Shown here one piece after another: positions 1 to 64,000 of a stretch of DNA of 64,000 nucleotides. A model generated the notes under the pieces. It searched no databases, was not told the origin of the DNA, and saw only the letters and a program-made list of their open reading frames with translations. A program made the translations under genes and the position numbers. The stretch covers positions 3,410,001-3,474,000 of the forward strand of contig CP075493.1 of the NCBI GenBank assembly GCA_021613535.1, given 5' to 3'. Origin of the DNA: Adineta vaga (lineage: Eukaryota; Animalia; Rotifera). Every line of letters starts with the position of its first letter. Position 1 is the stretch's first letter.

Positions 1-1021
1 GAAACAATTACAAATGATACAGCTTCATCTTCTCCTCCTCCTCAATCATCAACCAATAATTCCAATCCTCCTCCTCCTCCTGCTGCTGCAACAACTACAA
101 ATCATCATGAAACTGATGATAATGAGTCTGAAGTATGTCTCATTTAAGAAGTAGAATTTATTTCTTTGAAACTGATTCATTTCTTAGTCGAGTACTGTAT
201 TCGATTTAATCTTAAATGAGGATCATTCATTACACACAGAAGAGAATGATGACGAAGACGATGATGATGATAATGTATGAGTTACACTTATTTCTCTATT
301 CATAATTCTAATGAATTATATAGGAACATGATCCAATGACGACAAACTATTCTCAGTTGCATCGAAGTTCTGGTGGATCTGTTTCAACAAAATGGGATCG
401 GTTAAGACAACGTCGAGAAGCTGATCGTGCCTATGAGGAAAATCATCTGAAGAACATTCCGTGTTTGGGTTTACTTAATTCTTATGATGGTCATCGTAAT
501 GCACGAACAATGATAAAAGAAGCAAATTTTTGGTCCGATAGTTATGTGATGTCGGGTTCCGATTGCGGGTAAATATTTTCTCAAAAATTAATCAAAAATA
601 CGAAACGATGTTTTCGTTTTAGACATATCTTTATTTGGAATAAATTTACTGGCGATATTGTTCGAATAATCGAAGCAGATGAACATGTAGTCAATTGTGT
701 ACAACCTCATCCACTTGATTATCCTATATTGGCATCGAGTGGTATTGATTAGTAAGTAATATGAAATGTTGTTGAGAAAAATCGAAAGAAAAAAAGAACC
801 CTTTTTATTTTAGTAATATAAAAATCTTTTCTCCATTGGCTCGAACACCAATTGATGATAGTCAGCTTATAAATCAAACGGTAAAACGTAACTATGCAAT
901 GACAGAACAAACATCAAGTACAATAACAGTTCCAGCAACTTTTATATTTCGTATGCTGACATCAATGTATCGTTCACAACATTCCGAAGAAATGTCAGGA
1001 TTAGATGATGACGATGATTAA
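1..1021 (+). CDS. DCAF6: DDB1- and CUL4-associated factor 6-like WD40 protein, 3' part (multi-exon, 5' end outside window)
   Basis: Spliced exons give [29 protein letters not shown]|[42 protein letters not shown], the C-terminal WD40 signature of DCAF6. Stop at 1019-1021. Confidence 0.88.
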
Positions 1022-1072
1022 ACCGAGTGACATTGCTTTTACTGTTTTCATTGTACATTTTTTGTATTTATC

Positions 1073-2513
1073 TTATTTAATCAACAGACGTACGATGATT
1101 ATTTGAATAAAAACAACCAAAACATGAACATTTTCGAAGGATGAAACAGATGAACTCGCATCTTTTGAATCCGTTCCAGTTTCGGTAATTATCTCAAGTG
1201 TATCATAATAATTTTTTATTACGTCATATCGATCACATAGACCACAAAATTTTGGACAATCATTAAGTACATTTGCATAAGAAATACAAAGACTTTTATC
1301 AGATCCATAATCACAATCATTCGATAAATATGTACACTCGAGCTTTTCACATTGTTTACCATCTGCATGTGTTTGACATTGACATTGACATGAATCAAGA
1401 TCAATTTTGCCATTATAGAGACAAACTAAACCACCACAATCTAAAATATATACATTTCTTTTACATGAAAATCGTCTGAGAAGATTCATAACCATGTAAT
1501 CGTTTATTCTTTGATGGAGAAGAAAGCGCATGTTCATATGGTTTATTATCGCCTAATTGTCTTAATATAAAAAGCAATTTATCTATGACAAAATACAGTA
1601 TGAATATTTGACATACCCAGTCACATAATCTAAACGAGAGTATCAGATTTTTTCAATAGAAAACTAAGACTTACTACACACATAAAATGGCCACTCTTTA
1701 TGTGGATTGAATATACTTTTAGGGCAAAAAGCTAATCCGCAACCAATCAAAGTTGCTGTATCTTTTACCATCTATTTGATAGAAATTTAATAGAGAAACA
1801 ATGAATCATATCTATAATTGACCTGTGTGTAATGACCGACAACACTATTCTGAAATGGACTCCCATAGACGAAATCTTTCTTTTCACTTGCCCAAGCTTG
1901 AATTACTTGAATCCAATTTTGATAACCCATAGCTAGAGAATTTCAAAGAATTTTCAAATAATAGACTAAAAAAAAGTAGATACCAATATTTTGGCCAGTG
2001 GGAAGTGGTATTCGAGGCGCTTGACGTTGACTAGATTTATCGTGCTCATAATCACAATGATCCGCTAACAAACAGAAAACAATATTTCGTTTTCTTTTTT
2101 TCTCAAACTTTTCATATTCAATTCTACCATAACGCTGAGCAATCTCAGCAAGATCTTTACTCCAATACTATTATAATATGATTGATAGAAATCTTTTTTC
2201 TGGATTGAATATATTCATTTTTATCTCACCATCTTCTGCATATTTTTAGCGTTGACATCAATTCGTTCTTGATTATGAATTGCTAAGATCCGTTCAATTT
2301 CTTCATTAACTGGTGGTAAACTATGTGAAGATATTTTCTCAATACAATACGAATGTTTTTGATCAATTATTTGATATATCGATGGACATTCACCATGAAC
2401 TATTAAGTGAATAACCAAATTCATTCAATACTTCTTCATTCTATTGACATACCAAAATATAACTTGAAGAAAATCATGATACGAATAGAATAACAAATTT
2501 GAATAACTTTCAT
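1073..2513 (-). CDS. Secreted or anchored CAP (SCP/CRISP) domain protein with EGF-like and ShK-like Cys modules, paralog 1
   Basis: Exons give ILAIHNQER..MQKM|YWS..EHD..GQNI|A..W..E..VGHYTQ|MVKDTATLIGCG..YVC|NYVTG, then CLYNGKIDLDSCQCQC (EGF), C..DCPKFCGLC (ShK-like) and a hydrophobic C-terminus. Likely ATG at 2511-2513. Confidence 0.85.
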
Positions 2514-2718
2514 CGTTCAATTCTTTCTTATTCGTTTTTCGCGCACATCACTTTTTTTTGTTGTAATAAACTTCAAACTAAGAATCGATAGTTTTTTTAT
2601 TTTCTTTTATTCTTTCTTTTTTTTTAATACTCTTATGTTGTTTTACACAAGAAAAAAAACAAAGTTATGATGGATAATATCGATGGTAATGATGATAGTG
2701 ATACCAAATTTAAATTGC

Positions 2719-3415
2719 TTAATTCTTGTAAGCACGGCTAGCTCGTCGACCACGAGCTTTTTCAAATTTACGACCTTTGGCACGAACTTTTGGTTTTGTT
2801 GTACTATGACGTGCACCAGGTGGTCGACCTAAACGGAGAGAATTCAACATGTATTTCATATAGAATGAAAGAAGTAAGTTTTATTAACATACCAAAGAAT
2901 CGATAAGCTTTACGAGCTTTTCGTGGACCTTGTAATAAGACTGTGCCTTTTCCTTTAGGTGAACGAAGTGCCAATTGATCGAATGTTAAAATCTCACCTC
3001 CAGCACCGAGAATTCTTGCTCGAACACGTTCAGTAAGATGTAAAGCACAAACTGTTAATTTTGGTACTTCATAAAGTCGAGTATCATCAGTAATTGAACC
3101 GACGACAACGGCTGTTTTGTTTTCACGACCTATTCAAGATGAGAAAAAATAAATATTCAGATTTTATCGAAATTTTTCTTCGTCTTTCAATTGACCTTTC
3201 TTTTTCATATGTCGAACAAGACGGGAAAGTGATAGTGGTGGTCGATTTGTATTCGACATAAATAAACGTTTTAGGATGATTTTATTGAATTTTGAACTTG
3301 TACGACGTGCCAAAAAACGATAGAGTTTAACCAATAAAAGTAAATATAAATTTTGTGATCTTGGTGCTCGGCGTACTGCTTTGCGATCATAACGATGGTC
3401 GAGATCAACACCCAT
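2719..3415 (-). CDS. RPL18: 60S ribosomal protein L18 (eL18)
   Basis: [44 protein letters not shown]; [21 protein letters not shown]; ends [16 protein letters not shown]. Two short introns. Confidence 0.97.
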
Positions 3416-3631
3416 TTCAACGATCGAATTTTATGAAGAAAATAATCTGAAAGAAGATTAGTATCAAATAACAGAAGATGAAAGCATTTTCGGTTTGAAA
3501 AATACGGAAGGAAATAAAGAATATATATATGTATCACACATATGAAAGCGATTTGATTGGAGAGAAAACTAAAGAAGAAGGAGAAGAAGAAGAATAACAT
3601 CTAGCTTCTGTTTAAATAGATGATAATGATT

Positions 3632-5141
3632 TCATAACGAATTTGTATAATTATTAGTGATTAGAGTTGAATGATTAATATCAAGTTGATATTGATGAAT
3701 TTTATCCATCAATTGATAAAGACGTTTCATTTGAGTATTTATCGAAGTTGAATTATAATGTGGACGAAGAAGAGATTTAGCTAAAATTTGTTTATCCTAA
3801 AAATGAAATTTTCTCATTCGAAAAAGAAAAAAGATCGAATTCATTTCATACATGATCAAAAAATTCGAAATAAAGTGCACCTTGCCGTTGTGGCGTCGGA
3901 TTATTTAACCATAAATGATTATCATTTGCATCATCTTCGTCTTTAAATTCATTAACAATTCTATTGGCTATATTACAATAGAATATCAAAAAACGAAGAA
4001 GAATATCTTCCGATTTCGTTGATTGATCAATTTTCAAAGTAAATAAATTGATAATCAATTTCAATTCAACACCCTCAAAACAAAAAAGAAACACATAATT
4101 TTAACATAAAGAATTTGATTTTGTTAACTTACGGTTAGTTTCAATAAATTCTCAATATTTAATTCATTCAATGATAGATTCACAAGAAGTTTACCTACTG
4201 ATAATGCTTCATCATCAGATTCAATTGTTGATTCAATTAATAATCCAAGCTCATATATATTACTCATATATTCCTCATGTAAATAATTCAAAACAGACAT
4301 ATTCATCAATAGATTTAATCCATATAAACGTATCGATGAATTCACTGGACTTACATTACATAAATTAATGATAATAGAAACAATATTCTAAAAACAAAAA
4401 TAAGTTTACATTTAACACATGAAAAATTGAAGATTAAATGTATTCATACCGAAAATTGAGTAATTGCAAAATCATTTAACGCAAGATTATTCAATGCTAA
4501 AATAATATGACATTTTGTTGTAGCGTTATCTGTTTTTAGAAGTAATTCACGTAAACGAATAATACAACCAGCATTTGCTAAATTTATTTGACCTAAATAT
4601 TTCAAAAAAATGAAATTTATTATTCGAAAATTGAACATTTTCTCATTTACTTTCTTTAAATGCTGAACTATTAGCAATACTTGTTAAAACTTGATGTAAC
4701 TGTTCTTCATTATTTTGAGTTTCATAAAGAAAATGTGTTAAAATAGAAGCTTGATCTGGCGTTAATGGTACACTGCCACTAGGTATTTGAATTTCATCTA
4801 AAGAAGAGAGTTTTGTTAATTTCAAATTTTGAGAAGATAATATTCTTACCGAGAATTTGTATCGAATCTGAATCATCATTATCTACATCAATGGGAGAAG
4901 TGATTTCAACTAATGGATAATCATGCCGTGATTTCAATGATGATAGTGTTGGTATCGGTGTGAGACAACGATTCGTTTTCGATACTAAATAATAACAGAA
5001 AATTATTCAATGAAAATGTTTTCTTTTTAATAACGAACATGATATTTGTCGTTGATGGCGATAGAATAGATAGAGACCTATACTGGTACAGACACCGACT
5101 GAAATTGCCAGACCAGCATAGATCTTTTGTCGATTGAACAT
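3632..5141 (-). CDS. Armadillo-repeat protein, ARMC10/ARMCX-like, with N-terminal transmembrane anchor
   Basis: N-terminus MFNRQKIYAGLAISVGVCTSIGLYLFY (TM). ARM-like exons include LTSIANSSAF, ALNNLALN, GLNLLMNMSV and KLLVNLSLN. About 7 exons. Confidence 0.65.
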
Positions 5142-6029
5142 TGTGTCAACAACCGATACCAATATGAAATACTGATCATTATGCCAGTAATCTTATAGGA
5201 AAAAAATAAATAATAAACATTTTACTGATTCCATAAATTACCGGATTCGATGCGGCGAGAAAAAAATGCATACTTTTACTTGCCTCTTACGTCTATATTG
5301 GTATAGATGTCGTTAGGAAACAATAGGAAGATCTTGTGAAAAGAAATTTGATATTTATTTGTTAACAGATGAAGATATCTTTCGAATATATTTGTAAAGT
5401 TTTCATTTCAGGAAATTTTGTTAATAAAATATTGCAGATGATAAATGGAGTATTGTTATCCAAAGGGATTGATCGTTTTTTTGAAAACACATAATATGTT
5501 ACAGAGGAAAACAAAAACTAAGGATCAAATAGTAAGGACAAAGCAGGCAATTTCATCTATGTATGATACCAACTGTTCGAATTCTAAAGTATCATTCATG
5601 CAAATCACAATATTATATTGAATAATTCAAAACCAGATGAAACTTGATTACAATGACTTTCATATCTACAAATTCAAGATATGTAGTTCTCAACTGGCAA
5701 TTACTAAATAATGAATAATGTGAAATCTACAAAAGATGTCGCTAATACATACCTACATTGCCTTGAGAATCTAAAACCAATCATTGGTAATGTGACGTAT
5801 ACTACTTTTGTTTCTCTGCTGTAAACTTTAACCACGATGTACATTCAATTCGAACTCAATTTAATATCTTCTTTATTAAAATCAATATGTTATTCTATTT
5901 CAACTTTATTACCTGATTACAATCATGTCTAATTGTAAAACTTGATCTGATTTTGTTGATCTTATTTTCTAACAGATTATGTTGTTAACCTTTTTGGAAT
6001 TATTTATTATTGTTATATCTTTTAAACCA

Positions 6030-6918
6030 ATGAATATTTTCAAAGATTCTTTATTTTCGTCATCAAATTCGAGAAAATCAAAAAGACCTAGTCAGAATCA
6101 TTCGAATAGTTATAAATTTCATCAAGCAACTAATTCATTAAGAGATCCATTGTTATATACATTTGATAATAATGATGAGATGGAATTAGGTACAATTGAT
6201 TCCGATGAAGAATCACAAGCAAATACTGAACATATTTTACGTACTCGCCATTCAAGACAACTATTTAAACCAGCAGCACATGGTGGTGGTTCAATTGTTA
6301 TTGTAGAAAAATCAATCTTACCTAATGAAACTATTCAAGCATTTTCTATTCGATATCGTGTGCCTGTATGTAGATTTGATGTAGATAAAAGATTAAATCA
6401 AATTTGTTCTGTCTATTCTTTTATAGATTTCTCAGTTAAGACGTTTAAATAATCTCCAAAGTGATCAAGATTTTTATGCTTTGACACATTGTCGAATACC
6501 AGTTCAACGTTTTGGATTACTTCATGATGCATCAACATCATCTACTATTGTTGATTTAAATGAACAATCAACGATCGCATTACCTGTTACACATCTATCT
6601 CAACAGAATCATCATGCTTTTCTCAATGCTATGGATCAAGATCTGGCATTAATGCGTACAAAAGTTGAACAATTAATCCAAACACCAGCAGCAGCAGCAA
6701 CAACAACACCAGCAGCTATTTCTAATGCATTAACATCTTATTCATCATCAATCAAAATGATGAAACCTACAATCACTTCAACTAATGAATTAAATTGTGA
6801 TGGAGCTGATTGTGGTTGTCGATTTTGGCATATCATTCTTATCATTATATTAATCGCTCTTATACCATTTATTTTCACCTATTTTTATATAAAAACTGAT
6901 CATCATCATAATCTATAA
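6030..6918 (+). CDS. LysM-domain membrane protein (LYSMD3/4-like)
   Basis: LysM domain ILPNETIQAFSIRYRVP|ISQLRRLNNLQSDQDFYALTHCRIPV split by an intron at ~6366-6427. C-terminal CDGADCG..W plus a TM helix is typical of LYSMD3/4. Confidence 0.88.
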
Positions 6919-7166
6919 ATTGGTTTTCTCTTTTTGTTTATTCTGTTGATTATTAAAAAAAACAATACAATATGATATGAATGATGAACGTATGTTCTTC
7001 ATTTATTATGTGAATTTTAGTATCGTCAGTCAGTATGATAATTTGATTTGTTAATCTGAACAAACAGATAAAGTTTTCTCGAACAATTCACTTCAAATAT
7101 TTATTATTTAAACTTTTAAATAGAAATATTTCATTCGAATACAAAAAAAATAATGCTCTTTGATAA

Positions 7167-7539
7167 TTAACGGTTGAATGTCGTATAATCGAAACCTGTC
7201 GGTTGACTTGAAATTGTATTTCCACCGTGACCAGTTCTAAATGCTGTCGCAGCATAATGAACATCATATGGACGACCAATCATACCATCCCCATTAAGAT
7301 CCATATGAAATGCTCTTTCTATTCGGCTCCAAAGTCTTAGACAACGAGAATATTAGAATATATTCTCAATATTGTTTTATTGTATCTTACCTTGCCCTCC
7401 AATATAACCATCTCCATTTAAATCAAAACCAGTTCTATGTTCTAAACCATTAAGGTAATAACCTAATGAAAATAAATTCAGATCAATTCTCAAAATATAT
7501 CAAAAACAAGCAAAATTTTATGTTGAAAAACTTACTCAT
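7167..7539 (-). CDS. Small tandem DxNGDG-repeat protein, copy A (possibly splice-defective)
   Basis: Exons ATGA (7536-7539), 7391-7462 and ~7167-7336 encode MSYYLNGLEHRTGFDLNGDGYIGGQG-LWSRIEKAFHMDLNGDGMIGRPYDVHY... The homologous acceptor of intron 2 reads AA instead of AG. Confidence 0.6.
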
Positions 7540-9391
7540 ATTTGTTGCTTGTTTATTGTGATTAGACCGTAATGAAAAGCACAAGTATCTATTGATAACT
7601 TCCTCTAGGAACGTTGCGTTTTTATATAGGTCTCTTGTCCTGTCTCGTCACACATACTTGATATTGGTCACGCTTGTGTAATTATTGTTTTTTCCAATCA
7701 AGTTGGGATTCTTCAATCTCGAACAATGATCGAATGTAATTAAATATTATAAACATCAGGTGATTTAGGCAAACATACATATCGGACGAGACATATAATC
7801 GTTCTTTCACACCCTCAAGTTCGAAAAAATATTTTTATGACTTATTTTGATTATTTCAAGCATAACAGAATTTATTGTCTATTTTCAACATGTTTTAAAA
7901 CTTCGTTATCAACCCTGAATTCATACTAGACTGAATTCAATACCAAGAATTTTAAGACGACAAGAAGTCTTGCAGAAATTTAGAAATAGAGAATAAATAT
8001 ATTCACAATTATTATATACTATTATTCGAATAAAACTAAACCAACAAACATATTGACGAGACCCTTGATATGTGCAAAGGTGATGGTTTGTGACATGTAT
8101 TACTCTTTTCCATTTTAGTTCACTAAACAAGCGATTAGATTAAGATGAAACATAAGTGACAGGGAGGAAATAATGAAATACTGTATAATAATAACTTTTT
8201 ACAATACATTACAAAGTCATTTGTAAATTTGTAAGATTAGCAAGGCAGTTAATCTATAGAATGTTGAATCATGCAAACGATTCTACTTGTATTTGTTCTT
8301 TACAAACTGTATGTCAACAATTAAATAAAATCGTTTACATCTTAAGACTTCCTAGATACTAATATCAAGTAAATAGAATGAAAATGAGCAAACGTTGTTC
8401 CTACTCTTGACTGTATCACTAAATAACATCTCTTTGTCTTAAATTAGGACAATCAATACCTGATAAAGAAAACATAAATGATTACATTACTAATTTCAAA
8501 ATAGAACATCTTTTGAAAAGTTCCTATTCAATTCAAAAGATCCCGCAAAAGTAAGAAAATTCTTTATATCAACAAACTACAGAAAAATATGAATATTTTA
8601 TTAATGAATCATTAAGACATAAAAGAGAATATGTCCATTGTTTTGATAGTATCACCATGGATGTCGATAAGTTCTTTTTCGTCATCGAAACAAACATCGC
8701 CAAATATAGAAAGAATATCGAATTAGTGTTTCTACATCAAACAAGTTAGATTATGTATAGTTTAATAGAATTATGCGAAACGTTCTATATCGTTTTCCAC
8801 TTTATCTTTTGTTCTATCATTGAACAATGTAAATAACATATCTATATGGAAAAAAATATTATATTTCTTATTCTATGTCATCTTGTTCGTAGTCAGACTG
8901 CATGAAAATCTCTTCACTAATATTTTGTAGTAGGCAGCGAAAGTAATGAAAATAAGATAGTGAAGATTTATCTTGGTTTTAATATTATCCGATATATACA
9001 TACTCACACGATCATGATAATTTATCTCATGAAACAATGCGCGGTTTGCCCACTTGCAAATAGAAATGCAGATTAAAAAAAAACTTTTCGATTCTTTTCG
9101 ACCCTTTGAAATAAACATTGTATGAAAAGATTCATTTACAGACATATCATTCTATGGTTTTTCATCGACGGTATCATACTTATTTCTGTACATATTCTTT
9201 CAAGCGTTCTCTTCTATCTGCTTGAAATTGGCACTTTGTTTTAGGTCACATTTATGAGTGAATTACACACAATCTAAACACAAAGAGTCAAACAGAATTT
9301 ATCCAATATCTTTTTTTACCCCACATTTACTCTTCTATTATACACCAATAAAATCACATCTAATTAAGTTTGTAAGATTAACTTAGATACA

Positions 9392-10548
9392 ATGTCAACA
9401 GATGTTAGGGATTCTATCAATAGTGACAAGAAAACTAGTACATCTTCAAATTTAAAAACACTACTCGTACGAATTTGTATAAGAAAATATAAATATTATT
9501 CATATTTTGTGTTTGTCAATAGATTGCAATAAAGCCAATGTCAATTCAATCATCAAGAGATGCTATTAAAGAAAGTTATCGTATTATATTTGGTAGTGCA
9601 AATAATATTTTATCAGCAATAGCAATAATATTTCTTAATAAATATATATTTTCGCATTGTCAAATCCAAACAATGACATTAACAGCGATACAAATGATGT
9701 TTACATCCTTTGGTCTTTTAATATGTTTACGAATGAAAACTTTTGTACATAAAAGAATACCAATAAAGAAAGTTTTACCATTATCAATAGCATTTTGTGC
9801 ATTTGTCGTGTTTACAAATTTATCATTAGAATATAATTCAATAGGTACATATCAATTATTTAAAGTATTAACAACACCTATAGTTGCACTTATATCATGG
9901 TTATTTTACGATATAAAATATTCGAAAATGGTTATAACTACATTAGTACCTGTTGTTATTGGTGTATGCATAAATTCCATTAATGATTTTCAATTAACAT
10001 TATTTGGTTCAACAATAGCGACAATTGGTTTTATGTCAGCATCACTTTATCAAATTTGGATTAGTGAACGTTTGAAAGAATTAGAAATAAATTCACAACA
10101 ATTACTCTATTATCAAGCACCATTATCTGCATTATTACTTATACCATTCATATTGTTAATAGAACATTTTCCATCCTATGAAACAGATGAAGAACTACGT
10201 ATAGCTATCGTAAATGTTGTCGCTTCAGGTATTGTTGCTTTCGTTGTTAATTTATCTGTTTATTGGGTTATTAAAAATACGTAAGTTAAATTGATTTTGA
10301 TTTGATTTTTTATAATTTGACAAAATTTCAGATCAGCATTAACTTATAATATGATTGGTCACATGAAAACAGTTTCAATACTTGTTGGTGGATTTATTTT
10401 ATTCGAAGATAGTCTTAATATAAAACAATTTCTTGGAATTTTATTAACATTATTCGGTTTATTTTCTTATACATTTGTCAGAATGCATGAAGAAAATCAA
10501 TTACCATGCTCTCATTGGAATGCAAATCCAACAATAAATATCGTTTGA
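9392..10548 (+). CDS. SLC35E3: Solute carrier family 35 member E3-like (TPT/nucleotide-sugar transporter family)
   Basis: NILSAIAIIFLNKYIF, FCAFVVFTNLSLEYNSIGTYQLFKVLTTP, QLLYYQAPLSA, TSALTYNMIGHMKT. Three exons. Confidence 0.88.
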
Positions 10549-11459
10549 AATTATTTTTCTAATCTCTTTTATTATAACTAAATTTTTCCGTTGAGCCATT
10601 TCTTCGAGACAGACGAAGAATAACAGCATACACATGGATAGAATGTTTCTATAAAATAATGTGGATGCCCCATTTCATATGCCTAAAAAAGATTTTGTCC
10701 ACGTGATAGAATTGCTTCGTTTTTTATTGACAAGATTAAATGTTCGAATGCGTTTTTACATAATTTATCAAGGCGAGAAAAGTAGTTGCTGATAGTTTTC
10801 GTCAGCTCCACAAGAAACCGTCAGGATCTCCAAGGAACTATAGGATCCCTCGGAAACTATAAGGGTCTGAGGAACCGCTTTTCCCTCTTGTAGTATTTTG
10901 ACTCCTCAAACCGACAAAAACGGTTGAGTTGTACTCCACTAACAGATAACATAAACTCCTCATTCAATACACCAGCAAAATTTTTAAATTTGATATTTTC
11001 AAAATCTATATCGATACATTAACAATAGATGAGAGAAGTAATACATGATAGTCAGCGTGCTTAATCAGTAAATGATCTTTTATACAAGAGAAGTTTGAAA
11101 GTCGGATATGTGAGAATATCTGCTGTAGAACTATTCTGCATATCTTTATTTTTTTTCTTCAAACATTGATCACACTGAATCTTTGCAACAATCAAATTCT
11201 ATAATGGGTAGCACAGCAGGTCATGAATATATTAAGAAATAGAGTAGCAAAACTCATTTGTTTCTTACCCACCTTCCTTACTCAAGGCTCTTTCATCTTT
11301 TTAAAGAATCTTCTTCAAATGTTAGATTGTATTCTTGAATGTTTTACAAAGAAAAAGCCTTTAACAATCTTTCTTTATGATTCTTTTTGTGAAATTCTTT
11401 ATTTATTTAAATTGGTATTATTTACATTTACAGTAAAGAAAAAAAAATCTTTCTAACAA

Positions 11460-11769
11460 TTAATAGTAACCATAATAAGTGGTTCTATATGCATATGGTT
11501 GTGCCATAGGTAATATTCCACTTCCGTATCCATACATCGATGGATATCCATATAACACATCAGGACGACGACCAATAATATTGTCACCATTGAAATCAAT
11601 ATGTGTTGCTCTTTCTAATCGACTCATCATTCCTTCACCTCCAATATATCCATCATTATTCAAATCGATGCCAATACTACGTTCAACACGATTCATCATC
11701 ATATCTAAACAAGCAAAGACAGTACCGTAGAATTATCAAATCGATGTTCTTCAAATAAGACTTACTCAT
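11460..11769 (-). CDS. Small tandem DxNxD-repeat protein with Tyr/Gly/Pro-rich tail, copy B
   Basis: ATGA micro-exon (11766-11769) plus exon 11460-11704: MNMMMNRVERSIGIDLNNDGYIGGEGMMSRLERATHIDFNGDNIIGRRPDVLYGYPSMYGYGSG..YYGYY*. Confidence 0.8.
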
Positions 11770-12449
11770 TGTGATTGTTTGTGTGTCTTTAGTGTAGAGA
11801 GAATGAAATAAACAGTTGAGCTGGTTATGCTTGATATGTAAATCGATTGATGTATGTTTGTATTTATAGTATTGGCTATGTAATGAAAGAACGCACAAGA
11901 TACGATGATGACGTCGAGTGAGTGATGTACATGTGTACAAACGAATGCGTGTTGTTGTTGTTGTTGTCGTCATAAGCATGATGATGATGATGATGACGAT
12001 GAAAATAAAATGCGTCACTTGCGTCCAAGGTAATGAGTGATGATAGAGAACTAGATCAAACAAGGTAACGAATCTAACCTTGGTCTCGTTTTGACATGAC
12101 GTCATCAAAGAATTTCATCTTGAGAATATCAGAATCAGTATGAGAAACAATCATTCGAATAACTACCTAGTTTTGATATGTTTTACTTAGATTTGTTCTG
12201 TTGATATCTAGATCAACAAATATAGGATATGAATGATCTAAAACACGTTGATCTCATTTCGATATAGAGAAGTGACTGAGAAACGAGCTGAAATATAGGA
12301 GAGATTGTAAGATTAGATATATAGTGTGTTTCACCAGTGAATGATAAAGAAAGATGAGATTCATTTGGAAAATGACTTGATTGTTATATGAACTATGACT
12401 GTATGCTAATGCATTAGAAAAGCAATGAGAAGAATGTATGTAATGATTT

Positions 12450-12484
12450 GATATGATATGATATGAGATGATATGATATGAGAT
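12450..12484. repeat. (GATAT/GAGAT)n pentanucleotide microsatellite
   Basis: gatatgatatgatatgagatgatatgatatgagat read directly. Confidence 0.8.
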
Positions 12485-12624
12485 CAATGTAAAATAGAAC
12501 ATAATTCATTATTTGATAGTGACAAAGAGATTTATTTCGAATTCAAAGAAAAACAAACAAAATGCAGAAAAAGCTAAAAGAATAAGAAGAGTTCATGTAT
12601 GATTTGTTGTTGTTGTTATTACTG

Positions 12625-13004
12625 TCAGTAATATCGAAAATGTGTTGGACCATAAGTGAATCCACCGTAAGATGTCGAGGGATATCCACCATATGACATG
12701 GAAGGATATCCACCACCATAATGCATCATCGATGGAGCATAGTATGGAATATCATATGGACGACCAATAATATTATCACCATTGAAATCAATGTGTGTTT
12801 TTCTTTCGAGTTTGCTCAGAAAACCTAGAAATGAGAAGGTGAAGAAGAAATGAAATGAGATATGTTATGTTACCTTCTCCTCCAATGTACCCATCATTAT
12901 TCAAGTCGATACCGACACGGCGTTCAAGTCCATTGATCAAAAAGTCTACAGAAGAGAAAAAGGATATGAATAAGAAGATGAAGACAAGAATGATACTTAC
13001 TCAT
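12625..13004 (-). CDS. Small tandem DxNxD-repeat protein with Tyr/Gly/Pro-rich tail, copy C
   Basis: Three exons (ATGA 13001-13004; ~12874-12945; 12625-~12824): MNFLINGLERRVGIDLNNDGYIGGEGFLSKLERKTHIDFNGDNIIGRPYDIPYYAPSMMHYGGGYPSMSYGGYPSTSYGGFTYGPTHFRYY*. Not in the ORF track. Confidence 0.8.
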
Positions 13005-13943
13005 ATATATATGAAGTAGTTGAAGAAGTTTTTTGTAAGTTTGAGAGTTGGAATGTATTTGTTGGAGATAAAGTGTGTCGATTTATGTGCTTTTATAGTG
13101 TGCTGATGGACGAGAGAGAAAGAGAGAGAAAGGGGTTTTACGTCGTTTTTTTGAGATACTGATTGATGTGATTGGTTGATGTGGTGGATGTGTTTACCTG
13201 GTTGTGCATGTAATTACGAAAGAATGATAAGTGAGATTGACGTCAAATGACGTTGACGATGATGTTATCATCGAATTGCGTCTAAATATTGCTAGTCATG
13301 AGAATAATCGGTGTCAAATTCTAGGTTTCGATATGGGCTAATGTGTGAAGAATACTTTTATCAAGTGAATATGGACAATGATATGGATAGTTTATTCTAA
13401 CGAGAAAGTCTTAGTAGTGTTAAACAATGGCATTAATATGAATGAGGTTTTGGTGCGGAAGGTCTTACTTGAATAGAATAAAATGAATTAATGTTGGAGA
13501 ATATGGATGGACAAGAGAACTGAAAACTAAATGAAGTGTAAGGAATTGATGTAGTTATTATTCATTCATTTTGTGATAGAAAGCGATTGGAAGAATGGAG
13601 AAATGTTCGTTGAACTCGAAGAATATGAATGAAACTTAATGTTTAGATATATATGTATATAAATTGATATTATGTCTGAAAAAAAGACAGCTTGCTTAAT
13701 GGAATACTAGTGTATTAATAAAATCAATATCAGATATTGTTCGAGTGTTGATATTATTTCTTTTTCTTATTCTCACTAATACTTGTATGTATCAAGGGAG
13801 AAAATACGTGTGTGTGTCATCTTGTTCTGTTTGTCTTTCAGCAAAAAATATCTACAGGCTTCACAAAGATCATTTTACTGGCTTTTTTCATTCTGTGTAT
13901 ATAAGCATGTAATAGGCGCATATACTTATTTTATTGATTTCTC

Positions 13944-15286
13944 ATGAAAAATTCGAAAAAACTTTCTAAAAATTTTATACATTTCGCGAAAAATAATCAT
14001 ACAAATGCAATGCAAAGATTCAATGTCATGGCAGTTTGTGCAGATGGATACACGAAAACATCTAGGAACGTAGATGATTTTGCAAATGACACTGTTACAC
14101 GTATACGAGCTTATGCAGACAAACAACAAAATAGTATTTTCATATTGTTAAACTCAAATATTTACTCAGAAAACAATAATAATTATGAACATGTCAAGAA
14201 AAAATTATCGACAAATGAATGGTCAAAAATTCAAGGTGGTTTTTCTTCTCTTTTATTCACTGTGACTGAACTTAAGAAAAGAATTCGTCATCAAAGCGAA
14301 CAAAGTAACATTTTGATTAGTATTGTATCAACGATGACTAATGATCAATCAAATAAAAGCTTAGATCGCCAGATTTCATTCGCATTTGCTGAAAGTATTA
14401 CATAAAATTCTGATCTTATAGGAATCTTTTCAGCATAGAAATTGATCTTGCCCAGTCAAACACTCCGTTCGCATCCGTAAATGGCGGAAGTTTCTTCTTA
14501 GAAGAAGATGAAGTTCTCTTTTCTATGCATACGGAATTTCGTATTCATGATATTAAAGCATCAGCTATAAATAATCAATTCTTCGAACTTACCTTAACTC
14601 TCACTAATGATGAAGACAAGGATCTACGTGCAGTCGCTGATAGTATTCTAAAGAAAAATGCTCGGAGTGCAAACGGATGGTATAGACTTGGACAAGTATT
14701 AATTAAAATGGCTTACAAAGCTCAAGAGATTTATGAAGTTTTACTTGATCAAACAATGGATGAGAGTGAAAAGGGTTCCATTTATCATGAACTTGGAAGA
14801 ATCAATGGCAGCCAGGGGAAGCATCATGAAGCAATAGCTTTATATAAAAAAGCAATCGTTGTATATCAAAGAACAACTAACTCTGCTCATATTGAAATAG
14901 AAAATTTTCGCATGGGTAATTATTTGAACGCATTGCTGTCTTAGGGAAAAGCTCTTACAGTTTGACAACAATTACTTACATCTAAACGTTCTGATTTGGT
15001 ATTTACCATTCGAGAACGATCATTTAATCCTAGACAATTTGATTTTGTCTCTTCCGCTATCCCGGACGTTGGTTGTACATGCTTGAGCATCTATAAATAC
15101 GAGCAAGCATTGTCGGCTTACGAATAAGACTGTCAAGTTACACAACATAAACTTTCTGCATATCATCCTGATGTAGATGGTTCATATAATAATGTTGGTA
15201 TGACGTATGAAGAGATGAGTGATTATTTAGAGGCTCACTCATTTTACAAGCATGCTGTAGAAGTCGGCAGATCAGAAGACGTTTAG
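13944..15286 (+). pseudogene. Decayed ADP-ribosyltransferase (ART)-TPR (nephrocystin-3-like) gene of the family expanded in bdelloids
   Basis: Fragments EWSKIQG, IEIDLAQSNTPFAS..EEDEVLFSMHTEFRI, LTLTNDEDKDL, GWYRLG and TPRs such as HPDVDGSYNNVGMTYEEM. In-frame stops (14403-14405, 14942-14944 and others) and a frameshift near 14430. Confidence 0.8.
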
Positions 15287-15376
15287 TAAAATCTATTGAT
15301 AACTTATATCTGAATTTGAATATTTACATACATTAAAAATACATTACATTTTATATATAATTCAGAAATGAAGAAT

Positions 15377-16936
15377 TCATACAAACAACAACGAAAGAAT
15401 GATCTTGTATCTAAACTGATATAAAAATTTTCGAAGTTTTTCTTTTATTATAATCATTAATTGGATATTTTGATGATGATAATGGTCGTTGTACATAACT
15501 ATTTTGATCTCTACAAAATACAAAAGAATAATCGATATTGAGACATCATTTCTAATTTCCAAGTTATATCGTACATACCGAAGAAGAGATTTACTTAATG
15601 TCAAACATATAATTGGATTAGAACAACTATTTAAATTAAATAAAAGACTAAATATTGTCATTAACCAATCTAGAACACAACGCTAAGTAAATGAATAAAC
15701 AACTAAAAACAATTTTCATACTCATTGTTTTTTGTGACATGAATTTTCCATGTAAAGTCATTATAATTAAACCAATATAGAATGGTGCTGAACAAAGAAT
15801 ATATGTTAAAACAACAATAAATGTTAATTTAATTGTTTTCAATCGTGCTCGTGAAAGAAAATGATTAGCACCGTGGCGTTGTTGAGATTTTTGTTCTTTA
15901 AGATTGTTTCCAGTCGGATTGACTGTAAGAGGATACGATGCAGGTGGAAGACGAAAAACTACTGAATACATGATCTTTTCTACCGCATCGGTTGAAGGTT
16001 TGTTTAAAAATGTTATTTCTGAACATCGACCAGAATAATGAATACGCATACTATTATTTACAATTTCTTTTCTAGACGAAATTGGAATAGTTGACGAACG
16101 TTGTACCACTTCGTTTGATAATAAATTTGTCGAATTTCTTTTTTTCGAGTATTCTTTTGATGGATACATCAAAATATTTCGATTTACAATTGCATAAATA
16201 GAACAATAGCAAAATATTAAAATGCACATTGGTAAAAGAAATTGCATGAAAATTGTCCATGCTATATAAATTAATTCCCAAGTACGATTTGATGCAAAAA
16301 AACTTGCCATACACGTTTTCTTTGCGTAAGCTGGATGATAAGCAAGACGAAATATGAAAAGTTGTGGAGATGCAAGAAAAAGACTTAAACACCAAACACC
16401 AACCATCTGTATCAAACCGGAACGATTTGACCATGTATAACTCGATAAAGGATGCACGATAGCTTGATAACGATCATAAGCCATGACAATAAGTCTACAA
16501 ATAAAACAAAGAGAAAATTAGTTTCGGTTCGCAGAAAACAAGATGCGTACATGAGAATGTCCTATAAAAATACTAAAGGTGTACTTAATGAAATAACTTA
16601 CGTATAAACTGAGATATAAGAAACCGTTAACATAAGAAATGAAACAATTCGACAAAGAAAATCACCACCGAAAAATGTTATTGTTAATTTCCATATAAAC
16701 ATTGGTAAAACACTGAAAAATGCCACTAGGAGATCAGCAATAGTTAAATGTAAGATAAAGAATGCCATTCGTGTTATTTGTCGATGTTTTTTATTGAGCA
16801 TAAAGTACAATACAATAATATTACTAATCAATGCAGAAATAAACATACTTCCTAAGACAATCTGTTCAACTAATTTCAAATTTTGATCAAAAAGTATTTT
16901 CACACTGGAATTTTCCTGTTCAGTCGAATTCATCAT
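15377..16936 (-). CDS. Class A neuropeptide GPCR, vasopressin/oxytocin (CCAP/NPS-related) receptor superfamily
   Basis: RMAFFILHLTIADLLVAFFSVLP, FFGGDFLCR, MAYDRYQAIVHPL, LASPQLFIF, SRARLKTIKLTFIVV, NSCSNP. Three exons. Confidence 0.85.
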
Positions 16937-18639
16937 ATAAGAACAAAGTCGAAGAATTTGTGTACTTGTAAATAATCTAGAAGAGACAAGAATGCACTTT
17001 ATATTTGCTATGTCTTTTCTGAAAAACAAAATTTATTAATTAGTCTGATATAAGTTCCTTCCTTCGCCTACACGGTAACTTATTTCATTGATATAGACAA
17101 ACAATTTCTCTCTTTTTTATCCTATCTATATCCAAGCGTGAAGTGATGTTCAGCCGACTGATGAAAAAAGGCTAAAATATTGCTTTTATTTGTCATGCAA
17201 AGCTATCTTCAATCTTCCCTGAAGATAAAATATATTATGTTCAAAAACAAACTAACACAGTCGAGTAGATCATATATACAGATATCATTATCTCTTCGAT
17301 CCAAAATTTCTGTCTTGTCAGCATACTGACATTTGGGGAGTGTTGACAAATATGTCGAATGGTAGCAATAAATAATATGTTATGTCTCTTCTCTGGTACT
17401 TATTAGAAATGTTGACATAGAAGATCCTAACCTTAAATATATCAAACGATAATATTCGATGAATTGGTTCTTAAATAGAAAGGAAGTTTTAAAGAGCAAT
17501 GTCCGCTGTTATGACTTATCATTCATCACGCAACCGAAGAACATCTCAGCTTCCTATTGTCTACTCTCAAATGTCACGAACAACAGTTTTAGACATCTTT
17601 TTCCACAGACAAAAAGAAAATCGCTTTACAATCTATATTTACCAATTTGAATCTTATTAAAAAGAATACTATTGCGAAGACTGTTTAATGATGAGAGAGA
17701 TTTGAGATGAATAGACGTTTTTTCAAAAGCTTCGCATCGCAAGAAAATAAATTGAGTACATAATAGAAGTGCGTGAATCATCTTTTGTTTCGCTGAATTC
17801 ATTACAAATGCGTTGAAGCATCTTTTCCCTCTATATACTAATTATCAACTGAAGTCGATGGAAACGAAAGAGGTCGATTCAAATGGGCACTTAGGAATTC
17901 AGTCGTGCTTACAAAGAAAAGTAGTTGTAGATAAGTTCTTATTAAAAGAGAAAAATAATGAAGACCAAAGAATCAATTTAGCAAGATGAAAGAATAGGAC
18001 TCTTTTATACTTCGGGCAAGTTTAAATCATCGGTAATCTGAAACAATTCATCGGAATAGTACTAAACGCAACTATAAGAAGAGATCAAATGTTTTAACAT
18101 ACACATACATATACGAGAGATGAGTGCTGAGAGATCTACTTCTGTTAGAACGCAAAATATAAACTGAATAACCTCATTGTTTTATCTATAGAGAAGCGAT
18201 TTATTCGTATCGTTCATTGATGATATGATAGACTTATACGACCCATTAGATACGTTCAACTTTGAAATATAAATTAGATAAAAATGAATATGGAATAGTT
18301 TTATTATCAGTTTTCTTAGTGTTATGAATGCCTAGAAAATATGTCTATCGTTTTTCATAGTTTTGTTAAATTTAGATGAATTCATGTCTGCTAATTATTC
18401 TCATATCATGTGTAGCTTATAGACAAGAAAAAAATAAAATTAAAATTGATGCTACTAGAGATTATCACTTCGTGCCACTGATGTTTTCTTTAAGTTAATG
18501 CTTTTCCGACACAATTTTTATAAGAAATTTACGACACGACATCTGCTAATATTCTATTTCACACGATTCAAACTAATTGAATATTTATTAAAACTGTGTA
18601 TTTATTTCTAAAGAAAAATAGATCTTGTCGTTCGTTGAA

Positions 18640-18984
18640 TTATTGATGTTGAAGCATATTTAGTAATTGTGGAGAATTGAGAACATGTTCGCGTTGTTTG
18701 TTTAACCTTGCACCCATATCGGCAAAAACATCATTTATTGGACGTAAATCAAAAAACGTTCCACCAGATGATTCAAGAGCCATTTCAGGTGGAATTGTTC
18801 CGCTACTAATAGTTACAATTTGAGTTGGATGTTGAACAGTTCCATCCGAATTTGTTTGCTGTGGTGTAATGGAACTAATAGCTTGCATTGCATTGCCAAA
18901 ACCAAAGAAATCATCACGACGAGCAATATCAAATGATGATGGAAAATGAGTAAGTTGTGGATCTGTGTAAGGAACAGTCGACAT
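18640..18984 (-). CDS. Hypothetical single-exon ~114-aa protein (orphan)
   Basis: Open frame MSTVPYTDPQ...LQHQ with coding-like composition in AT-rich surroundings. TATA-like element about 100 nt upstream. Confidence 0.6.
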   Translation of the reverse strand: MSTVPYTDPQLTHFPSSFDIARRDDFFGFGNAMQAISSITPQQTNSDGTVQHPTQIVTISSGTIPPEMALESSGGTFFDLRPINDVFADMGARLNKQREHVLNSPQLLNMLQHQ

Positions 18985-19080
18985 GGTTAACGTATACGAA
19001 ATGAAAATGTGTCCGAAATGCAATAGATTGATGTGTTTTGAGCTATGCTTGAGTGATTCTTAATATTTATCGAAAACAAT

Positions 19081-19163
19081 CATTATATAAATATATTGTT
19101 TATTTGACCATGATGAGTCAAAAGCCTTAAGCAGTTATTCGTTAAATCGCGAATATTCTAAAA
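19081..19163 (-). promoter_or_regulatory. Candidate promoter of the orphan gene: TATA, AP-1 site and imperfect heat-shock element
   Basis: TATATAA at ~19083-19092, TGAGTCA at 19114-19120, aTC-gc-GAA-ta-TTC-ta-aAA at 19146-19163. Confidence 0.35.
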
Positions 19164-19361
19164 TGATTGATAGTCTCTCGACTATACTTGAAGAAGAAGA
19201 AAAAAAAAGAACGTAATTGTGATGACAAAACCCAAAGATGAGATTCATATATAATCTTCATAATTAGTTGAAGAAAACTTTTGATTAAAATGATAGTTGT
19301 AAGATAATTGAATATGTTTATTTGTTATTATCTGTCGAAAAGAAAAAGAAACGAACACAAA

Positions 19362-21217
19362 TCACTTATTGTCCCATCCATCTGGATTTTGCATATTGGC
19401 ATGTCGTCGTTTGAATTCAGTTTTGAAATCAATACCAAGATCATCAAGATCTTTTTCATCACGAATAACACCCTAGAAAAGAAAAATAACGATAAGATTG
19501 CTAGTTAAATTGTACCATTATACCTTTGGTAAGTAACCCAATAGACGATGAGCATGTTCACGAAGTAATTTGATACGTTCTTCTTCGATAATTTGTTTCC
19601 GAAGTTGAGAAATACGTTCAGCTTCAACACGTTCATCAACGTCACGTTGCTAGATAAATAAAACGATCGTATTTGTAAGAGATTATTTAAAAAATACAAA
19701 CTTTATCAACTGCCATTTGACGTCGACGGTCTTCGAGTAATAGATCAACTGCTCGTTTATGTTCAACTTGTTTCATGCGACGTTTTTGAGCATTCATTTG
19801 TTCAATACGATCATCTTCAGCAAATTTAGCCATTAACTACAAGAAAAAAAATAAAAACAAAATTAGGAAAATAAAATTTATTCATTTTTCATCTTACCTG
19901 TTGTCTAAATCGATCTTCTTCTTGTTTAACTTCAATATCACGAACACGTTTAAATTCCAATTGTTCATCTCGTTCACGTTGTAATTCTAATCGTTGTCTT
20001 ATACGTACTTCCATTTCGTCACGTTCACGTTTTCGTATCGCTTGTTCTTGTTCTTCAAGATATAATTCTTGTCGAACTAATTCTTGTTCTTCACGATCTT
20101 CACGATCACGTTTTATCTGTTCACCTAATGCACGTTGAACTTTATCTAATGCTTCTTCACGTGCACGTTTTTCAGCTTTAGCGACTTCTTGACGTTTTTC
20201 TTGTGTTCGGCCATATTCTTGTATACGACGATTTTCTTCTTCCATACGTTGACGTTCCATTACTTTCCATTCTTCACGTTTTTGTTTAAATTCAGCGATA
20301 AATTCACGTGTAGCACGTTGACGTTCAAATTTACGTTCCATTTCTCTGTAAAATTAAAAAACAAAGCTTCGAACTTTACAAGCATGAATTTTAACTTACC
20401 GTTGATCTTCTTCATAAATCTTTCGAACAATTTCATCAATCACTAATTTTTCTCGAAGAAATTCTTCATATGCTTGTTGTTTACTTAATTCTCGTTCTTC
20501 AAGTTGTCGTTGAAGGTCTTGTTTATAACGAATCATTTCTTGTTGTCGAACAATTTCTTGTTGACGACGATCTGCTTCAGCTTTATCTGTTTCCGTACGC
20601 ATACGACGAGCGATTTCAGCATCTTCCAAATATGAATCAAATTTTAATGCTTCTTTTTCAGCCATTTGTGCAATACGTTCTTTTTGAACGTAAGCAGCAC
20701 GTAATTTCGATTCTAATTCTCTTAGTTCATAACTTGTTTCACTAGATTGAGTTAAAAAAAAAAGAAATTCTAAACATTCAGAGATTAGAAATTATCTAAA
20801 CATACCGAATTTGTTGTCGCATTTTTTCATCGCGTGTTTTCTCATGTTTCACACGTTCAAGTTCTATAGCTAAACGTTCTTCTTGACTTCGTGCTTCAGC
20901 AACTAATTTTTTCTCACATTGTGCTTTTATAACTGCTTCTTCCATAGCACGATCTCGGTCAGCACGTGCTTGTTCACGTATATATCGTTTATTGGCTGCT
21001 TTAGCTTCGAATTCTTGCATTTCAGTTTCGATTCGACCTTGATTTAATTGTCGTTGTTGAACTGTTCGTTGAGCTTCTTCTTCACGACGAGCATATTGAT
21101 TGGCATACCAACTATTGGCATTGTTAGCACTACCACCTTGTTGTTTATGTAATTGACGAGTTAATGCCTAAAAGATTAATTGATTAAAATGCTTGAAGGT
21201 TTAATAAAAATTACCAT
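19362..21217 (-). CDS. MNS1: Meiosis-specific nuclear structural protein 1 (ciliary coiled-coil protein)
   Basis: RQQIR..ELRELESKLRAAY..ERIAQMAEKE, LMAKFAEDDRIEQMNAQKRRMK, EEERIKLLREHAHRLLGYLPKG. The first coding exon is just ATG (21215-21217). Confidence 0.92.
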
Positions 21218-21865
21218 TGTTCTATAAAATAAAATGATATGTTCAAAGTAATGGAGGAGATATTAGTTTTGCATTGATTCTGTCTTTGTTTCACTCGACA
21301 ATTTCAACGAGACAGAGGAGAAAAAACGTTCTCTCCATTACTAAAGATACTTCTTTGACAACCACCTTACTATTCAATTTCTACTTGAAAATAAATTATT
21401 CTGCAGTGAAATGATAATTGTAAATTCAAATGATCTTCAGATTACTTTTAATTCTTATAAAAAAAAGACTTTTTGAACATAGATGTCAGTAGTTATTTAT
21501 AGCACACTTTACCTCTAAATGTGTTTGAAATGTTCGAGAATGCGTACGTTCATAATAGACCCTAAATATAGAATTCTCGAGACTCCAGACTAATTAACTC
21601 TCTGATACACAAAAAGAGATTGTGTCACATTCAACTCTTGACAATATCCATCTCGGCTTAGATGCATAATAAACTTCTTTTGAGTGTCTGATTAATAATT
21701 GCCTAGTTTATATAAATGTTTTCTTTTCTCAACGAGTGTATATTCACACGTACACACACACACACACACGCAATAACAAATGATGTGACAAAAAAAAATA
21801 AGAAAGTCACCGAGAAAAAACGGTCATTGTATTGTTTGCTTTTTGATATTTTCTTCATTTTCCAT

Positions 21866-23760
21866 TTATTTGTTGACTGCTTTCTTAGCTTGTACCATCT
21901 TTGCTAATTCTTTATAACGTTCTAAACATTCTTTCTTATTTCTACTCGGTAAACATTCTGCGATTTGATCCCAACGTGATGCACCTAATGCTGCCGGATA
22001 TGTTCGTAATGCTTGTTCAAAAATTCGTTGTTCATCAATTGTCCATGGTGTTGTTATATCTGGTTCACGTTCACTAAGAGTTAATTGATTAAGTTTAGCT
22101 TGATTTTCCAATAATGTGGATTGTTTATGTGAATTAAGTGCAATATGATCTAATGATGATGCTGTTTCTTCCACTTCTTTCTTTCCACTTGCAATATGTT
22201 TGGCTTTTTGCATAATATCTTGTACAGTACGATTTGCATTACCACCACAACGTTTGAGATATTCTTGAACAACTAGCCAACGATTTTGAACACCAGCTGG
22301 ATAGACTCGAAGTGCTTTAACAAGAAGTTCAATTTCATCGGATGTCCATTTGATATTCGAAGGTGAATTTGAAGAAGAAGCTGCCGACGATGATGATGAT
22401 TGTTGAGATAATTCTAAACGTGATTGTTGCATTTGTTCATCCATTTTTTTCAATTCACCAAGAATGATTTCACGTTGATCAACATTTTCTTCTTGTAGTT
22501 TCTCATTGATTGTTTTTAAATCATCATATGGAAGATATTCAATTAAAGTTTCAATTTGTTCAACTTGTTTGAGATTGGCTGATGATGCTGTATCATTGAA
22601 ATAATTCATTGATTTACATAAGTCACGTAATTGTTTCTTTTCTTTTCTAGAGAAAAATCAGAATATATGTTAATGAATTATTTGAGAATCAAAATACAAT
22701 TCATGTTAATGACAAATTTCCTAAACTTACTTCATTACTTTCTTTTGAGCATCTTTTTCTTTTTTAACTTCATCTTGTTTTCGTTTGGTCTCTTCTTCTG
22801 CTCGTTGTTTTTCATCGGCAATTCGTTGTGCTTCATCGAGTTCTTTCTGTTTTTGTTCTTGTCGACGTTTATCATTTTCTTGTTTTCGACGTTGTTTTTC
22901 ATCATCTTTTCGTTGTTGTTCTTCTTTCTTTTGTCGTTTTATACGCGGATCAAGTGCATAAGCACGATCAACTAAATTACGTAAACGTGTCATTTCAGTT
23001 TTCTTACGTTTCTGTCGTTCAACACGATTTAATTTTTCAATATAACGTCGTTCATCACGATCTTGTCCTTGAGATTTATCTTCTTCATCTAAGCAAAAAA
23101 ACAAAAGCAAGATGAATTTAAGGAAAATTTACTTTAGATTCACATACCCAAATATGAATATTCACGCCAAGATTCAAAATCATACCAAAATCGATAGAAT
23201 TTATTTACTTGTTCAAATGATGTTTCATCATTGCCTAGCAAAGGTACATGTTGATGTATCGACCAACGTGCATTACGTTCAAAAACAGGTCCAAAAATGC
23301 CATAGAAATTATCGGCTGTCGTTGGATTTGGTATGGCATCATCAAATTTTGGATCAACACTATCATACGATCGTCGTAATGTTGGATTTGATAAGAGTTC
23401 GAAAGCATGAGTAATCAAAGAGAATCGTTCACTTTCGATTCGTTTCGATTTATCAGGATGATAACGTAAAATTAATTGTTTATGAGCACTACGTATTTGT
23501 TTTTGTGTTGCTTTATAACGTAATTTAGCTAAACCTAATACTTTATAATGATCTTGATCTTTCCATTCAGTAAGATTAAGTTTTCGAAGAAAAGATTCAT
23601 GTTTATCCCAATCGATATCTAATTGATCATTTTCTTTTTCGTCATCATCATTTGCATCATCATCGATATCACTATCACTGATTCCACCTTTTTCATCTCC
23701 GGTAGTGATTATATGTGAACGAAAATAACGAACACCAACACGTTCATAATGATTATCATC
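21866..23760 (-). CDS. DNAJC2: DNAJC2 (MPP11/zuotin) module: J domain, zuotin homology domain, charged region, two SANT domains
   Basis: [112 protein letters not shown]. Confidence 0.95.
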
Positions 23761-25673
23761 CTGAAAGATATAAATAAATTTTAAATTTAATTCAGAATTA
23801 TCTATTCAAATCATTTTTTTCAGTATCTTGACAATAGAATACTTGAAAGAACGACATATATACCGTTGATAGTTGAACTTTTGCATATTTATTTTCAATA
23901 TAACACTAAAATAATCATGATATATGTTTCAGATTAGCTCGAGTACAAAAAGAAATTACTTACTTGTCTTGCAGCACCAAGTGCAATAACTTCATCACCA
24001 TTGATAGATGAAAGCATATCAGCATTTGGTAATTTATTTTGAAGAGCATCACGTAATTTAGGTACCTTTGTACCACCACCACATAGAACAATCTAAATTA
24101 ATCATTCAGTATAAGTTTATTAAACAACGAAAAAATGCTACTTACTAATTTGATATCATCAGCTTGTAATTGTGCTTTTTCAAGAATAATATCAATAGGT
24201 TTTAAGCATTCATAAATTAACGGATTTGCTGAACCTTCAAAACGAAGTCTAATCGAATAGAGAGCGAGAGAAAGAAGGAAGATATACATGATTAAATAAG
24301 AATAACGTATATTGTCAAACCTGCTAACATTGCTATCTAAATCAATACCATCGTGAAGTGCGTCTATTGAACATTGAGTAACGGCTGTTGTTGATAGAAC
24401 ATGTTTTGCTTGTTCTGCACAAGCACGAAGTTTTAATAATGATCTTGATGCACCTCTTGGATCGCTTTTCGTTTTTCTAAAGATAGAAAAACAAAATGTA
24501 ACTGTTCGATCGTACAGATATGATTTAAGGCATAGATAAAAAGATGAAACCTAGGTCACCAAAGAATTACTTTTGAAATTCATCTGCAATAATATCTACG
24601 ATTAGATCTGTATAAGTATCACCACTATTTTCAAATCCATCAATAGATGCAACTGTCTTAAAACATCCACCGACTGTTTGAAGGATGGAACATTCATATG
24701 TTGAACCACCAAGTCGATAAACAAGTACATTACTAAATGCAAAACGAGAGTTATGTTTCATTGAATTTTTATCATTTCGGTTTCATACGTTTCCACATGT
24801 CCACCATCTTTATCTAATTCATATGCTAAACAAGCTGAACATGCATCTGAAATAATTGAATGAAGTTCTATTCCACTTTTCTTCATACAAGCTCTACAAT
24901 AATACAATGAAGATCTTGTCAGAATGAAAAAGTTTTTCTCTACCGAATCATATCTTGTTTGTTTGTTTGCGTCATTTTATAAGGCATAGAAAGTACAGCC
25001 TGAACTTCACGTGCACCGGTAACGGATAGAACAAGTTCTAAATAAGAAAATCAATTTGTAATGAAATAGATAGATTTTTTCAACGTATAATTGACTTACG
25101 TCGAACATAATTTAATAAATGAACTAGAACAGTTTCAAGAGGTGTTGATTTTGTCTTGCCATTAATTGTCAAAGAGAATTCAATCCGATCATTCTTTTCA
25201 GTAACCTATAGATTGAAATAATGACTTTTTTTTATAAATTCATCTTTCTTTTTATTAGTATTTACAGTGATTGAAGATTTTTGTTTATAATATTTTGATA
25301 GAGCATTATCAGCATCATATTTTTCAAGGAAATGTGGTGACCATAGAATAGTATTTGTTTGATTACGAACAAAACCTTGTTTTGATGGAAGTCCTGTCGA
25401 CTACAAAGAAAACATTGTATTTAATAATTAGAAACAATTTTGTTTTACATACAATATCATTTCCGTCATTGAATGTAATAAATGTTGGTGTTACACGATC
25501 ACCTAATTCATTGACAATCGTTTCACTTCGACCTTCCTAAATTATTTTCAAAATAAAAGATACATATAGATAGAAATGATTTGTATTACTTTGAAATATG
25601 CTACAACGATATTACTAGCACCTAATCGTATGCCAACAAGTGCAGAATTTACGTCTTTAGATGATGAAGTCAT
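21866..25673 (-). CDS. Fused HSPA14(NBD)-DNAJC2 protein: single-chain ribosome-associated complex (RAC), ~983 aa
   Basis: 14 exons, all GT-AG and phase-compatible: 25590-25673, 25453-25536, 25266-25400, 25100-25205, 24944-25037, 24789-24893, 24571-24732, 24321-24476, 24146-24248, 23964-24092, 23864-23905, 23148-23760, 22731-23088, 21866-22646. Confidence 0.8.
23964..25673 (-). CDS. HSPA14: HSPA14 (Hsp70L1/Ssz1-type) nucleotide-binding-domain module of the fusion
   Basis: [28 protein letters not shown] (R/K in place of D is HSPA14-typical), [43 protein letters not shown]. 386 aa, with no substrate-binding domain following. Confidence 0.85.
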
Positions 25674-28600
25674 TTTTGTATGTAGGATATTTCCAAAAAA
25701 AGGATGAAAAGAAAATGAAACTAAATGGAATGGATAAGAAGAAGAATATTCTTTGGAAGTACTTGATTGCAGCAATCAAATAGAAGTAATAGATGGCGCT
25801 TATTGATAATATTTTGTTTTATGTACTTTTATAAAATATTCATTCGTGGTAAAATCATGCAGTGCTCGTCTAATATAAAATTCAATGTAAACATGATCTT
25901 CGCAGTACCTCTAGAGACACTATAATCATCAAGGATGACATTTTCTAAAAAGATTATTTTGATAGTTTCATTTCGTAACACGCAAATAAGATTTTCTGAA
26001 AGATCTACATTATAAAAAAATAACATCTCTATACTTCTCTAAAGCTTTGATGATTAATTTTTAAATAGGTAATTATTTTGAATACCACTGCATGGGAGCG
26101 TCAACATCGCTGAACTAGTGACCTGCTCTTGACATGAATAGTATGAAAAGGTTGAAGAAACCAGTAAATTAACAGCTGTTTATCTTTCATCATGACCTCT
26201 CCTTCAATTCCAACACATTTCATTTTATAGTTTGCATGCAACGATTTGTCAGGTGCGCATTTATCGCAAGAGAACTACGATCAATTATTTCTTCGTATTT
26301 AATGAAATAAGAATTTGCTATCAAGACATTTTCTTCGCAACTCAAGGATATGTCAGATTTATTCAATTATAAAATGACCTTGTCTAGCTTTATAGATCGG
26401 TACTATTTCAGTGTATGGATATACTTATGTTCATCTAACTCGATAGCTATACAAAATAATAGAATCATTTATATTATCGATGTTTTTCTTTATAAAATTT
26501 CATTTTAGAATACTAAATCAAATTGGAATATGTTTTCTATATTTCAAGGCTAAAATCTAACTCTATGCATCTGAAAGGAAGAAAATAATGTGAACTATTA
26601 TTTCAAGAAAGTATATCGATTATATATTTATCCTTAGGTGTTTCTTTAAGTTATTCATTTTAGAATAATATTTCAATCGTTTTATTTGTCAACGAATAGA
26701 TTTTTGTGAAAAGAAATTCCATAGAAATCTCTTTCTCTTTGTATTTCTTTCTGAGACGGAAAAAATAATACTCGATGACTGAAAAATAAAGAATTAGTTT
26801 TTTGATCATATTCTTATACAAAATAGATATGACTCGAAATCATGAATCTTCTCATAAGTATCACTTTCTGACTTTGAGAATTATCTGCACTTGACACGCA
26901 CATAGACATTCTTTAGTAGATATGAAGACGTTGCATTTGTTTCTACAGAATCAATAATAGGTTTTATATTTTCATCAAATTCTAAGAAATTTAAAAAAAA
27001 TCTTTTACATTTTTAGCTGATTCAAATTAAAACATTTTTTCTAACGAATGAGGTTGACACTTGACTATTGCTACCCTCTGATACATATCATCCAATTACT
27101 TTAGCGTTTCGATAGCGGATGTTCTAAAGTAAATAACCATCTGCTCGTATATAGCTTATTGTTTATCACTATACACATACTGGGATAATATCTTTTAGTT
27201 ATATTAATTAGTTTGACATGTATTAAATTAAAAATACATAATTAGAAGACTTTCGATTATGATTCTTCATATTCCATCTATAATTAAAATAGTATTTATA
27301 CATTAATTGTTTAAATATGAGATTTAATCGTTTCTTTGACGTCATTGCTGTTTGATATCTTGATGAAGACGGGATCATATAGAGATTTAGATCAAAGAAC
27401 AAACTGTGTCGTTTCTTATAATCAGTATCATTAGAATGAAAAATATATAGCTTTGTCTCACGTCTATTTACATAGGTAATACGATATGTTCTTCTGATAA
27501 GACATCAATTATTGATTTAGCTTTTTTCTTTTTCTGTTAGTGTCATTTGTTCAGATTATTATCATTATTTTCTGTAATTTAGACGATATTTTAAAAGATG
27601 GTAGTTATGTGACAGACTTCATATGTCTTTGAATCAGCGACCCCTTTCGATGAAAACATCGAAAGATGAAATAGAATTTGAATTGAAATTATAAAATGAT
27701 TCGATTTCTTGGAAATAATTATGTATGTAGTTGCATATGGCTTTTTTCCCTCAAAGATTACGAAGAGTAACAGGTGTTGTATGAATCATTTTGTTCACAA
27801 GAATAAAAAAGGAAGAATAGGAAAAAAAAAGTATATTCTTTACTATAAGGTTAATCAATGATCGATCGATCGAGGAAAAAAGAGCGGCGTGAATAAAAAG
27901 AAATCGAAGAAACCATCAATATAATCTATACATGCAATGTTTTTGTACGTAACGGTCAATTCTTCGTTTGTTTAGTATTTACTATTAGTCGTAAAGTCAA
28001 GCGTGTATGTATATATAAATAATAGTAATGTTGATCGAGAGGCTTGTTTTTTTTTTGTTTTTTTTCTCCTTAAATTCGTTCGAAGAAAATATTTCTTTTT
28101 ATTAAATTATTAACTTTTATTTCTCCTGTGTAATCATACATTCATTGATAAGCATAGACAACTCAATGAATTTGAAGTATATATAGATCTATCGAGATTT
28201 GAACGGGTGTTTATTATCATCGTATCTTAAGGCGATTATCTCACTTACTTACACATACTATTCAGGTCTCAAAAATACACTTATATAAACATATAAAGAA
28301 CGAGAGGAAGAGAAAGGCGAACAAATAGATAGAAGAATAGAAGAAAAGCAAAAGAAAGAAAAGTGCTGACAAACACTGTCTCATGCAATATATAGATATA
28401 AAAACGTCTTTAAGAAGAATATAATTAACATTTACGTTTCAGTAAGTATATGATACATTTATTCGGAGTTTTCTCTCAATTTGTTACTATATAAACAGAA
28501 AGAAAATTCTCGATGAAGCAATGCGAACAATTAGTTACAGCTGTGACATCGAACAAATACGTTTTATATTTGATATGTCGATGTTGACATCAGCGATTGA

Positions 28601-30196
28601 TGAGAATCATTATGTTTCGATATGTTATTATAGTAGCTAGAGTAAATACAATTCTATAAAATGATAATAATTATCATGACTTGACTGCCGATAAGCTACG
28701 AAGTCTACAAACAGTGTTTCTTATTTTATATTTAGGATTTAGTCTCGAATATAGAAAGAAAAGAAATCATAATAGGTAAAGCCGGATGTCATTGACAGAA
28801 GATGCCGGCGGAAGAAAAGGAAAAGAGTTAGATTTTGTAAGAAGATTCTCTTAGAAATCAATCTTTTGAATAATAGTAATAGGCACTTGTAATATAAGAT
28901 TGAACTTGAGCTATAGCTCGTTTTTCCTTTTCTTTCTATATTGTTGAATGATAATTTTTATGTGGCGCATCACTTGACCGAATGATTGAGCACGATGAGC
29001 GTAAGATTTTCGGTTAAACTATCGAAATCGAAGAAAGAAAGCGAGAGAGAAAGAAAATGTCTCTAATCGACATCTTGATTGCTTTATTTGATCAACTTTC
29101 AGACGAGTTTGTATGAGAAAATGTATTATTCTGTGTCCTCGAAGTCGAATCACTTTTCCGAGACTAATCTTATTTAATGAAATAACAAACTGAACTCATA
29201 ACTAGAGAATGAGATTTTGATCAGGTGTCGATATTTTTCTTGTTTTTCTTTTTCGCCGTCTTCTCCTTCTTTTAAATATTTGAGAATCATGTCAATCTTA
29301 TTATTGATGATGTGTTTGTCTAATAGTGAGCTGATGTTTTAGTAGAAAAAAAGTCGGAAATAGAAGAAATATGCATCGATAGATCAAATACGAAAGAAAA
29401 ATGTTTTTAATATAAAAAACGCGTAAAAAGATGACATATATATATATATATATGCATGTGAAAAGAAGATGCATGAAGTATTCATTCTGACGACTTTGAT
29501 TAAGATTTAGAAGCGTCAGTACCCAAGTGTGAGTTTTCGCGTGGTACTACTTCCTTCGATGTATGCATTGATTGCTTTAGGCAAAACACAATTTCTGCGT
29601 CATGTTGTTGAACGATTCACCAGAGATTTGTGTCAAACTAAAGAAACAAAATTAGATGCTCATCTGCATCGATGCTCAACTCATTTTCTTTTTAAAGCAA
29701 GCATATGATGAAACAATAATAAAAAAAGAAGAAGAAGTTGAGTGAATAAATAATGATCTAACTCGTGTTTTTAGTCATCGACATTTTTCTTTTCTTTCCA
29801 CCATCTTGTCTTGTGCGCAAGTTGAAGAATAACCTTATTTTGCTCTCGTGTGTTTCTTTCTTTTTTTTTTGTTATATCCTCGAATGTTCATCAGCTATTC
29901 AAATGTTATTAAGAACTAACGCAATCGCAATGACGTTTAAAACGGCAACCAATTGGTTTAGAACATGAGAAAAATGGGGGAAAAAAAGGAAAGAACGATC
30001 AGATTAGAGAAAAGCAACAACAACGATACTCTACAGTGTCATCATTATTCTTTTACATACTACAACTAGATTTTCTTCTTTTCTTTTTCTCGTTTCTTTC
30101 CTTTTCTGTGTAAAATTGTTCTATTCAGGTAGATCAAACAATCAAGAAGAAAGATCAAGAGAATTTATTACATAGTTTTTCGTATTCTTGTAGGTA

Positions 30197-33100
30197 ATGA
30201 CAACATCAATAGACAATAGAGACCAAGAACAACAACCACCACTGTCAAACTCATCGGATCGATCAAGTTATCATGTTACATTTAATGATGATCAACGACA
30301 ACAACGAAATAATAGTATCAATCTAGATGAACCATTACCATCATCAAGACATGGTTTGTAGATTAGAATGCATATTAATGACTATTTTGCGTGTGATTGT
30401 CTCATAAAACAAAAGAATTCAATTCAATGATGAAAGATAATGATAATTTTTGTTTTTAGGTTCGTTATCTTCGGTCGAGAAGAGTGGTCGTTTCATTGTA
30501 ATTAAACCAGCTGATGTACCAGATATCAATGAGAATGGTAAATCTGCTGGAAAAGCAATTGAAATTATTTGAAAATGAATAATTTTAGATGCAATGGAAA
30601 GTCCACATGAGCATAATGAAAATGAACGAACACCATTACAAACTAAATCTAATGTTTCATTGAAATTTAATGAAAGTATTTTTGAAGTAGGAAGATAAAT
30701 AAGTTTTGCTTATAATAATTGTTATTATTTATTTATTTATTCATTTAGGAAGACGATCATCGACCACGAACAGTACTTGATCAATTGTATAATTATACAG
30801 GTGGAATTGTTCCAAATGCAGCTGAAGCAGAAAAACAATCAACTGCACAACAGGTTTAATAGAATCTTATTTGAATAGAAGAAAAAGAGTTTGTCAATGA
30901 ACTATTGTATATGATATAGAATTCAGCTAATCTTGGTACAATCCTTGGTGTTTATCTTCCATGTGTGCAAAATATATTCGGTATATGATTTTCATTTGTT
31001 TGTTTGTTTGCATGATGAAATTAACTAATGCGCTTTATTTTAAGGTGTTATTGTCTTTATTCGTCTTTTTTGGTTAATTGGCATAGCTGGTATCTTGCAA
31101 ACACTTTTAATTGTTTTTATTTGTAGTACATGTGTATGAAAAGAAAATGAATGTTTTTCGGTTTGTTTTGAATTAGTTTTTAATTTAGACACTTCTAACT
31201 GCTATTTCTATGGCAGCTATTGCAACAAATGGAATAGTACCGGCAGGTGGAGCTTATTTTATGATCTCACGTTCACTTGGACCAGAATTTGGTGGAGCAG
31301 TTGGTATATTATTTTATCTGGGCAATACATTTGCTGCTTCAATGTATATTGTCGGAGCAGTTGAAATCGTAGTTGTATGTATTATTTTTTTCAAATGAAT
31401 TTCTTCTTCAAAAATCTGACACATAAATTTCATTTCAAAGAAATATATGTGTCCCGAAAAATGTCGTCTATTTGGTGATGATGTTGAAATTCCATTTGTT
31501 GCATTCAATCATTATCGTATATATGGCACGATATTACTTCTTATTATTGGAGCTTGTGTTCTAATTGGCATTAAATTTGTGACAAAGATTGCACCCATAT
31601 CATTATGTGCAGTTCTTCTTTCTATTCTTGCAATTTATATTGGTGTGATCAAAAGCTCATTTAGTCCACCAGATTTAGTGTAAGTTTTCTTATTCATTAT
31701 CGAAACAAATCGCTTACATTAGAACTAATTGAATTATTTTGATGAAGAAAGCTTTCCAACAATGAAATATGTCAGTTTCGTTAATAATATAAAGTTGACA
31801 TGTCCTGATTTCTTCTTCTTCTTCTTCTTCTTCTTTCCTTCTTTTCTAAAGATTTATAACTCGTACGAGTGAATGTAATACCTCGTCGTTTCTTCTCCTC
31901 ATACGCATGAATAGAAATTCTAAGAAGGAAAAGACTATTATTTTGCGTAGCTTAAAAATATGAATGATGAACGTTTTTAACGATCGATATATAATATGAG
32001 AAGATTAGAAGACGTAAAGAAATAGAATTAAAATATTTGTAGAAATAAGTTCATTTATTCGATCGTTTGTCTATACTTATGATAGACTGTTGCAAAATGA
32101 AATAGAAAAAGAAAGCATGAACATCGATGCTCACAATGATATTAATTGAAGGAAATCATCAAGGTCGAAAAGATTTAACAAATGCATTTTGTTCTTCTAA
32201 AATTGTAAAAGGAAGAAGCGATGGATTATTCTGTTGAATGAATATTTTGATCGGATGTCGTTGATGATTTCCTTTCTAATCTAAAAAAAGCTTTTTAACC
32301 GATTAAATATTTGAACATTGTCTTATCCTTTGTTTAGCATTTGTCTTGTGGGATCGAATCCATCACATTTAATTAAATCAAATATTCTACATAATGATGT
32401 AGAACTTTATTGTCATCCAAATAAATGGTGTACAAGAAATAATGAGACATTTGTATGTCCACTCTATTCAGCAATGTGTAACAAATCAACAAACACATTT
32501 TGTTCTCCGAATGGCATTATAGAACATGTTCGAACGGTACCTGCAGTACCAGGTCTTAAAGATTGGCAATTATCAGGTTAGTTGAAAAGTAAAATTAAGT
32601 AACATTGATTTTATTATTGATTTTTCTAGAAAATCTTTTTTCACATTATCGTCGTGAAGGTGAAATTGAACGAGAGATTAAAGGTGATTCATCCTATGAA
32701 GTTGTTGCACAAGAAATAACGACATTTTTAATACTTGTTGGCATCTATTTTCCATCTGTAACTGGTAAAGAAAAAGTATTATTGCAAAATAGTATCGTTC
32801 ATTTGATGTTTTTTGTTTCCGTTGGAAAGGTATTATGGCTGGTTCGAATCGTAGTGGAGATTTACGTGATCCAAGTCGGAGTATTCCACGTGGTACTATT
32901 GCTGCAATAATAACAACATCAATTATTTGTATGAAAATTATGATGAAATGTTCTACGAAATCAAATTGATTATTTCTAGATTTATCCAATGTCATATTTT
33001 TGGCGGCATGTACACAAAGTGAATTACTACGAGACAAATTTGGAGATAGTATTAATAAACAATTAGTAGTCGCTGTATTAGCTTGGCCAAATAAGTGGGT

Positions 33101-35662
33101 TATTATGATCGGTGCATTTTGTTCAACTGTTGGAGCTGGTTTACAAACATTAACAGGTAAATAGATATGACAAAGTTGATATCATTTAGTGAAGATTTGT
33201 ATGAATTTTTCTTTCAGGTGCACCACGTTTATTACAAGCAGTAGCTAAAGATGATTTAATACCAATTCTTAGACCATTCGCAAAATCCTATCGTGGCGAA
33301 CCAGTTCCTGCTCTTTTTTTAACATTATTAATTTGTGAATGTGGTATTCTTATCGCTGATGTAGATAAATTAACAGCACTTTTATCAATGTATACATATA
33401 TACACGATTGATCGAAGAATAGAAATAGATTAATATCTGTTTTTTTTTGTATTTAGGTTCTTTTTATTATGCTATGGCTTTGTCAATTTAGCATGCGCCT
33501 TACAAACTGTTCTGAAAGCACCAAGTTGGCGACCACGTTTTCGTTTTTATCATTGGTAAAGAAAACAAATTCATTTTCGATTTTGAATACAAAAAGATTA
33601 AATGGATTTGTTTTAGGAGTTTATCATTCGCCGGTGTTTGTCTTTGTATTTCGATAATGTTTATTGCTTCATGGTATTTCGCTCTTGTTGCAATGTTAAT
33701 TGCCATTGTTATATATAAATTTATCGAATATAAAGGGTATGAATACAATGATTCATCGTCTGTTTTTGTTTAACATCGAAATTTTCTTTTTGTTACATTT
33801 TTTCTAGAGCAGAAAAAGAATGGGGAGATGGAATCCGTGGTTTATCAATGTCGGCAGCTCGTTACGCATTATTTCGTGTTGATGAATCTCAACCACATAC
33901 AAAAAATTGGCGACCACAATTATTAGCATTTGTTAATGCTCATAGAAATGATGACGAGGAAACCTATGTCATTCGTCATCCAAAAGTATTCAATTTTCTT
34001 TATCAACTTAAAGCTGGTAAAGATTAACTATAAATATATGTTGAACGAGAGTATCATGATTTCATTTTTAGGACGAGGTTTTGTTGTTGCCGCAAGTATT
34101 TTGGAAGGAGATTATTTGGATAAACAACAATACATTGAACCAGTTCGAGCAGTAAGTAGTTCGTTCTCATTGACGATGAAAGATGTCTTATGAAAAATTC
34201 ATATCTATTTTTAGTTATTGAAAGCGGGTTTAGCTCAAGCAAAAGTTCAAGGTTTTGCAGAAGTACTTGCTGCTAAGGATGCTGAAGATGGTATTAGTGC
34301 ACTGTATGTTAATCAAAACCATTCAATTTTTCTCTAGTATGGTATCAATTTTGTTTTTCCTTCTAGAATACAAACTGAAGGTCTAGGTGGTTTGAGACCT
34401 AACACAATTGTTCTATGTTGGCCAATACATTGGAAAAAAGATTTTGATAATTATACAGCAGATGCCTTCATTCGTAAATATAGTTTAATTGCTCTTGATT
34501 ATCTATAAAAATAAATTTTCATTCAGGAACAATTGCTATTGCCGAAGCACGTCGATGTGCTGTTATTGTTCCAAAAAATATTGATAATTTTCCTGATCAT
34601 AAACAAATTCAAGAGGGTAGTATTGATATCTGGTGGATTATTCATGATGGTGGTCTTCTATTTCTTATCGCATTTCTATTGAAACGTAATAAAGTTTGGT
34701 CACGTTGTCGAATTCGTTTATTTACTGTTGCACAACTTGAAGATAATTCTGTTGAAATGAAAAAAGATCTTGAACAATATATGTATCAATTACGTATCGA
34801 AGCAGAAGTTAATGTTGTAGAAATGGTTTGATTTTCTTCCATTTTTCATATGTCGAAAGATTATGTGATTTGTTTTTCTTATAGGAAGATCAAGAAATTT
34901 CTGCATATGCTTATGAACGAACATTGAAACTTGCTGAACGTGTTAAACTTTTAAAAGATTTGAAATTACCTGATAAAGAATTACAACTACAAGTAAGTCA
35001 TTCATCGTTCACTAACTTTTTCTTCTTTATAAGATTATTTTCAAAATAATAAACATTATAATCTATAGGCAAAAGGTTTTGAACGTCGTGCAAGCAAGGT
35101 GATTATATTTGTATTGTAGTGTAATCGAAAAAATCTTTTTCATTATGTCTATCTTACACATGCATGTCGATACTAAATTTATAGATTGTTTATTTATCTT
35201 TTTCTATTGAATATAGATTGATTGATTTAAGTTTTTTTTTAGCCACAAATTTTTATGGACTCAATTATACATAGTCAACAACGACCAGGCGGTGGTTTAG
35301 AAGAATCAAATGATCAATATCATTATACATTTACACCAAATCAATTAGAAAATTTGAAAACTTCTATGTAAGATAAACGTAGTATGATACAATAGATCTA
35401 TCTCTAATCATTTTCTTTTGTTCTATATAGAACTGAATCATCCATGCGAAAAATGCATTCAGCCGTTCGACTCAATCAACAGATTCGCGAACGTTCTCAT
35501 GATGCCAAACTTGTTCTTATTAATCTTCCATCACCACCAGTTAAACATACAAGTTTAACTGCTTATTCATATATGGAATATGTTGACGCATTAACTGAAG
35601 GTTTAGATAGATTATTATTAATGCGTGGCAGTGGACGTGAAGTGATAACAATATTTTCTTAA
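30197..35662 (+). CDS. K-Cl cotransporter (KCC; SLC12A4-7 subfamily), many exons
   Basis: [92 protein letters not shown]. Confidence 0.93.
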
Positions 35663-36557
35663 TATAGTTTGTTTTCTCTCAATCATTTTTATCGGTGTAA
35701 TGGATCTACTATATGATCTTAGAACTTCTTTCTCGATGCTTCTTATATGATTCGGTAGTCTTTGGTAAATCTTATTTAACGTATGTATAAGTGTATTGAA
35801 TTCATTTTCTCGTACTGTCTTTCTTTTGGCAATCATTCTTTTCTTTTTATGTTAGTCTTTAAATCAATGTAGAATTACAATATTTTGTGTTTTTTTTCTT
35901 CTTTTTCGATATTCGAACCCTTTCACTTAGATATTTTCATTTTCCGTTACAGCAATCATATTAAAAGCCATGCTTTTCTTTTTTTTTTCTATTCGTTTAC
36001 AAATGCAAAATAAATATGTTGATGTATTTCACTAGAAAATCGGTTCTATCTCCTGGATTATCAAGGAATAGTCATATTATCACGCAAAATATAAATAGCA
36101 TCATTAACATTTGTGACAAAATAATCATAGATGTTGTACTATAATTAGACGTGATTATTCACAATCTTTTATTTTATTTTTGGTCCGTAAAGATTCGGAA
36201 TAATGAATCTGTCTAAAGTTTTTGGTAACTCAAATAATTTTATCTTGAACAAATATTAGAGTTCATCTGTTATCGAGTAGAAAAATATCTAAAAATAACT
36301 TTTCCTATGAAATAACAACAGGAAAATGTGTTATTCTCCGAAGTACTTCTATCAAAATAAATGTTGAGTTCTTTCTCAATAACCTGACGTGAGAACCAAA
36401 AAAAAAAGGATGGAAATCATGTCTAATTCTCCCAAGTACTATACTTTTCTTATTTGAAAGAAAGCAAAAAAGAAGACAAATAACTTGTGAAACTTTTCTT
36501 TTCTACTCCTTGTATATTGAAAATAAAATAACAGGAAAACGCTTTTCTTTTTTTTTA

Positions 36558-37866
<1,309 letters not shown>

Positions 37867-39692
37867 CAAAAATAAGCAAAAGAAAAACAATAAAATGACA
37901 TGAACAAGTTACTAAATATTATCCTTGCATGTTTTATTCCATTTAATTAGTGTCATTTTACGAGGAAAACAAAGATTGTAGAAATAAGAGAACTTTTCTT
38001 TCTAGCATACGGCTTTCTATGTCTTACCTGATGAAATGAGTATTGTGAACGGATGATTTTCTTTTTCTCCTTCCAGTAATTATCCTTCTAGATGTTTAAT
38101 AACATTCATACTAAGTAGCACGTAATGGAATGTCAATGTTACTACATGAAGAAACTCCGTATGTTTCAGGAAACGACGCGCGTTCGAGAGAGCAAAAGAA
38201 AAAAAAGAGAAAAAAAGACGAGAGAACAGAGATGTGATATAGAAATGACAATGATTCGTTCGCACTCAGGTTTTTCTCGTCTTCAGTTCTTTGTTCGTAG
38301 TTCTATTTCTTCTCATCATCGATATTGCGTGAGAAATGTAAGCCTAATTGATGTGTCATTGTCGATATTACTTTGTCAAAATAGACAATCAAACAATGAT
38401 GTGTTAAAAGAAGCTTTGTGTCGATCTGTATTTCATAAGCATCAAGTACATTTCAGTTTTAAGGACGACATATGAATGATCAAATAATGTTCTTATATAC
38501 GGAATAAATATTAGTTGATAGAAGAATGTTAATTAAGGAGAAGAAAAATACAACAACGATGATTTTACGTATGGAATATATTAGTTTGTATTTACCAGTC
38601 ATTTTTTTCTTTCGAACAGACTGTTGTCGTTTGTTTTATAATCAGATTTTTATGATTGATTGTATTCGATTGTAAATGTTTGCAATGAATTTTTAGCGAA
38701 GAAAAAAGAATATATGAATACGTGACAATGTTATTTTGCTATTATTTCAAATCATCAAATGATTGATGTCTTTGATGTTTTGTATTTGAAATGACGATAA
38801 AATATGGCGATTTTGTGTATTGCCTGAATGTTTTGTTTGTTCCACAGAATCAAACATGAAAGTTTACAGAATACAATTAATATGTTGGTTGACATTTGTT
38901 ATAATTGGAAGGAATTGTAATTATAGAATATTCTTCGTTCCAATTGACCTCATTTATTTTTCCGCTGATTCGATTGACCAATCTAAGCTATCACATGATT
39001 AGCTGAATACATTAGTCTATTTCGATAGAAACAACATTATGATAAGAAAATAAGATTGCTTATGAGATATTGATAGAGATCCTTACTACTCATTCAGCAT
39101 TTACTTAATTTCAGTAAGAATACCGTCTGCTATTCCTATGAAATATTTATCGAGGTACGATCTCATTTCATGTTATATCAAGAAAATAATTTACATTCTT
39201 TCAATGAACAAACCTTGTAAGACTTATAATCAATTAGATTCCATCTACTTGATTGAACGATAAACTCATCCTTTCAGCAAACTATTACAAGATGAAAGGA
39301 TCTTCTTGTTTACTGATATATATATATATATATGAAATGAAAATATTATTAGATGGTGGGAGTTGTTTTCTAAAGATTCATTGCATCTTAGAACTGTCAA
39401 TTCATGAATTTTGAGATTTCTACACACGATCTATCAATGCAAGAGTGACAGAATAGGAGTATTTTATCACTCATACTACACATAGAGAATTTTCATTCTT
39501 TAAATTATATTTGTAATTACAAGTTTTCTAAATGAAGTCTACATATACTTTATCCATTTATTATCCTTCGTCAAATTTCAAATTAATCTCACTAGAATGA
39601 AATAAAGATTATCATTGTATGAGTGATCAATTGTTTTTTATTTCATAAGACAATGTGTATATATACAGAAGAAAGAAAAACCAATGAATTTC

Positions 39693-40655
39693 TTATTTTT
39701 TTGCTCCTCCAAAACCACTAAATCCCATGATTGCAGCCATATCATCATTTCCAGCATCGTCATTACCTTGTAATGATTGATATTCATCTAGTTTTCGTTT
39801 TTTCGTTTCTTTTTTCTTATCGCGTCGTTGTGCTTTCATTTTTTCTTCCTGAAAACAAAAAGAATTCAACATAAAAAGTTGAATACACTAAGAAATCTTT
39901 CATAATATACTTCTTCTTTTGCTTCTTTAATACGTTCTTCGAAATTGTACTCTTTTTCTACTTGAGTTTGTTTTGCTTTATTCATTTCAATTCGTTTTCG
40001 AACTTGATCAACATTTGAACGTTCAACACGCATTGACATACCCATATTTCGTTGATCTAAATCAATCATTTTGCTTCATAAATCAATTGAAAGATGTTTT
40101 CAACTTACGCTTTTTTCCATTGATATGATCCAAAAAATTTATCGAATCTTTAACAATACAATCACATACATTACAATAATATCTAGAAAGAACATTTTTA
40201 TTAAATTATAGAGAAGAATAAGTTATGCTTTTGTTTACCCTCCGGCATCTGATGGTGCTGTTGCTTTAGTTACAATAACAGATTTTCCTAGACGAGAATC
40301 TAAATCAACCTGAAATTGATGCAAAAATAGGATTTAATGTTCTTTTTTGCTTGTGTACTATACAAACTTTGAATTCTCGTGCTTGAAGAAGTGTCCGAGC
40401 AATTTTTTTCTCATCACGTTTTCTTTGAGCTTCTTCTTCATCATCGTCATCATCATCATCACTATCGTCTTCTGTATTTGGTTTCTTTTTTACAGAACGA
40501 ATATTTTCTATACGATCACTCGCTTTCTTCTCAAATTCGCGTACATCCCATCGACGACGATGATCATCGCAACGCTAAATTCGATAAAAACAAGGATAAA
40601 AAGAGTTCATTATACATGACAAGTATTGATTACTTACTACACCCGGTACAGACAT
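39693..40655 (-). CDS. ZMAT2: Zinc finger matrin-type 2 (Snu23 homolog)
   Basis: [63 protein letters not shown]. Confidence 0.95.
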
Positions 40656-41570
40656 GACGAAACAATATAAACTTTGTGAATGTGAAATGCAAAGCAAAGC
40701 AAAGCAATCCAATGCTATTTTGCTACGTTTCCATTGGTTGTAATTGTATATCCATTGATATTCAACTGACGATTATTTCTAAATTAAAACTGAATTAAAT
40801 TTTTTTTTTATTCTGAATGATTATTTATAGTAAATAAGTTGATGGATTTGATGTTATATTATAGAACTGCACCACAGCGCCATCTTTTCTCTGATTGACA
40901 CTCAAATATTTAAATAAATAGAACTTCTTTTTTCTTACTCTTTTACGTTTTCTCTTTTACAAATTAATTTCTATGAAAATTCTGAAACACAGCATGAAAA
41001 ATAAATACAAGAATACTCGTGTCTGATATTTTCTCATTGATCAATCAATCATCATCATTTCTGTAAAGAATCTTCTGAGTAATGATTCATGTATTCACTG
41101 CCGTAGCCGTAATAGAAAAAAACAAACCTGACATTTTTCTTGTTTTCTTCCTAGCAGACGAGTAAATGCACATTTCTAATCATGAAGGTGTACTAGCGTA
41201 AAATGCAGACGCTGATCTTAATCTTCCTAATTTTAACGTATCGTATTAGAATATTTTTCAAGCATGAGAATAAATGAATGACACACTTCAATCGTTTTTC
41301 TTGATCTTTGGATAATAAGAGGAAGGAAGAGGGATATTTATTTTTCTTTATCGATGTTAAATGTCAATAGAAAAGAGGAGAATAGAAAGAAACTTATCTA
41401 TCTCAATTAATTGAATTCTCTTGCATAATCGATTGACTCGAGTCAACAAAACTTATCTTTTTTATTTGCATAAAGATTTCGAGCTTTGTCTCTCTCTCTC
41501 TCTCTTTCTCACTTCACATAGAGTTTATCTTGATTTCTTCCTTTTCTTCAATAGTTCATTTTAGTTAAAG

Positions 41571-43717
<2,147 letters not shown>

Positions 43718-44212
43718 TTTCTCCAGCAAATAAAAATTTGTTTTTGTCTTCGATGATAATCGCATTTTAAACAAATATCTTATATTTATAGAGCGTAACA
43801 AATCTGAATTGCTCATGCAATTATTAGTGTGTTTTAATCTTCTTTGTTTTTGTTTCTGGGGTTCTACTTGTTTTACATGTGATATATTTATTTACAAATA
43901 TGTTATGGTTTCTTTTTTTGTGAAGGGAAATCGTTGATGAGAATAATATTATGCAAGAAATAAATATTTAATACATAAATAGAAAAGCATATGTGATGAA
44001 GCATATATTGTTGATGAAATAGAAGAAATATTCAAATAAATTGTTGTATCGAAACTCAATGTTGAATCGATTTCAGTTCTAAAGTAAAGAGAAAAGAAAG
44101 TTTGCAGAAATTGAACAAGATTTGTTTTCTTACGTAGAATAAAGTTCGAGTTCTTGGGACACTGATACCGTACTGGTTGCACTAAAAGACAAATTGAATT
44201 TGATTGAAAACT

Positions 44213-45516
44213 TTATAATCGAACAATGAGTAAATCTAACCTAGTAGTCAACGTAAGAATCGATGCATTTAGTGCTAAATTTTCTTCACCATACACTTCT
44301 TTCAAAATTTCATATCGTTCGCATAGACCGCAGAGGTCAGGACATTCTAATGGAACATTAACAGCAACACATGAAACTGATGAATGGTAAGGACAAGACG
44401 GTAATATCGAACAATTTACTAAAATATGATAACATTGAATGATTACTAATAAAGTGAGGAAATTGTTTACATTTTTCACAATAAGTTCCAGTTGCATAGG
44501 AAGAACATTGACATTCACATGTTTGTAAATCAAGAGTACCATTATAGAGACAAACTTTACCTTGACAATCTATATGCAAATTTTGAATTTTTCAAAGAAA
44601 GCACATGTTTTAACTTGGTATTACCATGTAATGGATAATTTGGAATACCTTGTCGAAATGCTGCATGATAATTGCTATTTATTATTCTATTTGAAAGAAT
44701 TTTTGATTATATATTCATTTGAATATGTGATCTCGATCTTATTTACCCTGTGATATAGTTACAAACATAAAAAGACCATGAAATATTGTACGATCCAAAC
44801 GGAGGACAAATTGTTGCAGCACATCCAATCAAGACCGATGAATGCCAAATCATCTGTATGAAAATATTCTATAAAATTTCATGCTATGACTCGACAAGTT
44901 ATCTTACTTGACTATAATGACTGAAAATATTCGTAGCAGGATAACTATGATAATAGTGTTCTTTTTCTTCAATCCATCCTTCCAATACTTCTGTCCAATT
45001 TTCATAACCAATCGCTAAATTTTGTCCAGACGATAACGGAATTCCTACAATGTTGTAATACAAACAAGTGCTCCATCAATGTTCTGTAACATACTTGGTA
45101 CACTACGTTGATTCGGTTTATCATGTTCAAACATACATGTTCGAGCAAGACCAAGAGCAATTTCTTCTAATTCATCATTCCAATACTATAAGATTCATTC
45201 AAATTCAAATAGTACTAAAGGATACGGAAGAACGGCAAACAATACCATTTTCTCAAGATTAGTACCATGTGTATGTTGTCGTTCGCAGTTATGCATGTAA
45301 AGAATATATTCACGTTCGAATGGAGTAACACGTTGTTCAATGACATTTGGAAATGACGAAGAACAAAATGAATGATTCGGATCAATTGAACGGTATTCCA
45401 ATGGACATGAATCTACATTAACTATACTAATTGTATTCTAAATAGTATATCTCTTTCTTACCCGAACAATTAACTATATAAATAATGAAGAAAAAATAGA
45501 AGAATTCTCTGAACAT
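44213..45516 (-). CDS. CAP (SCP/CRISP) domain protein with EGF-like and ShK-like modules, paralog 2
   Basis: Signal-like N-terminus, CPLEYRSIDPNHSFC, ILYMHNCER, YWNDEL, EHD, GQNLA, SHYSQMIW, YVCNYITG, CLYNGTLDLQTCECQC, ECPDLCGLC. Confidence 0.85.
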
Positions 45517-46033
45517 CTTCTTGCAAACGTCAAATAAATATTCTATATGAATAAGTCGGTTGATCAAAGGCACGTCTAATGTATTTATATTGAGATAGAT
45601 AGATGTTTCTCCTATGTTATACGTTATCTTTCATAATGGTACAATATCAAATCTATAACCATTATCATTACTTGACAAATGGGACTTATGTGAAATATGA
45701 ATAGACAAATTACATTGATTATTTAACTTATACATGGCTGATAGAAAAAATTTCCTTGTTCGATAGACTTATAGATAGTGAAGATCTATGCAAAAGATTT
45801 ATATTTATCAGTTCCTTCTTTTTCTTTTTAAATAACAAAAACAAAATGCAACAACATTGCCAAGAGCAAAAGAAGAAAACAAACCGACTAAAAGAACTGA
45901 TCAAAACAAGAAAAAGAATCAATATAGTTAAATAAAAAAAGAGAAAGAAAGAATCAATGCCAAATCATATGAGAATCGATTAGAAATAAACTTCTGACTA
46001 GGAAGACGAAAAATGTAAATAGATGATGTTTGT

Positions 46034-49000
46034 TCAGGAATTTTTCGTCGATGTTGGTTTTTTACGTCGTACGATTGGTAATGGAAGTTTACTAGGTCGT
46101 CGTGATTGTACAGAATTAGTTGATACAAAGGAATTTTCTGAGAGGATACTATCACGGCTTGATGTTCGACTTAAAGTTGATGCCGCCGGAGTATACATAG
46201 AAGTAGCAATTGGAATTTGAGATTGTTTTGTTTCAAAATCACCTTCATTTAAAAGAAATATTCAATTTGATTTTTGAGAATGGAATGACTTACTAGATAT
46301 ATGTGGTGAAGTGGATAGATCATCTGTTGATATGGATAAATCACTATTCAATGAGAAATTTGGTGGTGGAATTAATGACATGGATGATGATGAAGGTCGT
46401 CGAGGCTTGTCTTTTGCAGGCTAGAAAATATGTTGTTAGAAGAATAGTTTAATTCATCGAAATAATCGACTAACTCGAATTGGTGTGATGGTCGGTGATG
46501 ATTTCGATGTTGAACCAGTCGACGATTGCGGTTGTAAAAGATAGTTTGATTGGCGAACAGTAGCAAACCTTGGTTTGAATAATGTCATTGTTTGAGCAGT
46601 ACCTTCACGTAGTATGTAATTTTCTGGATATAATTCAAAGTTAGTACGACCTTTAGCTAGGAAAAAGATCAATGAAATTGATAAATAGTTTCAAGCATTT
46701 TCTGGATAAGGATATAGTTTAGTTTACATACACAATCAGAACAACACATATTAATGTACAACAATACATAGAAGTACCTGTAGCGATAGCGGTTAAAAAT
46801 TGATTGTAGATATACAGTCCTGAACACAATAAATCGATTACTAATTTTATCGTTTTTTCATAACATTCAATGAACTAAACGCCTTTCGGACAGGATTTTC
46901 GTGAAAATTAGTAAGTGTGAAAAAGATGTATTAGTATTCTATTAATGACAGATGATCAAAAGTCAATGAATATTTGAATTCGAGAAAACTTTCACACATA
47001 GAATGTCCTTCGATCGGCTCATCTCAAATCACGAAGTACCTGCAAACGCCCAGGAAGCAAGCTGAATATGTAGAAATGATGAATTATTAGTCATTTGATC
47101 GACTAAATTTATCCTCTGCGAATCTGTAATCATCGACATGTGATATTTCATAGGTCCTCTCAATCTGTGAACTAGAATAATAAAGTATCAGGAATATAAC
47201 ATGAATTTTGGTAACATCTATATCCTAAGTATTTCTATTTCCTTTACCTCGACAAGGATCATGTCTAACAAGAAATTCGTCTAATGCAGTCCATCCACCA
47301 CCAACTCGTACCATAACCGTCGATCGAAGTATACGAACAAGACGAAGACTTTGTGATCCACCAAACTAAAACAAACATATATATATATACCTATTTGATT
47401 TATACATCGAACTATCAATTATTTACTCGATATCGTCCTTCAGCTACTTGTTGTACATGATATTTATTTGAACATTGACAAAGCGATGTTTGTCGATGAA
47501 CTTCACTTTTAATTCGATCAATATCAGCGATTATTGGTCGCACAATCTATAAAATCATCACTAAAGATACGCATTCAAATCATTTTCGAATACCTTTTTC
47601 GTTTCTTGAAAAACTTTTTCTAATTCTGCCGTTCGTTCACTTGTTCGTGTTAGAAGTCTTTGCCAACGTGTTTGAACTGTTGTAAATGAATTCATTATTT
47701 GATTTATATCAGATTTCGATGATATCATCTTTAAATGTGTAGCTAATTTATCTAAATTAAGAAATTGTTGTTTCGATATATCTAATTGTTTTTGAAAGGT
47801 TTTTTGTTCATCCATTTGATTCAATAATAATTGATAGAAACCAAAACGACGTGGAATAGGTTTTCGTGTATTTAGAAATCGTTCATTTTCACTTAATAAT
47901 TCCAGAAATTTTTGTAATAATCGTTGAAAATGTTCAATGGAATGTTTTAATTGACGTAATGCATCATGTTTACCTACTAAACGTTGTTTAATTTCGATAA
48001 AGCGTTCTAAAAAAAGTATACATACACACAAAAATGAGAAAGAAACAAAAACAAGATTAGCTTACTTTTTAATTCCGTATTTTCATTTGAAAATTTATTC
48101 TGAATTTGTTCTTCGAGATATTCTAAACATTGTATAAGTATCGAGAAATTTGTTTGTATTGTACTTTCATAAATTTGCTTATCAATCACATTCAATTCCT
48201 GAGAGATTTTTTCGAATAGTTGATGATTGAATTTCATTTGTTCTAATCGATTTTGAAGAAAAATATATTTGTCATTTGTTTGAGTAAGTAATTCTTCCCA
48301 ACGTTCATTTATGATGAAAACAGATTGTTGATCTTCAAAATCACTTTGTTTCAATTGTTCAATATCATACGAAATCAATTGAATATCATTCAAAAGTATA
48401 CGAAATTTTGCAAGTGAAATTTCGATTTGTTTCATATCATCGAGATTTGTATCAGTTGTATTCGTCAACTTAAAATAGAGAATTTCGAAGTACATGCATC
48501 TAAAGATTGAGTTATATCAGTTATTACATCGTCGGTACGATGTTGACGAAGTGCTACATCATAAATGAGCATTTTTCTGAAAAAAAAAGAAAACAATGAA
48601 ATAATAGAGATTGATCAAAACTGAATTTGTTATTAGTTACTGTTCTTGAATTTGATCATTCAATTGATTCCATTTCGAATCGATTTCTATCAGATGATGT
48701 TCATTGGAAGTATCATTTTGTTGATGAATATCAGTATAATCTTGTTTTAAATGAATAATATCAAGATATTTTTCATCTAAATCTTCTTTTATTGTTCGAA
48801 TATGTTCCAAATGATGTTTATCTTCAGTTTTAGTACATAAATTTGATGTTTGATCAATCCATGTGAATACATTGGTTAATTTCGATTGAAATTCCACAGA
48901 TTTAATCATTGCTTGAGTTAATTCATTTTGATATCTAGTTAATTCTTTTTCCAAACGATTCCATTCTTGTTCTAATTGATGAATGTAACTTTGAATTTCT

Positions 49001-52000
49001 TGAATTTCTTGTTCATTATCTGGAATCATGATTAAGAATTGTAAACTATGTTGCTGAATAAATATCTGATATTTCGATTGTTGATTCGAAAATTTCGTTA
49101 ATAATTCATTGAATCTTTCTTGTTCATGTTGAATATGTTCGGATGATGTTGAACATGGATGAATTTGTGTTAATTGAGCAGAGATTTGATTGAGAAAAAT
49201 GGAAAGTTCATTGTATTCAAACCAGAATTGATTTGCACATGTTTGAGTTAGAAGAAGATTTTCTTGTCGTAAATCATTTGATTGTTTCATAATTGACCAA
49301 TGATTATTGAGGATATGAAGTTTTTCATTGATATCTATATCAATTGAAAACAAAGATTTCGAATTTATTTTTATATCTAGAAAACTAATCTAACCTTTGA
49401 TTGTATTTGTATCTTCTTGATGAAGATTCATTCGATTTAATCGTTCGATATTTGAAAACAATTGTTCGAATATAATTTGACGTTTTTCTAATTCATTTTG
49501 TACAACCGCATTATCAATCAATTGTTCAGTTAATTTATCTGGTTGTGATGATATCACATCACTTGTTGATGATACTAATAATTCGGATAGTTCATTCATT
49601 GCATTATCTAATTCATCGATCTGATGATGAAGTTCATCAATCGATTGAATTGTTGTTGATGATGAAATCTACAAAGAAAATTTCAATAGAAATGTTTACT
49701 ATTCGATATAATTCGTACTTCATTTAGTTTTACTGGTGTAGATGATGGTGTGTTATTTAAACGTGCTGTAATTTTTAACATAAGATTATCATAATGATGA
49801 TTGATGGTTTCTACCAATTGTTCAACAGAATTTTCATTGGAAGAATTCGTTTCTGAACTTTGCAATAAAAGTTCAGCTTTTTGATTTAATATTTCGATTT
49901 GTTCATAGAATTTTTCCGTTTCTTTCTGAAAATGATTCAATTCATTGTATGATAATCTATCCAAATAAAACTCTTTTTCATTGAGTAAATTTAACAAATG
50001 TTTAGCTGATTGAAAAAATTCTCGTAAATCTTCTTGATGTAATTGAAGATAATCAATTCCATCCAAAATAAATTCTATACATTCACACCAAGATTTTTCT
50101 AAATCAAATGAATAGATTTGAAAAAAAAAGAAAAAAAAACAAACAAACAAATCGTTTTACCAATAGTTTCAATTTCATTTCGAATCGAATCCACGGCAAT
50201 GTATGATTGACCGGTTTTGATTAAAGTAAAACCAATTGTTTTATAATCATCAATTGTAAATGACATCGATTTAAGTCGATCGAATGTTTTCTAATCAGTT
50301 TATATTCACAAGAGAAATGTTTGATATGAAGAAAAACTTACTTGATAGTTTTGTAACATATCTTCAATTTGTTGATTGTCTAATGGAAGTCTTGTATTCT
50401 CATTGAGATTTACTAAAGATTTCGCTTTTGTAATAGAATCTTGTGCAATTTGTTTGGATAAATAATATTGATCAATATGTTGTTGAAGATTTTCTAATTG
50501 TTGAATATATTGAACAATTCGTTGTTTAATTCGATGATAATCTTCATTGATTTTATCAGTTTGATTTTGAATAATCGATGTCATTTTTGTAAGATTTCTT
50601 TCTTCAGTTGATTGAAATTGATTATAAACTTTCAAAAGATTAGCTGATGAATAAAATGCAATGAATTGTTCATTGAAAGTTTTCAATTGTTCAACAGGTA
50701 GTTGTGTATGTTCAATTAATAATTGTTGACATATGGAAATAGTTAATTGTTGATTTAATACTTGATCTGTTGTAATTAACCATTGTTGAATATGATTCAT
50801 AGTTAATTCATATTGATCGAAAATGACTTGTCGATGATGAAGAATTGTTTTTAAATCATTTTGTAATTGTTTATAATGTTTTTCATGTTCATTAACTTGT
50901 GTAATAAGTTCAAGAATTTCATTTTCATCTTGTATATTTTCATTTTGTAATAATTCATTAACTAATTTCGTGTATAATTTCTGATCAATAGTTGATTCTT
51001 GTTCGTTAGTTAATAAATATTGAATACTTGTAAAATCGAATTCATCATTTTGTTCGATTTGTTCCGTTAATAAACGAAGATTTTTTGCATAATTATCAAT
51101 TAAAAATGCATGTTCAAGATGAAATTCATTTAAACATGTTGATAAACGATTAATTTGTTCATTATATTGATTGGCTCGTTGTTCTAATAATTGAAAATGT
51201 TGTTCGATAAATTTGATAGACTTTCTATCATTATCATCAAATAGTTCTTCATGATTAATAGTTGTATTTAGATTTGAATCGAATGAAAATCGACGTGTTC
51301 GTAGTTGTGCATGAAATTGTCGAAAATGAATGATTTGTTCATCAAGTTTCGAACGTTTTAATGATAATGGTTGAGAGAGAAAATTATTTTCTAAAGAATT
51401 GATTAACCATGTTTTGAATTCAGCGAGATTTTCTTGAATTGTTTGACGTTCTTGAAGAAAACGTTGGATTAAATCGAAATGATGCATTAAACGTTTTTGA
51501 CCATTATTGTATCGTTCAGTATGAGAATCAAGCAATGTTGAAAGCTGAGAAAAGAGAAAAAGAAATGTATGCTTTTTTTATATATGTTTATGCTGTCTGC
51601 GTGTGTGTTGAAAAGCGAGCGCAAAATAACATATTATGATCATCTTGAGGGTTTTCTTTTCTTCTTCTTCTTTTTTTCGAAGAGGAAAAAGAAAGAATTC
51701 TATTTTTCTATAGAAGGTTTTTCTTGTTCTGTAGTTTGCCTTCTCAAGAATGGAATATATAAAGAAAACAAGAAAAAGAAAAACATCGAATTCAGATTTA
51801 CTAGTTATTTAGTAAAATTCAATCAGTACTTACGTGTTCTTGAATTTGAGTTGATGTGATTGATGGTGAATTGGGTTCATGAATTGCAAGTAGATGAAGT
51901 TTATCTAATTGTTGTTGAACATTGAGTAAAAGTATTTGTAAAGTATTATCATCATTCTAATAAAAGAAATAAGGAATGAAATGATGAGATTTATTGATAA

Positions 52001-55000
52001 AAAGTTGTACTTTTTTGTTGATGGTAAGATGTTGATCGAATTCATTCATAGATTGAATAAATTCATTGTTTAAATGATTGATTTCATTGAATAGAATGAT
52101 TGAACGTTCATAACGATCAGAGATTTGTTTTGTATGGTTGAAAAAATCAGAATATTTCGAAGATAAAAGTTGAAAACGTTGTTGATATTGTTGGAAAAGA
52201 CTTTTCGATTGTCGATCATTCGTTGCTTGTTGAAAATCTCGAATAATCAAATCAATTGTTTGTAAATGTTCTTGTAAAGTTTTAAGAGTAGTTTGTAAAT
52301 GAATTCCTTGGTTTAAAACATCTTTTAACTTGTCATTATCTGCATTTAATGTGAGTAATTCCGACGTTCTGGATATCTCTTTATTATTTTTCTCAAACCA
52401 TTCAGCTATATAAGTATACGTAATATTAAATTGATCCGTTTGATGTAGAAAACGTTCGAGAATTGAACTCAAATTCTTGTTTATGTCACATATCTATAAT
52501 GATTGAAAATTTACCATAGAATCTATTTATCCTAAACTTATCATTGTTGAATAGAAATTGACATTACTAACTGATCTTATTCATGCTAATGGTACAGTCG
52601 TCTTTGTTTTGTTTATTATCCTTCCCGTTTATCTGTATACTCCTAATATAACATATACTTGTTATGTAAACTGTCGACAGACATTATCTTGTTTATATAA
52701 CACCTGCTACGTCTAATAACAAACAATGCGAACGAGGATCTCTGTTTTAATAAGCTAATTCGAATGCAACTTCATAACATATCAAGATTTTCGAAAACAA
52801 TGAGAAAACTAAATTCGATAGTTGTTAATCATAAAATGAGGACTATACATACTTCAATTTGTTTTTCTTCCAAATCTTTACTCAATATCATCAATTGAGG
52901 ATTGATATAAACAGCTCGTTGAGAAAGCATTTTCATTCTTGCCTTTTCTTTTTCAACTTCAGAATGTAATGTCTACAAAATAATTGAAAAATAATGAGAC
53001 CTTTTGTCTCCGATTGTTTCCTTCATACTTTTATTTCTTGTACATTCATTCGAAGTTCATCAAGATTGTCAGTTAAATATACATATTGATTTAATTGCGT
53101 ATGTAATACTGTTAAACGATCTGTTGCATCTTGCATATCTGATATCCATTGTTGTTCTTCATTCTAAAGAGAAATATTCATTAGATAATATTGAAATTTC
53201 TTGTATGTTAAACTTTCTAGAAAAATAACGAAAACATGCAGAACAACGAGCAGCAATATGCAAGCATTATTTTACGTGAAATTAGTCTTGATGAATTGAT
53301 TAGAAAATCATCTGAGTAGAAGAAAGAGAATTACAGAATTCATTGTTCCTATCTAATTCATATTTTAAAGATTTACCGACATTTTCGACGTAGATTCCAA
53401 TGAATCATCATCTGCATCAACACAAGACTCGCTCTGTAATGAACTTTGCGAGTCATTTTCCTGAAAAAAGTAACAAAAATCAATTGAATATTTGCCAAAC
53501 AAAAGATTAATCTAAACACCCATTTGACATGCATTGAATTAGAAGAAAAGATCAAACTAAGTACTATGTAGGAATCTTTGATAACTAACAATTACTACAA
53601 TATGAATATCTACTCGACTTGTCATACTATACAAACTCATTGATTTTCTAAAGCTCTGTTTCAATATCGTTCATACAATATTTTATCCTCAATTGAACTC
53701 GTTCATGGATTGTTTGTCATTTTACTCATGATAAACATTTGATAAATTTTTCATATACATTATATTTTGAATCTTTCTCTATCTTCTTGTCTCTATTTTT
53801 TCCAAGACAAAGAAAAAAAAACGAAAACGAAAAAAAAACAGTGTACAATCGTAATAAAAGAGTGAAGCGCGGTAGAGCAAATAGATATAGATATGTATAT
53901 ACTAAAAGAAAAAGGCTCTCTAGGTGGGTTGATTTCTCATTTTGTGTATATAGTTACGTTTTTTTCTTTTGATCTAATACTAGCACAAATTAGAGACAAA
54001 AAAAAGCAAACAAAATAAACGTTTATACACAAGCAGAACAAGACACAAGTTAGGAAATTTTGTTCTGTACACATAACAAAGAAGAATAAGAATAAATCAT
54101 AATAGTAATAACAACAGCAACAACAACAAAAGTTGAAGAGATTCCTAATTGAATATTTCTGTCGAAGTTTATTGTACGAAAATAGATAACCAAGAAGAAG
54201 ATGTTGATGATATTGTTGGAACAAGTGTTAATAAATATAAGTAATAGGAAAGAAAGAGCATCAAATCATAATGATTATAGTCAATAGAAGAAGGACGGAC
54301 CATGGATGCCAACGGACTCATCTAGAATAGATTGGAACATGCGTCATTCAGAAGAAAGGAGATGAATTTTCTTTTGATTTTAACTCACCTTGAATTGTAC
54401 TGTTGATAAAGAAGAAATTTCTTCTTCTTCTAAAAGGAAAAAAATAACATATCAATTGACCTTCAATAATAAAGTACATCGATTATTATGAAAGACTAAC
54501 TTAGTCTTTACTAAAATAGAAGACATCTAACATCGAGACGATAAATAAATCAAATGTTTTCTATAATAACATCGCGTTTCTTTAAATAGAATGAACAACG
54601 ATAAATGATACTTACGTTTCTGTTGAAAACCAGATGATGTCCGTCCTCCTTGTGATCGATTTGATGATCCATCGGTTTGTTGTGTTGTTCGTGTTGTAAC
54701 GCTTGAATAAAATGTATTTCCTCCACTACGTTTTGAACTTGGTCCACCTCCGTTACCAAAGGTATCATCGTCATCATTATTTCCTTTTTTCCAACCACTT
54801 CTCCAATCATCATCTCGACATCTTCCCGATGGACTTGAACCAGTTCGTCGTCGAATTGTTCGTTTTAATTCACTTGTTTCATCTGTACTTAGAGGACTAA
54901 AAGCACGTGTTCGTGATTTAATACGATGCCAACCACCACTTCCATGTGAATCTTCATCAGCTGAATCCGGTGCACTATTATAATCATAATGTAATGAACT

Positions 55001-58000
55001 TTTTACTACTGAATGTCGTCGATTTTTTCTTGATGTTATTTTTGCTGCAACTGTTTCATGATCGGCTTTTATTGGAACAAGTGGTGCACCAACAATAGCG
55101 ACAATACCATGACGAATTGCTTCTCGAACTGAATATTGTGTATGTGAATGTGAATCATAAATTAAACCTGATTCTCCATCAACTAAACCACGTTCAATCG
55201 CATCTTGAATTGTATATTCTCGGCTAGTTTTTGGATCAAATAATTTCATTCGATTATTATCTAATAAATTCTTTCGTATAGCTTTTTCAAAACCAACCGA
55301 TTCATTTTGTGATGGAAGAAATACTTCACCAGCATTTATATCAAATTGAGAAAATAATTTTCGATGATTAAAAGCTAATTCTAATGTTGTAATAACTTTA
55401 TTGGAATAGGAATCGATCACTTGTCCTTCATTATCAATTCGTATACCTTCTAATGCATCTTTTAATGTCATAAAACGGCCACTTGTTGGATGTTCAATAA
55501 TTGTACTTTGTCCATCGATTAAACCACGTTGAATAGCTTCTTTCAAATATAATTGTTCACCACTATGAGGATGTTTATAAAGACCAGTTCGAAGATTTAA
55601 TAAACCACAACGTATAGCATCTTCAACATTCATACGATGTAATTTACATTCAACTAATCGTGCACGATAAACACTAATTTTCGGTGGATTAAGTTTACCA
55701 CCATCACGACGATTGATTAAACCAAGTGAAAATGCATCATAAAGTGTTATAGGTCCTTGTTCACTGTCGGCAAAAGCTATACCATTAACATGAATATGGC
55801 CACGGTCAATAGCTTCCATTAATGTCATATAATGTTCAGTAGCTGGATCACGGAATGTACCTATAAAAATGAAGAAAAAAAAACAACGTGTTTTTGTTTT
55901 CAATCAAAAGATGAAATTTAGACCTGTTTCTGCAACATAAAAACCAAGTCTAATAGCATTTTGCATTGATAAACCTAATGGTTTTCTTTCGACATGTTCA
56001 CTAATTTCTGCTTCAATTAAATTTCTATTAATTGCTTCTTGTATTGTCATTGTTTCACCCGTAGAAAAATCCGTATAAGTCTTTGTTTCTGTATCAATCA
56101 TTTGATTTTTGACAGCGACAGCACCTGATTCCATACGATCTAAAACATTATTACGTACACCATGAATACGATATAATGTAATACGTCTTTCCGTAATCGT
56201 ATCGGTAATTAATTCTAAATCATATTCTTCAAAACGATTTTGACTAACAAGTTCAACATCAAGTAATTTCTTTTCAATCGCTTTATCCAATGGAATTTTT
56301 ACATTATATTTCCGATCATGATAAACACCTTGAGCATAATTAAGAATACCAATTGCTTGTGCTTCTAAACCACCAATTTTTTCTTTAGATTCACTATCAA
56401 CAGCAACACTTTTAACAATAAATTTCTTCACAATTTCTTGCACAGATGATGTTAACATTTCTGTATCCTCTTTGGTTTCAATTATTGTCGCATAAACTAA
56501 ACCTTCATTTATAGCTTCAGCTAATTCATATTGAACATTCGTTACTAAATCACGATAACTACCTGCAAAATAAACAAACAATATTATAAACTTTATTAAT
56601 ACTACAAGTGAACTTCATGTTTATTTTATACAATTCAACATTGAGATGATAAACTCATGTTTTTGTTTAGTCTACATACAGTTTTTTTTTATCACGATTA
56701 CTCGTCAATCATATTAATCATTAGATCTGAAAGGTCACTAGACTAAATTGTTAATTCTCTTCGACATTTTCTTTAAACATTGATTTACAATATATCTCTT
56801 CACATCAACATTGATAAGATCGGACATATATTCAATGAACAACATCACGTATAACTTAAGAATGTTAAAATTTCTATTCTTACCTATCTCTTTATCAAGT
56901 ATGCCCAAATCAATTGCTTCGGAAACTTTAATTTCTTTTTGTGTTAATGGATGTATAACTGATGTAATTACATATGTTGCTGTTTTTGTTGCGATTGTTA
57001 ATTCATCTTCATCAACGGATATGATCGATGGTGGTCGTACACTATTGTCTGAGGATGAATCATCATCATTACAACGTATATAACCAGCTTGTATGGCATC
57101 ATAGATTGTTAGAACATCATTTGTATCAACTTTACGATATTCATTTAATTGAATATCAATGATACCTTGTTTCAATGCATCACGTGGAAGAATCTTTTTC
57201 ATATTACGCGTATCATAAACCCATTTAATTGTATATGTTTGTCGATTAACTGTTACTGTTATAGAATCATCTGTTGAATTATATTCTGTTGCACCAATAA
57301 ATTTCAAATGAATTGCTTCATGTAATGAAACTTGAGAATTATTAAATGGATTAATATAACGTCCATGAACAGCATCTAAAATTTGTTTTCGTACAGCTTG
57401 TCGAGGAAATATTCGACGTTTTGTTGATGGATCTAATACCCAATGAATCATGTAATCAATTCCATCAACATGAATTGGTAATGAAGCTGTATCTGGTTCA
57501 ATACCCATATAACCTAATTCAACAGCTTCTTCAAATGTATAGGATTTACGATTTAATTTTTCATCAAAAAATAAACGTTGCTTTATATCAACTAAACCAC
57601 GCTGAAACGCAATTTGTAATGGTAAACGATCACCAGTAGCAGTATTTAACACCCAAATGACACGATATGCTTCGTTTTTGATCATCATAATACAATGCCA
57701 TTGTTCCCATTCTTCTTCTGTCCATGATTGTTGTTCATCAAGATGAAATTCAGGTGTTTGTGGAGTCTGTTTTTGTGGTGATGTTAGTGGTGAAGGTTTT
57801 GTACGTGTATCTGTTATGTCAAGATATTCTTTGGTTACGGTGGTTTGAGTAGATGATGTAAATGGTCGTGGATGATCTTCAATAATAAGTTCTCCATGAT
57901 GTATACGTTGACTTTCACGTTGACGATCATCAATATGTACTGGCCGTGGTGGTGGTACCAATGGTTGAAGACGAGTAGATTGAACAACACGAACCTGAAC

Positions 58001-61000
58001 AAATGCAAATGAAATTTTATTATTAGTCAAAAAGAAAATATGCATTTAAAATGACTCTTGAGATTTAAAGTACAAATTATGACAAACATATCGTTGATGA
58101 GAAGTCAACATCTTTTCTTAACACAAAATAATCATTTTTTTTAAAAAAGAAAAGAAAACAGTAAAGTCAATAGAATCGATACCGATGTTATTTCTATTTC
58201 CAGGCATAATAGTAATCGTTCTTTCTTATCAAAATAACAGGATATGTCGGCACACGAAGAAGATCAAAGAATATTTTTACTAGAGAATGCATGGCTTACA
58301 TGACTTGGAGAAACATTTGATATCTTATGAAACTAAAATCTAGATCATCAATACTATATTCTGTAATTCAAGAATTTCTGTCAATATTTTTTGTGCCGAT
58401 TAAGGATCAATAACTTTTTCCAAACGGATCGATTAGTTTTCATCTAATACATACAATGTAAGAAAAAAAACTAATGATTCTCAATAGACCTTATCTTTTA
58501 ATCAAAAAGAAAAAAGAAAAGAAAACGTTTTATCATTTGATTACCTCATTTTCTCGATGTGAACCATTAATCACAACATGGTCTTTCGGTGGTAATGGTG
58601 GTGGCATGTATCTATCACTTTCAATAACAATTTCTTTATGTAATGTACGTCGATCTTCTTTAATATCAACTTTTGCTCGACGATTCGGATTAATACCATC
58701 ATCGATAACAACTTCTTCAATGTATTGTTGTCGTTGTCGTTCATTCGATTTTGGTCGATGATTTCCATTTTGATGAATAAATACTTCTCGATCGAATACA
58801 TTAGTTGTATGTTCTTCAATAATTTGTTCTTCACGTGTACTTTGATGATGTTTCTTATGTCGTGGTAAACGTTGAACAGATTCGATTTCGACGACATCTT
58901 TTTCACGTTGTAAAACTTCCGATTCATTGATTTCATAAGGTGTTCGTGGTCGTGATTGAGATTCAATTCGTATAGATAATTTCGAACGTGAATCATTCGA
59001 ATTTCCATATGGTTCTTGACTAATTATTGCACGACGTTTATCTGTAGTCGATATATGTTCTGTGTTATTGAATATAATTTGTGATGAAACAGCTTGAACT
59101 TGAATGAAACCTCGTTTTACAGCATCACCTATATTGATTTCATCGCCTGTGATTGGATGAATATAAACACCTTTTTTATGATCGAACAATTTTTGTTGAA
59201 TACCTAAATATAATAAAAAAGAAAAAAAACGACTTTTTTTCTTCTATTTGTTCTCATTTTGTTTGTCACTTATTACCTTCTTGAAGATTATAAACTTTAT
59301 CAGTTCGTATATCAATAACACCTGTAATTAAATAGAAAACTTGTTCGTGTTGATCACCATAAAATGCTGAAGGATGTTGATCACAAAGTTTACCAATAAT
59401 TAAACCTTGTTCATAAGCTTCAAGTATAGTCATTTGTTTTTGTGTTACGGAATGATAATAAATTGTAATAGTTGAATTTAATAAACCTGTTTTAATTGCT
59501 TCTGTTACACCTAAACGACGATTTGTAACTGGATCAATGACTTGTTCAATAATTAAATTTTTCACAAAACGACGAGGATGATGATCGATTAATTCCGTAA
59601 ATATTAAACCTTTTTCAATTGCAACACTGATTGGAAGATTTTCACCTGTAATACTATTTACATAAAAACCTTTAGCATGATCAATAATTCCTTCATCAAT
59701 AGCTAAACGAATTGGTATTTCTTGTCGTGTTCGAGGATGTATAGCACTTTTTAATGTATAAGTTTTTGTTTCTTTAACTGTTCCACGTTTTATTTGACCA
59801 TTGCTTGCTGTATCTGAATTCGTGGTTGTATCAACTGGTAATGGTTGAGCACGTATATGACCTTGAGCAATAGCTTCCGAAATCGAAAAGATTTCATTCG
59901 TTTTTCGATTAATATATTGTCCATTTTGTTTATCTAATATGCCTACTTGAATAGCTTCTTGAACAGTTAATTCTTTATTATTAAGATAATCTCGTACACC
60001 GAGTAAATGATATGATCGTGTTTCTCGTATTAATGATGTTGATATAACATATTTGTCATTATGATGATGATGATGATGATTATTATTATTATTTGATGAT
60101 TGTTGTGCTTGTTGTTGTTCAACGGTAACGAAACCTTTACTCATAGCATCATCGATTGAAACAGATTCTTGAGTTAAATTATTTAAATATAAACCATGAT
60201 AGGGATCAAGGATTTTTGCACGTATAGCGGCATTTGGATCGATAAACGTATTTGCACGATGATCAAATACACTTGAAATGACAAGTGATTCAGTTTTTGA
60301 AATGACATTATAAGATGGTGGATCACCAACTTTAAGGATACCCATTTTTAATGCTTCACTTAAGTCGATTTGTCGTGAAGTTGCACGATCAAGTATATGA
60401 TGATTATTGGAATTGATTAAACCACGAGAATAAGCTTCACGTAAATCGTAATTTCTGAAAATGGAGTAGACAAAAAAAAATGAATTGTTTTCTTTTCGAT
60501 CATTGTTCGTTAAAATAACAAATAACTACTATGGCTTCGACTGACATCGAACTCAAGATACATACATATATATACTATATGTAAAACAGATTTTTATTAT
60601 AAGAATGAGATAAAAATCAGTCGACTATTGTCTTTATTTCAGATGTATATATACATTATATCCATATATGAATTTCTCATTCGTATGCTAAGCAGGAATG
60701 AACGTGCTCTGTACAAAAACTACGATTGAATTTCATATTTGAGTCGAAGAGTGCCTATTACATCTTTGATTGCTTTTCTTTGTACACTGACAAAAAAAAC
60801 AAACATATGCAAGAATTTCGTTTTATCATCGAGAAAAATATTCGAGGCAAAACAAAAATCCTGAATTTTTCCTTTTTTCTTCTCTTTCATTTTCTTTTTT
60901 TTCTTTTTTGTCTCACTTACCGTTGTTCGAGCGTATCGACCACGTAGGCGCTACGCGCGTCTAGAATATTTGTGTCGATCGCCTCTTTCAATGTAATGGT

Positions 61001-64000
61001 CGTAGTTGTATTAGTTGTGGTTATGATGGAGTCTGCGCCAACGGGAGGAGGATAATTATTCACCAACAACGGCGACGTAGAGAGAAGATTTTTGTTGTTG
61101 GTTGTATGTGGCGGCGAAGACGATGAAGAAGAGAAATGGTTGCGAGGATGGCGATGGTGGTCGGGCGGCGAAGTAGAGGAAGAAAAAGGAGAAGAAGAAG
61201 AAGAAGAAGAAAGAACGAATGGAAAAGGAGAAGAAAAGAGACCCGTTGACAAATCGAGATATTTACTATTGACCGCATCCACAAACGAGAGATTTTTTCG
61301 TTGTGTCATTTCTTTTGATTTCGAACTTGTTATAATTATATTACCATTCGAAAGTGTTGACAAAAATGGTTGTTGTTTTTGAACTAGAAATTGAGGTTTA
61401 TTATTAGTAATAGTATTATTATCATTATTATTTATTCGTTTATTATTATTTTCCATCTCTGCTGTTGGTATAACATAGGTAGTTTCAAACGAAATCGAAC
61501 CATCGGTTGATGTTAATAGATGATGATTAGCCGTGACCTTTCCGTGTGACAAGTCAATAAAACCTACGAGAAAGACAACAGATTGAATGACGTCATCATA
61601 AATCTTTCAATTCTACATAAGCAATCACAGAGGCATAGAGAGAGAGAAAGAATTAGTTGTTTGTTCTTCACTTCAAACTTTTCTCCGTAGACATATACAT
61701 CTTATTTTAAAAAGAAGAGAAGATGAAATATTCGATGACGTAAAAAGGGACATGAAGAAACAATGTATATGTATATGAATGAACCGGCAGCGTCCACAAC
61801 AACGGTCGGACGGACAATAAAAGGAAGCTATAAGAGAAATGTAAAACGGAGAGAAAAAAAAGAAAGAGCATGCACATCTAGCACACAAACCTCGATTTGT
61901 TGTATTTTTTTACTGCTTTCTCTCTGTCTGTATTTATACATACTTTTACATATACATATATTTACCATCGTTCTTTCATTTTCTTCTCAAATATAAAATA
62001 ACTGAACTAACTGGCTCAACGCCACATATGACAAGTAATGAGAAAAAAGATTAAACTTGTGTCAATATCTTCATTACATACATCTGTCTCTTTACAATCT
62101 TTTCGTTTGTGTATTTTTAATCCAACATAGAATCTGGGTGGAGTTTCATGAATATTTTCAATATTATTTGTAGTAAAAGAAACCCTTAGTATAACTGATA
62201 TCAATTAGAAGATAAAAGAACATTGTCTAGTCAATCTATTGTTTTGATTTAGCTGTCTATTATCTTGAGAGAAAAACTATGTGAAGAACAAAAGCTTGAA
62301 TATAATGTTGATGAAAAGAGCAACATATCGAGATAATGTACATATCATCTTTGAAAATATTATCATCATCATCATCAATGATTGTTTATTACTATATTTC
62401 TCCTGAGATGTATCTTTAAGTTAATATATATGTATCGAATCCATTTCTTCTCTTCTCTTCTTTCTCTCTGTTTCTTTATGCTTAACTTGACACCAAAGAT
62501 AAATCAAGATATACATATGGATTAAATCAAATGATAGGAGAAAGTTCATTTGAACATCTCTCTCTCACTCACTCTCCTTCAATCATCACTGAAAACGTAT
62601 GTAAAGAATGAAGGACAACTGTATTGTAGTCTAACCCTATTTGATACAATTTGACCTTCTTTCTGCGCATTTGATCATATATATAAAAGAAAGAAAACTA
62701 AATAGTGAGAAAGTAAATGTGCTCGACCTTGTTCGTAGGAAAGAATAAAGTATCTTCTTATCTCATATATATTCTATAATTATTCTTTTTCACACGTATA
62801 TGTTGATATTTTCATCAGTATAACGAGAATTCGTTGGAAAAAGAAAATCTTTCATTGTCACTTACCTGTTTTGTTATTCTTCAGAATTTGTTCATCTTCA
62901 TCTGATGAAAAAAGTGATTCTAAAGTAATATCATATCTTGAAACGATTGTACTACGATGAAGATGAATTATATTAGATATTGAATCAATCGGAAGATTGA
63001 TTGTCTATAAATAACAATGAAAAAACTTTTCGTCATAAATTAAATCTTTTCACTACTTGTCCAATACTATTGAAATTTTTCATCAATAAATGTGCATATT
63101 CTTCTACTTTCTCAAGCAGATTTGCATAACGTCTTAAAAGAAAAGAGATTATCAGTGAAGTTTTTACTCGTTATATTTATTCTTACTTATCAAATAATTC
63201 TACTTTCTTTAAAACTATGAATGAAGCTCGTTGACCATTCGATGAAATTGGTCGTCGTTTTGATACAATTGGATTTAAATCACATAACGAGAAACGAAAA
63301 TGTTTCAAAATTTTGTCATGCATCTATATGATCATGGTGAAAAAACGAGTTTTTTTTTCATAAAATATTAACACAAAGATTTTTCACATGCAGCAATAAC
63401 ATGCGAACTACAAAGAATGATTTCTTTTTTTGTCTTCAAATAAATCACATGCTTTATAGATAACATTCGTATTACCTTAACTTCTTCGATGAATTTGACA
63501 GCTACATCATTCATATGTTCGACAGATTGAGCTTGAAAAAGAATATCTTTGAATAAATCCTGAAAATAAACTGTAGAAATCAAAGAAAAAGAGACTCGAA
63601 TTAATGGTATTTTACATTAACAGTTAGAACTATTCGATGAAGTCTATGGGGATCATTAGTAATGGGTTCAAGAATTTGTATTCGACTTTGAAGATGATTC
63701 AAAGCATTTTCTTCATTTTGAAATAGATTGTGAAACGATCGATGTGATTCAATAATTTGAAGTATCGATCGTTTTCTAAAACAAAACAAAAAAAGAAGCA
63801 ATTCAAAGGTGAAGAAAGAAACCTTGTAAATGCATAGGAAAACAAAAGACCTTTGATAGATTTCTGAAGTAATTCGTTTCCATCGTGTTGCTGATTGTTC
63901 GCTAATACGAATTAATCTTTCATTACAAAGTTGTTCACTATATCGGAGAAGTTCTTTAATCGACTTCTCCAATGTTTGCAATTGATTATTAAGTTCATTA
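46034..64000 (-). CDS. Spectraplakin (Shot/MACF1/dystonin/VAB-10-like), 3' part: spectrin repeats, large plakin-repeat block, spectrin rod, GAS2 domain, SxIP tail
   Basis: Plakin repeats (e.g. [41 protein letters not shown]) at 54616-61562. Spectrin-like helical exons at 47594-53460 and 62867-64000. GAS2 motif [38 protein letters not shown]. Tail motifs SQIP and SKLP. Stop at 46034-46036; the 5' end lies outside the window. Confidence 0.9.

Follow-up and report, generated by a model that had tools for sequence, protein, structure and literature searches.

A fused HSPA14-DNAJC2 gene predicted to encode a single-chain ribosome-associated complex in the bdelloid rotifer Adineta vaga

RAC, the ribosome-associated complex, is regarded across eukaryotes as an obligate heterodimer, the subunits of which are encoded by two separate genes, namely, Ssz1 and Zuo1 in yeast and HSPA14 and DNAJC2/MPP11 in mammals. 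In the window analyzed in the present study, which is the whole 64,000-nucleotide stretch of the Adineta vaga genome, exons of an HSPA14-type Hsp70 adjoin those of a DNAJC2/zuotin protein, and this raises the question of whether the two partners are made here as one chain. The results obtained suggest that they are. The fused gene is, with a probability of roughly 0.88, the sole RAC gene of A. vaga, and it is predicted to yield a single polypeptide.

Structure and transcripts of the fused gene

The fused gene lies on the minus strand, runs from 25673 to 21866, and consists of 14 exons (Table 1), which, when joined computationally, sum to 2952 nt and encode 983 aa with no internal stops. Its 13 introns are each bounded by GT..AG, to which the RNA junctions were adjusted, and range in size between 50 and 103 nt. 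Along the chain, ten exons encoding a complete HSPA14-type Hsp70 nucleotide-binding domain (NBD) are followed by a mini exon of 42 nt and then by three exons encoding DNAJC2/zuotin. The last NBD exon ends in phase 0 at 23964. The mini exon, the first residues of which extend the last NBD helix, is spliced, also in phase 0, to the zuotin exon that begins at 23760 (DDNHYERVG...).

Table 1. Features of the fused gene; positions are counted from the first letter of the window.
Feature	Position	Strand	Details and basis
NBD part, exons 1-10 with introns	23964..25673	-	ATG at 25673; ends ...GAARQ; RNA junctions, frames, Pfam HSP70
Exons 1-5	25673-25590, 25536-25453, 25400-25266, 25205-25100, 25037-24944	-	RNA contigs and GT..AG
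Exons 6-10	24893-24789, 24732-24571, 24476-24321, 24248-24146, 24092-23964	-	RNA contigs and GT..AG
Intron, last NBD exon to mini exon, 58 nt, GT..AG	23906..23963	-	Skipped in RNA contigs X1/X13/X5, present in DNA run X11
Linker (mini) exon, 42 nt, phase 0	23864..23905	-	Both joints in 3 RNA data sets
Intron, mini exon to zuotin exon, 103 nt, GT..AG	23761..23863	-	Without usable ORF or ATG
EPVG-type motif (ERVG)	23722..23745	-	Alignment with DNAJC2 orthologues
Exon 12: zuotin N segment, acidic spacer, J domain, first half of ZHD	23148..23760	-	Pfam DnaJ 2e-16, ZHD 1.1e-20
J domain within exon 12, HPD in RYHPDK	about 23362-23553	-	Pfam and translation
Exon 13: second half of ZHD and charged middle domain	22731..23088	-	Pfam ZHD 5e-13; RNA joints
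Exon 14: RAC head, two SANT/Myb, stop	21866..22646	-	Pfam RAC_head 1.5e-8, Myb 2.3e-14
SANT/Myb 1	about 22199-22351	-	Exon 14
SANT/Myb 2	about 21908-22051	-	Exon 14
Stop codon	21866-21868	-	Exon 14

Regarding transcription, all 13 junctions were present in RNA-derived contigs of three studies (X1, X13, and X5), including the joints on either side of the mini exon (23759/60 to 23863/64 and 23905 to 23964), and no splice joints occurred in the contigs of the DNA run X11. The RNA contigs reach as far as 21864 or 21840, and contigs of 2587 and 2611 nt, which extend from 21864/21840 to 24893, cross both modules. In the three RNA studies, neither acceptor (23905, 23760) coincided with a loose contig end. 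A loose end at 23671 in an X1 contig was considered as an alternative 5' exon and rejected, as the contig belongs to another gene (C6:2115741) that has a 17-nt GAT-rich stretch in common with this locus. This support consists of assembled contigs rather than of single RNA molecules followed end to end, and assembly drops rare isoforms, so that a minor DNAJC2-only transcript may accompany the fused one.

The original prediction had described ten NBD exons, a canonical 42-nt exon, and a phase-0 splice to the DNAJC2 exon, with which the sequence and the RNA joints agree, and the junctions 23964/23905 and 23864/23760 that it had singled out were both recovered from the three RNA studies. Separate DNAJC2 mRNAs with the modules unjoined, which it had raised as a counter-case, were not what the RNA contigs contained. 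The chain of about 983 aa that it had proposed, in the order NBD-J-ZHD-SANT-SANT, is also borne out by fused ORFs in relatives, a conserved gene structure, and the lack of other copies, as described below.

The two halves of the protein and their interface

Searches were carried out with single exons or database proteins, and a Pfam search of the single exons yielded HSP70, DnaJ, ZUO1-like ZHD, RAC_head, and Myb. In the HSPA14-type half, the HSP70 matches of the window's single exons cover profile positions 187-239 and 330-371 of 599, while residues 8-382 of the orthologue P0220 correspond to positions 2-375 of the same 599, and a fold match aligned NBD residues 11-390 with residues 4-379 of human HSPA1A. 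The NBD had bit scores of 226 with HSPA14 and 178 with HSC70, and the motifs DxNVSRxRFE and AKHxLST are common to the NBD and HSPA14. The catalytic positions are degenerate, with D10 replaced by R, K71 by P, and D199 by R; at the same positions, HSPA14 carries H for D10 and K for D199 and retains the lysine K71. The NBD is thus nearer to HSPA14 than to HSC70, with orthology being suggested by the scores, shared motifs, and context. The maximum-likelihood tree of the NBD contained three groups only (bdelloid, vertebrate HSPA14, and canonical Hsp70) on long branches, and, therefore, HSPA14 orthology lies beyond its reach.

In the zuotin half, the ZHD is divided between exons 12 and 13 (Pfam 1.1e-20 and 5e-13), and Myb_DNA-binding matched exon 14 in two stretches, with a match to 2M2E at 1.4e-15. 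Among the structures matched by this half were ribosome-bound forms of Zuo1 (7Z3N chain C, 1.4e-60; 7X3K, 6e-56).

In fungal RAC, EPVG binds the linker site of the NBD and ZuoN embraces the SBD (PMC7083937), Ssz1 NBD binds Ssb(ATP), and dimer stability derives from the intertwining of ZuoN at the NBD-SBD interface (PMC8476630). The HSPA14 SBD is absent from the bdelloid gene; only 14 residues separate the NBD and zuotin, and the introns flanking the mini exon (58 and 103 nt) are without coding capacity, which is in line with the earlier claim that there was no room for this domain. A search of the rest of the genome gave no HSPA14-like SBD (best E 0.3), and this blank result is weak evidence because the domain is poorly conserved. 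A derivation of the mini exon from the strand ENKFAQVVL of the HSPA14 SBD was also considered and was rejected as unsupported, one pairing having given a p value of 0.0005 and the other species pairs 0.05-0.97.

On the zuotin side, the N-terminal beta0/LP/beta1 segment is absent, and in place of the 25-40 residues that precede EPVG in unfused DNAJC2 orthologues the chain has the linker exon (14 aa) and 5 further residues. The counterpart of EPVG, ERVG(V)RYF, is retained approximately 20 residues past the NBD and is conserved across bdelloids, including Didymodactylos. The dimer interface appears, from these comparisons, to be partly kept: the SBD and LP/beta segments are gone, and the EPVG-type motif that contacts the NBD stays. 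An AlphaFold2 model of full-length P0230, based on a 32-row alignment in which several HSPA14 rows were misplaced by MAFFT, was of only moderate quality (mean pLDDT 70.5, pTM 0.44), with a pLDDT of about 60-68 over the ERVG segment and low confidence in subdomain IIB. Two-chain prediction of the NBD (P0230 residues 1-392) with the linker/ERVG segment (residues 393-470) gave scores of 0.00, 0.36, and 0.07, which speak neither for nor against docking in cis.

Distribution among bdelloids and alternative explanations

Beyond A. vaga, Adineta steineri, four Rotaria species, and Didymodactylos carnosus have the fused architecture, as do metagenome and Logan contigs. Transcript contigs of relatives carry it as full-length ORFs, namely, P0220 (973 aa, on a contig of 3124 nt) and P0212 (943 aa), each of which contains HSP70, DnaJ, ZHD, RAC_head, and Myb. 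Exon order is unchanged in the genomic contigs L010 and L011, and in a third, L013, the junction between the NBD and zuotin is without introns and forms one uninterrupted exon, six other introns being retained; the intron between the mini exon and zuotin is approximately 460 nt long in L010 and 137 nt in L011 and measures 0 nt in L013. In these three contigs and in bdelloid proteins, the reading frame of the mini exon is conserved, and its changes are mostly at third positions or synonymous (pS 0.58, pN 0.06). For the NBD, pN was 0.13 against a pS of 0.77, 168 of 377 columns were invariant among nine bdelloid sequences, a level similar to that of the SANT region, and all ten exons were open in every species examined. 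The fused arrangement, which is common to Adineta, Rotaria, and Didymodactylos, is under purifying selection. Since it is present in all of the bdelloid genera sampled, the fusion is old and not private to one species; the original prediction, which had assigned it to "this animal," was right about A. vaga and too narrow in scope.

Of the best 120 matches, 113 were DNAJC2 entries from outside the bdelloids, and all of these lack PF00012 and are unfused. The nearest non-bdelloid relatives, with 53-57% identity, are also all unfused (P0160/L012, P0162, P0008, and the P0171 cluster, which has a 622-aa member), and no named sequences of monogonont rotifers, Seison, or acanthocephalans were among the matches listed. 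Within the A. vaga genome, the zuotin exon is present as a single copy, as is one NBD exon, and genome searches found no second copy of DNAJC2 or HSPA14, so that, for A. vaga itself, the search for unfused copies called for by the original prediction ended with the fused gene alone. The best HSPA14-like matches in the genome, on C4 and C3, were set aside as canonical HSC70 genes, being 64-71% identical to plant HSC70.

Bdelloids use SL trans-splicing, and the two modules might consequently be read as an operon-like pair, in which an HSPA14 mRNA is polyadenylated past the NBD from a signal within the mini exon, while DNAJC2 comes from a separate mRNA that is SL trans-spliced or internally initiated. 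An AATAAA does occur inside the window's mini exon, only approximately 200 nt separate the modules, and contigs are able to hide rare isoforms. However, both mini-exon junctions are present in three RNA studies with no loose ends at the acceptors, and the AATAAA is AACAAA in L010 and L011 although the encoded residues are unchanged. Because exon 12 is without a methionine in translation, no in-frame ATG for a separate J-protein is available before the J domain, as had been claimed, or inside it, and the bdelloid SL is not known to terminate in AUG. With the junction being one exon in L013 and full-length fused ORFs in relatives, this arrangement is largely refuted already and we regard it as very improbable. 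An assembly or annotation chimera of two unrelated loci, which the original prediction had also raised as a counter-case, has precedents in the databases, where many long DNAJC2 models are chimeric with neighboring genes (MFS, GDSL lipase, DDE) and a BRCT gene has been joined to the Didymodactylos model. Since the junction is crossed by spliced RNA, its flanks are covered by DNA contigs of an independent run, and the same linkage is repeated in four independent contigs of other taxa, its likelihood is negligible.

Two further alternatives accept the fusion transcript and differ as to what becomes of the protein. The NBD may be a decaying relic, a functionless extension on a self-sufficient DNAJC2, as its degenerate catalytic residues, missing SBD, and low AlphaFold2 confidence in subdomain IIB might suggest; nevertheless, functional HSPA14 is degenerate at the same positions, and decay is difficult to reconcile with the purifying selection, the invariant columns across genera, and the open exons described above. 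Among the alternatives, we consider this one to be the least remote, though still improbable. It is also conceivable that proteolysis within the linker or the acidic spacer divides the single chain to give a two-subunit RAC held by the contact between ERVG and the NBD. An acidic, variable spacer with predicted disorder (pLDDT 30-41) follows the ERVG motif, as would suit such a site; however, a conserved cleavage motif was not seen, and the parts that stabilize the heterodimer are absent, so that separated halves are expected to bind weakly. Cleavage of this kind is highly unlikely, and a single polypeptide from a single gene remains the preferred reading.

Relation to known complexes and possible mode of action

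The fusion is a real and conserved variant of the known RAC complex. Its domain families are identical to those of mammalian RAC (HSPA14/Hsp70L1 and DNAJC2/MPP11/ZRF1), with degenerate catalytic positions of the HSPA14 type, a J domain with HPD, a ZHD, a RAC head, and two SANT domains in common, and its identity is 40-44% to vertebrate DNAJC2 in the zuotin part and 32% to HSPA14 in the NBD. In contrast to mammalian RAC, it consists of one gene and one chain, and lacks both the rudimentary, lidless SBD-beta of HSPA14 (about 120 aa) and the initial 25-40 residues of DNAJC2, which precede EPVG. The definition of RAC as a heterodimer of two separately encoded subunits does not cover it, as a single gene has a single frame and the contigs contain a single mRNA form. 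With fungal RAC (Ssz1 and Zuo1; 5MB9, 7X3K, and 7Z3N/7Z3O), it shares an atypical, non-hydrolyzing Hsp70 in a 1:1 ratio with zuotin and an EPVG-type motif. In the fungal dimer, beta strands of Zuo1N and the LP pseudo-substrate embrace the Ssz1 SBD (PMC7083937), whereas both partners of this clamp are absent from the bdelloid chain; moreover, the C-terminus of fungal Zuo1 is a 4-helix bundle, and that of the bdelloid protein consists of SANT domains of the animal and plant type. The NBD fold is like that of canonical Hsp70, with a short segment directly past the NBD that may lie where the interdomain linker would bind; however, the bdelloid protein has no SBD, the equivalents of D10, K71, and D199 are replaced, and the chain runs on into a J-protein.

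The retained J, ZHD, and middle domains suggest that the protein associates with ribosomes and stimulates an Hsp70 ATPase. By analogy with zuotin, it would sit at the ribosomal tunnel exit via the ZHD and middle domain, and its J domain would stimulate ATP hydrolysis by canonical cytosolic Hsc70, which is encoded separately in the genome, with the HSC70 genes on C4 and C3 as candidates. The non-hydrolyzing NBD may serve as a docking platform that positions Hsc70, a role that the Ssz1 NBD has toward Ssb. Together with docking of ERVG in cis on the linker-binding cleft of the NBD, the covalent link may substitute for the intertwined clamp between the SBD and ZuoN by which the heterodimer is held in fungi and mammals, and direct nascent-chain binding by the HSPA14 SBD would therefore have been lost or shifted to other parts.

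Whether the atypical Hsp70 subunit of RAC is a structural helper or an active chaperone acting through a rudimentary SBD has been debated, and an active role has been argued for (PMC7083937). An animal class in which the subunits are fused and the SBD and zuotin pseudo-substrate dropped represents a natural deletion experiment on this point, and the predicted RAC core is an NBD platform, an EPVG contact, and a J-ZHD ribosome anchor. We give an even chance to the broader view that bdelloids have, throughout their history, used a covalent, minimal RAC without the SBD and LP/beta, in which case the clamp chiefly holds and gates the dimer rather than being an indispensable nascent-chain site, and the core consists of the NBD, EPVG, and J-ZHD. 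The bdelloid gene also offers a ready single-chain construct for structural and yeast-complementation work as well as a clean Rosetta-stone case of an interaction turned into a fusion.

The original prediction knew of no description of such a natural fusion. This holds for the literature, in which we found no account of an HSPA14-DNAJC2 or Ssz1-Zuo1 fusion; however, fused models are already present, unremarked and under generic names, in NCBI and UniProt (A. vaga I4U23_001027; the UniRef entries "DnaJ homolog subfamily C member 2" of Rotaria sordida and Adineta steineri), and the sequence is therefore already public. The database model P0231 matches each of the window's exons at 100% identity, and bdelloid entries labelled only "DNAJC2" contain an Hsp70 domain. 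Other long DNAJC2 models, in which an upstream NBD would fit, were examined as Hsp70 fusions and rejected (P0047, P0077, P0140, and P0145), being chimeras with MFS, DUF1759, or GDSL-lipase genes or, in the case of P0145, carrying an unassigned upstream extension. The public A. vaga model I4U23_001027 has a mini exon of 27 nt (9 aa), which is corrected here to the 42 nt (14 aa) present in the RNA contigs.

Structure, transcription, and copy number of the fused gene

The gene on the minus strand consists of 14 exons and 13 introns (50-103 nt), every one of which is GT..AG when the splice junctions, taken from RNA contigs, are moved by up to 2 bases. Its coding sequence of 2952 nt starts with the ATG at 25673, ends with the stop codon at 21866-21868, contains no internal stops, and encodes 983 aa. 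The order in the original prediction, namely, ten HSPA14-type exons, a phase-0 exon of 42 nt (mini exon), and then the DNAJC2/zuotin exon, was confirmed by the RNA joints and a frame check, and the predicted NBD-J-ZHD-SANT-SANT chain of approximately 983 aa agrees with the open frame and the Pfam domains. Queries in the searches were single exons or existing database proteins rather than the joined 983-aa model; single exons matched HSP70 (profile positions 187-239 and 330-371 of 599), DnaJ, ZHD (split across exons 12 and 13), RAC_head, and two Myb/SANT stretches.

Positions of the fused gene parts in the window and of canonical HSC70 genes in the A. vaga genome
Feature	Position	Strand	Remarks
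Exons 1-10	25673-23964	-	end in phase 0, ...GAARQ
Exon 11 (mini exon, 42 nt, 14 residues)	23864-23905	-	RNA contig joints
Exon 12 (zuotin exon)	begins 23760	-	starts with DDNHYERVG
Canonical HSC70 gene (L015)	C4:2853629-2854795		71% to plant HSC70 over NBD
Canonical HSC70 gene (L016)	C3:10996978-10998195		64% to plant HSC70 over NBD

Contigs of three RNA-type sets from three studies (X1, X13, and X5) and of one DNA set (X11) were mapped on window positions 21400-26200. All introns were spliced out in the RNA sets, including those at 23760|23864 and 23905|23964, so that both mini-exon junctions are present in RNA from each study, and depth was zero in the intergenic flanks; the DNA set covered the region fully at ~115x with no joints. 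In X13 and X5, one contig each (2587 and 2611 nt) ran from the 3' end at 21864 or 21840 through the zuotin part and the mini exon into the NBD exons up to 24893. No loose contig ends were seen in the mapped region at the two acceptors available to a spliced leader; a loose end at 23671 belonged to another gene on chromosome C6 with the same 17-nt GAT-rich stretch. The fused form is the dominant transcript form. Contigs are not proof of single RNA molecules and rare isoforms are dropped from them, so a minor separate transcript may exist.

The public A. vaga model I4U23_001027 (P0231, NCBI, 978 aa) is 100% identical at every exon except the mini exon, for which it has 9 residues versus 14, with the donor placed 15 nt upstream. 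The 42-nt form, not this shorter one, is used in the RNA contigs of three studies, and the shorter in-frame version may result from misannotation or represent a minor isoform. In searches of the A. vaga genome (100.8 Mb in six contigs), the zuotin exon and one NBD exon each hit a single locus, the fused gene, and no unfused copies were found: the top matches to vertebrate HSPA14 were canonical HSC70 genes, 64-71% identical to plant HSC70 and with a DLLLLDV linker. The HSPA14 SBD query returned nothing from the genome (best E 0.3), which is weak evidence because the SBD is poorly conserved. The HSC70 genes on C4 and C3 are likely the client Hsp70s of the fused RAC.

Distribution among bdelloids and alternative explanations

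Exon-level searches identified close relatives at 78-92% identity. All 14 exons occur in the same order in L011 (an ENA metagenome contig, 52.6 kb), and exons 10-14 in L010 (a short Logan contig that begins within exon 10), with the mini exon in frame in both; it reads CYIENKYSKAQLST in L011 and CYIENKYSKCEISK in L010, the changes being mainly at third codon positions. The intron before the mini exon is 52-58 nt in the window, L011, and L010, and that after it ranges from ~100 to ~460 nt. In L013 (Logan SRR14782835 contig, 819-1589), no intron interrupts the sequence from the last NBD exon through the mini exon to the zuotin exon, and six introns elsewhere (55-68 nt) are retained; the junction is a single exon, with intron loss precisely at the point of fusion. 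A cluster look-up added two near-complete ORFs, P0220 (973 aa; contig of 3124 nt) and P0212 (943 aa), both from transcript contigs of other taxa and each with HSP70 (profile 2-375 of 599), DnaJ, ZHD, RAC_head, and Myb within one frame. Using P0220 and its zuotin half as queries, named fused models were found in Rotaria sp. Silwood1, Rotaria sp. Silwood2, R. sordida, R. magnacalcarata, Adineta steineri, A. vaga, and Didymodactylos carnosus; six of the seven were among the best 120 DNAJC2 entries, and the Didymodactylos model was retrieved solely by whole P0220. This last model (P0233, NCBI, 1672 aa) joins the fused gene to a BRCT-domain gene (668 aa) that lies upstream, and has 16 extra linker residues between the mini exon and ERVG, the bdelloid counterpart of the EPVG motif, relative to other bdelloids.

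The other 114 of these 120 entries comprised one short bdelloid-like fragment (P0155) and 113 proteins of 404-647 aa without an Hsp70 family match, from fish, amphibians, mammals, crustaceans, molluscs, echinoderms, a bryozoan, a hemichordate, and insects. The closest relatives outside the bdelloids, at 53-57% identity, have their own Met ~25-35 residues ahead of FEPVGKWF, or no NBD within 6.7 kb upstream. Among the best 150 representatives in an exhaustive library, the few with space for an upstream NBD were prediction chimeras with unrelated neighbors.

An operon resolved by trans-splicing into two separate mRNAs is contradicted by the spliced junctions that join both modules in RNA contigs and by the intron-less junction of L013. 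The AATAAA in the mini exon of the window is AACAAA in both L010 and L011; with this lack of conservation, a poly(A) signal in the mini exon no longer speaks for an operon. There is also no ATG for the downstream part: as predicted for the region ahead of the J domain, the translation of exon 12 contains no methionine and, thus, a separate J-protein could not begin at an AUG. RNA across the junction and four independent contigs with the same linkage likewise contradict an assembly chimera of two loci.

The NBD might instead be a functionless relic; however, purifying selection contradicts this. Between the window and L011, pN was 0.13 and pS 0.77 (saturated) in the NBD exons, and 0.06 and 0.58 in the mini exon. 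Mean pairwise identity among nine bdelloid sequences was 0.75 for the NBD (168 of 377 columns invariant), 0.71 for the mini exon, 0.66 for the ERVG segment, 0.52 for the acidic spacer, and 0.90 for the J domain. The NBD ratio and this conservation indicate a maintained domain rather than a decaying one. For post-translational cleavage of the single chain, nothing speaks in favor beyond the disorder of the spacer. Bdelloids as a lineage have a single-chain RAC that dispenses with the clamp between the SBD and the zuotin N segment.

Downstream of the fused gene, a Glu/Arg/Lys-rich coiled-coil ORF lies at 20796-21020 (minus strand), and TPH-domain (PF13868) genes occupy the equivalent position in L011 (8807-10057); the neighborhood seems to be syntenic across bdelloid species.

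Retained and lost parts of the complex

The RAC is a well-known complex. The NBD of the fused chain aligns with residues 4-379 of human HSPA1A and scores higher against HSPA14 (226 bits) than HSC70 (178 bits). As in HSPA14, the residues at positions D10 and D199 are non-catalytic (here R and R), and motifs such as DxNVSRxRFE and AKHxLST are shared with it, whereas the K71 position, a lysine in HSPA14, is P. In HSPA14, ~120 residues of SBD-beta follow the NBD; in the fused chain, only 14 linker residues follow ...GAARQ, flanked by introns of 58 and 103 nt without a usable reading frame, which bears out the earlier view that there is no room for an SBD. Unfused DNAJC2 has 25-40 residues before EPVG, often with a Pro-rich LP-like stretch, whereas only DDNHY precedes ERVGVRYF here. 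In fungi, the SBD of Ssz1 is extended by beta strands from the N-terminus of Zuo1 and takes up an LP pseudo-substrate from it, and EPVG binds the NBD at its linker site (PMC7083937); dimer stability derives from the intertwining of Zuo1 N at the interface of NBD and SBD, and Ssb(ATP) is bound by the NBD of Ssz1 itself (PMC8476630). Since the SBD and the zuotin LP/beta segment are missing and ERVG and the NBD are present, both partners of the clamp have been lost and the NBD-contacting motif and platform retained; the dimer interface is only partly deleted. Yeast Ssz1 without its putative peptide-binding domain was reportedly still functional in vivo in work by Hundley et al. in PNAS in 2002, which fits a lineage that has lost the SBD.

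The chain runs from the NBD through a short linker, ERVG, an acidic spacer, the J domain (HPD), ZHD, and the middle domain with the RAC head to two SANT domains. The ZHD and middle domain would anchor it where the tunnel of the ribosome ends, the J domain would activate a separately encoded canonical HSC70, and the non-hydrolyzing NBD may set the position of that HSC70. The peptide bond, together with docking of ERVG in cis at the site where an Hsp70 would hold its own linker, may substitute for the lost clamp; neither an AlphaFold2 model of a bdelloid chain (pLDDT 70.5) nor a two-chain prediction gives confirmation of this docking.

The original prediction knew of no description of such a natural fusion, and full-text searches of the literature found none for Ssz1-Zuo1 or HSPA14-DNAJC2, nor a paper linking bdelloids with zuotin, DNAJC2, or HSPA14, although public databases already list the fused sequences as gene models with generic names or none. 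Fusion of obligate partners is well known in evolution, and so the finding surprises less than a new system would; for specialists in co-translational folding, it offers a deletion experiment made by nature and a convenient construct.

Sequence variation around the locus

Single-base differences between the window and the RNA or DNA contigs of other samples were noted at 24148 (A>G, adjoining a donor site) and ~40 other positions in 21400-26200; X5 had most of these differences in common with the DNA run X11, and they look like strain or allele variation rather than editing. A (CA)n microsatellite lies at 21749-21771, ~100 nt past the stop codon, and 21740-21780 was skipped as a repeat in contig mapping. 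At 22528-22635, close to the exon 13/14 intron within the last exon, X11 contigs diverge from the window sequence (at 22528, 22631, and 22635) and depth rises, which points to low complexity, a repeat, or a structural difference between haplotypes.
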